From the IMG/VR virus record IMGVR_UViG_2671180254_000003: DNA of 5,862 nt. One strand, written 5' to 3'. Positions within the stretch are counted from its first letter, which is position 1. Every line of letters starts with the position of its first letter. Positions 1-5,862 of this stretch are shown here, piece by piece. The notes beneath the pieces were generated by a model. The model was given only the letters and a program-made list of their open reading frames with translations. It searched no databases and had not been told where the DNA came from. This stretch comes from a virus. Its lineage: Duplodnaviria > Heunggongvirae > Uroviricota > Caudoviricetes. Made by a program: the position numbers and the translations under genes.

Positions 1-117
1 TAGCTCCTTCTGATGCCATTCTATTTCAGGAAGGAGTGTCCGTTAAACTCAGGCTACCTCAGGTTATTCGCTTCTGGGCATGGGCGGATCAACAAATGAT
101 AGACGGTAATGCAGATT

Positions 118-136
118 GTAACGCTCGCGGCGTTAC
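118..136. repeat. Palindrome GTAACGC-tcgcg-GCGTTAC inside the replication gene; candidate initiator-binding site (ori element)
   Basis: Perfect 7-bp inverted half-sites around a 5-nt spacer. The same half-site recurs at 327-345 and 361-367. Confidence 0.3.
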
Positions 137-326
137 AAAAAGTGCAATAGATCGCATCACTTTTATGTCTGGTTTTGCTGATGCGTTAATTCAGGTTGGA
201 TGGCTGGTCGAAAATGACGGAGGGCTTTCTCTACCTAACTTTGAACGTCATAACGGAAAAAGCTCTAAAAAAAACGGGCGGTTACAAACGAGCGAGTAAC
301 AAAAATACGCGAACTGAAACGAAAAG

Positions 327-345
327 GTAACGCTGCCAGCGTTAC
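327..345. repeat. Palindrome GTAACGCTG-c-CAGCGTTAC; candidate ori/iteron element within the replication gene
   Basis: Perfect 9-bp inverted repeat with 1-nt spacer. Followed by another GCGTTAC half-site (361-367), a (GAGGAA)x3 repeat (371-388) and two GATC sites (389-392, 401-404). Preceded by an A-rich stretch (300-325). Confidence 0.35.
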
Positions 346-744
346 ACAAACGGATCAAAAAGCGTTACCAGAGGAAGAGGAAGAGGAAGATCTAAATACT
401 GATCTCCCCCTCGCCAAAAACGAGCGTCTAAAAAATTCGAGCCGGAGGCTATTGAGCTGCCCGATTGGTTGCCGGAAACACTCTGGCATGAGTGGGTCCG
501 GTTCAGACAGGCATTGCGAAAACCGATTCGAACGGAGCAGGGCGCTAACGGGGCGATACGGGAACTGGAAAAATTCCGTCAGCAGGGTTTTACACCTGAG
601 CAGGTGATTCGACACAGCATCGCCAATGAATACCAGGGCCTGTTCGCGCCGAAAGGTGTTCGGCCTGAGACGTTGCTCCGACAGGTTAACACCGTCTCGT
701 TGCCGGACAGTGCGATCCCGCCAGGCTTCAGGGGGTAACGGACC

Positions 745-1491
745 ATGAAAAATATTGCGACAGGCGGCGTTCTGGAACGCATCCGCCGACTGACCCCGCC
801 ACATGTAACCGCCCCATTCAGAACGGTAGCGGAGTGGCGCGAGTGGCAACTTGCTGAAGGCCAGAAACGTAGCGAGGAGATCAACCGCCTGAATCGCCAG
901 TTGCGGGTGGAAAAAATTCTGAATCGCTCAGGCATCCAGCCGTTGCACCGTAAATGCTCGTTTGCGAATTACCAGGTGCAGAACGACGGCCAGCGATACG
1001 CGTTAAGCCAGGCGAAATCCATCGCCGATGAACTGATGACCGGGTGTACAAATTTTGCGTTCAGCGGAAAACCTGGTACCGGGAAGAATCACTTAGCGGC
1101 AGCTATCGGGAATCGCCTGCTGAAAGACGGTCAGACAGTGATTGTGGTTACCGTGGCTGATGTTATGAGCGCCCTGCACGCCAGCTATGACGACGGGCAG
1201 TCAGGCGAAAAATTTTTGCGGGAGCTGTGCGAAGTGGATCTGCTGGTTCTTGATGAAATTGGCATTCAGCGCGAGACGAAAAACGAGCAGGTGGTGCTGC
1301 ACCAGATTGTTGATCGCCGGACAGCGTCGATGCGCAGCGTGGGGATGCTGACAAACCTGAACTATGAGGTGATGAAAACATTGCTCGGCGAGCGGGTGAT
1401 GGATCGCATGGTCATGAACGGCGGGCGCTGGGTGAATTTTAACTGGGAGAGCTGGCGTCCGAATGTTAGCCATTCGAGGGTTGTTAAGTAG
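745..1491 (+). CDS. DnaC-like replicative helicase loader (prophage YdaV-like AAA+ ATPase)
   Basis: 248-aa ORF with Walker A motif GKPGTGKNH, Walker B-like LLVLDEIG and DnaC-like overall architecture. ATG 745 lies 6 nt after the upstream stop with a G-rich RBS (AGGGGG 730-735). Confidence 0.9.
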   Translation: MKNIATGGVLERIRRLTPPHVTAPFRTVAEWREWQLAEGQKRSEEINRLNRQLRVEKILNRSGIQPLHRKCSFANYQVQNDGQRYALSQAKSIADELMTGCTNFAFSGKPGTGKNHLAAAIGNRLLKDGQTVIVVTVADVMSALHASYDDGQSGEKFLRELCEVDLLVLDEIGIQRETKNEQVVLHQIVDRRTASMRSVGMLTNLNYEVMKTLLGERVMDRMVMNGGRWVNFNWESWRPNVSHSRVVK

Positions 1492-1505
1492 TTTCAGGAG
1501 GATTT

Positions 1506-1928
1506 ATGGCGAAACCTTTTACTCCCGAACAGCGGGAAGAACTGAAGACGCGAATTGTGGAACTCGTGCATCAGGACGGTCGGGTCACGATTCGGCAGTT
1601 GTCAGATGAAACAGGTATCAGTCGTGCGTCTGTCGGTCGCTTATGCATAGAACTGGTCGCAAGTGGTGATGTATATAATTCTGGCTACGGCTTATTCCCG
1701 TCTGAACAGGCTCGCAAGGACTGGCAAAGCGCCCGCAAAAAACTCTCGAGAGTAAAGGTGAGGAAACCGGTTGTTGTTGATCCGGACCTTATCTGGTCAT
1801 TACCTGACGGAGAAATACGCCGCTACGACAGGCGCCTGAATATAATCTGTCGCGAGTGCCGGAAGAGCGAAGCTATGCAGCGTGTACTGGCTTTCTATCA
1901 GGGTAATTTTCAGGAGGCGATACTGTGA
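1506..1928 (+). CDS. Winged-helix/HTH DNA-binding protein (prophage, DUF977-like; family uncertain)
   Basis: 140-aa ORF with strong SD CAGGAGG (1495-1501) 4 nt before ATG 1506. HTH-like segment VTIRQLSDETGISRASVGRLCIELVASGDV. Stop TGA 1926-1928. Confidence 0.75.
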   Translation: MAKPFTPEQREELKTRIVELVHQDGRVTIRQLSDETGISRASVGRLCIELVASGDVYNSGYGLFPSEQARKDWQSARKKLSRVKVRKPVVVDPDLIWSLPDGEIRRYDRRLNIICRECRKSEAMQRVLAFYQGNFQEAIL

Positions 1929-1985
1929 ATGAAATTAGCTATCAGGCTTCAATTACCGCTGGCATTCGCATCAAAGGAGAGGAGC

Positions 1986-2342
1986 ATGGAAATAAAACCA
2001 GAAGATGAGTTAAGCAATATCGTTTTATTTCCGGTAAAAGAGGATGACCCTCGTAATCAGGTTAATTTTCTTTATGAGCCATCGGAAAGACCATATTGCC
2101 ATCACGCCTCTGTACGGGTTGACGAAAAAGAGCGTCAGGTCCGCTGTAAAATCTGCGGTGCGGTTGTGGAGCCGTTTGACTGGATGCTCTCTGTGGCAAA
2201 AAGAGAAACCAGACTGGCAGATGATGTAAGGCTATTGCGCCAGGAGGAACAGGAAAGGCGGAGAAATATAGAAAAGCTGATACAGATTGAGCGTAACGCG
2301 AAAGCGCGGATACGCAGGGCGACAAAATCCAGAACTGAATAA
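1986..2342 (+). CDS. Zinc-ribbon protein with basic coiled-coil-like C-terminus (hypothetical phage protein)
   Basis: ATG 1986 preceded by AGGAG (1975-1979, 6-nt spacing). Contains CHH...x13...CKIC putative Zn-binding motif. An alternative in-frame ATG at 1929 (137-aa version) abuts the upstream TGA and has SD AGGAGG at 1912-1917 with a long 11-nt spacer. Confidence 0.6.
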   Translation: MEIKPEDELSNIVLFPVKEDDPRNQVNFLYEPSERPYCHHASVRVDEKERQVRCKICGAVVEPFDWMLSVAKRETRLADDVRLLRQEEQERRRNIEKLIQIERNAKARIRRATKSRTE

Positions 2343-2489
2343 TTAAATTTAGCACTGTTAAAAATTTAATCCTTAACCGGAGGGATTTCTGCACCCTCAA
2401 ATCATCAGGAGACCACCCGAAAGGGCGGGGAGCAGTCACACATCTGTTTCCGATAGCCCCGTTCTAATGCTACACTCTTTGATATTTTT

Positions 2490-3176
2490 ATGACCCCAAT
2501 AAACATATTTATGACAGTTGCTGATTTCAAACGGCCCAAATTGGAGCTCCCAAACGGGGCAAACAAACTACTACTGCACTCTTGCTGTGCTCCATGTTCC
2601 GGTGAGGTGATGGAGGCGCTTCAGGCCTCGGGAATCGACTACACCATCTTTTTCTACAACCCGAACATTCATCCTCAGAAAGAGTATTTAATTCGTAAGG
2701 ATGAGAATATTCGCTTTGCTGAACAACACGGCGTGCCGTTTATTGATGCTGATTACGACACAGACAACTGGTTTGAACGAGCCAAAGGAATGGAATGGGA
2801 GCCCGAACGAGGGATCCGTTGCACCATGTGTTTTGACATGCGTTTTGAGCGGACAGCGCTGTACGCCGCTGAAAATGGTTTCAGTGTGATCAGCAGTTCA
2901 CTGGGCATTTCACGCTGGAAAAATATGCAGCAGGTTAACGACTGTGGGCGGCGAGCCGTCGCGCATTATCCGGGCATGGTGTACTGGGATTATAACTGGC
3001 GCAAGCAGGGCGGCTCGTCCCGTATGATTGAAATCAGCAAGCGCGAAAAATTCTATCAGCAGGAATATTGTGGCTGTGTGTATTCTCTGCGCGATACCAA
3101 TCTACACCGCAAATCTCAGGGACGCCCTCTTATCAAAATTGGTCAACTCCACTACGGTAAAGAAGAGAAGGAGTGA
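2490..3176 (+). CDS. queH: QueH-like epoxyqueuosine reductase family protein (DUF208, Fe-S enzyme)
   Basis: 228-aa ORF with the DUF208/QueH hallmark motifs as recalled from memory: [45 protein letters not shown]. Start could be ATG 2490 or 2511; neither has a clear SD. Confidence 0.8.
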
Positions 3177-3197
3177 TTTTATGGGGCACCTTTCTGA

Positions 3198-3227
3198 TTG
3201 ATTTCATATTGGCGAGGTAAGTAGAAT
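3198..3227 (+). promoter_or_regulatory. Putative sigma70 promoter for hok-type transcript copy 1 (-35 TTGATT, 18-nt spacer, -10 TAGAAT)
   Basis: TTGATT 3198-3203 and TAGAAT 3222-3227 place a transcription start near 3234, the start of the tac-like sequence CTGCGGGTGCTTGAGG. Confidence 0.35.
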
Positions 3228-3321
3228 GACTGCGGGTGCTTGAGGCTATCTGCTTCAGGCATGAACACCAAAAGGCAGATAGAGAAAAGCCCCAGTTAAC
3301 ATTACGCGTCCGGCAAGACGC
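3211..3321 (+). promoter_or_regulatory. hok-type mRNA 5' leader, copy 1 (tac-like element plus conserved stem-loop); downstream body lost in assembly gap
   Basis: About 90 nt closely similar to 5355..5460 (CTGCGGGTGCTTGAGGCT...AGAGAAAAGCCCCAGTTAACATTACGCGTCC.GCAAGACGC). Contains stem CTATCTGC/GCAGATAG (3246-3253 / 3275-3282). Runs directly into the N run. Confidence 0.6.
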
Positions 3322-3574
3322 NNNNNNNNNNNNNNNNNNNNNNNNNNNNNNNNNNNNNNNNNNNNNNNNNNNNNNNNNNNNNNNNNNNNNNNNNNNNNNN
3401 NNNNNNNNNNNNNNNNNNNNNNNNNNNNNNNNNNNNNNNNNNNNNNNNNNNNNNNNNNNNNNNNNNNNNNNNNNNNNNNNNNNNNNNNNNNNNNNNNNNN
3501 NNNNNNNNNNNNNNNNNNNNNNNNNNNNNNNNNNNNNNNNNNNNNNNNNNNNNNNNNNNNNNNNNNNNNNNNNN
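3322..3574. other. Assembly gap (253 N)
   Basis: Uninterrupted run of N. ORFs 3236..3577 and 3255..3701 in the track are artefacts of translating N. Confidence 0.99.
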
Positions 3575-3694
3575 TAATTTTTGTCTGGATAATCGGAAAA
3601 ATAATTGAGCCAGTTATTGAATTGTATAACGACGTGGTATGGGCGTCATTCAACACACTGCACAATAAAATTAATCCGTATAAGGAAAGCTGAT

Positions 3695-4060
3695 ATGGCA
3701 CTGACGAAAAAACAACGTGCAGAACTGCGCATGAAGTTCGGTGGTCGCTGCGCTTATTGCGGCTGCGAACTTGGCGAAAAGTGGCATGCAGACCATGTAA
3801 AACCGGTCATTCGTTTTGATGGAAATATGCTTCACCAGGAACGTGACGATATATCCAACATGGTACCAGCATGCCACCCATGCAATCTGCACAAGCATTG
3901 CAGTAGCCTGGAAGATTATCGACGAATTATCAGTGATGGTCGTCGTGAATTCCTTGCGTCCGGGAAAGGCAAAGCGCTGGTTCGTATGGGATTGGTTGAA
4001 ATGAAATCTGACCCGGTTGTGTTCTGGTTTGAAAAATATCAAGAAGGGGCTACGGCATGA
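3695..4060 (+). CDS. HNH endonuclease
   Basis: 121-aa ORF from ATG 3695 with SD AAGGA (3682-3686). HNH motifs CAYCGCEL, WHADHVKPV, VPACHPCNLHK. The track's longer version starts at TTG 3605 with no RBS. Confidence 0.85.
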   Translation: MALTKKQRAELRMKFGGRCAYCGCELGEKWHADHVKPVIRFDGNMLHQERDDISNMVPACHPCNLHKHCSSLEDYRRIISDGRREFLASGKGKALVRMGLVEMKSDPVVFWFEKYQEGATA

Positions 4061-4722
4061 CCACTATTACCAAAGAGCGACTGCAATGGCTGGCTAACAT
4101 TTCTGGCCGCGATGATATTGACGATATAGACGGCGGTGAAATTCGTGAACTGGCGCTTATCGCTCTGGCATCACTGGAAGCAGAGCCTGTAGCGGAATGC
4201 ATTGTTGAAGATGGGGGCATGTGTATTGACGGGTTCGGTGAGTATGTGGGTCACTCGCTGCCTGATGGAATGCATGAGCTTTATGCTGCCCCGCGAATGC
4301 GACAACCTGATGGATGGAAAGCCGTAGCTGTAGCGTGGAAGGTGACGTTTACTCAAGTTGACCAGGAATCTAATACGTTCACTGCTATATATTTTGACAA
4401 AGCGGAAGTTGAGTGTTGGGTACGACTGCATAAAGCATGTGATTTTCGGGCAGATATAACACCGCTTTACGCAGCGCCGGCAGTGCCGGTTGCAGTAAAC
4501 GACGACATGGCTTACGCATTCCATCACGCACTGTCAGATTCATCGCTTGGCTCTGATGAAATCGAAGAAATTAAAACCGGTTTGCGTGCTGCCTTTGCCA
4601 ACGTCACTATCCAACCAGAGCCGATAGTGCCGGATGAAATCGGGCCAAACGATAGTAATACGTTTGATTATGTTGATGGCTGGAACGCCTGCCGCGCTGC
4701 CATGCTTAAGGGAGATAAATAA
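4057..4722 (+). CDS. Hypothetical phage protein (221 aa) with two LYAAP motifs
   Basis: ATG 4057 overlaps the HNH stop (ATGA), indicating translational coupling. Acidic N-terminus; LYAAP at codons 75-79 and again about 60 residues later (nt 4279-4293 and 4465-4479), encoded with different codons. Confidence 0.8.
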   Translation: MTTITKERLQWLANISGRDDIDDIDGGEIRELALIALASLEAEPVAECIVEDGGMCIDGFGEYVGHSLPDGMHELYAAPRMRQPDGWKAVAVAWKVTFTQVDQESNTFTAIYFDKAEVECWVRLHKACDFRADITPLYAAPAVPVAVNDDMAYAFHHALSDSSLGSDEIEEIKTGLRAAFANVTIQPEPIVPDEIGPNDSNTFDYVDGWNACRAAMLKGDK

Positions 4723-5087
4723 TGATTAATCGAACCAAACTGGAGCACATTCTCGAATATGCCAGGCAGCAGAAATGTATTGGGCAACTTTGTAAAATTC
4801 CACCAGGAGATATGGTTGAAATCGTGGAAATGGCCATGCGTAAGGCTGGCAACTCTCCGGTAGCTCCGGCTGGCTGGATAAGCTGTAGTGATGCAGTTCC
4901 TGCTGAATATTGCGATGTGATTCTTCTCGATGATCTCGGGAATGTATTCCCCGGTTCCTGGGATAAGGTTTTTTGCCCCACTCGTGGCGGGAATAAGATG
5001 GCTTTTGTGGACAAAGACGGCGTTGAAGTAGAGAGCTCAACTCACTGGATGCCGCTACCGGAACCACCGCAGGAGGTGAATCAATGA
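4722..5087 (+). CDS. DUF551-family prophage protein
   Basis: 121-aa ORF; start overlaps the upstream stop (TAATG) with SD GGGAG upstream. C-terminal WISCSDAVPAEYCDV...STHWMPLPEPP matches the DUF551 pattern. Confidence 0.85.
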   Translation: MINRTKLEHILEYARQQKCIGQLCKIPPGDMVEIVEMAMRKAGNSPVAPAGWISCSDAVPAEYCDVILLDDLGNVFPGSWDKVFCPTRGGNKMAFVDKDGVEVESSTHWMPLPEPPQEVNQ

Positions 5088-5167
5088 CCTGGCCTGAGGC
5101 ATTCACCACGGTAGGAATTGCGATGGCGGTGGCGCTGGTGGTGTATTCGATTTGCCGTTGGGGTTAA
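5084..5167 (+). CDS. Small hydrophobic peptide (27 aa, MTWPEAFTTVGIAMAVALVVYSICRWG), predicted single transmembrane helix
   Basis: Not in the ORF track (too short). ATG 5084 overlaps the DUF551 stop (ATGA) and is preceded by a strong SD AGGAGG (5071-5076, 7-nt spacing). Stop TAA 5165-5167 is followed within about 10 nt by an intrinsic terminator. Confidence 0.55.
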   Translation: MTWPEAFTTVGIAMAVALVVYSICRWG

Positions 5168-5172
5168 CAAAC

Positions 5173-5203
5173 AAAAACCCCGGATTGATGGTCCGGGGTT
5201 TTT
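5173..5203 (+). terminator. Rho-independent terminator (possibly bidirectional)
   Basis: A5 (5173-5177), stem CCCCGGA (5178-5184) / TCCGGGG (5192-5198) with 7-nt loop, then T5 (5199-5203). Confidence 0.8.
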
Positions 5204-5354
5204 GAAGGAAACAAAACAGAAACAGCAATTGCCGTTACCTGTTGTTACCATGGCAAGTAAACGTATCTCAGGCGAGCGCATTGCGCCGTTCTGACGCAGA
5301 TAAACTAGCCTGGATAGATGGTGCTGGCAATAAAAAATAGCGTTTTCTTATCGG

Positions 5355-5484
5355 TGTCGGTAAGATTGCTGCGGGTGCTTGAGGCTGTCTGCCTCGGGTA
5401 TGTCACTGTAAGGCAGACAGAGAAAAGCCCCAGTTAACATTACGCGTCCTGCAAGACGCTTAACATTAATCTGAGGCCCAATCT
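5355..5484 (+). promoter_or_regulatory. hok-type mRNA 5' leader, copy 2 (putative -10 TAAGAT at 5361-5366, tac-like element 5369-5386, stem-loop 5385-5420, mok upstream region)
   Basis: tac-like CTGCGGGTGCTTGAGG is complementary to the 3' fbi-like sequence at 5749-5764. Stem CTGTCTGCC/GGCAGACAG (5385-5393 / 5412-5420). Leads into the mok/hok reading frame. Confidence 0.7.
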
Positions 5485-5697
5485 ATGTCTCACAAATGTA
5501 GGTTAGCCTCTTACGTGCCGAAAGGCAAGGAGAAGCAGGCTATGAAGCAGCAAAAGGCGATGTTAATCGCCCTGATCGTCATCTGTTTAACCGTCATTGT
5601 GACGGCACTGGTAACGAGGAAAGACCTCTGCGAGGTACGAATCCGAATCGGCCAGACGGAGGTCGCTGTTTTCGTAGACTACGAATCTAGAGAGTAA
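5485..5697 (+). CDS. mok: Mok-like regulatory reading frame (70 aa), in frame with and containing hok
   Basis: ATG 5485 opens the only frame open across the hok start. Length matches chromosomal Mok-type frames (recalled from MokC, which is an N-terminally extended HokC). Whether it is translated is inferred. Confidence 0.5.
   Translation: MSHKCRLASYVPKGKEKQAMKQQKAMLIALIVICLTVIVTALVTRKDLCEVRIRIGQTEVAVFVDYESRE
5542..5697 (+). CDS. hok: Hok/Gef-family type I toxin (HokD/RelF-like small membrane protein, 51 aa)
   Basis: MKQQKAMLIALIVICLTVIVTALVTRKDLCEVRIRIGQTEVAVFVDYESRE shows the Hok family signature (TM helix, LTRK.LCE.R...EVA.F..YES). SD AAGGAG sits 8 nt upstream of ATG 5542. Confidence 0.9.
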   Translation: MKQQKAMLIALIVICLTVIVTALVTRKDLCEVRIRIGQTEVAVFVDYESRE

Positions 5698-5704
5698 GAG
5701 TGAC

Positions 5705-5728
5705 CAGGCGGGAGAGTAATCTCCCGCC
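5705..5728 (+). other. Stable hairpin just after the hok stop (GGCGGGAGA-GTAA-TCTCCCGCC)
   Basis: Perfect 9-bp GC-rich stem with GNRA-type tetraloop; no immediate U-run. Probably a 3' UTR structural element of the hok mRNA. Confidence 0.5.
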
Positions 5729-5743
5729 ACCTTTGATGTGTCA

Positions 5744-5765
5744 GGCATCCTCAACGCACCCGCAC
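5744..5765 (+). promoter_or_regulatory. fbi-like (fold-back inhibition) element complementary to the 5' tac-like element
   Basis: CCTCAACGCACCCGCA (5749-5764) pairs with TGCGGGTGC-TTGAGG (5370-5384): 9 bp plus 6 bp around a single bulge. This is the 5'-3' pairing architecture of hok mRNAs. Confidence 0.6.
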
Positions 5766-5770
5766 TTAAC

Positions 5771-5789
5771 CCGTTTCGGCGGTTTTTTT
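5771..5789 (+). terminator. Possible 3' end of hok transcript (short GC stem plus T7 run)
   Basis: CCG-tttc-GGCGG followed by TTTTTTT (5783-5789). Stem is weak; the IS1 end abuts immediately. Confidence 0.3.
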
Positions 5790-5862
5790 GGTAATGACTC
5801 CAACTTATTGATAGTGTTTTATGTTCAGATAATGCCCGATGACTTTGTCATGCAGCTCCACC
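5790..5862 (-). mobile_element. IS1 insertion sequence, terminal 73 nt including inverted repeat; element continues beyond window end
   Basis: GGTAATGACTCCAACTTATTGATAGTGTTTTATGTTCAGATAATGCCCGATGACTTTGTCATGCAGCTCCACC matches the IS1 terminus as recalled. The minus strand encodes the InsB C-terminus. Confidence 0.9.
5805..5862 (-). CDS. insB: IS1 transposase InsB, 3' end (partial, continues beyond window)
   Basis: Minus-strand translation gives ...VELHDKVIGHYLNIKHYQ followed by stop (TAA, complement of 5805-5807). Confidence 0.8.
   Translation of the reverse strand, partial: VELHDKVIGHYLNIKHYQ

Follow-up and report, generated by a model that had tools for sequence, protein, structure and literature searches.

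An IS600 insertion and two small indels in a ydaU-like replication-initiator gene of a Shigella sonnei prophage remnant

Background

Among the closest described counterparts of the replication module analysed here is the YdaU-YdaV pair of the Rac prophage of Escherichia coli K-12, with which it shares the order of a cro-like gene, ydaT, the initiator gene, the DnaC-like gene ydaV and a DUF977 gene. The record MN652886 ('Escherichia phage Rac') holds an ortholog of the initiator with 96% identity that is annotated as ydaU; other phage homologues carry the annotations replication protein, primosomal protein I and protein O. The module nevertheless differs from that of Rac in that the N-terminal ~135 residues of the initiator are unrelated to the DUF1376-type YdaU, and in that the copy described below is almost certainly a pseudogene with three lesions.

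Phage lambda likewise possesses a two-domain initiator, O, whose gene is followed by a helicase-loader gene, P, and the origin of lambda lies with its repeats inside the O gene. Clustered palindromic repeats and a stretch of lower GC content inside the gene studied here, a candidate origin, are reminiscent of lambda ori, and the 'replication protein O' of phages mEpX1 and N7 shows 42% identity at C-terminal residues ~150-235. In contrast to the O/P pair, the loader is DnaC-like and not P-like, and the N-terminal domain of the initiator belongs to a different family. A third parallel is offered by dnaT and dnaC, neighbouring genes of E. coli whose order is mirrored by a DnaC homologue placed directly after a DnaT-like C-terminal domain. 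Only this C-terminal domain is held in common with E. coli DnaT, and the gene under study is a phage gene, not a gene of the host primosome.

The inactivation of genes in Shigella by the expansion of insertion sequences (IS1, IS2, IS4, IS600 and IS911) provides the fourth comparison, the pattern found here being the same, with IS600 inserted in a coding sequence, a duplication of 3 bp and further inactivating lesions. Expansion of IS600 and pseudogenes bearing both an IS and other lesions have been documented in S. sonnei (PMC7373316). Most conserved pseudogenes are reported to have no lesion other than the IS (PMC7373316), whereas the small indels appear to be older than the IS in the present case.

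The DNA analysed is a stretch of 5,862 nucleotides from a tailed-phage record (IMGVR_UViG_2671180254_000003), hereafter referred to as the window. An original prediction, made from the letters of the window, read positions 1-738 as a replication-initiator gene disrupted by two homopolymer frameshifts and attributed these either to a defective prophage or to errors made at homopolymers in the sequencing of a draft assembly. The gene, its lesions, their recurrence in other genomes and the probable function of the intact protein are described below.

Methods

Related loci were obtained by an exact-protein look-up with YdaV and with the 87-residue open reading frame (ORF) at the start of the window, which gave 20 loci from ~19 assemblies, including chromosomes of 4.8-5.0 Mb. 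Reading frames were followed by three-frame translation in combination with nucleotide alignment to the intact 789-nt orthologs. The window starts inside IS600, and the left junction of the element and the 5' fragment of the gene are therefore visible in the related loci only. A search of 5426 complete E. coli genomes was performed with megablast, using window positions 230-470, 236-306 and 372-442 as queries.

Results and discussion

The IS600 end and truncation of the gene

The first 61 nucleotides of the window are IS600 sequence, and the remnant of the initiator gene is confined to positions 62-738 (Table 1). Positions 1-60 gave no alignment to the ydaU-like gene when compared with the intact 789-nt orthologs at the nucleotide level. 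In a sensitive search, positions 1-78/95 matched sequence adjoining IS3-family transposase genes or their remnants, and one such adjoining gene, annotated 'IS3-like element IS600 family transposase', has its start codon 3 nt past the end of the match. The remainder of the element lies beyond the start of the window. A complete copy is present in locus L016, where it measures 1264 bp and has the TG...CA termini (TGAGGT...ACCTCA) of IS600 (~1.26 kb, IS3 family, imperfect terminal inverted repeats). It shares 99.76% identity with the element of locus L005, which PGAP annotates as 'IS3-like element IS600 family transposase, programmed frameshift', and the IS600 transposase genes in the fetched loci have Pfam matches to HTH_Tnp_1 and rve.

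The insertion site can be read directly from L016, in which the left flank ...GGGAAGGT is followed by the element (TGAGG...CCTCA) and then by the right flank GGTTATTCGC; across the same site the uninterrupted gene reads GGGAAGGTTATTCGC. The trinucleotide GGT flanks the element on both sides in L016, and its right-hand copy alone is seen in the window. The site corresponds to nt 105-107 of the 789-nt gene, at codon 35/36, so that the first 35 codons are cut off and the first 104 nt of the gene are missing from the remnant in the window. The apparent N-terminal 'APSDAILFQEGVSVKLRLPQ' is an in-frame translation of IS sequence. The original prediction, in treating positions 1-61 as coding sequence of the gene, had thus mistaken an IS600 terminus for its 5' part and overlooked the insertion.

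A simple left junction between IS600 and ydaU is missing in five loci (L009, L017, L021, L024 and L025). The element is preceded by other IS or by late genes, and not by the 5' part of ydaU, in L009 and L017, and by a Rac-type ydaU (DUF1376) with a truncated ydaV in the draft assemblies L021, L024 and L025. These odd flanks stem either from rearrangement mediated by IS600 or from assembly errors across copies of IS elements.

Table 1. Features of the replication-initiator region of the window (positions of the window; a dot marks features given without strand)
Feature	Position	Strand	Basis
IS600 (IS3-family) terminal 61 nt, end upstream of orfA	1-61	-	100% identity to S. sonnei IS600 ends
GGT, right-hand copy of 3-bp target-site duplication (ydaU nt 105-107)	62-64	+	Flanks in L016
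Remnant of ydaU-like replication-initiator gene, nt 105-789 of 789-nt/262-aa gene, with +2 and -10 indels	62-738	+	Ortholog alignment
19-bp perfect palindrome GTAACGC-N5-GCGTTAC, candidate initiator-binding site	118-136	.	Sequence, putative
A8 tract, A6 in intact orthologs (+2); first frameshift, frame 3 to 2	267-274	+	Ortholog alignment
Premature TAA met by the entering frame past the A8 shift, ending the 87-aa ORF	297-299	+	ORF list, translation
Second 19-bp perfect palindrome GTAACGC-N5-GCGTTAC, candidate intragenic origin element	327-345	.	Sequence, putative
Further half-site of the palindrome	362-368	.	Sequence
(GAGGAA)3 hexamer microsatellite, poly-Glu, in-frame	371-388	+	Copy number varies between strains
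Surviving TCCCCCT copy, one 10-bp unit (TCCCCCTAAA) deleted; second frameshift, frame 2 to 1	405-411	+	Alignment
Residual 89-aa ORF, DnaT/O-like C-terminal domain of the former initiator	469-738	+	ORF list, PDB 2ru8 match
TGA stop of the middle frame beyond the 10-bp deletion	605-607	+	ORF list, translation
Intact ydaV, DnaC-like helicase loader, 248 aa	745-1491	+	NF009043, PF01695

Two indels and the homologous frame path

The intact ortholog is a single ORF of 789 nt encoding 262 residues in loci L001-L003 and L007. In three annotated records it lies directly upstream of ydaV, under the name 'phage replication initiator YdaU family protein' in one of them, and the intact protein falls in a cluster of 1716 members that holds other proteins as well. 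Comparison with intact ydaU-like orthologs, which the original prediction had named beforehand as a check, provided an uninterrupted reference against which the lesions of the window could be placed.

Exactly two indels separate the remnant from these orthologs. The homologous sequence runs in frame 3 (63 to ~274), passes to frame 2 (~275-404) and continues in frame 1 (405-738), and the listed ORFs of the 1-1491 region are accordingly 36-299 (87 aa), 469-738 (89 aa) and the intact 745-1491 (248 aa). At the first lesion two adenines have been added to a tract of six; at the second, the ortholog sequence TCCCCCTAAATCCCCCT is reduced to TCCCCCT by the loss of 10 nt, which make up a single unit of a directly repeated tandem sequence. 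The window and the orthologs do not differ in the A5 and A6 runs (416-435). Since the second lesion is the loss of a 10-bp unit and these runs are unaltered, only the first is a homopolymer change. The two places of frame change that had been predicted, the A8 tract and a cluster at 406-435, agree with the translation and the alignment. The description of both as homopolymer frameshifts was half right, being correct for the expansion from A6 to A8 and incorrect for the repeat loss, which lies at 405-411.

When both indels were reverted in silico, the resulting 685 nt differed by one synonymous base from L001 and L007 and encoded residues 36-262, identical to those of the two intact orthologs. 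Near-identity of this order shows that the frame pattern is not one of chance ORFs, and a single synonymous difference with an identical protein after reversion indicates that the pseudogene is very young.

Recurrence across genomes and assemblies

The IS junction, the A8 tract and the 10-bp deletion occur together in 17 of the 20 fetched loci. Two further loci lack the IS and carry the deletion, with A8 in L008 and with A9 in L011 (accession HE616528, which we take to be S. sonnei 53G), and the gene is intact in the sole remaining locus, L007. Every S. sonnei-type allele among the fetched loci thus carries the 10-bp deletion. The presence of the same A8 and deletion in the 17 IS-bearing loci, and of the deletion with A8 or A9 in the two IS-free ones, bears out the earlier suggestion of an inactivated initiator in a defective prophage.

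Seven loci, all of other assemblies, match positions 1-3321 of the window at 100.000% identity, five of the seven being from chromosomal records of 4.8-4.9 Mb, and several complete S. sonnei chromosomes match this part at 100%. The 87-residue ORF, which requires both the IS junction and A8, was found on 492 public contigs as 'putative bacteriophage protein [Shigella sonnei]'. An exact scan of the genome_contigs collection gave no match to the IS/ydaU junction, so that this collection does not include the source genome.

Neither A8 nor the 10-bp deletion was detected by megablast in any of the 5426 complete E. coli genomes. As S. sonnei genomes share both indels, this absence speaks against a widespread E. 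coli allele and not against the reality of the indels. At least 80% of window positions 1-1500 is covered in 680 of the complete E. coli genomes; the best matches listed among these all begin at window position 61, with a subject that is 8 nt longer over the span.

The A-tract is polymorphic, with A6 in intact E. coli genes, A8 in most S. sonnei and an in-frame A9 with an extra Lys. A9 is carried by 53G, by a partial S. sonnei protein (P0002) and by an intact S. dysenteriae protein of 261 residues (P0028). Given the difference between A8 and the A9 of 53G, homopolymer miscalling may have occurred in some individual assemblies.

Probable order of the lesions

The distribution of the alleles across the fetched loci suggests that the 10-bp deletion, common to all S. 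sonnei-type alleles, came first, that expansion of the A-tract followed and that IS600 arrived last, in a sublineage. The deletion removes one copy of a tandem repeat and is consistent with replication slippage, and the change from A6 to A8 (A9 in 53G) would have arisen by slipped-strand expansion. The 1264-bp IS600 would later have transposed into codon 35/36 with duplication of GGT, in the sublineage that includes the window. The full-length initiator protein can no longer be produced from such a gene.

Predicted function of the intact initiator and YdaV

The intact ortholog matches phrog_2509, 'replication initiation protein', with an E-value of 1.2e-89 over residues 1-262 (profile positions 1-277 of 277), and the copy in the window is a sequence of this type spread over three frames, minus its first 35 codons. 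The C-terminal part of the intact ortholog is additionally matched by phrog_6451 ('primosomal protein') and phrog_678 ('O-like'). No Pfam family, DUF1376 (PF07120) included, was detected in the intact ortholog at E<=1, and NCBIfam models gave only a match to the DnaT C-terminal domain that lies below threshold (16 bits against a cutoff of 201).

The two halves of the protein have different affinities. Over residues 139-262, its last 124, it shares 81% identity with the C-terminus of the Rac DUF1376-type YdaU encoded in L021, while its N-terminal ~135 residues are unrelated to that YdaU. Residues 170-262 (93 aa) match the C-terminal domain of E. coli DnaT (PDB 2ru8, E-value 9.5e-5; also 9zbt), the shared features including the terminal motif VNTVS-PDS-IPPGFRG. 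On these sequence relationships, the intact protein is best read as a modular lambdoid initiator whose N-terminal domain is variable and whose C-terminal domain is DnaT/O-like. The N-terminal domain presumably binds the origin, and the C-terminal domain, related to DnaT and lambda O, may work with the adjacent DnaC-like loader YdaV. The labels 'replication initiator' and 'ydaU-like' given in the original prediction appear reasonable, drawing as they do on homology and annotation. A literature search on the replication function of ydaU and ydaV found no paper.

The downstream DnaC-like gene is intact, as had been predicted: YdaV matches NF009043 over its full length with 510 bits (cutoff 389) and PF01695 with an E-value of 1.1e-19. 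Against the DnaC model NF005931 it scores 306 bits, under the cutoff of 357 bits. The identical YdaV protein is indexed in 5731 blocks.

Alternative explanations

Some of the fragments might still be functional, for example if the 89-residue C-terminal ORF were expressed together with YdaV as a domesticated two-part module. The perfectly intact and widely conserved ydaV would fit such a role, as would the extent of the ORF, which spans the whole DnaT-like domain and which some annotations list as a gene. Its sole start codon is, however, TTG, and the flanking ydaT and DUF1367 genes are decaying too. As the pseudogene is so young, with one synonymous change, the intactness of its neighbour requires no selection, and we consider residual function very unlikely.

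Errors of sequencing or assembly at homopolymers in a draft, with a gene that is really intact, had been offered in the original prediction as one of two explanations. The window does resemble a draft scaffold, beginning in IS600, ending in IS1 and containing a run of 253 N between them, and one lesion lies in an A-run whose length (A8 or A9) depends on the assembly. Yet a 10-bp deletion and a 1264-bp IS insertion are not homopolymer miscalls, and the lesions recur across independent complete genomes, in the seven identical loci from other assemblies and, for the A8-dependent ORF, on the 492 contigs. Miscalling is thus ruled out as the explanation of the frame changes, and the chance that the gene is really intact is extremely small.

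Hardly more credible is a contingency switch in which the A-tract and the hexamer repeat toggle the expression of the initiator by phase variation. Variation of the kind expected is seen, the tract being A6, A8 or A9 and (GAGGAA)n ranging from 2 to 8 copies across strains, but changes in the hexamer copy number are always in-frame, and the irreversible 10-bp deletion is present in every S. sonnei-type allele, with the IS in most. No length of the A-tract could therefore restore the protein, and none of the 20 loci was a S. sonnei strain in which a change of the A-tract alone had restored a single ORF. The variation is explained by neutral drift of microsatellites in or near a dead gene.

Programmed recoding at A8, by ribosomal frameshifting or by the transcriptional slippage that is possible at runs of at least eight A in enterobacteria, a length which this tract does reach, has next to no likelihood, as the orthologs have A6 in one open frame with no conserved slippery tract or overlapping frames, slippage at A8 would leave the downstream -10 frameshift unrepaired, and the gene has lost its start codon, its first 35 codons and its promoter-proximal context to the IS600 insertion.

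Repeats and a candidate intragenic origin

The copy number of the hexamer array (GAGGAA)n is 3, 4, 6, 7 or 8 in the S. sonnei loci and ranges from 2 to 5 in the intact proteins of E. coli, Escherichia and S. dysenteriae (EEEE to E10), and the array is a possible VNTR typing marker. The six plus-strand rotations of GAGGAA are absent from the main text of two published Shigella MLVA papers.

The heptamer GCGTTAC, which forms the arms of the two perfect palindromes and the further half-site, occurs 5 times in 118-368, against 0.55 occurrences expected for the whole window. The palindromes sit within and flank a lower-GC, A-rich stretch (GC 0.40-0.47, against 0.53-0.63 downstream). The A-tract, (GAGGAA)n and the 10-bp tandem unit all lie in this low-GC, repeat-rich linker, beside the second palindrome and the half-site. 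If the region were an intragenic origin, the clustering of slippage-prone repeats would be explained. It is conceivable, although rather doubtful, that the linker is the intragenic origin of the phage family, similar to lambda ori and hence a hot spot of slippage, that the hexamer, with its 3-8 copies, is an undescribed high-resolution VNTR marker in S. sonnei, and that the intact origin and loader might be used in trans by a superinfecting relative.

Structure of the window and of the prophage remnant

The S. sonnei prophage is a remnant scrambled by insertion sequences. Gene maps show inverted late genes, with the lysis genes lying inverted upstream, and several inserted IS elements; a further copy of IS600 cuts the DUF1367 gene short, and the integrase is reduced to a fragment beside modC. 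The ydaT gene, directly upstream of the initiator, is frameshifted too: each of the three S. sonnei loci that were checked (L016, 8157-8580; L008; L011) has lost 1 nt at nt 39 of this gene.

The window itself is an IS-bounded draft scaffold, with IS600 at 1-61 and IS1 at its end, as is typical of short-read contigs; its last 75 nt (5788-5862) match the end of an IS1 copy without a difference. An N-run at 3322-3574 (253 N) joins two S. sonnei prophage remnants. Positions 1-3321 represent the locus beside modABC, and positions 3575-5862 are matched at 100% identity by another locus, which in the complete genome CP104423 is separated from the first by ~1.1 Mb (~3.08 Mb against ~1.98 Mb). The run of N looks like a scaffold gap or a chimeric join rather than masked contiguous sequence. 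A gene for QueH (epoxyqueuosine reductase) at 2490-3176 is prophage cargo. The second half of the window contains a hok/gef-type toxin ORF (5485-5697), and positions 5363-5773 share 90.7% identity with the hok region located after QueH in the first locus.

Conclusion

Positions 62-738 of the window are almost certainly a young pseudogene, with three independent lesions, of the replication-initiator gene of a lambdoid, Rac-type prophage in the S. sonnei chromosome. As a combination of an IS600 insertion with small indels it follows the usual Shigella pattern of genome decay, and features of this kind are already known. The edges of contigs should be checked for IS termini before they are read as coding sequence. 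The hexamer array, the A-tract, the candidate origin palindromes and the placement of a DnaT-like domain beside a DnaC-like gene may be of modest value for strain typing and for the study of phage replication modules. For S. sonnei, the apparent frameshifts are true, lineage-fixed mutations of a decaying prophage that is in all probability unable to drive its own replication.

Follow-up and report, generated by a model that had tools for sequence, protein, structure and literature searches.

Iteron plasmids combine winged-helix Rep initiators with short repeated initiator sites, inverted copies of which lie near the start of the initiator gene. In phage lambda, the origin (oriλ) occupies the middle of gene O and is made up of iterons, which are 19-bp imperfect inverted repeats, and an AT-rich tract, with extra iterons adding residues to the O protein (PMC7466680). 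For Rac, a prophage in Escherichia coli K-12, a primer pair named for the origin 'oriJ' has been published (PMC3945230). Here, a 5,862-nt stretch of viral DNA (hereafter the window) was analyzed, which comes from a Rac-like lambdoid prophage of the E. coli/Shigella type and covers its early-right region. We consider it likely that nt 106-390 hold cis-acting replication-origin elements of this prophage inside its own YdaU-like initiator gene, a reading chosen because the layout matches the logic of oriλ (dyad repeats and an unwinding tract in mid-gene). A literature search returned no description of the initiator family, the heptamer, the multi-cluster layout or the polypurine tract.

A YdaU-like initiator gene compared with known origins

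Window nt 62-738 are 97-98% identical to a gene for a 262-aa protein located between ydaT and the DnaC-like ydaV, and intact copies of this gene occur in 'Escherichia phage Rac' and numerous E. coli genomes. Its full-length product matches PHROG 2509 ('replication initiation protein', 1e-89) and no Pfam family at E≤0.01; a PHROG 'O-like' match covers residues 77-236 only, and no solved relative was found by sequence. In the window, the initiator gene lies directly upstream of the DnaC-like ydaV (Pfam matches IstB_IS21 and Bac_DnaA), the position expected of a lambda-type intragenic origin. The features of this region are listed below by coordinates, strand and description.

1-61, no strand assigned: terminal segment of an IS3-family element cutting off the 5' end of the initiator gene; a multi-copy element matches nt 1-65 at 98.5-100% identity
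62-738, plus strand: remnant of the YdaU-like initiator gene (codon ~35 to stop), a pseudogene; homology to ydaU-like genes begins at nt 61
106-112, plus strand: degenerate heptamer GTAATGC, which opens cluster A and precedes 118 by 12 bp
118-124, plus strand: heptamer GTAACGC, cluster A, left arm of palindrome 1; most loci keep it at gene nt ~149-164
130-136, minus strand: heptamer GCGTTAC, cluster A, right arm of palindrome 1; match conserved in relatives
267-274, plus strand: A8 run (lesion 2), two A more than the intact A6, first frameshift; from alignment with an intact relative (L001) and phage Rac
327-333, plus strand: heptamer GTAACGC, cluster B, left arm of palindrome 2; match conserved in relatives
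339-345, minus strand: heptamer GCGTTAC, cluster B, right arm of palindrome 2; match conserved in relatives
362-368, minus strand: heptamer GCGTTAC, last iteron, abutting the purine tract (GCGTTAC-C-AGAGGAAG); junction recurs in relatives
370-390, plus strand: 21-nt all-purine run with (GAGGAA)3, a candidate DNA-unwinding element encoding an EEEEEE linker; tract found family-wide
405-411, plus strand: site of a 10-bp deletion (lesion 3), second frameshift; one of two TCCCCCT(AAA) direct repeats lost
745-1491, plus strand: ydaV, intact DnaC-like helicase loader and partner gene of the initiator (NCBIfam PRK12377, 8e-154; DnaC, 1.7e-91)

In kind, the proposed origin is lambda-like and intragenic, with a different protein family. 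As in oriλ of lambda and Stx phages, it would lie in the middle of the initiator gene and upstream of a helicase-loader gene, with dyad-symmetric repeated sites followed by a tract predicted to unwind easily and site binding likewise predicted. Iteron copy number alters protein length in both systems, and specificity appears to reside in the N-terminal domain while the C-terminal part is exchangeable. The locus departs from oriλ in other respects. The protein has no sequence match to the lambda O family (neither Phage_rep_O nor any other Pfam match), and the four 19-bp iterons of oriλ are replaced by a 7-mer at 11-12-bp phasing and in mixed orientation. The sites form two or three clusters separated by ~200 bp, and one cluster falls in the part of the gene that encodes the putative DNA-binding domain. 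A polypurine (GAGAA)n or GAGGAA run takes the place of the generic AT-rich block, and the heptamer is nearly invariant across phyla.

The K-12 Rac element (ydaU-ydaV, oriJ) shares the prophage type, the gene order and the DnaC-like ydaV with the window, and the C-terminal 124 aa of the initiators are 81% identical, but nothing else of YdaU is common to both. The N-terminal module of K-12 YdaU is unrelated (annotated DUF1376), and with no copy of GTAACGC in the K-12 Rac locus a shared origin with K-12 ydaU was not borne out. The linker of K-12 ydaU has repeats as well (ATGTTCAAACA, 4-5 direct copies and an inverted copy; L004 2472-2578), which occupy the equivalent linker position, are followed by a ATCCCCCCC direct repeat and are candidates for the iterons of K-12 oriJ. 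With iteron plasmids (RepA, π, TrfA), the locus appears to share short repeated sites spaced by roughly one helical turn, a winged-helix-like fold of the initiator and, in some lineages, inverted copies close to where the initiator gene starts. It differs from them in that the initiator has no sequence match to Rep families, the sites lie inside coding sequence, and the phage module has a separate helicase or loader partner.

Repeats and lesions in the window

The first-pass annotation had described two palindromes with a common half-site, both of which were found in the sequence at 118-136 and 327-345. Palindrome 1 reads GTAACGC-TCGCG-GCGTTAC, with arms that reach 9 nt at 116-138, and palindrome 2 reads GTAACGCTG-C-CAGCGTTAC, with 9-nt arms and a 1-nt spacer. 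An extra half-site (GCGTTAC) also exists, although one position further along than the 361-367 given for it, at 362-368 (AGCGTTAC spans 361-368). Exact heptamers start at 118, 130, 327, 339 and 362 and the degenerate GTAATGC at 106, giving spacings of 12 and 12 bp in the first cluster and 12 and 23 bp in the second; the position of the degenerate unit holds an exact GTAACGC in homologues from Serratia, Rouxiella, Rahnella, Pantoea and Pectobacterium. A 7-mer phased at 12 bp, rather than the 19-bp palindrome, would be the functional unit. GTAACGC/GCGTTAC occurs six times in the window, compared with 0.59 expected, a count reached by none of 200 dinucleotide-preserving shuffles, and five of the six matches fall within 118-368. 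The sites had all been assigned to the linker region of the initiator, which is correct for palindrome 2 and the extra half-site but not for palindrome 1, as the latter encodes a low-confidence loop of the N-terminal domain (residues 49-60).

A single C separates the last heptamer from the purine run at 370-390, which is all purine, only ~52% A+T, and contains the previously noted (GAGGAA)x3 at 371-388. Two GATC sites that had been counted with these repeats are present (389-392 and 401-404), and further ones occur at 87, 150 and 353. GATC is thus locally dense in 1-404, but with 15 copies against 21.7 expected it is not enriched in the window overall, and the GATC sites are not conserved in relatives; GATC was therefore rejected as part of the element.

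Alignment with the intact relative L001 and with phage Rac identified three lesions in the window copy of the initiator gene. The first 103 nt are missing at an IS junction at 61/62, and in L002 the same 65 nt (window nt 1-65) adjoin IS3-type OrfA/OrfB ORFs. The reading-frame break that had been noticed in the repeat region is real and has two components, A8 in place of A6 at 267-274 and the loss of one 10-bp TCCCCCTAAA unit at 405-411, such that the translations of this copy are readable only across three frames. The frame breaks look like real decay rather than programmed events. Sequencing error was considered as their source and rejected: one frameshift is a +2 homopolymer change, but the other is a 10-bp repeat-unit deletion, and an IS has cut the gene as well, which makes true decay to a pseudogene the likelier case. 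As the initiator is a pseudogene, the window heptamers and tract would constitute an orphan origin, able to fire only with a cognate initiator in trans.

Many database copies of the initiator (P0001-P0003, P0025, L085/L086) are likewise frameshifted, truncated or internally deleted, and the lesions fall in A-runs, in the TCCCCCT repeat or in the GAGGAA repeat (as in L085, which reads PVEEED). Inactivation of this gene is thus recurrent, with its simple repeats as hot spots of mutation.

Elsewhere in the window, an IS1A end (5785-5862, 100% identity; median 10 copies per E. coli genome) occupies the 3' side, and the closest protein clusters include partial Shigella proteins. IS ends at both sides of the window, along with the Shigella names among the closest clusters, suggest that it is a short contig of an IS-rich, Shigella-like genome. 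A gene for the tRNA-modification enzyme epoxyqueuosine reductase QueH lies in this phage early region (2490-3176; Pfam 1.9e-65). A complete hok/sok type I toxin-antitoxin locus is located at 5373-5547 and 5485-5697, with an Rfam sok match of 118 bits and a 70-aa ORF carrying the Pfam Hok/gef domain. Positions 3229-3321 resemble 5369-5459 and represent a second copy of the hok/sok leader, followed by a run of N at 3322-3574. Because of this second leader, and because hokD directly follows queH in L001, the masked segment probably hides a second hok-family toxin gene. Finally, a GC-rich hairpin followed by a T-run (aaaaaccccggattgatggtccggggttttt, 5170-5205), situated 3' of a DUF551 gene and a small ORF, resembles an intrinsic terminator.

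Conservation of the heptamers, the purine tract and the N-terminal module

Homologues of the N-terminal 148 aa are common, with a profile search returning at least 3,340 protein clusters (90% identity), and the initiator family is found in phages and prophages of many phyla, its N-terminal domain being without a Pfam model. From species-representative genomes, 75 loci were taken by means of the peptide patterns PNF[ED]RHNG and L[NKG]IDPDA[VA]L, and 73 of them were mapped. These patterns do not overlap the DNA sites, and the sampling is therefore not circular. Scans of viral contigs gave near-identical copies only, and contigs from genomes and metagenomes supplied the diversity instead. In a set of 75 near-identical viral contigs of the E. 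coli type, variable positions numbered 3 of 35 within heptamers (69 of 480 overall), a level of variation too low to be informative.

Across the 73 loci, the density of exact heptamers was 8.6 per kb in gene nt 120-440 and 0.18 per kb elsewhere, and in roughly half of them GCGTTAC ranked first or joint first among the 7-mers of the initial 540 nt of the gene. The two gene positions of the heptamer are shared by homologues with amino-acid identities of 31-98% and from many phyla, including Enterobacterales, Pseudomonadales, Burkholderiales, Planctomycetota and a Thermoanaerobaculia (Acidobacteriota) MAG, and the same layout is present in the sequenced E. coli phage TL-2011b, Xanthomonas phage CP2 and Pseudomonas phage PAN70. 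The two clusters sit at fixed positions (gene nt ~149-197 and ~335-415) with 11-12-bp phasing, each composed of one to three forward copies and then one to three reverse copies. Where sublineages carry a variant, it appears in both clusters together (GTCACGC/GCGTGAC, GTTGCGC/GCGCAAC or CTAACGC/GCGTTAG). Phage epsilon15 has two copies of GTCCGC and two of GCGGAC followed by the same purine tract, and Akkermansia loci use the variant CCGTTAC.

Several other Verrucomicrobiota loci had no clear heptamer clusters. A Verrucomicrobiota subgroup whose proteins start with MRRPWIKIE (L128-L133, L136, L141, L146, L147) is without the two dense clusters and shows only isolated sites, close to gene nt 287 and 368; it may use another recognition sequence or layout. 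At the other extreme, three freshwater metagenome loci (L318, L321, L322) contain 10-11 exact GCGTTAC in the first 470 nt, compared with five in E. coli-type copies. A role of the heptamer as a DNA methylase target was also considered, as methylase genes lie upstream of the initiator in some loci, and was rejected: clustering of the sites is confined to the initiator gene, with fixed phasing, and no methylase adjoins the E. coli-type loci.

Conservation of the half-sites proved to be independent of codon position. Cluster B heptamers are read in frames 0, 1 and 2 across loci: in E. coli, Serratia and others they read xGT-AAC-GCx (G/S/C-N-A) and xGC-GTT-ACx (S/G-V-T), and in Samsonia, Klebsiella-type proteins and TL-2011b they read GTA-ACG-CAA (V-T-Q) and GCG-TTA-CAA (A-L-Q). 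A non-coding copy of the palindrome precedes the ATG in intact E. coli/Shigella-type loci and in several Serratia, Winslowiella and Pantoea loci. In L001, this third 19-bp palindrome (GTAACGCTGCGAGCGTTAC, 2866-2884) spans -32 to -14 from the ATG and overlaps the likely ribosome-binding region; it was also found in L085, L087, L088, L089 and L094 and is absent from the window, having been lost to the IS. Synonymous codons are strongly skewed at the heptamers. Val is encoded by GTT in 69 of 78 peptide-defined sites (88%) and in 169 of 582 cases elsewhere (29%), Asn by AAC in 78 of 80 sites and in 276 of 457 cases elsewhere, and the codon before the site is xGT in 79 of 80 compared with about 17%. 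Moreover, heptamer copy number shifts in 12-bp (4-aa) steps, for example DG-NAGSVT and DG-NAKCNAASVT. Enrichment, frames, non-coding copies and codons thus all indicate that the repeated sites were selected as DNA and not as codons.

The GAGGAA repeat of the window turned out to be the local form of a polypurine tract that is found family-wide (51 loci). For each of these loci, the purine-richest 30-nt window was taken within gene nt 301-549; these windows had a median of 27/30 purines and a mean AT content of 65%, compared with 44% for the loci, and the purine count of the tract was unequaled by any other window, on either strand, in 43 of the 51. Most lineages have a (GAGAA)n tract, whose period-5 repeat runs through coding DNA and is translated as EKRRE, and the tract always lies on the sense strand of the initiator gene. 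Arg within the tract is encoded by AGA in 64 of 74 cases (86%), compared with 21 of 573 (4%) elsewhere in the same genes (genomes >55% G+C). The tract abuts the last heptamer in nearly all mapped loci, with the junction GCGTTAC-CC(N)-AGAGAAG in most of those displayed, and the junction is kept where the heptamer differs (GCGTGACC-AGAGAAG; GCGGACC-AGAGAAG in epsilon15). As judged by comparison of these genes, both the heptamers and the tract show selection at the DNA level.

The N-terminal module, through the tract, is joined to unrelated C-terminal modules (the YdaU C-terminus, DnaT-like PF17948, PF09524 and others), with the module junction right after the tract at the E-run. The downstream partner varies (DnaC-like, DnaB-like or lambda-P-like) around a constant initiator position, as do the upstream neighbors (methylases, ParB-like, antirepressor, YdaT), leaving the N-terminal domain as the sole constant companion of the heptamer sites. 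The loci compared here thus show the heptamers and tract to be linked to the N-terminal module. GCGTGAC-type loci occur in at least three lineages as defined by nearest-neighbor identity, and of ~125 alignment columns only residues 55 and 113 perfectly separate them from the GCGTTAC type. For residue 55, the separation is a direct coding consequence of the heptamer. Residue 113, which adjoins the invariant R112 in a basic helix, is V in 36 of 37 TTAC-type loci and K or Q in 8 of 8 TGAC-type loci. An independent re-test with metagenome loci gave V with GCGTTAC 43 times, K with GCGTGAC four times, M with GCGCAAC once (as in L122) and three exceptions; residue 113 is an imperfect predictor, as two metagenome loci pair Q with GCGTTAC. 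Within both sets of alignments, residue 113 co-varies with the central bases of the heptamer.

A candidate origin and its alternatives

The earlier proposal of an origin with iterons inside the initiator gene gains support from conservation, reading frames, non-coding copies, codon skew and the purine tract, and the combined heptamer and purine signal is most likely a phage replication origin. From these patterns we infer binding, unwinding and origin function. One part of the origin would be the clustered 7-bp iterons (g)GTAACGC(t), direct and inverted at 12-bp phasing, with cluster A (106-136) coinciding with the N-terminal domain loop, cluster B (327-368) with the disordered linker, and, where relatives are intact, a third palindrome in non-coding DNA, from -32 to -14 relative to the start codon. 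The other would be the polypurine tract (370-390) abutting the last iteron. The N-terminal winged-helix/basic-helix domain of the initiator is predicted to bind the heptamers and oligomerize, which may destabilize the adjacent purine tract, and the exchangeable C-terminal module would then recruit the helicase via the partner encoded downstream, the DnaC-like YdaV here and DnaB-like or lambda-P-like proteins in other lineages. The palindrome upstream of the start codon probably has a second role, as an autoregulatory operator.

In an unlikely alternative, the heptamers would be genuine initiator-binding sites for autoregulation or copy control (operator, roadblock, handcuffing), and unwinding and helicase loading would occur elsewhere in the module, for example downstream in or near ydaV. 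Rep proteins of iteron plasmids autorepress through inverted repeats, and the palindrome just 5' of the start codon in intact relatives resembles such an operator. In most lineages, however, the sites lie 150-400 nt inside the gene, and most lack an upstream copy; the invariant juxtaposition of the last heptamer and a purine tract that appears selected as DNA also has the look of an origin unwinding element and not of an operator. Initiation elsewhere could draw on the published 'oriJ' primers (PMC3945230), which map inside ydaV (window 1002-1156) and not in ydaU. The amplicon bears weakly on the window because the N-terminal module of K-12 differs, and the primers were set aside as evidence on the window's origin and taken as a loose locus marker for the K-12 element. 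Furthermore, downstream partner genes are unrelated across lineages, so that no conserved alternative initiation site is apparent. A very unlikely alternative is that the inverted heptamers act as single-stranded DNA or mRNA hairpins or as cruciforms, and not as duplex binding sites, serving for instance as a primosome or loader entry signal read by a DnaT-like C-terminal domain or as a signal for RNA stability or translation. Predicted single-stranded DNA folds of -9.5 to -13.3 kcal/mol (z-scores -3 to -6.9), arms that change jointly in variant lineages in the manner of compensatory changes, and the DnaT-like ssDNA-binding C-terminal domain of many homologues are all compatible with hairpins. 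Pairing does not explain why forward and reverse copies are unequal in most loci (3+2, 2+1, 1+2, 2+0), why the spacers between nested arms are non-complementary (A5 opposite A5 in L092), or why an identical heptamer, needless for pairing, is kept in clusters ~200 bp apart and across phyla, nor why residue 113 follows the central bases. Within the window, sok (5373-5547) was the only Rfam match, and it is the heptamer sequence and not its pairing that is conserved.

An absence of any cis function, with the repeats representing a peptide motif ([GSC]NA / SVT and a charged EEKRRE linker) or a module recombination junction, appears extremely improbable. The sites do encode recurring tripeptides, and N- and C-terminal modules swap exactly at the E-run; yet the motif survives changes of frame and peptide and occurs in non-coding DNA, synonymous positions are fixed, and a period-5 DNA repeat in a period-3 code is inexplicable at the protein level. 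In our comparisons, the frame and codon tests largely refute this reading. A more far-reaching version of the origin reading, which we regard as quite unlikely, is that the heptamer and (GAGAA)n form a pan-bacterial transcription-coupled origin, in which sense-strand purine RNA forms an R-loop beside the bound initiator. As the tract is always on the sense strand, transcription would yield purine-rich RNA in an unusually stable RNA:DNA hybrid, and this hybrid might open up the duplex or, acting like a polypurine-tract primer, even prime DNA synthesis. If true, it would provide a physical basis for the 'transcriptional activation' of phage origins, and residue 113, paired with the central bases of the heptamer, would amount to a simple and re-programmable code for initiator/origin specificity.

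Returning to the intragenic origin as the preferred reading, clusters of gGTAACGCt at a 12-bp phase that end in CC-AGAGAAG would provide an origin signature for a large initiator family. Residue 113 and the central bases of the heptamer would offer one testable specificity contact. The layout would also explain why modules are exchanged at the acidic linker, and compact replicons of origin, initiator and loader are suggested as possible vectors for poorly tractable bacteria. The window itself would represent a decaying prophage that has kept its origin DNA and lost its initiator, and it would need a related phage, resident or infecting, in order to replicate.

Follow-up and report, generated by a model that had tools for sequence, protein, structure and literature searches.

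A QueH-type epoxyqueuosine reductase gene as probable cargo of lambdoid prophages in Escherichia and Shigella

The window analysed in this study, a stretch of 5,862 nucleotides from a tailed-phage record of IMG/VR (IMGVR_UViG_2671180254_000003), corresponds to the early-right arm of a lambdoid prophage of the Rac/Qin-like type, and it contains a gene, queH, whose predicted product is a full-length QueH (DUF208) enzyme. In the reading favoured here, to which a probability of about 0.62 is given, this gene would be a captured and working queH that is transcribed on its own as prophage cargo and that provides lysogens with a vitamin B12-free step from epoxyqueuosine (oQ) to queuosine (Q) in tRNA. 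This reading is drawn from sequence comparison and structure prediction.

The encoded QueH enzyme

The ORF at positions 2490-3176 of the plus strand comprises 228 codons and opens at an ATG located upstream of, and in frame with, a second ATG at 2511. The first-pass annotation had described it as a 228-aa protein with the DUF208/QueH motif set, and the motifs quoted there are all present; in 228-aa numbering the set consists of HSCCAPC (30-36), FFYNPNIHP (54-62), RCTMC (110-114) and YCGC (193-196). A Pfam search matched the ORF to PF02677 (QueH) with an E-value of 1.9e-65 and a score of 220.6 bits, covering profile positions 1-174 of 175, and since the cut-off of this profile is 23.5 bits, a chance match is excluded. 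The annotation had made its assignment depend on a significant DUF208 match, and the one obtained is both significant and full-length. None of the NCBIfam models matched the queH ORF. RefSeq already labels the gene as an epoxyqueuosine reductase QueH.

The true start codon is probably the ATG at 2511, corresponding to Met8 of the longer ORF and giving a protein of 221 aa, because the RefSeq CDS of the identical gene begins there and because three related loci (L004, L097 and L098) have an in-frame stop between the position equivalent to 2490 and Met8. Alignments with homologs from other genera begin at residues 8-10. The 228-codon ORF reported earlier therefore exists, while the conserved start is more likely the downstream one.

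Six cysteines of the protein (C32, C33, C111, C114, C194 and C196) align with C9, C10, C87, C90, C169 and C171 of Thermotoga maritima QueH, and are invariant in the 16 diverse and 32 close sequences aligned. According to the 2021 report of the T. maritima QueH structure, these residues reportedly bind the [4Fe-4S] cluster and a neighbouring metal, and the mutant entry C9S fits this assignment. The column of T. maritima Asp13 is occupied by Cys36, a putative seventh ligand, and this position is Cys in 15 of the 15 aligned sequences from outside Thermotoga, among them copies from Acinetobacter and from gut metagenomes as well as S. aureus-like ones. Therefore, CCAPC is the usual form among the aligned homologs, from which the solved structure deviates. 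The Cys/Asp metal ligands expected from the first reading of the sequence are thus found in part: the six cysteines are present, and the Asp position is a Cys, making an all-Cys set. Structures of C9S and D13N mutants of QueH exist in the PDB.

A sequence search of the PDB with the queH protein retrieved T. maritima QueH and its mutants only (7lc5 with E=5e-22 over residues 27-203). An AlphaFold2 model built with 32 close homologs as input reached a mean pLDDT of 71.8 and a pTM of 0.73, which is moderate confidence, and low around the ligand loops. The top five Foldseek matches of this model are all QueH entries, namely 7lc7, 7lc5, 9d86 (C9S), 9dco (D13N) and 9deu (queuosine complex), with E-values of about 1e-9 and TM-scores of 0.72 normalised to the target; the sulfur transferases LarE and TtuA rank below them, with E-values of 5e-5 or weaker. 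On the basis of the model and these matches, the predicted fold is that of QueH, with an adenine-nucleotide alpha-hydrolase-like core, the more distant matches being Fe-S enzymes or sulfur transferases of the alpha-hydrolase fold. The profile and structure searches proposed in the first-pass annotation thus agree, with a significant PF02677 match and with T. maritima QueH as the best match by both sequence and fold. The encoded QueH is very likely to be enzymatically active.

Prophage setting, distribution and chromosomal relatives

The genes of the window are arranged in the order of pieces of an O-like replication initiator, YdaV, a DUF977/Ren-like gene, a small Zn-ribbon ORF, queH and a hok/sok locus; after a masked run of N follow an HNH ORF, two phage ORFs without known function and a second hok/sok locus (Table 1). 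Positions 61-3321 match the chromosome of E. coli FDAARGOS_944 (locus L001) at 99.5% identity, and the two copies of queH are identical. In L001 this region sits within a complete annotated prophage, extending from integrase to tail genes, and hokD is found at the equivalent place. The location in an accessory region of a lambdoid prophage, as originally proposed, is confirmed by L001 and by further Escherichia and Shigella loci. No other queuosine or deazaguanine genes were found among the ORFs of the window by Pfam and NCBIfam searches, and none is annotated across the L001 prophage; the earlier remark that queH has no such genes nearby holds for the window and for the whole L001 prophage.

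Table 1. Features of the queH region and its surroundings, in window coordinates
Feature	Position	Strand	Remarks
DnaC-like YdaV	745-1491	+	NF009043, E=8e-154
DUF977/Ren-like gene	1506-1928	+	PF06163, E=1.1e-33; phrog_142
queH cassette (promoter element, queH, start of hok/sok)	2440..3321	+	94.4% identity to common allele; flanks diverge
Weak -35-like TTCCGA	2448-2453	+	17 nt upstream
Predicted extended -10 element TGCTACACT	2468-2476	+	~35 nt upstream of ATG 2511
queH coding sequence	2511..3176	+	221 aa from conserved start; PF02677 match; CDS identical to RefSeq WP_012421537.1 'epoxyqueuosine reductase QueH'
CCAPC motif, codons for Cys32-Cys33-Ala-Pro-Cys36	2583..2597	+	aligned to T. maritima C9, C10, D13
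RCxxC motif, codons for Arg110-Cys111-Thr-Met-Cys114	2817..2831	+	invariant Cys pair = T. maritima C87/C90
YCGC motif, codons for Tyr193-Cys194-Gly-Cys196	3066..3077	+	invariant Cys pair = T. maritima C169/C171
First hok/sok locus	3234..3293	+	Rfam RF01794 sok, 53.9 bits, model positions 1-58; truncated by N run
Masked N run, 253 N	3322-3574		covers hokD toxin gene and leader by alignment to L001
Second hok/sok locus, complete	sok 5373-5547; Hok ORF 5485-5697		sok 118 bits; PF01848, E=1.7e-21

The masked stretch lies outside queH and its control region, because the alignment with L001 places hokD there. Each of the two hok/sok loci of the window shows about 90% identity to the one hokD locus found in L001. 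They flank an insert of ~2 kb that contains the HNH ORF, a DUF551 ORF and an ORF of 221 aa, which looks as though this module had been inserted via recombination between hok/sok copies. The HNH endonuclease ORF (3605-4060, PF01844) covers only the C-terminal part of phrog_2118 (positions 158-275 of 301) and starts directly after the N run, so that a truncation or partial masking of this ORF is conceivable; it also has weak PtuB-like matches in PADLOC (E=3e-8). The O-like replication initiator (36-738), an intact 262-aa gene in L001, is split over three frames in the window by a 2-bp insertion (AA) at 273-274 and a 10-bp deletion at 408, reflecting either a replication-defective prophage or indel errors in the assembly. 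Bases 1-60 of the window differ from L001 at the corresponding position. Three of the queH-carrying prophages, L001 (23423-23733), L005 (12501-12753) and L004 (11322-11475), have genes for Ile, Arg, Thr and Gly tRNAs upstream of their lysis genes, none of them of the Q-modified type (Asp, Asn, His, Tyr).

Among 5426 complete E. coli genomes, queH is present in 995 (~18%, about one in six), nearly always as a single chromosomal copy, and its carriers include O157:H7, O104:H4 and avian pathogenic strains. The queG gene is found in all 5426, in agreement with the earlier statement that this species normally relies on the B12-dependent QueG. A neighbourhood survey, as the first-pass annotation had suggested, covered 87 loci from Escherichia, Shigella and viral contigs, and the prophage slot recurs in them. 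The gene upstream of queH is DUF977 in 65 of the 87 loci and the Zn-ribbon ORF that follows DUF977 in another 16 (together 81), and the downstream neighbour is hok in 69 and a Dcm+NgoMIV restriction-modification pair in 14. In the Escherichia and Shigella loci examined, queH always occupies the same slot, with the replication genes on one side and the late-gene antiterminator on the other. Some loci are without an adjacent hok, such as those where queH is found beside Dcm+NgoMIV or TehB; in E. coli O157:H7 (Z1831; 7922-9932 of locus L003) a DNA cytosine methyltransferase and an NgoMIV-family endonuclease replace hokD. The occurrence of the restriction-modification pair in 14 of 87 loci suggests that the site downstream of queH is a hotspot for cargo and defence genes.

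The two main alleles are homologous from 2440 up to the N run. Immunity and integration modules vary among the queH loci, and therefore the cassette is common to several prophage backbones. The isolated temperate phage HannyBb carries queH in the same arrangement, where it is annotated as hypothetical, and IMG/VR contains 188 matching stretches. Another 24 QueH matches in the phage collection were rejected as cases of phage carriage, being unverified fecal fragments or mislabelled bacterial DNA. An example is the 328-kb record CAKLQH020000001.1 (L176, 'Acinetobacter phage MD-2021a'), which looks like mislabelled chromosomal DNA, with soxR, tadA, cynX and a LysR regulator around a QueH gene annotated as 'putative prophage protein'.

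Outside Escherichia, the closest proteins belong to Enterobacter, Kluyvera and Scandinavium, with 87-92% identity. In this group queH lies in unrelated, non-phage surroundings on the chromosome, its neighbours being an aldehyde dehydrogenase gene, the acetoin operon, a gene for Hcp and a DHDPS-family gene; one locus of the group has an integrase fragment nearby. The next relatives, with 79-86% identity, are likewise found in non-phage chromosomal neighbourhoods, in Erwinia (purL-queH-glrK-glrR-glnB), Providencia (near tmcA and purC) and Photorhabdus (beside benE). Since homologs 79-92% identical to the prophage protein sit in such chromosomal neighbourhoods, the phage has recently captured a housekeeping-type QueH. 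The first-pass annotation had asked whether homologs are universally part of the host core; this is not the case, as the Escherichia copies are prophage-borne and those of Erwinia, Providencia, Photorhabdus and Enterobacter lie in non-phage chromosomal neighbourhoods.

Promoter-like element and proposed role in lysogens

The promoter candidate was derived solely from a cross-genus comparison of upstream regions, where the sole conserved island in the alignment has the consensus TGCTACA(C/A)T, read here as an extended -10 element (TGnTAnnnT). In the window this element, TGCTACACT, occurs once, compared with 0.03 occurrences expected by chance. It precedes queH at a constant distance in each of the 80 viral-contig loci, in the E. 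coli loci and in HannyBb, and is also present upstream of the chromosomal queH of Enterobacter, Kluyvera, Scandinavium and Erwinia, with the remaining upstream DNA being unalignable. The -10 hexamer TACACT is non-consensus and the -35 is poor; a standard two-hexamer scan found no plus-strand promoter upstream of queH, and a terminator scan found no terminator around it. An Rfam search of the window revealed the two sok loci only, and no RNA element upstream of queH. From the conservation of the element, queH is predicted to have brought its own promoter and to be transcribable in a lysogen, and its status as self-transcribed cargo is rather likely. Because queH points in the same direction as the early-right operon, it would additionally be read once the prophage is induced, and expression confined to induced cells is equally conceivable.

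In the proposed scheme, queH together with its small promoter would have moved from an Enterobacterales chromosome into the lambdoid prophages of Escherichia and Shigella, where it would travel in a cargo ('moron') cassette that is mostly linked to hok/sok. In E. coli the pathway is complete as far as oQ, including Tgt and QueA, and QueH is a non-orthologous replacement of QueG (PMC5372724). The latter enzyme is cobalamin-dependent (PMC4646009) and is one of the four cobamide-dependent enzymes of E. coli (PMC11841063). QueH, as a [4Fe-4S]-plus-second-metal enzyme, would reduce the epoxide of oQ34 to Q without cobalamin, its substrates being position 34 of tRNA-Asp, tRNA-Asn, tRNA-His and tRNA-Tyr. 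E. coli is devoid of de novo B12 synthesis. In a lysogen QueH would act beside the host QueG, and the last step of Q formation could proceed when cobalamin is scarce; since QueG is cobalamin-dependent and QueH replaces it, the oQ-to-Q step would become independent of imported B12. The first-pass annotation had offered an effect on the Q34 status of host tRNA among several functions, and it is this route that the evidence favours.

Because queG is universal in E. coli, QueH would be redundant whenever B12 is available. The loss of queG has little known phenotype, and growth of a delta-metE strain supplied with cobamides was unchanged by it (PMC11841063). A benefit for carriers under B12 limitation is accordingly put forward as a tentative proposal, at somewhat less than even odds. 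A more far-reaching version is doubtful: prophage queH would be expressed in the lysogen, Q34 would become cobalamin-independent and a measurable advantage would arise where B12 is contested, for example in the gut, so that lysogenic conversion would extend to the tRNA epitranscriptome. If true, queH would stand as the first documented case of an enzyme carried by a phage and devoted to the maturation of queuosine in the tRNA of its host. With an active queH, lysogens and non-lysogens would differ in the Q/oQ state of four tRNAs under cobamide limitation, which offers a simple, testable case of a prophage altering host translation chemistry. About one in six sequenced strains, some of them from major pathogen lineages, would carry a phage-delivered, B12-free alternative to the sole core oQ reductase.

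The pattern of sequence variation bears on whether queH has any role at all. All 88 Escherichia-type copies of queH are intact and encode only seven protein variants, and the window allele differs from the common allele by 19-22 synonymous and 2-5 non-synonymous changes (dN/dS 0.025-0.054); the prophage copies, by these measures, are under strong purifying selection. Compared with the 90% consensus of 31 chromosomal orthologs, the protein has two departures only, I142V and Y214H, both conservative. Taken together, the low dN/dS, the intact copies and the two conservative departures speak against a passenger in decay as well as against a repurposed enzyme, and the repurposed fold considered in the first-pass annotation is disfavoured for a protein so near to the consensus. 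A queH without a role could be maintained by its linkage to the hok/sok addiction module and by lambdoid mosaic recombination, as hok/sok is the predominant downstream neighbour and the enzyme is redundant with the universal queG. However, such dN/dS values and the absence of broken copies are not expected of a neutral passenger, and queH persists without an adjacent hok beside Dcm+NgoMIV or TehB, which makes this explanation quite improbable. A lytic role fares somewhat better but is still unlikely. Here queH would be transcribed mainly from the early-right promoter after induction, converting the pool of oQ-tRNA to Q-tRNA for faster or more accurate phage translation, and this would fit its co-orientation with the replication genes, directly downstream of which it lies with no terminator-like site between, as well as its presence in the free-living temperate phage HannyBb. 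Against it, the fraction NAU/(NAU+NAC) is 0.54 in 38 prophage genes (0.54 in early and 0.54 in late genes) versus 0.64 in the seven flanking host genes, which are a small sample, and with no NAU enrichment the codon-biased translation during induction suggested at first reading finds no support. In addition, the promoter-like element of the chromosomal ancestors has been retained, the initiator is broken by two indels in the window while queH is identical to that of L001, and a useful re-modification of existing tRNAs within one lytic cycle is doubtful.

A different substrate, either 7-deazaguanine in DNA or another epoxide or small molecule, would place queH in DNA modification, anti-restriction or defence. 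Phages do use queuosine-pathway genes for DNA modification (PMC6884629), and the slot also houses restriction-modification genes and a Ren-like exclusion protein. However, no homolog of DpdA, Tgt, QueC, QueD, QueE or FolE is present in the window or in the L001 prophage, and the absence of DpdA, QueC, QueD, QueE and FolE bears out the earlier conclusion that queH is not part of a complete phage 7-deazaguanine DNA modification pathway here. A comparison of QueH with PADLOC-DB gave no family at E<=0.001, and its designation as a defence gene was rejected for want of such a match. The protein retains 79-92% identity to chromosomal QueH with the invariant family columns intact, and we know of no epoxide-bearing deazaguanine in DNA. 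With no partner genes and such close chromosomal orthologs, the 7-deazaguanine-type modification offered as a function by the first-pass annotation is disfavoured, and the whole class of alternative substrates is highly improbable. The preferred reading remains that of a cargo QueH acting on the tRNA of the lysogen.

Relation to known QueH, QueG and phage cargo systems

The prophage protein shares with T. maritima QueH (7LC5, 7LC7, 9DEU) the predicted fold, the six cysteines and the YNPNI, RCxxC and YCGC motifs, and the expected reaction is the same. It differs from this enzyme in having Cys instead of the Asp13 ligand and in a basic C-terminal tail of ~25 residues, which belongs to the gammaproteobacterial QueH clade and is absent from T. 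maritima; the context is also different, chromosomal in T. maritima and prophage here. The chromosomal QueH proteins of Enterobacterales (Enterobacter, Kluyvera, Erwinia, Serratia, Providencia, Proteus and Photorhabdus) are much closer, with 79-92% identity and the same length, and the closest group among them shares the upstream TGCTACA(C/A)T element. Their genes are found among housekeeping and metabolic genes and no phage gene occurs within 6 kb of them, whereas the Escherichia and Shigella copies are inside lambdoid prophages. QueG (YjeS) performs the same reaction on the same substrate as QueH, and both enzymes are iron-dependent (PMC5372724, PMC9508795), but QueG has an unrelated fold, requires cobalamin (PMC4646009) and is a core gene (5426/5426), while queH is accessory (995/5426).

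[quoted passage not shown] These sets place preQ0-type bases into DNA, in contrast to the present case, where an enzyme of the last tRNA step occurs alone and without partners. A survey of viral queuosine-pathway genes reported homologs of QueA, QueG and QueH to be absent from the viruses analysed (PMC6884629), and the prophage queH qualifies this statement. A full-text literature search found no paper discussing a prophage-borne QueH. In PHROGs, the family phrog_3217 is labelled 'unknown function', and its profile of 188 positions takes up the 221-aa protein from residue 34 onwards. The CCAPC motif is therefore missing from the profile, a gap that probably arose when the member ORFs were called from an internal Met.

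Variable presence and a fixed slot between conserved phage modules, the pattern by which a moron is recognised, are both found for queH. With lambdoid morons and lysogenic-conversion genes it also has hok/sok and restriction-modification neighbours in common, and its predicted promoter may be a further resemblance. No flanking terminator was detected at queH, and in place of a toxin, an exclusion protein or a protein that modifies the surface, the cargo here is an enzyme of tRNA modification. The enzyme family, its reaction and the gene name are already known, and what had been undescribed is the systematic carriage by lambdoid prophages and its consequence for B12 dependence. The prophage queH is thus a modest and largely undescribed example of a phage cargo gene, and otherwise an ordinary, correctly named member of its family.

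What the first reader, a model, noticed from the sequence alone, without database searches (positions are those of the whole stretch)
3211..3321. Second hok leader copy with a compensatory base-pair change; the two copies bracket the HNH-DUF551 operon
3230..3321 and 5369..5460 are ~85-90% identical direct repeats about 2.1 kb apart. In the shared stem-loop, copy 1 pairs CTATCTGC with GCAGATAG and copy 2 pairs CTGTCTGCC with GGCAGACAG: an A-to-G change in the 5' arm is matched by T-to-C in the 3' arm, keeping the helix while the loop sequence diverges. That covariation argues for selection on RNA structure in both copies. The arrangement also means the intervening HNH/DUF551/peptide operon is flanked by homologous sequence that could mediate deletion or cassette exchange.
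Basis: seen in the sequence. Interest (0 to 1): 0.5.

Follow-up and report, generated by a model that had tools for sequence, protein, structure and literature searches.

The report
Two hok leaders joined by scaffolding
The repeated stem-loop is the well-known 5' leader of the hok/sok toxin-antitoxin mRNA, present once in each of two different prophages, and the two copies only appear to flank the HNH-DUF551 genes because a draft assembly joined two contigs across a run of N.

Summary
The repeat is real: 3230-3321 and 5369-5460 are 88% identical. The compensatory change is real too: A3248-U3280 in copy 1, G5387-C5418 in copy 2. Both copies are the 5' end of hok mRNA, the tac/ucb "tac-stem" hairpin (Rfam RF01794). 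In 42 distinct hok leaders this exact pair covaries most (AU 25, GU 6, UA 6, GC 4, one mismatch). Covariation in hok leaders has been published since 1997, so this is known biology.

Copy 1 is not a remnant. In complete genomes whose sequence is 100% identical to window 1-3321, the leader continues into an intact mok/hok gene with its fbi element (RF01794, 117 bits).

The bracketing is very probably not physical. Window 1-3321 and 3575-5862 each match, at 100%, two loci about 1.18 Mb apart in one complete genome (CP019689.1). Three other complete genomes hold them 0.44-0.72 Mb apart. None of 5,426 complete E. coli genomes has the two flanks adjacent. Both window ends are IS stubs, and the 253-N run matches the nominal gaps of sister draft assemblies.

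What survives of the "cassette exchange" idea is ordinary lambdoid mosaicism. A conserved gene on the left and hok on the right bound one slot that carries different cargo in different prophages.

The parts
1..61 (.). Stub of an IS3-family insertion sequence at the left end of the window (the outer end of contig X).
   Evidence: It matches at 100% several IS ends per locus, next to HTH_Tnp_1/rve genes.
1939..2428 (+). Segment 'R1' (a 118/137-aa hypothetical gene). It is shared at 99% by prophage A and prophage B, and it is the left boundary of the variable cargo slot.
   Evidence: Window 1939-2428 matches L002 3405-3894 at 98.98%, while the replication genes to its left are only 90% identical.
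2490..3176 (+). QueH (epoxyqueuosine reductase), the cargo of prophage A.
   Evidence: Annotation; Pfam PF02677.
3198..3227 (+). Promoter-like site of hok copy 1 (TTGATT, 18-nt spacer, TAGAAT). It places the transcription start near 3234.
   Evidence: 1 site found against 0.1 expected. The start position is inferred from Rfam model position 1.
3234..3293 (+). Copy 1 of the hok mRNA 5' hairpin (the tac-stem-loop). tac is 3234-3241, the ucb/anti-SD part is 3287-3293, and the inner stem is 3246-3255 with 3273-3282. The covarying pair is A3248-U3280.
   Evidence: RF01794 positions 1-58, 53.9 bits, E 2.9e-10. MFE -24.1 kcal/mol, z -3.5. Pair counts.
3238..3260 (+). Alternative 'metastable' hairpin of the nascent transcript: tac region 3238-3246 pairs with 3252-3260.
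   Evidence: 96% of cells are paired in 42 leaders, against 23-52% when slid. The concept comes from PMC9841398.
3294..3321 (+). Start of the second leader hairpin. On the minus strand this is the 3' end region of the Sok gene. It is cut off by the gap.
   Evidence: Identical to L006 5805-5832, which continues into the rest of the leader.
3322..3574 (.). Run of 253 N: a scaffold gap joining contig X (prophage A) to contig Y (prophage B).
   Evidence: Sister draft assemblies carry 240-284-N runs whose length does not track the true gap.
3577..3693 (+). 3' fragment of the DUF4014 gene (prophage B); its 5' part lies in the gap.
   Evidence: L002 CDS 3901-4119 and its alignment to the window.
3695..5087 (+). 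Cargo of prophage B: HNH endonuclease (3695-4060), a 221-aa protein (4057-4722) and a DUF551 protein (4722-5087).
   Evidence: Annotation; Pfam.
5373..5547 (+). Copy 2: the complete hok mRNA leader. The hairpin is 5373-5431 and the covarying pair is G5387-C5418.
   Evidence: RF01794 positions 1-157, 118.1 bits against a gathering score of 59. MFE -30.3 kcal/mol, z -5.3.
5485..5697 (+). mok ORF (70 aa), in frame with hok (5542-5697, 51 aa).
   Evidence: ORF list; PF01848 HOK_GEF on the identical gene.
5749..5763 (+). fbi element of copy 2 (CCTCAACGCACCCGC), complementary to the 5' tac region.
   Evidence: The full-length MFE pairs the first 13 nt with this stretch; z -7.4.
5790..5862 (.). Stub of an IS1 end, inserted directly after the T-run of the hok-2 terminator (the outer end of contig Y).
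   Evidence: 100% identical to L017, where a full IS1 (DDE_Tnp_IS1) follows.

Best explanation
[quoted passage not shown] It belongs to a different Rac-like lambdoid prophage ('A': replication genes, R1, QueH, hok) from the one carrying copy 2 ('B': R1, DUF4014, HNH, 221-aa protein, DUF551, hok).

The shared stem-loop is the tac-stem of hok mRNA. The 5' tac sequence pairs with ucb (the anti-Shine-Dalgarno of mok) around a constant inner stem. In the full-length mRNA, tac pairs instead with the 3' fbi element. In the nascent transcript, tac pairs with the sequence just downstream. The A-U to G-C change sits in the inner stem and is the usual signature of selection on this fold.

The window itself is a two-contig scaffold. 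Contig X is 1-3321, running from an IS stub to the hok-A leader. Contig Y is 3575-5862, running from inside DUF4014 to an IS1 stub. A scaffolder linked them across paralogous repeats shared by the two prophages. The apparent bracketing of the HNH-DUF551 genes by two hok leaders is therefore an assembly artefact.

Shown here: the identity of both halves, the intact downstream hok where the gap is closed, the covariation, and the folds. Inferred: the reason the scaffolder joined them, and the function of the two loci.
For: 1. RF01794 matches copy 2 at full length (118.1 bits) and copy 1 over model positions 1-58 (53.9 bits). The ungapped equivalent of copy 1 in L006 scores 117 bits over 1-157.

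2. Window 1-3321 is 100% identical to L005 and L006. There the leader continues into mok/hok (PF01848), an fbi element and a terminator.

3. Window 3575-5862 is 100% identical to L017, including the IS1. L005 and L017 are the same complete genome, CP019689.1, about 1.18 Mb apart.

4. The same two loci lie about 718 kb apart in FDAARGOS_944. They lie about 436 kb apart in ECMA0423 and about 470 kb apart in S. flexneri SFBU1023.

5. None of 5,426 complete E. coli genomes has both flanks in one place; the best coverage was 52%.

6. Of 80 IMG/VR contigs with QueH, 79 have the hok leader right after it and 64 have the hok body. None has cassette B within 4 kb. Of 14 cassette-B loci, none has QueH or a hok-leader motif in the available upstream sequence (183-1600 nt per locus).

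7. Both window ends are IS stubs of 61 and 73 nt, whereas the two ends at the gap carry no IS bases. Contig X ends inside the stretch where the two leaders are almost identical (60 nt with one mismatch, 3281-3340). Sister assemblies carry 240-284-N runs for true gaps of 318-452 nt.

8. Covariation: 95.1% of cells are paired against at most 54% when slid. The pair at alignment columns 15/48 shows AU 25, GU 6, UA 6, GC 4, other 1. The metastable alternative is 96% paired.

9. The full-length folds show tac-fbi pairing and ucb-SDmok pairing, with z -7.4 and -8.6. This is the published model (PMC9841398).
Against: I could not find the source assembly or its reads, so the adjacency is not directly disproved for that strain.

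A scaffolder had some reason to link X to Y. One independent IMG scaffold (UViG_2681813268_000003, L072 plus L154) also places A before B in the same orientation. In that scaffold, however, A continues 857 nt beyond window 3321, through a complete hok-A, and B starts 420 nt before window 3575. Its junction content therefore cannot fit the window's gap.

The length of the N run says nothing either way.

No Sok promoter passed the consensus scan. Activity of either locus is untested.
Confidence: 0.87

Rival explanations
1. The scaffold is right. In the source strain the two hok loci really lie in tandem on one prophage, flanking the DUF4014-HNH-DUF551 cassette as direct repeats that could delete or exchange it.
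For: The scaffolder joined X to Y in this order and orientation. One IMG scaffold does the same. The N-run length is uninformative, so a longer true gap holding the rest of hok-A is not excluded.
Against: - Both halves lie 0.44-1.18 Mb apart in four complete genomes, at 99-100% identity to the window.
- No adjacency was found in 5,426 complete E. coli genomes.
- Among IMG/VR loci, 0 of 80 QueH contigs and 0 of 14 cassette-B loci show the other element nearby.
- A tandem layout cannot arise by homologous recombination between A and B. It would need an illegitimate junction, and no IS bases flank the gap.
- The IMG scaffold's junction content (857 + 420 nt) does not fit the window's gap, and its contig ends sit in repeats shared by A and B.
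- Other scaffolds of this kind contain single-N joins and a 51-nt IS1 stub in mid-'contig'.
Confidence: 0.07
2. Copy 1 is an orphan: a decayed hok leader with no toxin gene behind it.
For: Within the window nothing follows it but N. Decayed leaders do exist elsewhere; for example, L027 lacks the tac motif.
Against: - Every gap-free sequence identical to window 1-3321 continues into an intact 51-aa Hok with an in-frame mok, an fbi element and a terminator.
- RF01794 scores 117 bits at full length on that sequence.
- 64 of 80 IMG/VR QueH contigs have the hok body directly after the leader.
- Copy 1 has a better promoter match than copy 2.
Confidence: 0.03
3. The hairpin is something other than a hok leader, for example a terminator or attenuator of the upstream QueH gene that merely resembles copy 2.
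For: It lies 58 nt downstream of the QueH stop codon and is a strong hairpin.
Against: - There is no U-tract after the stem.
- A promoter-like site sits between QueH and the hairpin.
- The sequence matches the hok leader model from position 1.
- The same hairpin follows unrelated cargo genes in other prophages.
Confidence: 0.01

Closest known systems
hok/sok of plasmid R1 (type I toxin-antitoxin; tac, fbi, ucb, dcb and a metastable 5' hairpin)
   Same: Both have a 5' tac sequence that can pair with ucb, with a 3' fbi element, or with the region just downstream. In both, ucb masks the mok Shine-Dalgarno, and a small hydrophobic Hok toxin (PF01848) lies downstream (model as summarised in PMC9841398).
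   Different: The loci here are in chromosomal prophages, not on a plasmid. mok is in frame with hok here. The second leader hairpin carries an extra GCGUC...GACGC insert that is absent from many family members. The Sok promoter was not detected by consensus scan. No activity data exist for these loci.
Chromosomal and prophage hokD-type loci of E. coli and Shigella
   Same: The Hok proteins are 90-96% identical, NCBI annotates them as HokD, and they sit in Rac/Qin-like lambdoid prophages between the replication genes and the NinB/DUF1367-Q region. hok is reported to be enriched in prophages and often multi-copy (bioRxiv 10.1101/2025.08.07.668861).
   Different: Some hokD-type loci (L028, L056, L062) have no leader motif upstream at all. 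Both loci here keep the complete leader.
Published covariation analysis of hok-family mRNAs (Gultyaev, Franch and Gerdes 1997, J Mol Biol 273:26, as cited in PMC9841398)
   Same: That analysis used the same kind of evidence, compensatory changes in alternative pairings of the 5' end, to establish the folding pathway.
   Different: I could not read the 1997 paper itself. Whether it lists this exact pair is not checked. My counts on 42 leaders are independent of it.
Modular (mosaic) exchange in lambdoid phages
   Same: Conserved flanks (R1 at 99% and hok at about 90%) surround alternative cargo. The cargo is QueH in one prophage, DUF4014-HNH-221aa-DUF551 in a second, and DUF4014-87aa-55aa-114aa in a third.
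   Different: This is a comparison between separate prophages, not a repeat-flanked cassette within one genome. The recombination itself is inferred.

Membership tests
[quoted passage not shown] | Match to the RF01794 covariance model at or above its gathering score (59 bits). | tested here: met
   Copy 2 scores 118.1 bits over positions 1-157. Copy 1 in the window scores 53.9 bits over positions 1-58 only, because N follows. The identical ungapped copy, L006 5745-5920, scores 117 bits over 1-157.
[quoted passage not shown] | A Hok/Gef toxin ORF (PF01848) downstream of the leader, with an overlapping mok ORF. | tested here: met
   Copy 2: hok is 5542-5697 and mok is 5485-5697; HOK_GEF is recorded on the identical gene. 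Copy 1: the ORF is not in the window (gap), but it is present and intact in L005, L006 and L001, which are 99.5-100% identical to window 61-3321 (L005 and L006 to 1-3321).
[quoted passage not shown] | Long-range tac-fbi pairing and ucb-SDmok pairing in the full-length mRNA. | tested here: met
   The MFE folds of window 5373-5788 and L006 5744-6191 pair the first 13 or so nt with CCUCAACGCACCCGC near the 3' end, and pair GCCCCAG with CUGAGGC. z-scores are -7.4 and -8.6. This is prediction only.
[quoted passage not shown] | A tac-stem (tac/ucb) hairpin and an alternative metastable 5' hairpin, both conserved with covariation. | tested here: met
   Tac-stem: 95.1% paired, 3 pairs with changes on both sides, 0 of 500 shuffles reach the score. 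Metastable hairpin: 96.0% paired against at most 52% when slid.
[quoted passage not shown] | An antisense Sok RNA gene with its own promoter opposite the mok start region. | tested here: inconclusive
   No minus-strand promoter passed the scan. By position there are TTGCCT, a 17-nt spacer and TAACCT on the minus strand at 5532-5503. The TTGCCT complement is invariant in the alignment but overlaps the hok Shine-Dalgarno. The comparison with the R1 promoter is from memory.
[quoted passage not shown] | Toxicity of Hok and post-segregational killing or Sok-dependent control. | not testable with these tools
   This needs expression and rifampicin or plasmid-loss assays.
   The link is a 253-N run. 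The flanks lie 0.44-1.18 Mb apart in four complete genomes. No adjacency was found in 5,426 complete E. coli genomes or in the IMG/VR loci checked. The source strain itself could not be examined.

The most novel reading that the evidence does not exclude
The hok/sok module and the R1 gene may act as fixed recombination anchors around a hypervariable cargo slot in Rac-like prophages. At least three cargo sets occupy this slot: QueH; DUF4014-HNH-221aa-DUF551; DUF4014-87aa-55aa-114aa. Homology resumes within about 20 nt of the hok promoter. R1 is 99% identical between prophages whose neighbouring genes are only 90% identical, which looks like a recent exchange. The addictive toxin-antitoxin locus would then also protect whatever cargo sits next to it. 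The stricter reading, a true tandem hok-cassette-hok in the source strain, is not fully excluded either (about 0.07).
Probability: 0.3. Interest if true: 0.3.

Novelty: already known. Interest (0 to 1): 0.1.

Why it matters
It matters mainly as a caution. A run of N inside a prophage-rich draft genome can place paralogous modules in series and create apparent repeat-flanked cassettes.

The RNA part confirms known biology: hok leaders are under strong structural selection, with compensatory changes in the tac-stem. It adds a clean family-wide count showing that the flagged pair is the most variable yet almost always paired position.

The comparative by-product is of modest interest for prophage mosaicism and for where phages keep moron genes. 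It is the variable cargo slot bounded by R1 and hok.

Tried and rejected
- **Gap length as an argument: rejected.** I first argued that 253 nt is too short to hold the rest of hok plus the start of DUF4014. Sister assemblies use runs of about 250 N for true gaps of 318-452 nt, so the length carries no information.
- **N run as a deliberate mask of a contiguous sequence: rejected.** The window ends are IS stubs, the N run matches the style of sister drafts, and the flanks map to different loci.
- **A hidden IS junction in the gap: rejected.** Contig ends next to IS elements keep 61-73 nt of IS sequence, whereas the two ends at the gap carry none.
- **IS1-flanked cassette B as a composite transposon: rejected.** The upstream IS1 has its own duplication of about 10 bp (window equivalent 2002-2011). 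The downstream IS1 sits in the terminator T-run. These look like independent insertions.
- **Finding the source assembly: failed.** The contig look-up returns the longest contigs first, so a 5.9-kb scaffold never surfaced.
- **Exact-motif count of hok ORFs behind QueH: discarded.** The pattern was too strict and most loci were missed (A side). I used the BLAST-based count instead.
- **Consensus promoter scan for Sok and for the copy-2 hok promoter: found nothing**.
- **Gultyaev 2000 (PMC1370018): not held**. The 1997 paper was not available either.
- **R-scape is not offered.** I used the count of structure pairs with its shuffle and slide controls.

Full report
**1. The observation.**
The window is 5,862 nt with one run of 253 N at 3322-3574. 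Positions 3230-3321 and 5369-5460 are direct repeats: 92 aligned columns, 10 mismatches, one 1-nt gap, 88% identity, E about 1e-25. Copy 1 pairs CTATCTGC with GCAGATAG, and copy 2 pairs CTGTCTGCC with GGCAGACAG. A3248-U3280 in copy 1 corresponds to G5387-C5418 in copy 2. Each 60-nt hairpin folds far better than shuffled controls: -24.1 kcal/mol (z -3.5) and -30.3 kcal/mol (z -5.3). None of the roughly 11 substitutions between the copies breaks a pair of the hairpin. The sequence-level observation is correct.

**2. What the repeat is.**
Rfam RF01794 is named "sok antitoxin", but here it matches the hok-sense strand. It hits copy 2 at full length (5373-5547, positions 1-157, 118.1 bits; gathering score 59). 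It hits copy 1 over positions 1-58 (3234-3293, 53.9 bits), where the match stops because the leader runs into N. Copy 2 is followed by a 70-aa mok ORF, in frame with a 51-aa hok (5485/5542-5697). Pfam HOK_GEF is recorded on the identical gene.

A promoter-like site (TTGATT, 18 nt, TAGAAT; 3198-3227) sits just upstream of copy 1. The published model is summarised in PMC9841398. The 5' tac element pairs with the 3' fbi element in the inactive full-length mRNA. It pairs with ucb, the anti-SD of mok, in the processed active mRNA, forming the "tac-stem". It pairs with the region just downstream in a transient metastable hairpin.

The repeat is this tac-stem. In copy 1, tac is 3234-3241, ucb is 3287-3293, and the inner stem is 3246-3255 with 3273-3282. 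MFE folds of the full-length RNAs reproduce the closed form: tac pairs with fbi (CCUCAACGCACCCGC, window 5749-5763), the inner stem is kept, and ucb pairs with the mok SD. z-scores are -7.4 for copy 2 (window 5373-5788) and -8.6 for the ungapped copy 1 (L006 5744-6191).

**3. Is the compensatory change meaningful?**
I collected hok loci from one genome per species (47 loci) plus loci fetched earlier. I then aligned 42 distinct leaders with MAFFT, without reference to structure. The organisms are Escherichia, Shigella, Kluyvera, Citrobacter, Photorhabdus, Pantoea, Erwinia and Kalamiella.

- For the tac-stem, 95.1% of cells form standard pairs, against 32-54% when the 3' partners are slid by 1-3 columns. 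None of 500 shuffles reaches the covariation score.
- The alternative metastable hairpin (columns 5-13 with 20-28; window 3238-3246 with 3252-3260) is 96.0% paired, against 23-52% when slid.
The three differences there between the copies (U/C, A/G, C/U) are all wobble-compatible.

Selection on RNA structure is therefore well supported. It is also established knowledge: covariation in hok-family mRNAs was published in 1997 (Gultyaev et al., cited in PMC9841398).

**4. Closing the gap by comparison.**
Window 1-3321 is 100% identical to L005 (CP019689.1) and L006 (CP000038.1). There the leader continues without interruption into mok/hok, an fbi element and a terminator, followed by Rem and DUF1367 genes. 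RF01794 scores 117 bits at full length on that sequence. In 80 IMG/VR contigs carrying this QueH at 99% identity or better, 79 have the hok leader directly after QueH and 64 also have the hok body. Copy 1 is thus the start of a complete hok/sok locus, not a remnant.

**5. The arrangement.**
Window 3575-5862 is 100% identical to L017, which is from the same complete genome, CP019689.1. L017 lies about 1.18 Mb from L005. Its layout is IS1, R1', DUF4014, HNH, 221-aa protein, DUF551, hok, IS1.

Three further complete genomes separate the two loci:

- In E. coli FDAARGOS_944 the two flanks match at 99.5% and 99.7% and lie about 718 kb apart. The left flank runs QueH to an intact hokD. The right flank runs DUF4014-HNH-hypothetical-DUF551 to hok.
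- In ECMA0423 the QueH-hok and DUF551-hok loci are about 436 kb apart.
- In S. flexneri SFBU1023 they are about 470 kb apart.

A search with window 2700-4300 found no complete E. coli genome, out of 5,426, with both flanks in one place; the best coverage was 52%. None of the 80 QueH contigs has cassette B within 4 kb. None of 14 cassette-B loci has QueH or a hok-leader motif in the available upstream sequence (183-1600 nt per locus); most have the end of R1 there.

**6. Why the window looks the way it does.**
- The window starts with a 61-nt stub of an IS3-family element and ends with a 73-nt stub of IS1. That is what a whole small scaffold from a short-read assembly of an IS-rich genome looks like.
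- Draft assemblies fetched with the same QueH (the CW... accessions) are full of 240-284-N runs. These stand for true gaps of 318-452 nt and fall in regions about 90% similar between paralogous prophages.
- Prophages A and B share R1 (window 1939-2428) at 99% and the hok locus at about 90%. Between those flanks they carry different cargo.
- Contig X ends at 3321, inside the 60-nt stretch (3281-3340) where the two leaders differ at one position only.
- This is a branch in the assembly graph (R1, then cargo A or cargo B, then hok) that the scaffolder laid out in series.
- Other public scaffolds do the same kind of thing:
  - L008 places QueH, 278 N, part of a third cassette, then hok. In a complete genome that third cassette follows DUF977 and DUF4014, not QueH.
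  - L158 has single-N joins and a 51-nt IS1 stub inside a "contig".
  - L156 runs from the A-type left arm through R1 straight into cassette B.
- One IMG scaffold (L072 plus L154) also places A before B. There A continues 857 nt past window 3321, through the complete hok-A, and ends in the DUF1367 region shared with B. B starts 420 nt before window 3575, inside R1'. That content cannot fit the window's gap as drawn.

I could not reach the source reads. A genuine tandem in that one strain is not formally excluded, and I give it about 7%.

**7. What remains of the interpretation.**
Deletion or exchange through two hok repeats flanking the operon in one phage has no support. A weaker form of the idea does hold. 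The slot between R1 and the hok promoter carries QueH in one prophage. It carries DUF4014-HNH-221aa-DUF551 in another, and DUF4014-87aa-55aa-114aa in a third. Homology resumes within about 20 nt of the hok promoter. This is ordinary lambdoid modular mosaicism, with hok as one conserved flank. The recombination itself is inferred.

**8. Comparison with what is known, and verdict.**
Both loci meet the testable criteria for hok/sok: the leader model, the Hok ORF with mok, tac-fbi and ucb-SD pairing, and both 5' hairpins with covariation. The Sok promoter is inconclusive by consensus scan, and activity is untestable here. hok genes are reported to be multi-copy and enriched in prophages (bioRxiv 10.1101/2025.08.07.668861). 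The finding is therefore a correct reading of a known RNA element combined with an arrangement that is, with high probability, an assembly artefact. Interest is low.

Noticed in passing
window 1-61 and 5790-5862: Both ends of the window are short stubs of insertion sequences: an IS3-family end on the left and an IS1 end on the right. The window therefore looks like an entire two-contig scaffold from a short-read assembly of an IS-rich (Shigella-type) genome.
   Followed up: yes
window 5783-5799; L002 6200-6225: IS1 is inserted directly after the T-run of the hok-2 terminator; 7 of 8 T's are kept, and the fbi element and stem are intact. From memory (Pedersen and Gerdes 1999), IS elements next to chromosomal hok loci have been linked to their inactivation in K-12. 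Here the mRNA elements appear untouched.
   Followed up: partly
L003 5745-5931 (CP000036.1): This copy-1-type leader carries a 14-nt tandem duplication (GGCTATCTGCTTCA twice) inside the tac-stem hairpin. This should change the 5' fold of that hok mRNA.
   Followed up: no
L032 532-703 (E. coli SCPM-O-B-8794): This is the only leader of 42 with a non-standard pair (A.C) at the covarying position. Its closest relative, L033 (Kluyvera), has A-U. It may be an intermediate on the way to G-C.
   Followed up: no
window 5485-5697; L006 5858-6070: In both loci the mok ORF is in frame with hok, so a 70-aa product would contain the whole Hok. Gene callers report either the 70-aa or the 51-aa product for the same gene.
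   Followed up: no
window 5373-5547 and 3234-3293: Rfam RF01794 is named 'sok antitoxin', but it matches the strand that encodes mok/hok. What it models is the hok mRNA leader, with Sok encoded opposite part of it.
   Followed up: partly
window 1939-2428 versus 430-1942: R1 is 99% identical between prophages A and B, while the replication genes just to its left are only 90% identical. This sharp step in identity suggests a recent recombination joint.
   Followed up: partly
window 2429-3229; L002 3895-5794; L070 2594-3700: Three unrelated cargo sets occupy the same slot just upstream of the hok promoter in related prophages: QueH; DUF4014-HNH-221aa-DUF551; DUF4014-87aa-55aa-114aa.
   Followed up: partly
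window 5084-5204: A 27-aa hydrophobic ORF (MTWPEAFTTVGIAMAVALVVYSICRWG, 5084-5167) overlaps the DUF551 stop codon. It is followed by a strong two-way terminator-like hairpin at 5172-5204 (13 pairs).
   Followed up: no
L156 (IMGVR_UViG_2695420820_000001), 1-4778: A gap-free contig joins the A-type left arm (99.96% to window 16-2428) through R1 directly to cassette B, with no QueH. It is either a real recombinant at R1 or an assembly chimera through the 99% repeat.
   Followed up: no
L037, L039, L069: Tiny contigs labelled Acinetobacter idrijaensis (275 nt), Xanthomonas pisi (431 nt) and a 'Candidatus Scatousia' MAG (2,995 nt) carry hok sequences nearly identical to the E. coli type. This is most likely contamination of those assemblies.
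   Followed up: no
L027 511-706; L028, L056, L062: Decayed or leaderless hokD-type loci exist. L027 has lost the tac motif. L028, L056 and L062 have an unrelated sequence upstream of hok and no leader at all.
   Followed up: no
L096 (IMG/VR): One QueH-linked hok copy has a premature stop at codon 4 (MKQ*KAML...), so it is an inactivated toxin gene behind an otherwise normal leader.
   Followed up: no

Follow-up and report, generated by a model that had tools for sequence, protein, structure and literature searches.

The window, that is, the whole stretch of 5,862 nucleotides analysed here, is best read as one entire scaffold of two contigs, bounded by insertion sequences (IS), from a Shigella-type short-read draft genome, in which the join between the contigs is most likely a scaffolding error; we put the probability of this reading at roughly 70%. 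It contains a single run of N, which is an ordinary draft-assembly gap and not a biological feature, the two sides of the run having been assembled separately, the scaffold ending in IS copies and the join having no resolved counterpart. The IS ends on both sides (61 nt on the left, 72 nt of IS1 on the right) show the window to be a complete scaffold, with collapsed IS repeats at its two boundaries. Directly observed are the identity of each flank to loci in resolved genomes, the gene content, the mismatch between the number of N and the sequence that would have to be accommodated, and the absence of the join from closed genomes. The left contig (contig A, 1-3321) stops inside a hok/sok locus (hok copy 1, hok1), and the right contig (contig B, 3575-5862) contains a complete one (hok copy 2, hok2). 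The features of the scaffold are listed in Table 1.

Table 1. Features of the 5,862-nt scaffold, with the basis of each assignment
Feature	Position	Strand	Basis or remark
Terminal 61 nt of IS3-family element (385-aa transposase type)	1..61	.	scaffold left end
Replication-initiator-like pseudogene	62-738		5′ end truncated by IS
ydaV-like ATPase	745-1491		
DUF977	1506-1928		
118-aa zinc-ribbon-like protein	1986-2342		
Repeat R: 3′ part of 118-aa gene plus terminator hairpin	2002..2428	+	repeat comparison
queH (epoxyqueuosine reductase)	2511..3176	+	Pfam PF02677, 220.8 bits; called QueH by RefSeq in L002
Promoter-like site for hok copy 1, TTGATT-18 nt-TAGAAT	3198..3227	+	consensus scan; putative function
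5′ 88 nt of hok copy-1 mRNA (tac element, first hairpins)	3234..3321	+	Rfam RF01794; identity to L012
Assembly (scaffold) gap	3322..3574	.	253 N; length unreliable
DUF4014 gene, 3′ 119 nt including stop codon	3575..3693	+	first 100 nt in gap or missing
HNH endonuclease	3695-4060	+	second remnant; block 3695..5087 with Pfam PF01844 and PF04448 matches
221-aa hypothetical protein	4057-4722	+	second prophage remnant
DUF551 protein	4722-5087	+	second remnant; block 3695..5087 with Pfam PF01844 and PF04448 matches
Complete hok/sok copy 2: leader, mok, hok, fbi, terminator	5373..5789	+	Rfam RF01794, Pfam PF01848
tac element of copy 2, GGGTGCTTGAGG	5373	+	visible in sequence
mok copy 2 (70 aa)	5485-5697	+	overlaps hok
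hok copy 2 (51 aa)	5542-5697	+	PF01848, 76 bits
fbi of copy 2, CCTCAACGCACCC	5749-5761	+	visible in sequence
First 72 nt of IS1	5791..5862	.	scaffold right end

The two contigs in resolved genomes

The left flank is identical at 3321 of 3321 positions to the closed genome L012 (GCA_038367155.1), and its exact pattern has matches in only two closed genomes of the genome_contigs collection. The right flank is identical at 2288 of 2288 positions to L014 (3881-6168), L019, L022, L161-L166, L168 and L169. In every closed genome examined these flanks belong to two different prophage remnants, a separation judged from their different chromosomal neighbours, as each locus was read in other closed assemblies than its counterpart. 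Locus 1 has the order IS-A-hok1-Rem-DUF1367′-IS-int′-modC; in L010, L012 and L013 the hok1 leader is followed by the remainder of hok1, Rem, a truncated DUF1367, an IS, an int′ fragment and modC. Locus 2 has the order ttcA-IS-IS1-hyp107-DUF4014-HNH-...-hok2-IS1. Reading 5′ from the right flank, one meets the first 100 nt of DUF4014, hyp107 (a copy of the 118-aa gene truncated by IS1), IS1 and an IS; beyond these lies ttcA in some genomes and the locus's own ydaV/DUF977 in others. In none of these contexts (10 distinct ones, from 37 long contigs) does queH occur within 10 kb.

The join of the scaffold is absent from all collections searched. In the closed genomes examined, queH and hok1 are absent from the 9.5 kb upstream of the right flank, and DUF4014 and HNH from the 3.8 kb downstream of hok1. 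The exact right-flank start occurs in 19 loci; all of them have the rest of the 5′ part of DUF4014 directly upstream (interrupted by IS1 in L156), and none has a hok there. None of 5,426 complete E. coli genomes carries both flanks colinearly (best coverage 48%), and a gap-spanning pattern composed of the flanks and 238 to 268 N found no match in genome_contigs. In E. coli, the same prophage position is occupied by one of two cassettes, queH-hok or DUF4014-HNH-221aa-DUF551-hok, as a comparison of L002 with L003 illustrates.

The 61 nt at the left end of contig A also flank IS copies in L012 (approximately 7130-7190) and L014 (approximately 2380-2440), and in L012 the counterpart of the window start is immediately preceded by the IS. 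The replication pseudogene differs from the intact 262-aa gene of L005 by two additional A residues in a poly-A run (267-268) and by a 10-nt deletion at 405, and a GAAGAG repeat at 366-390 differs among strains. The tRNA-modification gene queH is lambdoid prophage cargo, located directly upstream of hok copy 1.

Contig B starts at nucleotide 101 of the DUF4014 gene, window position 3575 corresponding to position 2501 of L003 (CDS 2401-2619) and 3881 of L014; the intact L014 protein matches Pfam PF13198 with 90 bits. The block comprising the HNH, 221-aa and DUF551 genes is 100% identical to at least 11 closed-genome loci. At the right end, the InsA and InsB genes of IS1 follow in L014 at 6111-6808. 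In another strain (L156, IMGVR_UViG_2874915312_000003) an IS1 is inserted about 20 nt into DUF4014, about 80 nt upstream of the right-flank start, showing that IS1 also targets this small gene in the lineage.

The length of the gap

The first-pass annotation placed the gap exactly where the body of a hok paralog would lie. The N run does start directly after the conserved leader of hok copy 1, as was stated there, with position 3322 following a segment that matches positions 1-58 of the RF01794 model. The run is not a hok-sized hole, being shorter than what follows position 3321 in the closed-genome counterpart, where fbi is complete after 307 nt and the terminator after 358 nt, and the sequence beyond the run lies inside DUF4014. 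An intact DUF4014 gene would require about 106 nt more, which are absent from the right flank, bringing the minimum for a simple contiguous join to 413-464 nt, compared with 253 N. Since the remainder of hok1 and the 5′ part of DUF4014 together need at least 413 nt, the N count is no reliable measure of the missing sequence. The gap length is an assembly artefact, and the join of A to B is probably one as well; an arbitrary size estimate, which the first-pass annotation had named as an argument against its own reading, is effectively what is seen. The remainder of the bare hok ORF (238 nt) would fit into 253 N only without fbi, without the terminator and with a truncated DUF4014.

Several ways of arriving at a true 253-nt interval were considered and rejected. 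A bridge made of part of the hok1 remainder and the DUF4014 5′ part (147 + 106 nt) is without supporting microhomology, the only candidate being the 8-mer CCGAAAGG, which is at the wrong distance. Another IS copy in the gap, suggested by the first-pass annotation, is contradicted on three counts: IS1 (768 bp) and the other IS (about 1.26 kb) both exceed 253 nt, IS terminal sequence is absent at the gap edge of either flank, and no resolved genome has an IS copy between the leader and the hok body. Nor does a repeat or mosaic boundary at 3575 explain the start of contig B, for the DUF4014 alleles are alike along their whole length and show no sharp edge there. The other contig end, at 3321, falls 9 nt into a 28-nt run common to hok1 and hok2 and likewise shows no obvious repeat boundary.

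The two hok/sok loci

The leader of hok1 (3234-3321) aligns with that of copy 2 (5373-5458), the conserved block being approximately 90% identical. It matches the Rfam RF01794 model (sok / hok leader) over positions 1-58 of 157 with 53.9 bits (E=3e-11); this is below the gathering score of 59 solely because the sequence stops at 3321. The counterpart in L012, to which the leader is 100% identical (4724-4811), gives a full-length match of 117 bits. In closed genomes the conservation between hok1 and hok2 runs on through the whole hok body at 90%, and the apparent end of the leader at 3321 is simply where the contig stops. On the minus strand, 3285-3321 corresponds to the 3′ end of sok, the antisense gene; the sokW annotation of phage 933W maps to the equivalent of 3285-3355 in the window, so that the sok gene straddles the gap edge. 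Upstream, the -10 hexamer of the promoter-like site ends 7 nt ahead of the Rfam match and of the predicted 5′ end of the mRNA; for hok copy 2, this simple scan gave no such site.

A Hok/Gef ORF (Pfam PF01848) of copy 1 is absent from the window, its expected position being the N run, and so are its 3′ fbi element and terminator, as the right flank starts within DUF4014. In L012, where the left flank is identical throughout, the corresponding region holds a 70-aa Mok/Hok ORF (4837-5049; PF01848, 79.9 bits) and encodes Mok (70 aa) and Hok (51 aa). This Hok1 differs from Hok2 at two residues (T36I and K51E) and is identical to HokW of phage 933W/Sp5 at 50 of 51. All of the approximately 130 public loci with an identical 64-nt leader end proceed into the hok body (TTAACATTAATCTGAGGC...), and none of them has the right flank within 900 nt of that point. 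Among the IMG/VR loci with the hok1 leader, 14 of approximately 130 (about 11%) end or are cut no more than 400 nt past the leader, inside the hok locus.

The claim that the gap is a collapsed repeat hiding a second hok gene is thus upheld insofar as a hok locus has been cut, its leader running into mok/hok in some 130 loci including L012. In view of the closed genomes whose flanks are identical, it is almost certain that the source genome carries this second hok, and hok1 would be intact in the source strain. The supposedly hidden toxin gene is, at the same time, an already known one, annotated as Hok/Gef or 'HokD' in closed genomes.

Copy 2 has both a Hok/Gef ORF with an overlapping mok frame and the leader/sok RNA structure, the RF01794 match at 5373-5547 covering the full model (1-157) with 118.1 bits against the gathering score of 59; it is accordingly a predicted hok/sok type I toxin-antitoxin locus. 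Position 5458 is the counterpart of 3321; beyond it the hok stop codon (5697) is reached after 239 nt, the last nucleotide of fbi (5761) after 303 nt and that of the terminator T-run (5789) after 331 nt, in agreement with the approximately 330 nt given in the first-pass annotation. Hok2 is identical to HokW at 48 of 51 residues. An IS1 is inserted directly 3′ of the hok2 terminator.

About 20 nt around the mok start codon (the Sok target; window 5477-5497) occur in at least five variants after the same 64-nt leader end among the approximately 130 public loci, and conservation resumes 3′ of this segment. From the alignments it looks like a specificity-determining hypervariable patch, which would limit Sok cross-talk between hok paralogs.

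[quoted passage not shown] 2021, PMC8621323). Toxicity of Hok and its neutralisation by Sok RNA are experimental only for this homologue, and HokW is 44% identical to the Hok protein of R1 (PMC8621323). The loci described here resemble hokW-sokW of 933W in the hok1 leader (93.5% identical to that of 933W), in the overlap of mok with hok, in a sok antisense gene lying across the mok start, and in their location in the early-right region of a lambdoid prophage. They differ in the upstream neighbour, which is queH for copy 1 and DUF551 for copy 2 and not the genes of 933W, and in that the approximately 20 nt of the Sok target differ between the two copies.

The classical relatives, hok/sok (parB) of plasmid R1 and the E. 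coli chromosomal hok loci hokA-E, are said to have been described by Pedersen and Gerdes in 1999. Copy 2 shares with these the Hok/Gef toxin (PF01848), the RF01794 architecture, the 5′ tac and the 3′ fbi; unlike the plasmid-borne R1 system, the present loci are prophage-borne. Several K-12 hok loci have an IS element beside them, and the IS1 after the hok2 terminator is a comparable arrangement.

Origin of the join

In the reading we favour, the source would be an IS-rich Escherichia/Shigella genome of the Shigella type, known from a short-read draft. Contig A would derive from one lambdoid prophage remnant carrying an IS, the replication pseudogene, ydaV, DUF977, the 118-aa gene, queH and hok1, and stops 88 nt into the hokW-like locus; contig B would derive from a second remnant with DUF4014, HNH, the 221-aa gene, DUF551, hok2 and IS1. 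The rest of hok1, with the sok promoter and the 5′ half of sok, mok (70 aa), hok (51 aa), fbi and the terminator, is almost certainly present in the source genome, but the N run is not a hole of measured size that contains it. What led to the join is likely to be the repeats common to both remnants, namely repeat R, the hok loci and the IS copies.

Repeat R (427 bp) is 99.06% identical to positions 3348-3774 of L014, just upstream of DUF4014. The two hok copies are 90% identical and have exact common runs of 82, 40, 32, 21 and 19 nt; exact repeats of up to 82 nt are enough to break short-read assemblies. Repeat-induced gaps and mis-joins are known from such assemblies of IS-rich Shigella genomes. 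With its ends in IS copies, its break in a multi-copy hok and the inconsistent joins of related drafts, the window does not differ from these and is a routine example.

The related drafts are three other short-read assemblies of near-identical strains, which join locus 1 and locus 2 in three mutually incompatible ways. L157 passes from repeat R directly to DUF4014 without queH and without hok1, and mismatches the window at two positions overall. In L149 the 118-aa gene extends to position 2315 and is followed by IS1, by repeat R once more and then by DUF4014; both drafts thus pass from locus 1 to locus 2 via repeat R. The third is a single 6,870-nt contig (L057 and L152; IMGVR_UViG_2681813268_000003) with hok1, Rem and 217 nt of DUF1367, followed by a jump into hyp107. 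The junction (positions 4178-4185) lies at a 10-13-nt microhomology, ATCACGCCTC(TGT), and includes 6 unread bases; it has the look of two ends merged on a spurious overlap. Three incompatible joins argue for mis-scaffolding and not for one real alternative structure. In L171, from the same batch as L057/L152, there are single-N joins at the same spot as the junction of that contig (window 2097/2115).

Three observations speak against a mis-join. Neither contig end coincides with an obvious repeat boundary, as described above. The 6,870-nt contig also has locus 2 following locus 1, both oriented as in the window, and this shared order could reflect real proximity in some strains. Furthermore, a positive estimate of 253 is not expected from a link through repeat R alone, which as the sole cause of that value was rejected on arithmetic giving about -787. 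The shared order would be accounted for if the join were real and only its size wrong, an IS-mediated rearrangement having produced A-hok1-Rem-DUF1367′-IS-IS1-hyp107-DUF4014-B and the scaffolder having skipped several kb of collapsed repeats. Downstream of DUF1367′ in L012 and upstream of IS1-hyp107 in L014 there is the same 385-aa IS, its relative orientation being the same as well, and recombination between these copies could juxtapose the loci; the gap would then hide hok1, IS copies and more, some 3.7 kb or above, and the suggestion of another IS copy would hold after all. We consider this unlikely, as the adjacency occurs in 0 of 37 or 46 long contigs (closed or long assemblies), the junction of the other scaffold lies at the microhomology, 100 nt before the IS boundary, and an estimate of 253 nt for a distance of more than 3.5 kb is implausible.

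Still less likely is a genuine compact recombinant, in which one prophage would have hok1, complete or truncated, immediately 5′ of DUF4014 and the gap would be about 250-470 nt of real sequence. Mosaics of this kind are conceivable, given that the cassettes alternate at the same lambdoid position, between the 118-aa gene and DUF1367, and paired-end gap estimates are biased low, so that 253 could stand for about 460. Such a structure was not seen, however, in the 5,426 complete E. coli genomes, the approximately 130 leader loci, the 19 right-flank loci or the closed Shigella-type genomes; each flank is 100% identical to a separate closed-genome locus, and the illegitimate junction that it needs has no homology at the required place. 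Least probable of all, and in our view very improbable, is that exactly 253 real bases of a chimeric or real contig were masked on purpose, for example in a contaminant or vector screen or by a database. It is true that conventional placeholders have lengths such as 10, 50 or 100 and not 253, and that the description of the genome_contigs collection mentions a few stretches masked as N; but the window is absent from that collection, a contiguous 253-nt bridge between the flanks occurs nowhere in the collections searched, and gap estimates of arbitrary length are normal scaffolder output.

Should the contigs nevertheless be truly adjacent, which we regard as improbable, the scaffold would represent a recombinant remnant with two near-identical hokW-type loci at a distance of only about 2.1 kb, one of which would be truncated or fused to DUF4014. 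Since the Sok-target segments of the two paralogs differ, such a remnant would lend itself naturally to a test of Sok cross-talk between them. With the join taken as a scaffolding error, the gap is a matter of caution only and should not be treated as a measured 253-nt hole, and the scaffold is no evidence that queH-hok and DUF4014-HNH share one prophage. Hok copy 1 should be annotated as 'partial, interrupted by assembly gap', and neither as a pseudogene nor as a lost gene. The 'hidden' toxin gene is real in the lineage and one residue away from HokW, so that resolving the gap would add nothing new to its biology.

Follow-up and report, generated by a model that had tools for sequence, protein, structure and literature searches.

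The four ORFs at 3695-5167 of a 5,862-nt virus record (the whole stretch of DNA analysed, hereafter referred to as the window) are probably an unremarkable string of early accessory genes, non-essential and translationally coupled, from a Rac-like lambdoid prophage. Judged by sequence comparison, the locus is one of many interchangeable accessory-gene combinations in the lambda-like prophages of E. coli and Shigella. We propose a string that comprises at least five genes (DUF4014, HNH, 221-aa, DUF551, and 27-aa, the last hereafter p27) and whose distal part is made up of the four ORFs. It is flanked by the replication genes (DnaC-like, DUF977) on one side and by the hok / DUF1367 / Q region on the other; the window itself encodes a DnaC-like loader, DUF977, QueH, and hok. 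From the geometry, the genes would be co-transcribed on the plus strand and translated in a coupled manner through overlaps of 1-4 nt, and the transcript would end at a hairpin at 5172-5204. The slot after DUF4014 is optionally occupied by HNH, and the interior is swapped at gene starts and linkers. As a system, the string is of minor significance, being a further permutation of the mosaic early accessory genes known from lambda-like and Stx phages.

Direct reading of the sequence recovered exactly the four ORFs and three overlapping junctions described in the initial annotation. On the plus strand, these are the HNH ORF at 3695-4060 (ATG 3695, TGA 4058-4060), the 221-aa ORF at 4057-4722 (ATG 4057, TAA 4720-4722), the DUF551 ORF at 4722-5087 (121 aa; ATG 4722, TGA 5085-5087), and the 27-aa ORF at 5084-5167 (ATG 5084, TAA 5165-5167), joined by ATGA at 4057-4060, TAATG at 4720-4724, and ATGA at 5084-5087. 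Each ORF has its own plus-strand Shine-Dalgarno site, located at 3682-3689 for HNH (AAGGAAAG), 4043-4049 for the 221-aa ORF (GAAGGGG), 4708-4715 for DUF551 (AAGGGAGA), and 5071-5079 for p27 (AGGAGGTGA), the last within the terminal '...PEPPQEVNQ' tail of the DUF551 gene. The string had been taken to start at HNH, whereas, as far as it is visible, it in fact opens with a DUF4014 small membrane-protein gene, which brings the count to at least five. Its 3' end (38 codons plus stop) occupies 3577-3693 on the plus strand, with 1 nt between its TGA (3691-3693) and the HNH ATG. The visible translation, IFVWIIGKIIEPVIELYNDVVWASFNTLHNKINPYKES followed by the stop, agrees residue for residue with the C-terminus of a DUF4014 protein from a related prophage locus (L001), and that protein at full length matched PF13198 at 90 bits and also phrog_1832; the 5' part of the window's gene, expected to be the first ~101 nt, is covered by an N mask at 3323-3575 (253 nt).

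Such co-oriented overlapping ORFs, with ribosome-binding sites and a strong hairpin at the end, fit a single transcript translated by coupling, and to that extent the co-expression suggested earlier is supported; the four-gene functional unit that it implied was not borne out. In 75 of 80 related loci the stop codon of HNH and the start codon of the next gene overlapped, whichever gene that was, and the overlaps are thus generic to the region rather than peculiar to these genes. The coupling signals (gene tail, Shine-Dalgarno site, and ATGA) travel with recombination junctions, and the locus offers a worked example that closely overlapping starts and stops in phage early regions are no sign of a functional module. 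Minus-strand ORFs across the region (123, 118, 102, 127, and 66 aa) had no Pfam or PHROG matches and were set aside as shadow ORFs.

The strong terminator previously noted after the 27-aa ORF was confirmed by folding and scanning as a hairpin at 5172-5204 (-23.7 kcal/mol, z = -4.1; none of 200 shuffles was equally stable). It is of the bidirectional type (A-run / GC stem / U-run), with a 15-bp stem followed by UUUUU and a U-run that also pairs with the upstream A-run, and by these sequence criteria is a predicted Rho-independent terminator. A simple terminator scan assigned the hairpin to the minus strand, and the window had no more terminator-like sites than its shuffles (6 vs 6.2). Among 68 p27 contexts, the hairpin followed p27 in only 12, and the hok leader was directly next in 36.

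Among 5426 complete E. coli genomes, just 2 contained at least 80% of the region, one Shigella-type lineage aside, and the order of the genes, whose lack of conservation elsewhere had been named as evidence against a module, was essentially not conserved. The window's gene order was seen in 16 of 77 evaluable viral loci (80 contigs, HNH at least 96% identical), and the rest showed ~30 other arrangements, both viral-contig and genome counts being raw and not dereplicated by lineage. The exact 221-aa protein was present in thousands of assemblies in one fixed IS-rich context, which points to clonal inheritance in the Shigella-type lineage. The frequencies of the modules in the complete E. coli genomes also diverged (p27, 1607; DUF4014 3' half, 1024; complete HNH, 385). 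In L001, the same string lies between ydaU/V-type replication genes and DUF1367 / DUF1364 / DUF1133 / lysis genes, and in phage ArgO145 a DUF4014-HNH-x-p27 string sits in the int-proximal ea region. The ends of the string recur, with DUF4014 at the 5' side and p27 plus its embedded Shine-Dalgarno site at the 3' side, and the interior is exchanged at gene starts (MTT... in every gene after HNH) and at short inter-segment linkers (...SLEAEPV..., ...PLYAAP..., and ...PEPPQEVNQ). An HNH gene followed by a DUF551 protein was also found in a Klebsiella-type prophage (61% HNH identity), and recurring pairings of this kind (HNH-DUF551, HNH-114-aa-p27, and segment D-DUF551) could reflect function. As far as sequence comparison goes, the string is a recombinational patchwork and not a dedicated machine.

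Like the ea / exo-xis region of lambda and Stx phages, the window contains non-essential early genes that are tightly packed and strongly mosaic (PMC10834534, PMC7093339, PMC3824215). The ArgO145 string sits exactly in that region, whereas the window's string lies rightward on the nin side, after the replication genes, and its 221-aa and DUF551 proteins have neither an Ead_Ea22 domain nor similarity to lambda Ea22. The nin region (NinB-NinH, Rap/NinG, RusA) shares with the window its position between the replication genes and Q and its small, overlapping, dispensable ORFs that are swapped as modules; in contrast to that region, the four proteins fall outside every named Nin family, and nothing points to a recombination role.

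The HNH ORF (121 aa) matched Pfam HNH (PF01844; 28.2 bits, cut-off 21.4) and phrog_2118 (8.8e-57). Across 27 homologues, down to 52% identity, C19, C22, H31, D33, H34, N55, C60, C63, N64, and K67 were invariant, and the catalytic D-H, the Asn, and two CxxC zinc knuckles were present and conserved; the product is a predicted zinc-finger HNH (beta-beta-alpha-Me) endonuclease with intact catalytic residues. Its sole PDB sequence match was 4H9D (Geobacter prophage HNH, E = 0.058), and its core matched the NinG profile weakly (18.2 bits, under the 25.4 cut-off). It resembles the phage zinc-finger HNHs (4H9D; HK97 gp74 type) in length (112-121 aa), motif (CxxC...DH...N...CxxCN), and phage origin. 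These phage enzymes work with terminase and are encoded beside it, whereas neither the window HNH nor any of its relatives adjoined packaging genes. At 73%, 61%, and 47% identity, relatives were located in nin or int-proximal early regions, those in Yersinia and Klebsiella prophages sat among NinX, NinE, NinG, and Q, and a lambda-type terminase region lies ~8 kb from HNH in the L001 prophage. A packaging-helper role of the HK97 gp74 type was rejected on this gene context. The initial annotation had counted homologues embedded in packaging functions as evidence against its proposed module, and on this point it was not contradicted, the HNH relatives lying outside packaging modules.

The HNH edges were sharp in 53 distinct contexts (identity 95-99% inside the ORF and ~50% immediately outside), and its presence or absence was polymorphic at a fixed slot after DUF4014 with conserved flanks, the slot being empty in O157 Xuzhou21 (...CTGATATGAGCACTATTACC...) and filled in the window (...CTGATATG[HNH]GGCATGACCACTATTACC...). 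On these comparisons, HNH is an optional, sharply bounded module. The HNH-less junction sequence reads ...AAGGAAAACTGATATGAGCACTATTACCAGAG.... Such polymorphism at one precise intergenic slot might be produced by a selfish, free-standing homing endonuclease gene that cuts the DUF4014/MTT junction of HNH-less alleles and inserts a copy of itself there, with the remaining genes as bystanders whose shuffling the breaks promote. We consider this unlikely, even though the intact catalytic residues, the collapse of identity within ~10-25 nt outside the ORF, and the occurrence of HNH in both nin and ea regions would suit it. The E. coli copies detected by megablast were also homogeneous (all at least 90% identical, nearly all at least 95%), but megablast is blind to divergent HNH alleles and this homogeneity is partly a detection artefact. 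Moreover, no recognisable DNA-binding or NUMOD-type domain was found by Pfam in the 121 aa, no co-conversion gradient was visible in the 53 contexts, and p27 and other non-nuclease segments were equally sharp-edged, so that ordinary lambdoid mosaicism is enough.

The sole fresh item of the locus is p27, a conserved, probable membrane-peptide gene that was unannotated in every record inspected. Its product, MTWPEAFTTVGIAMAVALVVYSICRWG, has one predicted transmembrane helix and is most likely a genuine single-pass inner-membrane peptide. Of 5426 complete E. coli genomes, 1607 (~30%) carry the ORF, with matches that begin and finish at its ends; it was also found in 90 phage records, and it is present in Stx1/Stx2 phages and P1-like plasmids. 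O157 Sakai and EDL933 have homologues of it. In the 1607 genomes it follows many different genes, and the '...PEPPQEVNQ' tail before it also stands behind proteins having other C-terminal domains; by sequence, p27 serves these strings as a conserved cap at the 3' end. It is doubtful that p27 is instead a conserved recombination linker or regulatory spacer that is open by chance. That view would draw on a length under gene-caller limits, the absence of p27 annotation from every record inspected, the lack of a family match in Pfam and PHROG, a range confined to Escherichia and Shigella (degenerate DNA pattern search), and two disrupted copies (W3 to stop in L086 and a frameshift in L052). The constraint is, however, specific to the frame (pN/pS 0.32 in frame vs 1.12 and 1.38 out of frame; 25 intact distinct copies) and the conservation is bounded by the ATG and the stop. 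Strong Shine-Dalgarno motifs precede the ORF in 66 of 68 contexts, in 64 of 68 its start shares an ATGA with the end of an upstream ORF of 50 codons or more, an in-frame 6-nt deletion variant is known, and the ORF is kept whatever stands downstream, all of which argues for a gene. Rfam searches around p27 returned only the neighbouring sok elements and nothing over 5084-5167. In a limited literature search, no published description of the p27 peptide was found, nor any paper mentioning DUF4014 or the p27 peptide sequence. Present in about 30% of complete E. coli genomes, p27 is a cheap, testable small-protein candidate.

Type I toxins and small inner-membrane regulators resemble p27 in having one hydrophobic helix (flanked in p27 by E5 and R25), a prophage location, and an adjoining hok. 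Type I toxins are Leu/Ile-rich, whereas p27 is Ala/Val/Gly-rich; they are translationally silenced, whereas p27 is translationally coupled to the preceding gene, and for p27 neither an antisense RNA nor a long structured leader was detected.

The 221-aa ORF had no Pfam match, and its PHROG matches were a patchwork (phrog_60, 12449, 5117, 660, 17148, and 3323). The protein consists of four shuffled segments (A, 1-46; B, 47-90; C, 88-135; D, 137-221) with Pro-rich linkers, and of the 120 homologues compared with it segment by segment in BLAST, many were single chains of A + D + DUF551. Its AF2 model was unusable (mean pLDDT 50.4, with only residues ~90-140 at 68-77), and sequence and profile searches against PDB were empty. 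The DUF551 protein (121 aa) matched PF04448 (69.9 bits, cut-off 22), phrog_924, and phrog_24004, and is built of an N-terminal two-helix segment (1-45) and a C-terminal DUF551 beta domain (~50-117), for which AF2 gave four strands at pLDDT 85-90 over residues 50-110. The top BFVD matches of this model were mostly DUF551-named, with several unnamed or otherwise named (best E = 1.4e-5, target TM 0.79), and no PDB relative was found by sequence or fold. The function of DUF551 is not known, as the initial annotation also stated (PMC10834534, PMC4776307). DUF551 is a portable domain that occurs in YfdS and, as the C-terminal domain, in Ea22 variant V2 (Ea22_V2), and Ea22 genes are themselves mosaic (PMC10834534).

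Segment D and DUF551 were found either fused or neighbouring, and a 55-aa chimera combined segment A with the final 14 codons of HNH. A 114-aa gene, an alternative partner of HNH that stood between HNH and p27 in 76 of 80 loci, matched the same PHROGs. Homologues of the window's segments bear the Ead_Ea22 Pfam domain (PF13935); this coiled-coil domain was not detected by Pfam in the 221-aa or DUF551 protein, and BLASTP of the two against lambda Ea22 gave either no alignment or E >= 0.49. Homology to lambda Ea22 itself was rejected, only other segments being common with PF13935-bearing proteins. These comparisons indicate that the 221-aa and DUF551 proteins are assemblies from one segment pool, which is also the source of the Stx-phage Ead/Ea22-like proteins and YfdS. 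YfdS of the cryptic prophage CPS-53 resembles the window's DUF551 protein in length (~120 aa) and in its location in a prophage early-gene cluster (PMC4776307). It is the only DUF551 protein with genetics: overexpression of yfdQ-R-(S or T) inhibits replication initiation, YfdS is involved in the yfdQRS-mediated inhibition, and DnaA is bound by YfdR only (PMC4776307). The neighbours differ, the window having neither YfdQ nor YfdR. By an indirect analogy with Ea22, which is pro-lysogenic, and YfdS, which helps inhibit DnaA-dependent initiation, the two proteins would most likely be small adaptors that bind host factors and tune lysis-lysogeny or host takeover. The segment map (A/B/C/D, DUF551, and linkers) provides a rational route to dissect the Ea22/DUF551 protein network, the function of which is a long-standing gap in lambda biology.

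The earlier suggestion of a defence/exclusion or anti-defence module fared poorly. Such a reading, in which the nuclease, the two unknowns, and the membrane peptide would jointly form a superinfection-exclusion, abortive-infection, or anti-defence system, strikes us as quite improbable. It is favoured by the tight coupling and the terminator, by the accessory region and the adjoining hok toxin locus, by the small membrane proteins DUF4014 and p27 on either flank of the string, and by hypervariable C-terminal domains of the kind typical for arms-race proteins. The HNH is also weakly similar to Septu PtuB and retron-type HNHs, its core aligning with PDLC00315 at 31.6 bits and TIGR02646 at 21.8 bits, yet the alignment covers only a 70-residue motif of a 227-position profile and the scores are far under the family cut-offs. 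In PADLOC, the 221-aa, DUF551, and 27-aa proteins had no matches, and there were only weak partial matches of the HNH motif, to PtuB and to HNH profiles related to it (PDC-M01B), none of them full-length; as the NCBIfam IscB and retron HNH matches were sub-threshold, a defence-system assignment was rejected. Searches with Pfam, PADLOC, and Rfam found no PtuA ATPase, retron RT, or retron ncRNA near HNH, and the string has no ATPase or sensor partner. Further against a joint system, gene order is not conserved, the optional HNH has many different downstream partners, and the same genes occur in early lytic operons of Stx phages. The pairing of a nuclease with a small membrane peptide is coincidental, p27 being ~4 times commoner than HNH and standing behind unrelated genes.

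Upstream of the string, a promoter-like site and a partial hok/sok leader copy on the plus strand (3198-3321) run into the N mask. The promoter-like TTGATT-18-TAGAAT at 3198-3227 (score 9/12) lies directly upstream of the leader copy, which matched Rfam sok at 53.9 bits over model positions 1-58 only and is repeated in direct orientation at 5360-5459 (96% over 50 nt and 81% over 43 nt, ~2138 nt apart). It is very unlikely that this promoter and truncated hok leader constitutively drive DUF4014-p27 up to the terminator as a lysogen-expressed moron that benefits the lysogen, for example through membrane-level exclusion. With the strong 3' terminator, the layout would be promoter / genes / terminator, the layout of morons in the lambdoid literature, and a whole hok and a whole DUF4014 start cannot both fit the mask (238 + 101 nt > 253). 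The junction, however, lies under the mask, promoter-like sites in the window were at chance level (5 vs 5.8), and the terminator is a minority variant among the p27 contexts. All other loci have the string after a Zn-ribbon gene and without a hok leader, and no other genome or contig searched contained the junction of QueH, hok leader, and DUF4014 seen in the window. The loci with the exact 221-aa protein had an upstream context unlike the window's, a gapped exact pattern for the masked 253 nt had no match over IMG/VR, and flank-spanning BLAST around the mask in E. coli genomes gave non-colinear joins only.

Beside an ordinary accessory string, it is scarcely credible that 'DUF4014 ... variable MTT-proteins ... 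p27' marks a dedicated lambdoid cassette-exchange locus, that is, a hypervariable host-interaction and possibly anti-defence arsenal whose turnover would be driven by HNH cutting at conserved junctions, with the membrane bookends as cargo partners. Immediately downstream of the string, the window has a complete hok/sok-type type I toxin locus on the plus strand (5360-5697; mok from 5485, hok at 5542-5697), which matched PF01848 at 76 bits and Rfam sok at 118.1 bits at 5373-5547, and which is a neighbour of the string and not a member of it.

The initial annotation proposed a four-gene operon, and its four co-oriented plus-strand ORFs were confirmed from the ORF table and sequence: an HNH endonuclease gene (3695-4060; Pfam, 28.2 bits), a 221-aa ORF (4057-4722; no Pfam match), a DUF551 ORF of 121 aa (4722-5087; Pfam, 69.9 bits) and a 27-aa ORF (5084-5167; no Pfam match), joined by ATGA, TAATG and ATGA junctions. 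The extent of the string held for these ORFs, but not for its start, which lies upstream of HNH with a DUF4014 membrane-protein gene; the last 38 residues of that gene (3577-3693, plus strand) end 1 nt ahead of the HNH ATG, and its 5' part is under the N mask at 3323-3575. A purine-rich ribosome-binding site precedes all four starts; that of the 27-aa ORF, AGGAGGTGA at a distance of 4 nt, is the strongest. A hairpin at 5172-5204 (-23.7 kcal/mol, z = -4.1) looks bidirectional from its A-run/stem/U-run layout; a consensus scan placed it on the minus strand and detected no overall excess of terminator-like sites in the window. Minus-strand ORFs across the region were rejected, having no family support.

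The window corresponds to early-region DNA of a Rac-like lambdoid prophage. It starts in the tail of a replication-initiator gene and continues through a DnaC-like loader, DUF977, a Zn-ribbon protein and QueH to an incomplete hok/sok leader, the N mask, the string and a complete hok/sok locus. E. coli FDAARGOS_944, at 99.9% identity the nearest complete genome, has the string between ydaU/V-type replication genes and DUF1367/DUF1364/DUF1133, tRNAs and lysis genes, with a lambda-type terminase ~8 kb beyond, and the Stx phage ArgO145 carries DUF4014-HNH-(114 aa)-(27 aa) in its int-proximal 'ea' region. Among the neighboring genes, the DUF977 protein (1506-1928) matches the PHROG 'Ren-like exclusion protein' (2.7e-44), and the Zn-ribbon ORF (1929-2342) is started in other records at the internal ATG 1986 (118 aa). 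QueH (2490-3176; epoxyqueuosine reductase, 220.6 bits), an auxiliary gene for tRNA modification, is directly 5' of hokD in E. coli FDAARGOS_943.

Conservation of gene order was not borne out. At least 80% of window 3580-5300 was present in only 2 of the 5426 complete E. coli genomes, and most genome matches consisted of the two ends only. Module frequencies differed several-fold across these genomes (27-aa ORF, 1607; DUF4014 3' half, 1024; complete HNH, 385). Among 80 IMG/VR contigs encoding an HNH at least 96% identical to that of the window, 16 had the order HNH > 221 > 121 > 27; in ~30 the gene after HNH encodes a 114-aa protein, usually with the 27-aa ORF next, and the rest showed roughly 25 other arrangements. 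Thousands of indexed assemblies contain the identical 221-aa protein, but all 10 inspected places shared one IS1/IS3-rich context (4.8-4.9 Mb chromosomes; Shigella by source names), which indicates clonal abundance rather than independent conservation. Furthermore, the PADLOC matches were limited to partial hits of the HNH motif to PtuB and PDC-M01B profiles, with the 221-aa, DUF551 and 27-aa proteins having no match at all; the NCBIfam matches, to IscB and retron HNH, all fell below threshold, and the string has no gene for an ATPase, a reverse transcriptase or a sensor. Given this unconserved order and these motif-only matches, the proposed stoichiometric, nuclease-centred module is not supported, and nothing points to the four genes acting as a unit; individual genes may have defence or anti-defence roles. 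We consider it probable that the string is an ordinary translationally coupled set of dispensable early genes built by recombination, which would have acted at gene starts and short linkers to bring together an optional HNH module, two proteins of the Ea22/DUF551 segment network and a conserved small membrane peptide.

The HNH gene is an optional insert in the slot after DUF4014: O157:H7 Xuzhou21, without HNH, reads ...CTGATATGAGCACTATTACC..., and the window reads ...CTGATATG-[HNH]-GGCATGACCACTATTACC.... Comparing the 80 contigs from start -230 to stop +150 (53 distinct contexts), we found the ORF sharply bounded, with mean pairwise identity of 95-99% inside and ~50% (about 40-60%) by 10-25 nt beyond either end. 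No hallmark residue of a zinc-finger beta-beta-alpha-Me nuclease is missing from the protein (C19/C22, H31, D33-H34, N55 and C60/C63-N64 are invariant across 27 homologues), and its only PDB sequence relative is the small prophage HNH 4H9D (E = 0.058). HNH relatives from Yersinia (73% identity), a Klebsiella-named source (61%) and Comamonas (47%) are all found in nin or int-proximal early regions, none beside packaging genes. A live, though unlikely, alternative is that this nuclease gene is a homing endonuclease gene, which would be compatible with the reading as a recombination-built set. In Yersinia enterocolitica prophages (L171-L174, 3792-4004), the 73%-identity HNH gene overlaps a preceding gene for a 70-aa multi-pass membrane protein unrelated to DUF4014 in sequence, and the pairing of a small membrane protein with HNH may recur. 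A Shigella sonnei database protein (P0242, 194 aa) presents DUF4014 and HNH as a single ORF; reading through TGAtATG in this way takes a 1-nt shift of frame, so the fusion is probably a sequencing error or pseudogene.

The 221-aa protein comprises four segments (A, 1-46; B, 47-90; C, 88-135; D, 137-221), each reappearing at 75-96% identity in otherwise differing proteins. Segments A and D are joined to DUF551 in one polypeptide in dozens of prophage proteins, segments of the protein are also joined to Ead_Ea22 or DUF550 domains, and the alternative 114-aa HNH partner matches the same PHROGs. Ea22 genes have been described as mosaic, with DUF551 a portable domain present in YfdS and in variant V2 of Ea22 (PMC10834534); Ea22 is reported to favour lysogeny (PMC7093339), and overexpression of CPS-53 genes including YfdS inhibits replication initiation (PMC4776307). 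Lambda Ea22 itself resembles neither the 221-aa nor the DUF551 protein. The DUF551 model has two N-terminal helices and a four-stranded beta domain (pLDDT 85-90, residues 50-110); no PDB relative of the domain was found, and the top BFVD matches were mostly proteins named DUF551. The predicted model of the 221-aa protein was too poor for use.

The HNH stop overlaps the following ATG in 75 of the 80 loci, independent of gene identity, and all genes 3' of HNH start MTT(I/F/N).... Similarly, across 68 distinct contexts the 27-aa ORF retains its ATGA overlap with the upstream ORF in 64 and its Shine-Dalgarno site in 66, this site being encoded by a '...PEPPQEVNQ' tail common to proteins with differing C-terminal domains. 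Since overlaps and Shine-Dalgarno sites persist across changing partners, the coupling signals belong to the recombination joints and move with them, and overlap is therefore no proof that these four genes need one another. In E. coli SCU-125 (L187, 1684-1851), a 55-aa chimeric ORF joins segment A of 221-aa-type proteins to the last 14 HNH codons (...SLEAEP|VVFWFEKY...; ...SLEAEP|VVFWFEKYQEGATA), which shows recombination at a short linker common to both parts.

The hok/sok leader forms a direct repeat (3198-3321 and 5360-5459; 50 nt at 96% and 43 nt at 81%, spacing ~2138 nt), whose partial left copy enters the N mask. A further live, though improbable, alternative is that this unusual upstream copy makes the string a moron expressed in the lysogen; the QueH/hok-leader/DUF4014 arrangement had no second case in any other sequence searched. 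A promoter-like site (TTGATT-18-TAGAAT) lies in the left copy, and transcription from it could enter the string. The mask covers the junction of this copy with the DUF4014 5' part; a complete hok (~238 nt) and the missing 101 nt of DUF4014 together exceed its 253 nt, so one of the two must be truncated.

The 27-aa ORF is the sole item here beyond routine annotation and carries most of the interest, being annotated in none of the inspected records. We found it in 1607 of 5426 complete E. coli genomes (30%; 2896 places, 162 plasmid-borne), with matches running from ATG to stop, and in 90 phage records (tblastn), including 933W, VT2-Sakai, BP-4795 and P1-like phages; it is carried by Stx phages and P1-like plasmids, with homologues in, for example, Stx2 phage II (L088, 2501-2578) and O157 Xuzhou21 (L178, 3167-3250). 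Across 25 intact distinct copies, pN/pS was 0.32 in frame (earlier estimate, 0.28) versus 1.12 and 1.38 for the two alternative frames, showing frame-specific purifying selection; a variant with an in-frame 6-nt deletion and a few disrupted copies also occur. The predicted product has one hydrophobic helix (A6-C24) between E5 and R25. Downstream, the 68 contexts show a hok leader within ~25-50 nt (36), a terminator (12) or neither (19). Among one-genome-per-species representatives, the ORF is confined to Escherichia and Shigella plus three very short contigs labelled Segatella copri MAG, Xanthomonas pisi and Acinetobacter idrijaensis (L179, L181 and L183; 88-94% identity to the window), which are probably contaminating E. 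coli prophage DNA.

Follow-up and report, generated by a model that had tools for sequence, protein, structure and literature searches.

A 27-codon open reading frame for a predicted single-pass membrane peptide at the end of the Ea22-type accessory block of Escherichia and Shigella prophages

A small reading frame between a DUF551 gene and a hok/sok locus

The DNA analysed here (the window) is the whole 5,862-nucleotide stretch of IMG/VR record IMGVR_UViG_2671180254_000003, which its gene content identifies as a lambdoid prophage segment. YdaU-like and DnaC-like replication genes are followed by genes for a DUF977 protein and a QueH homologue, an N-masked stretch and an HNH endonuclease gene, and then by a 221-aa Ead/Ea22-type protein, a DUF551 protein, a small open reading frame (ORF), a terminator and a hok/sok locus (Table 1). 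The nearest complete genome is that of E. coli FDAARGOS_944, with 99.8% identity over positions 4700–5300 and likewise over 3575–5789, and its prophage goes on with NinB/NinE/Q-like genes, tRNAs and a lysis cassette. The 221-aa protein has no Pfam match; it has segments ...ALASLEAEP... and ...YVDGWNACRAAML... in common with proteins of other phages annotated as Ead/Ea22-like or EaA. PGAP labels the next product 'DUF551 domain-containing protein', and the identical DUF551 protein is widespread in Shigella. Since DUF551 is the C-terminal domain signature of Ea22_V2, an Ea22 variant of Stx phages (PMC10834534), the small ORF closes an Ea22-type accessory block, and the last cistron of such an Ea22/Ead/DUF551 block in the early operon is where it is normally found. 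The block itself follows the replication genes in the window and lies between ea22 and xis/int in phages YYZ-2008 and PhiR12_1, where the small ORF is directly 3′ of a DUF551-type Ea22 gene and 5′ of xis/int.

Table 1. Features around the small ORF (window coordinates)
Feature	Position	Strand	Details
Ead/Ea22 mosaic-group protein, 221 aa	4057–4722	+	ATGA overlap with the DUF551 gene; same accessory block
DUF551-domain protein, 121 aa, upstream of the small ORF	4722–5087	+	Pfam PF04448, E=3.4e-19
Shine–Dalgarno AGGAGG	5071–5076	+	7-nt spacer (tgaatca) before the small-ORF ATG
ATGA start/stop overlap with the DUF551 gene	5084–5087	+	ATG 5084–5086; upstream TGA 5085–5087
Small ORF, 27 codons	5084–5167	+	84 bases, ATG (5084–5086) to TAA (5165–5167); product MTWPEAFTTVGIAMAVALVVYSICRWG, predicted single-pass membrane peptide
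Hairpin, predicted symmetric intrinsic terminator	5172–5204		A5-stem-loop-stem-U5; 13 pairs, 7 GC; predicted to end the transcript segment
sok	5373–5547		Rfam, 118 bits
Hok/Gef ORF	5485–5697		Pfam HOK_GEF, E=1.7e-21

The first-pass annotation had described a 27-aa hydrophobic peptide with one predicted transmembrane (TM) helix, a strong Shine–Dalgarno (SD) sequence at 7-nt spacing, a start overlapping the upstream stop and a terminator right after the ORF, and each of these features was recovered. The prediction of a single TM helix is supported by a mean Kyte–Doolittle hydropathy of 2.11 over residues 6–24 (19 residues), with the charges placed at E5 near the N side and R25 near the C side. 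The start codon shares bases with the stop of the DUF551 gene, an arrangement that predicts translational coupling of the two genes. The hairpin begins 5 nt past the small-ORF stop, has a folding energy of −23 kcal/mol on the plus strand and −20.7 on the minus strand (z=−5.0 against shuffles) and is followed directly by UUUUUG. A consensus scanner lists it on the minus strand only, because the flanking A5/U5 tracts lengthen the stem; by its sequence, it is a predicted symmetric terminator of the bidirectional type.

A consensus scan found no sigma-70-like promoter on the plus strand of 4000–5862 and no promoter-like site antisense to the small ORF, the lone minus-strand site in this interval being at 4140–4112, about 950 nt upstream. 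A lambdoid 'moron' (promoter–gene–terminator) was considered and rejected, as a terminator is present but no promoter was found in 4000–5862, and the predicted translational coupling ties the ORF to the preceding gene. Nor does the small ORF occupy the location of a lysis-cassette gene (holin, antiholin or spanin): in the near-identical prophage, the genes for holin, lysozyme and lysis proteins are found some 4 kb further downstream, past the Q-like antiterminator region and the tRNAs. No Rfam family reaches threshold on the small ORF, on the plus strand or antisense to it. Sub-threshold minus-strand Rfam scores across the ORF come from the terminator hairpin.

Purifying selection on a mosaic coding module

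The 84-nt ORF is present in 1290 of 5426 complete E. coli genomes (∼24%), at 1745 places and up to five times per genome; these copies are nearly all chromosomal and 80–100% identical. It also occurs in 94 phage records, which include 933W, VT2-Sakai, Min27 and many Stx1/Stx2 phages. The family is narrow in host range, with a strict C-terminal pattern matching only E. coli and Shigella flexneri among GTDB species representatives, each with two paralogous copies. Two further GTDB matches fall on short contigs assigned to Segatella and Xanthomonas and probably reflect contamination. A tblastn search and a motif regular expression, applied to the Rac and Qin prophages of K-12 MG1655 (DLP12, e14 and CPS-53 being outside this scope), returned no homologue, so that neither region offers a target for K-12 ribosome-profiling data sets.

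To follow the frame across phages, we scanned IMG/VR twice and independently, once anchored on the N-terminus with ATGACNTGGCCNGARGCNTTY, taking full-length-similar copies, and once on the C-terminal codons GTNTAYTCNRTTTGYCGNTGG. Both scans are anchored on conserved codons and consider the matches listed only, so their counts are samples. Among the N-anchored matches listed, 115 of 118 copies have an intact 27-codon frame, two have lost the stop and run to 38–40 aa, and one is cut to 20 aa; under the similarity cut-off, a further copy lacks 6 nt in frame and another is rearranged. Among the C-anchored matches listed, 135 of 144 are intact, the rest being three in-frame deletions, three stop-loss extensions and three disrupted copies (one with a TAG at codon 3, two with a 1-nt deletion). 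Length variants in the databases are in-frame expansions within the TM segment, for example ...GIAMAMAMAMAMAVAL.... Recurrence of the same 27-codon frame is far beyond chance. Frame-disrupting changes in homologues, which the first-pass annotation had named as evidence against a gene, are rare at 3 of 144 copies among the matches listed. The comparison of related prophages that it had proposed, covering both frame conservation and the balance of synonymous and nonsynonymous change, favours a coding gene on both counts.

Substitutions were counted by parsimony on a neighbour-joining tree of 78 unique intact sequences among the matches listed. Over codons 8–19, which lie outside both anchors, changes at positions 1, 2 and 3 number 34, 25 and 64 (chi-square p=3.8e-5); over codons 2–27 of the same tree they number 55, 40 and 113. 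Pairwise Nei–Gojobori estimates among the matches listed give a pN/pS of 0.33 in the small-ORF frame versus 1.03 and 1.26 in the other two forward frames. A ratio of about 0.3 is moderate and not extreme, and many of the position-1 and position-2 changes are singletons. In divergent pairs among the matches listed, pS is 0.41–0.67 and pN is 0.09–0.19, a ratio of 0.13–0.30, with synonymous divergence near saturation. As expected, the antisense frame that shares the wobble position has a similar pN/pS (0.295); this frame is excluded in the window only because it is not open across the small ORF, the sole ORF in it starting at 5109 and heading away. Two antisense ORFs (5081–5281 and 5103–5228, minus strand) were rejected as genes, as their frames have pN/pS >1 and the sequence past the small-ORF stop is unconserved. 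Members at about 50–65% identity retain the 27 codons together with W3, P4, E/D5, A6, Y/F21, R25, W26 and G27, and mostly G11 and A15; examples are MNWPEAFTAVGVAIAVAFILYSLFRWG from phage YYZ-2008, where its gene separates the DUF551-Ea22 gene from xis/int, and also MSWPDAIVTLGMVFAVAFVVYSICRWG and MNWPEAFAITGVAMAIAFLVYVICRWGKNVRRD. We conclude that purifying selection acts on the peptide sequence, beyond the DNA alone.

The junction with the upstream gene is constrained as well. In the C-anchored scan, whose pattern leaves codon 2 unfixed, this codon is restricted among the matches listed to A-initial codons (ACC Thr, AGC Ser, AAC/AAT Asn and ATC Ile), with no change at its first base, eight at the second and four at the third. 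An A-initial codon preserves the upstream TGA, so selection appears to act on the two genes and on the junction between them.

Comparison between phages shows that the small ORF is an independent mosaic module bounded by its own ribosome-binding site (RBS) and stop codon. Homology extends from the RBS or ATG to the stop codon (TAA or TGA) and no further, the flanks being unrelated; in six other records it starts from the ATG, in some of them from a 10–12 nt RBS block GGTGAATCA. At least four unrelated upstream genes precede it, all finishing in a start/stop overlap, with C-terminal ends ...PEPPQEVNQ* (DUF551), ...RNGLISVEDVLR*, ...NDLKNIEQEVNR* (933W L0139 type) and ...AAMLKKKGMNQ*. The block GGAGGTGAATCA-ATG moves with the small ORF behind three different upstream genes, and one copy (L183), 36 nt behind an unrelated gene, retains about 25 nt of the DUF551 tail with its SD. 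Across all upstream contexts GGAGG-type SDs are conserved, the normal overlap is ATGA or TGATG, and the start codon is kept as ATG or GTG.

Downstream, at least 10 junction classes each begin right after the small-ORF stop and include the terminator of the window, other terminators, hok/sok directly, another gene 7 nt away and convergent genes. The terminator thus belongs to the arrangement of the window and not to the small-ORF family. A simple scan, which overlooks some long-loop hairpins, finds a terminator-like hairpin in 38 of 115 copies (about a third) among the matches listed; in one record (L071) the hairpin is precisely missing, and other phages have different sequences in its place. 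In the commonest arrangement the small ORF leads straight into the hok/sok locus. Among the matches listed, 143 copies have enough flank, and 101 of them (71%) are followed by a same-strand hok/sok locus no more than 1.5 kb away; the hok mRNA 5′ box is less than 50 nt from the small-ORF stop in 66 of the 143 and at 150–300 nt, the type of the window, in 21 further copies. This association may arise because both loci occupy the end of the block, or it may be functional.

Annotation status and known families

Genes of fewer than 30 codons fall below the usual length limit of gene callers. The proposal that a real gene had been missed in this way agrees with the conserved frame and the synonymous bias described above and with current annotation. 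The ORF is absent from the annotation of the three RefSeq/PGAP genomes inspected and of the phage records ArgO145, 933W, TH18, 666R9, Stx2 phage II, POCJ13, YYZ-2008 and PhiR12_1; what each of these phage records lists at the matched position is the upstream gene, which overlaps the ORF by its final four bases. In GenBank, submitter annotations sporadically include precisely this peptide, found on 79 contigs, as 'bacteriophage protein' (E. coli O111:H11 CVM9545) and as 'hypothetical protein FORC28_2400' (AOM45384.1 and others). Related proteins are on record for E. coli, E. albertii, Shigella sonnei and Salmonella, none under a functional name.

Searches of Pfam, NCBIfam, PHROGs, PADLOC and the PDB with the peptide gave only noise-level matches (DUF883_C, PTR2, KdpF and phrog_4612). 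The match to PHROG 4612 is weak (E=0.019, 16.3 bits), aligning residues 1–23 with profile positions 33–54 of 57. KdpF (TIGR02115) was rejected at 14.7 bits over only 12 residues, against a cut-off of 26.85. Membership of the Hok/Gef family (PF01848) was likewise rejected, as the peptide has no Pfam HOK_GEF match whereas the neighbouring ORF at 5485–5697 does. The toxin models in Pfam, NCBIfam and PADLOC hold nothing similar to the peptide.

Peptide strings do not occur in searchable literature full texts, nor in the supplements of an EHEC small-gene paper and an Enterobacteriaceae microproteome preprint, and no ribosome-profiling or proteomic record of the peptide was found in the searchable literature and the supplements of these two small-ORF studies. 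The small ORF is unmentioned in the exo-xis/Ea22 papers PMC7093339, PMC8614690 and PMC10834534. The peptide is new in being described by none of the family models, solved structures, RNA families or papers searched. What is already known is the kind, phage-encoded single-pass membrane proteins of fewer than 50 aa, and the sequence itself is public as an unnamed hypothetical.

A candidate membrane microprotein and its alternatives

We hold with high confidence that 5084–5167 is a real membrane-peptide gene. The fuller explanation, which we regard as probable, is that it is a genuine gene for a 27-residue single-pass inner-membrane microprotein carried by lambda-like (Stx-type) prophages of Escherichia and Shigella. 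The first-pass remark that such peptides often act as membrane toxins or modulators is a generic one.

Among alternative readings, a type I toxin resembling Hok, Ldr, TisB or Ibs, which would depolarise or permeabilise the inner membrane and be silenced by an RNA antitoxin or by mRNA structure, is unlikely. Like the type I toxins (Hok/Gef PF01848, Ldr, TisB, Ibs and ShoB), the peptide is short and hydrophobic with an aromatic/basic C-terminal end, and its gene physically adjoins a bona fide hok/sok locus in 71% of the copies among the matches listed; a natural deletion even joins its N-terminal half to the C-terminus of Hok, in a protein that NCBI labels a Hok toxin. Unlike them, it has no detected antisense RNA (no family at threshold, only the minus-strand scores driven by the terminator), no promoter of its own within 4000–5862 and no translation-blocking leader or long structured 5′ UTR. 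The overlap with the upstream stop and the exposed consensus SD are the reverse of typical translational silencing, the sequence antisense to and downstream of the ORF is unconserved between phages, and the toxin models in the databases searched bear no likeness to the peptide. With coupling in a polycistronic early operon, no own promoter and no antisense RNA detected, the predicted gene anatomy is less suited to a type I toxin than to an accessory membrane peptide translated along with its upstream neighbour.

That translation alone matters in cis, through termination, mRNA stability, Rho polarity or read-through into hok, the peptide itself being irrelevant, is less likely still. The coupling geometry is strictly kept, a ribosome terminating at the stop in the window, 5 nt from the terminator stem, would cover its left arm, and in 66 of the 143 copies among the matches listed the hok mRNA 5′ box begins within 50 nt. 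A cis-acting frame would not, however, retain its amino-acid sequence in the face of the synonymous divergence seen in divergent pairs, and the downstream elements are wholly different from phage to phage (terminator, hok/sok, a gene 7 nt away or convergent genes), so no single cis target is conserved. The 84-nt block, at 90–99% identity with unrelated sequence on both sides, does look as a module-exchange linker would, but a non-coding recombination boundary or RNA element between lambdoid modules with an incidental open frame is very unlikely given the third-position excess, the frame-specific pN/pS, the in-frame indels, block borders that coincide with RBS/start and stop codons and the lack of a plus-strand Rfam family. 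A linker role may be a side effect of a conserved gene, and the conserved block may also act as a recombination site between modules. Scarcely credible, finally, is a membrane-anchor extension joined to the upstream Ea22/DUF551 protein by ribosomal frameshifting. In the window, the frame of the small ORF stays open for 17 codons ahead of the ATG, and databases hold frameshift-type fusion calls; these are rare, come from single clusters and agree with an origin in sequencing errors or mutational frameshifts, and the unrelated upstream C-terminal sequences, at least four, share no common slippery site. The copy 36 nt behind an unrelated gene and the conserved ATG/GTG start with its strong SD also stand against fusion.

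For the membrane-peptide gene that we favour, the most likely mechanism, which we advance tentatively from sequence features and analogy, is a membrane-embedded modulator made early in lytic development. The peptide and the Ea22-type protein encoded upstream would be made together, early in infection or after induction, from an mRNA segment that would end at the intrinsic terminator in the window and have hok/sok directly next in most other phages. It would insert N-out/C-in, with Glu5 and Arg25 on its N and C sides, respectively, and one tryptophan (Trp3, Trp26) at each membrane interface. The conservation of Gly11 and Ala15, together with the strong conservation of the YSICRWG end, would suit packing against a second helix, and the peptide may act within the membrane through such helix–helix packing, using these small-residue positions and the Y-S-I-C-R-W-G C-terminus; the packing partner could be a host membrane protein or the peptide itself. 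Partner binding through the small-residue face is proposed from sequence features and from analogy with other small membrane proteins, and the likely target would be a host membrane protein or local envelope permeability.

In E. coli, several larger membrane proteins are modulated by small single-pass proteins of the inner membrane, such as AcrZ, MgtS, MgrB, KdpF and CydX. Our peptide resembles this class in having fewer than 50 aa, one predicted TM helix, no other domain and few conserved positions, in being missed by annotation pipelines and in its predicted helix–helix contact in the membrane. Unlike the members of this class, to which it has no sequence relationship, it is phage-borne, coupled within an early phage operon and confined to prophages of Escherichia and Shigella. 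In lambda, ea8.5 presumably takes the position after ea22, which is also that of the small ORF. The ORF shares its block, its early transcription unit and its mosaic behaviour with the exo-xis/Ea22 accessory genes (orf60a, orf63, orf61, ea22 and ea8.5) described in lambda and Stx phages (PMC7093339, PMC8614690, PMC10834534). Unlike the predicted membrane peptide, no described exo-xis product is a membrane protein.

The ORF occurs in about 24% of the complete genomes of E. coli, often in more than one prophage of the same genome, and in the reference Stx phages 933W and VT2-Sakai. The main value of the finding is for annotation and for interpreting the genetics of the Ea22/exo-xis region in Stx phages. 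Small phage membrane peptides are an expected class, which makes the finding useful rather than surprising. It offers a clean comparative-genomics case of a gene below 30 codons, and a model or curated entry could serve annotation pipelines. As the RefSeq/PGAP and phage annotations inspected lack the ORF, deletion and plasmid constructs of the ea22/exo-xis region may have carried or removed an unrecognised predicted membrane peptide, which could confound phenotypes credited to Ea22-type genes. Oscarsson and colleagues reportedly observed in 2002 that expression of the phage-borne 'enterohemolysin' determinants ehly1 and ehly2 releases ClyA from E. coli K-12. Expression of the Borrelia holin BlyA, a small phage membrane protein, is also reported to release ClyA from E. 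coli K-12. The protein associated with Ehly2 is Ea22-like (PMC7093339; annotation notes in Stx2 phage II), and the cloned ehly determinants would therefore come from the same region as the small ORF.

A bolder proposal, which we consider a long shot, is that the peptide is the first known of a new family of phage microproteins, which would perturb or gate the inner membrane of the host early in Stx/lambdoid development and be functionally tied to hok/sok and the Ea22 lysis–lysogeny module. Were this so, the peptide could underlie phenotypes of cloned Ea22-region fragments, such as ClyA release by ehly and the effects of exo-xis plasmids on induction. An identical MTWPEAF N-terminus is also seen on other short TM ORFs of unrelated viral contigs (L017/L079, L044, L055, L089 and L121), and under the same proposal its recurrence would point to a wider N-terminal motif family.

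The hok/sok locus downstream and a natural chimera

Roughly 200 nt beyond the terminator of the small ORF (the predicted membrane peptide gene), the window carries a complete hok/sok type I toxin–antitoxin locus (5373-5697, + strand), whose components are listed in the table below together with the other features discussed here. Among the matches listed across phages, a same-strand hok/sok lies within 1.5 kb 3′ of the small ORF in 101 of 143 copies, and hok/sok is found at 50 nt or less 3′ in 66 of the 143.

Coordinates and supporting matches of features in the window
Feature	Position	Strand	Match
QueH homologue (epoxyqueuosine reductase), full-length	2490-3176	+	PF02677, E=1.9e-65
Further sok match, partial	3234-3293	+	53.9 bits, model positions 1-58, slightly below gathering score
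Terminator hairpin of the small ORF	5172-5204		
sok	5373-5547	+	Rfam RF01794, 118 bits
mok-like ORF	5485-5697	+	
hok CDS	5542-5697	+	Pfam HOK_GEF, E=1.7e-21

The two genes meet in P0101, a 44-aa NCBI TPA protein labelled there as a Hok family toxin. This protein is a natural chimera, MTWPEAFTTVGIAMA-LVTRKDLCEVRSRTGQTEVAVFTAYESEE, whose first part is the small peptide's N-terminal half and whose second is the C-terminal part of Hok, and it apparently arose by a deletion that joined the adjacent small ORF and hok at a common A-L-V stretch. In one viral contig (L071), comparison with the window revealed that the terminator hairpin is absent while the flanking spacer is kept (TAACAAAC|AAAACAGAAAC...), indicating that the hairpin acts like a separable insert.

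Variation in the peptide and its N-terminus elsewhere

Four related database proteins (P0077, P0084, P0065 and P0079) have in-frame expansions of the TM helix, consisting of (AM)n repeats and VA/LV duplications, that give versions of 29-35 aa. The GCGATGGCG repeat appears slippage-prone.

Our 21-nt N-terminal pattern (MTWPEAF) also matched at least seven distinct sequences outside the family in IMG/VR contigs. Five of these seven are short ORFs of 27-34 codons (L017/L079, L044, L055, L089 and L121; contig GC 0.45-0.67), in each of which MTWPEAF leads into a hydrophobic helix with a basic end after it. The majority of these non-family short ORFs have an SD, and most overlap the upstream ORF via ATGA or TGATG, the ATGA being imposed by the search pattern. 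The 34-aa member of these five is represented by 260 contigs in the protein collection. Judging from these sequences, the non-family ORFs may belong to a wider N-terminal motif family or may reflect convergence.

QueH, the masked stretch and the window edges

The QueH homologue is located within the prophage early region, roughly where the otherwise similar prophage of E. coli FDAARGOS_944 has an IS3-family element; a queuosine-pathway gene carried by a prophage is possibly of separate interest. The partial sok match extends into an N-masked run (~3320 to ~3575), which probably hides a second hok/sok-like locus. Beyond prophage homology, positions 1-61/67 and 5790-5862 match short stretches of other E. 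coli/Shigella loci, with inverted orientation for the first 61-67 nt, which suggests repeated sequence at the window edges, possibly IS-related.

What the first reader, a model, noticed from the sequence alone, without database searches (positions are those of the whole stretch)
5355..5789. Complete Hok/Mok-type type I toxin locus with tac-fbi long-range pairing in the prophage
A 51-aa Hok-family toxin sits inside a 70-codon in-frame Mok-like frame. The 5' sequence CTGCGGGTGCTTGAGG (5369-5384) is complementary to the 3' sequence CCTCAACGCACCCGCA (5749-5764), reproducing the tac/fbi fold-back that keeps full-length hok mRNA translationally silent. An antisense Sok-like RNA is therefore expected on the minus strand around 5440-5520 (opposite the mok start), but I could not pin down its promoter. 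The locus may act in prophage maintenance or phage exclusion.
Basis: partly seen in the sequence, partly recalled or inferred. Interest (0 to 1): 0.55.

Follow-up and report, generated by a model that had tools for sequence, protein, structure and literature searches.

The report
Prophage hok/mok/sok toxin–antitoxin locus

Summary
5542-5697 encodes a 51-aa Hok/Gef toxin (Pfam 6.7e-22). It lies inside an in-frame 70-codon mok frame (5485-5697). The 5' end pairs with the 3' UTR in the predicted minimum-energy fold of the full-length RNA.

Three corrections:
- The duplex is 15 bp with one bulged C (5755); C5369 is unpaired.
- Only 5373-5384 / 5749-5761 is conserved. It is kept in 31-33 of 34 distinct loci, from E. 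coli to Photorhabdus, Pantoea, Erwinia and plasmid R1, with U:A to C:G and G:C to A:U compensatory changes.
- The antisense RNA lies at 5423-5493 (minus strand), not 5440-5520.

The antisense position maps base-for-base onto the annotated sokW of phage 933W. Its promoter (TTGCCT, 17 nt, TAACCT; 5528-5500) is identical to the 933W sequence at the aligned position. The RNA folds as a 14-nt 5' tail, a long hairpin and UUUU.

Deleting the 3' end in silico switches the fold to tac/ucb, as in the R1 model. Rfam RF01794 scores 118 bits against a cut-off of 59.

The locus is 92% identical to hokW-sokW, which has been tested experimentally. It is 100% identical to a Shigella sonnei-type prophage.

New details are minor: IS1 starts right after the terminator, Hok carries a unique T36I, and a second, truncated hok leader sits at 3216-3321.

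Verdict: already known, low interest.

The parts
5361..5366 (+). Probable -10 box (TAAGAT) of the hok/mok mRNA promoter. There is no good -35, so the promoter is probably weak.
   Evidence: It aligns with the hexamers TAGAAT of 933W and TATGAT of the R1-type locus, read as -10 boxes here, 6 nt before the conserved 5' GGG/GGC. The consensus scan found no promoter at its thresholds. Inferred, not shown.
5373..5789 (+). Predicted full-length hok/mok mRNA (about 417 nt)
   Evidence: The 5' end is set by the start of the Rfam model match and by alignment to the R1 +1 GGCGCUUGAGG (numbering from PMC9841398). The 3' end is set by the U7 tract. The fold has z -6.4.
5373..5384 (+). tac (translational activator element), GGGUGCUUGAGG
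   Evidence: Pairs with fbi in the full-length fold and with ucb in the truncated fold. The motif is found in 37 of the 39 homologous loci scanned.
5375..5400 (+). Metastable 5' hairpin of the nascent transcript: the tac 3' half pairs with GCCUCGGG immediately downstream
   Evidence: RNAfold of 5373-5400 and of 5373-5410 gives -14.8 and -16.8 kcal/mol. The R1 sequence has the same GAGGC-loop-GCCUC arrangement.
5425..5431 (+). ucb / anti-SD (AAGCCCC)
   Evidence: Pairs with the mok SD region in the full-length fold, and with tac in the truncated fold and in the Rfam consensus structure.
5423..5493 (-). Sok-type antisense RNA (71 nt): a 14-nt single-stranded 5' tail across the mok AUG, a long hairpin, then UUUU
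   Evidence: The annotated sokW of 933W (L004 1559-1629, minus strand) maps exactly to 5423-5493. The fold is -29.2 kcal/mol, z -5.3. A 71-nt sokW was detected and shown to be antitoxic in Sp5 (PMC8621323).
5500..5528 (-). Sok promoter: -35 TTGCCT (5528-5523), 17-nt spacer, -10 TAACCT (5505-5500); start at G5493
   Evidence: Identical to the aligned stretch of 933W and homologous to R1's TTGCGC-17-TATCCT. It falls below the thresholds of the generic scan.
5473..5476 (+). mok Shine-Dalgarno (GAGG), 8 nt before the mok ATG
   Evidence: Read from the sequence. It is conserved in the 933W and R1 alignment.
5485..5697 (+). mok leader frame, 70 codons, in frame with hok
   Evidence: mokW is annotated the same way.
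5506..5510 (+). dcb (GCCUC), which pairs with the mok SD (GAGGC, 5473-5477) in the processed form
   Evidence: Rfam RF01794 consensus structure as aligned to the window. This pairing was not recovered in the plain MFE of the truncated RNA.
5527..5532 (+). hok Shine-Dalgarno (AAGGAG), 9 nt before the hok ATG
   Evidence: Read from the sequence. It is invariant in the three-way alignment.
5542..5697 (+). hok toxin gene, 51 aa, with the T36I substitution at codon 5647-5649
   Evidence: Pfam HOK_GEF E 6.7e-22. It is 48 of 51 residues identical to HokW of 933W.
5707..5728 (+). 3'-UTR stem-loop (GGCGGGAGA-GUAA-UCUCCCGCC), the likely 3' end-protecting hairpin of the processed mRNA
   Evidence: A perfect 9-bp inverted repeat (I7), present in both folds. 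Its role is inferred from R1, where mutations in the last stem-loop of the truncated mRNA lose function (PMC9841398).
5749..5761 (+). fbi (fold-back inhibitory element), CCUCAA-C-GCACCC. Pairing extends to 5764 in this sequence only.
5771..5789 (+). Intrinsic terminator: CCGU-UUCG-GCGG followed by U7. It is weaker than the CCCGC-UUCG-GCGGG of relatives.
   Evidence: It was not called by the scan, which needs at least 5 pairs.
5790..5862 (-). Terminal 73 bp of an IS1 element (transposase on the minus strand). The window ends inside it.
   Evidence: Identical to the IS1 end next to an annotated IS1A transposase in strain PI7. In L060 the IS1 is 768 bp and carries a DDE_Tnp_IS1 gene. It also explains the 81,775 matching places.

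Best explanation
The region is a complete hok/mok/sok type I toxin-antitoxin locus of the phage-borne hokW-sokW / 'hokD' subtype. It sits in the replication-to-Q ('nin'-like) region of a lambdoid prophage.

Proposed mechanism (steps 1-3 and the structures of step 4 are seen in silico here; the kinetics, processing, toxicity and biological role are inferred from the R1 and Sp5 systems):
1. A weak promoter gives a roughly 417-nt mRNA (5373-5789). Its nascent 5' end is first held in a metastable hairpin.
2. In the finished transcript the 5' tac (5373-5384) pairs with the 3' fbi (5749-5761). This leaves ucb (5425-5431) free to sequester the mok Shine-Dalgarno, so neither ribosomes nor Sok can engage.
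3. Slow 3' trimming removes fbi. Tac then pairs with ucb, and the mok translation start and the antisense target are exposed.
4. While the element is present, the 71-nt Sok RNA binds across the mok start through its 14-nt 5' tail, and the duplex is destroyed. Sok is unstable and is made from its own promoter on the minus strand (5493 to 5423).
5. If Sok synthesis stops, mok is translated and hok translation is coupled to it. The 51-aa Hok inserts into the inner membrane and collapses it.

Most likely role by analogy with Sp5 hokW-sokW: Sok is lost on prophage induction and Hok assists lysis and phage release. Addiction and phage exclusion are secondary possibilities.

The IS1 element begins immediately after the terminator U-tract. 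It does not touch any element of the locus.
For: Toxin family: Pfam HOK_GEF 6.7e-22.

Leader RNA: Rfam RF01794 covers the full model, 118 bits against a gathering score of 59.

Folding switch in silico:
- Tac/fbi appears in the MFE and the centroid of the full-length RNA, with the mok SD paired to ucb.
- The fold switches to tac/ucb when 5747-5789 is removed.
- The metastable 5' hairpin forms in the nascent 5' end.

Conservation of tac/fbi:
- The fbi partner lies 45-56 nt after the stop in 33 of 37 loci.
- On 34 distinct sequences the six core pairs are kept in 31-33 of 34.
- Pair 5376:5758 is U:A in 21, C:G in 10 and U:G in 2 sequences.
- Pair 5384:5749 is G:C in 22 and A:U in 10 in the no-bulge register.
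- The percentage paired drops from 82% to 35-52% when the partners are slid by 1-3 columns.

Sok: exact coordinate transfer from the annotated sokW of 933W, a promoter identical to the aligned 933W sequence, and the canonical tail-hairpin-U-tail fold.

Relatives:
- 92.4% nucleotide identity to 933W / VT2-Sakai hokW-sokW.
- For that locus, toxicity, antitoxin activity of sokW expressed from its own promoter, RNase III/Hfq dependence and the role in MMC-induced lysis were shown experimentally (PMC8621323).
- The R1 model and element definitions come from PMC9841398.

Context: prophage genes on both sides.
Against: Nothing contradicts the identification. The caveats concern activity.
- Hok carries Ile at residue 36, where all 38 compared homologues have Thr or Ser and R1 has Asp.
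- The hok promoter has no recognisable -35, and no promoter passed the generic scan.
- The terminator stem is one to two pairs weaker than in relatives.
- The host prophage is IS-ridden.
- Chromosomal hok loci tested in the literature did not mediate post-segregational killing (bioRxiv 10.1101/2025.08.07.668861).
- The dcb/SD pairing of the processed form appears in the Rfam structure but not in the plain MFE.
- No transcript, processing or toxicity data exist for this allele.
Confidence: 0.93

Rival explanations
1. The locus is structurally complete but functionally attenuated or dead. It would be a relic carried in a decaying, IS-ridden prophage, like most chromosomal hok loci of E. coli K-12.
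For: - A unique T36I change at a position that is Thr or Ser in all 38 compared homologues.
- A weak hok promoter and a weakened terminator.
- IS1 abuts the locus, and about 135 bp to its right is deleted in the identical genome, with further IS copies nearby.
- K-12 hokA, hokC and hokE are reported as inactivated by insertion elements (PMC12214031).
- The chromosomal hok loci tested did not mediate PSK.
Against: - Every regulatory element and both reading frames are intact.
- The IS1 lies outside the transcript.
- The exact T36I protein is recorded in 1166 blocks of the assembly collection with no further decay in the six loci read.
- 42 of 45 diverse Hok homologues tested were toxic.
- Position 36 varies across the wider family (Asp in R1).
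Confidence: 0.2
2. The locus is active, but its main role is abortive-infection-type exclusion of other phages or addiction to the prophage, rather than assisting lysis on induction.
For: - R1 hok/sok on a high-copy plasmid reduced T4 plating efficiency and plaque size, as cited in PMC8621323.
- hok genes are about four-fold enriched in prophages.
- Post-segregational killing is the classical role of plasmid copies.
Against: - The closest tested relative increased, rather than decreased, release of its own phage, and it responded to RecA-dependent induction.
- No enrichment of hok next to defence systems was found.
- Chromosomal loci failed PSK tests.
- This prophage looks defective, so neither role may apply.
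Confidence: 0.25
3. The 5'/3' complementarity is a chance inverted repeat with no role in folding.
For: Long-flank duplex scans gave unremarkable z-scores.
Against: - The core helix is kept in 31-33 of 34 diverse loci with compensatory changes, at a fixed distance from the stop codon.
- It appears in both the MFE and the centroid.
- Only 3 of 2000 shuffles reach its energy.
- The homologous pairing has been dissected experimentally in R1.
Confidence: 0.01

Closest known systems
hokW-mokW-sokW of Stx2 phages 933W / Sp5 (VT2-Sakai), characterised by Takada et al. 2021 (PMC8621323)
   Same: - 92.4% nucleotide identity over 5365-5771.
- Hok is identical at 48 of 51 residues.
- mok is in frame with hok and shares its stop.
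- The Sok promoter stretch is identical to the aligned 933W sequence, and the 71-nt antisense maps at the same coordinates.
- Same tac, ucb, dcb and fbi.
   Different: - 7 of the first 17 nt of the Sok 5' tail (and of its target around the mok start) differ, so cross-regulation is doubtful.
- Hok differs by T36I, E50R and K51E.
- 933W diverges right after fbi and lacks the UUCG terminator hairpin seen here.
- In 933W the locus lies near the end of the record among accessory genes. Here it lies between the replication genes and the Q-like antiterminator.
- IS1 abuts this copy.
hok/mok/sok of plasmid R1, the founding member of the family
   Same: - Same order of elements, and the same three-state folding logic (metastable hairpin, tac/fbi with SD/ucb, tac/ucb) reproduced in silico.
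- Conserved blocks GCUUGAGGCU.UCUGCCUC, GGCAGA.AGA, AGCCCC, AGG.UAGCCUCUUAC and GCAAGGAGAAG.
- The Sok promoter is in the same place (TTGCGC-17-TATCCT).
   Different: - The Hok protein is only distantly similar. HokW, 94% identical to this protein, shares 44% identity with R1 Hok (PMC8621323).
- R1 mok is out of frame with hok: the start codons are 58 nt apart by the paper's numbering, against 57 nt here.
- The R1 tac/fbi helix is GGCGCUU/AAGCGCC without the bulge.
- R1 is plasmid-borne, with a proven PSK role.
hokD (relF) of the E. coli K-12 Qin prophage, and loci that PGAP names 'HokD'
   Same: Close relatives of this locus (93-96% nucleotide identity) are annotated hokD in many complete E. 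coli genomes. All are prophage-borne.
   Different: Literature summarised in PMC12214031 describes the K-12 copies other than hokB as inactivated by IS elements or rearrangements that remove canonical components. From general knowledge, K-12 hokD sits behind relBE without its own leader. Loci L016 and L017 here likewise lack tac. The window copy has the full set.
Rfam RF01794 'sok'
   Same: Full-length match, 118 bits against a gathering score of 59, E 2.6e-27.
   Different: The model matches the plus strand and runs from the tac to the hok AUG. It therefore describes the hok mRNA leader in its processed (tac/ucb) conformation, not the 71-nt antisense itself. The strand of the hit must not be read as the strand of Sok.

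Membership tests
[quoted passage not shown] | Small hydrophobic Hok/Gef toxin (about 50 aa, one transmembrane helix, conserved R-K-x-L-C-E motif) | tested here: met
   PF01848, 77 bits against a cut-off of 22, E 6.7e-22, covering profile positions 1-42 of 42. The motif TRKDLCEVRIR is present.
[quoted passage not shown] | Overlapping upstream leader frame (mok) with its own SD, starting about 57-58 nt before hok | tested here: met
   ATG 5485 is preceded by GAGG 8 nt upstream. The frame is 70 codons long and starts 57 nt before the hok ATG. It is annotated as mokW in 933W. Translational coupling itself was not testable.
[quoted passage not shown] | Cis-encoded antisense RNA (Sok) with its own promoter, a single-stranded 5' tail complementary to the mok translation-initiation region, and a terminator hairpin | tested here: met
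   5423-5493 on the minus strand maps to the annotated sokW. The promoter is homologous to R1 and identical to the aligned 933W sequence. The fold is a 14-nt tail plus hairpin plus UUUU, z -5.3. Expression was not testable.
[quoted passage not shown] | Long-range 5'-3' pairing (tac/fbi) that closes the full-length mRNA | tested here: met
   Present in the MFE and the centroid. Conserved position in 33 of 37 loci. Compensatory changes at 2 core pairs, and core pairs kept in 31-33 of 34 sequences.
[quoted passage not shown] | Alternative pairings: the mok SD is sequestered by ucb in the full-length form, and tac/ucb forms after 3' truncation | tested here: met
   Both states were recovered by folding 5371-5789 and 5373-5746. 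The Rfam covariance model of the tac/ucb form scores 118 bits. The SD/dcb stem is seen only in the Rfam structure.
[quoted passage not shown] | Slow 3' exonucleolytic processing of a stable mRNA, short-lived Sok, and RNase III cleavage of the duplex | not testable with these tools
   This needs a rifampicin chase with Northern blots. It was reported for R1 and in part for hokW.
[quoted passage not shown] | Membrane-damaging toxicity of the peptide | not testable with these tools
   HokW, identical at 48 of 51 residues, is toxic and localises to the inner membrane. The effect of T36I is unknown.
NCBIfam Hok models (NF007279 Hok subfamily; NF007290 HokA equivalog) | Score at or above the curated cut-off | tested here: not met
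   51.7 bits against 73, and 38.1 bits against 89. The protein belongs to neither of those two narrower groups. This does not bear on membership of the Hok/Gef family as a whole.
Rfam RF01794 | Score at or above the gathering threshold over the whole model | tested here: met
   118.1 bits against 59, covering model positions 1-157 of 157.

The most novel reading that the evidence does not exclude
In this Shigella sonnei-type lineage the locus has been remodelled rather than merely inherited. IS1 sits exactly at the last U of the terminator, with the next ~135 bp deleted. The toxin carries a lineage-specific T36I at an otherwise Thr/Ser position. A second hok locus with an almost identical Sok hairpin lies 2 kb upstream in the same scaffold. 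Together these could mean an attenuated or cross-regulated pair of hok modules whose balance differs from the single-copy hokW paradigm. Examples would be one Sok buffering two toxins, or read-through into IS1 altering the timing of 3' processing.
Probability: 0.08. Interest if true: 0.3.

Novelty: already known. Interest (0 to 1): 0.1.

Why it matters
It matters little beyond annotation. The value is a precise, element-by-element map (tac, ucb, dcb, fbi, Sok and its promoter) for a prophage hok locus that public annotation lists only as a 'Hok/Gef family protein' CDS. The tac/fbi helix is also reconfirmed by covariation across a set that reaches Photorhabdus, Pantoea and Erwinia. The T36I allele and the flush IS1 junction could be followed up as natural variants for studies of Hok toxicity and mRNA 3' processing.

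Tried and rejected
- The generic sigma-70 scan found no promoter in 5200-5862. Both promoters fall below its thresholds, so they were placed by homology instead. The two terminator-like hits of that scan (5649-5665, inside hok; 5236-5221, minus strand) are not part of the locus.
- RNAduplex between 110-nt upstream and 140-nt downstream flanks was uninformative. Long sequences pair spuriously, with z from -4 to +2. It was replaced by an 18-nt tac probe against the 3' region.
- MAFFT placed the bulged (E. coli-type) and unbulged (Photorhabdus/R1-type) fbi half-helix one column out of register. The helix was therefore counted in both registers.
- I looked in the R1 saturation-mutagenesis paper for data on the residue equivalent to position 36 (D37) and found nothing in the main text.
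- I could not determine what lies in the 253-N run. The flanks match non-adjacent sequence in the reference loci.
- No IS1 target duplication could be found. The explanation is an adjacent deletion.
- The organism name for CP000038.1 (Shigella sonnei Ss046) rests on my own knowledge. No tool output states it.

Full report
**1. What is in the sequence**

The ORF 5542-5697 encodes the 51-aa peptide MKQQKAMLIALIVICLTVIVTALVTRKDLCEVRIRIGQTEVAVFVDYESRE. It matches Pfam HOK_GEF over the whole profile, at E 6.7e-22 and 77 bits against a cut-off of 22.

An ATG at 5485 opens a 70-codon frame that runs into hok in the same frame and ends at the same stop. It is preceded by GAGG at 5473-5476.

Rfam finds one family in the window above its gathering score: RF01794 'sok', 5373-5547, plus strand, 118 bits against 59. 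This model begins with GGGUGCUUGA and ends at the hok AUG. It therefore describes the hok mRNA leader, not the antisense RNA, and its strand should not be mistaken for that of Sok.

**2. The end-pairing**

- 5370-5378 pairs with 5756-5764 (9 bp) and 5379-5384 pairs with 5749-5754 (6 bp).
- C5755 is bulged and C5369 is unpaired.

Folding 5371-5789 as RNA puts this helix in both the MFE and the centroid (-168.9 kcal/mol, z -6.4). In the same fold the mok SD is paired with the C-rich ucb (5427-5431).

Only 3 of 2000 dinucleotide shuffles of the 3' UTR give as good a duplex.

**3. Conservation and covariation**

One scan of species-representative genomes returned 49 loci, from Escherichia, Shigella, Kluyvera, Photorhabdus, Pantoea, Erwinia and others. 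To these I added phage 933W, a Rac-like phage, three E. coli chromosomes and an R1-type plasmid locus.

A tac-like motif was found in 37 of the 39 loci scanned. In 33 of these its best partner in the 3' region lies 45-56 nt after the hok stop.

I then aligned 34 distinct 5'+3' concatenates by sequence only, with the 3' segments taken at a fixed distance from the stop codon rather than chosen by pairing. Results:
- The six core pairs, GGGUGC with GCACCC, are standard pairs in 31-33 of 34 sequences.
- The pair 5376:5758 is U:A in 21, C:G in 10 and U:G in 2.
- In the unbulged register, the pair at the end of the second half-helix is G:C in 22 and A:U in 10.
- Sliding the partners by 1-3 columns drops pairing from 82% to 35-52%.
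The conserved helix is therefore 5373-5384 with 5749-5761, which fits a transcription start at about 5373.

**4. The switch**

Removing 5747-5789 in silico makes the 5' end re-pair with AAGCCCC (5425-5431), which is the tac/ucb stem of the Rfam consensus.

The first 28-38 nt alone fold into a GAGGC-loop-GCCUC hairpin, the metastable structure of the nascent RNA.

These three states are the ones defined for R1 (PMC9841398). One compensatory difference from 933W (G5387:C5418 against A:U) also supports the first stem-loop.

**5. The antisense RNA**

Phage 933W (AF125520) annotates sokW, mokW and hokW. A pairwise alignment maps sokW exactly to window 5423-5493 on the minus strand. It also maps the mokW and hokW starts to 5485 and 5542.

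Upstream on the minus strand lie TTGCCT (5528-5523), a 17-nt spacer and TAACCT (5505-5500). G5493 lies 7 nt downstream. This stretch is identical to the aligned 933W sequence and homologous to R1's TTGCGC-17-TATCCT.

The 71-nt RNA folds into a 14-nt free 5' tail that covers the mok AUG, a long hairpin and UUUU (z -5.3).

Takada et al. showed that Sp5 hokW is toxic. They also showed that the 71-nt sokW, expressed from its own promoter, neutralises it; that mutating that promoter abolishes protection; and that sokW is visible on Northern blots and vanishes after mitomycin C (PMC8621323).

**6. How common it is**

- 110 phage records match, 77 of them over at least 80% of the locus, including the Stx phages at 92.4% identity.
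- 1455 plasmid records match.
- Complete E. coli genomes carry copies at 93-99% identity, annotated 'Hok/Gef family protein' or 'hokD'.
- A 2026 preprint catalogues 44,248 Hok homologues and reports four-fold enrichment in prophages.
- The exact protein of the window is on record in 1166 blocks of the assembly collection.
- Window 3575-5862 is 100% identical to CP000038.1. To my knowledge that record is Shigella sonnei Ss046.

**7. Context**

Upstream genes are an IstB/DnaC-like ATPase, DUF977, a QueH homologue, an HNH endonuclease and DUF551. Downstream, in identical or near-identical genomes, come DUF1367, YbcO and a DUF1133 Q-like antiterminator, followed in the near-identical relative (L001) by tRNAs and lysis genes.

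This is the early-right region of a lambdoid prophage. It differs from the position of hokW in 933W but matches a Rac-like phage record. In that Rac record mok is out of frame with hok, as it is in R1. Here and in 933W it is in frame. This agrees with the finding that mok translation matters and the Mok peptide does not.

**8. What is particular to this copy**

- Bases 5790-5862 are the end of an IS1 element. It starts right after the seventh U of the terminator, so no hok element is interrupted.
- In the identical genome the IS1 is 768 bp and has no target duplication. About 135 bp present in the IS-free relative is missing on its far side.
- Hok has Ile36, where every compared homologue has Thr or Ser.
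- The terminator stem is weaker than in relatives.
- The hok promoter has only a -10-like TAAGAT.

None of these removes a defining element. Together they leave a modest chance that the module is attenuated.

**9. Verdict**

The one missing piece, Sok and its promoter, is now located. The locus is a member of a thoroughly described family, and its nearest relative has been characterised experimentally. Novelty: already known. Interest: low.

Noticed in passing
window 3216-3321: A second, partial hok/sok-type leader lies directly downstream of the QueH gene and is cut off by the N run. It has a -10 TAGAAT at 3222-3227, a tac GGGTGCTTGAGG at 3234-3245, the first stem-loop, ucb, and the start of the Sok hairpin. 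Rfam RF01794 scores 57.6 bits on model positions 1-58. The stretch is 100% identical to L009/L010, where a full hok (…RIRTGQ…YESRK) follows. Its Sok-hairpin part differs from the main locus by one base.
   Followed up: partly
window 3322-3574: A run of 253 N. The sequence to its left continues in reference loci into a hok gene. The sequence to its right starts in the middle of a DUF4014 gene of a different arrangement (L060 1034). In that genome only 106 bp separate the equivalents of window 2428 and 3575. The window is therefore probably a scaffold whose contigs broke at repeats (the hok leader here, IS1 at the 3' end), and adjacency across the gap is not assured.
   Followed up: partly
window 5790-5862; L060 3249-4016: An IS1 end lies flush with the hok terminator U-tract. 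In the identical genome the 768-bp IS1 lacks a 9-bp target duplication (left flank GGTTTTTTT, right flank TTTTGTCTC). About 135 bp of the IS-free relative (L001 6491-6625) is absent on its right side, which suggests an IS1-mediated adjacent deletion.
   Followed up: yes
window 5647-5649: Hok codon 36 is ATC (Ile). All 38 compared homologues have Thr or Ser there (RIR[T/S]G), and the closest IS-free relative has ACC. The effect on toxicity is unknown.
   Followed up: partly
window 5680-5683: The Tyr47 codon UAC is followed by G. To my knowledge, UACG is the sequence context of TadA A-to-I editing. E. coli hokC, hokD and hokE transcripts are reported to be edited, and at the equivalent position 46 the Cys is RNA-editing-coded in those homologues, where it may matter for a disulfide (PMC12214031; preprint). 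Editing at A5681 would give Y47C.
   Followed up: no
window 2490-3176: A 228-aa epoxyqueuosine reductase QueH homologue (PF02677, E 1.9e-65) lies inside the prophage early region. It is annotated as QueH at the same place in several E. coli prophages. This is an unusual cargo gene for a lambdoid replication region.
   Followed up: no
window 5173-5203: A GC-rich hairpin (ACCCCGGA…TCCGGGGT) is flanked by an A-run and a T-run, between the DUF551 gene and the hok locus. It looks like a bidirectional intrinsic terminator that would insulate the hok promoter from upstream transcription. It was not called by the scan.
   Followed up: no
L005 (Rac-like phage MN652886) versus the window: In the Rac-like record mok is out of frame with hok (starts 58 nt apart, different stops). 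In the window and in 933W it is in frame (57 nt apart, shared stop). The mok frame thus flips between close relatives.
   Followed up: partly
L016, L017, L041, L043: Some homologous loci have lost parts of the system. L016 and L017 have no tac motif upstream of hok. L041 and L043 have no fbi partner at the usual place. Several Photorhabdus and Pseudocitrobacter loci carry two hok genes within 600 bp.
   Followed up: no
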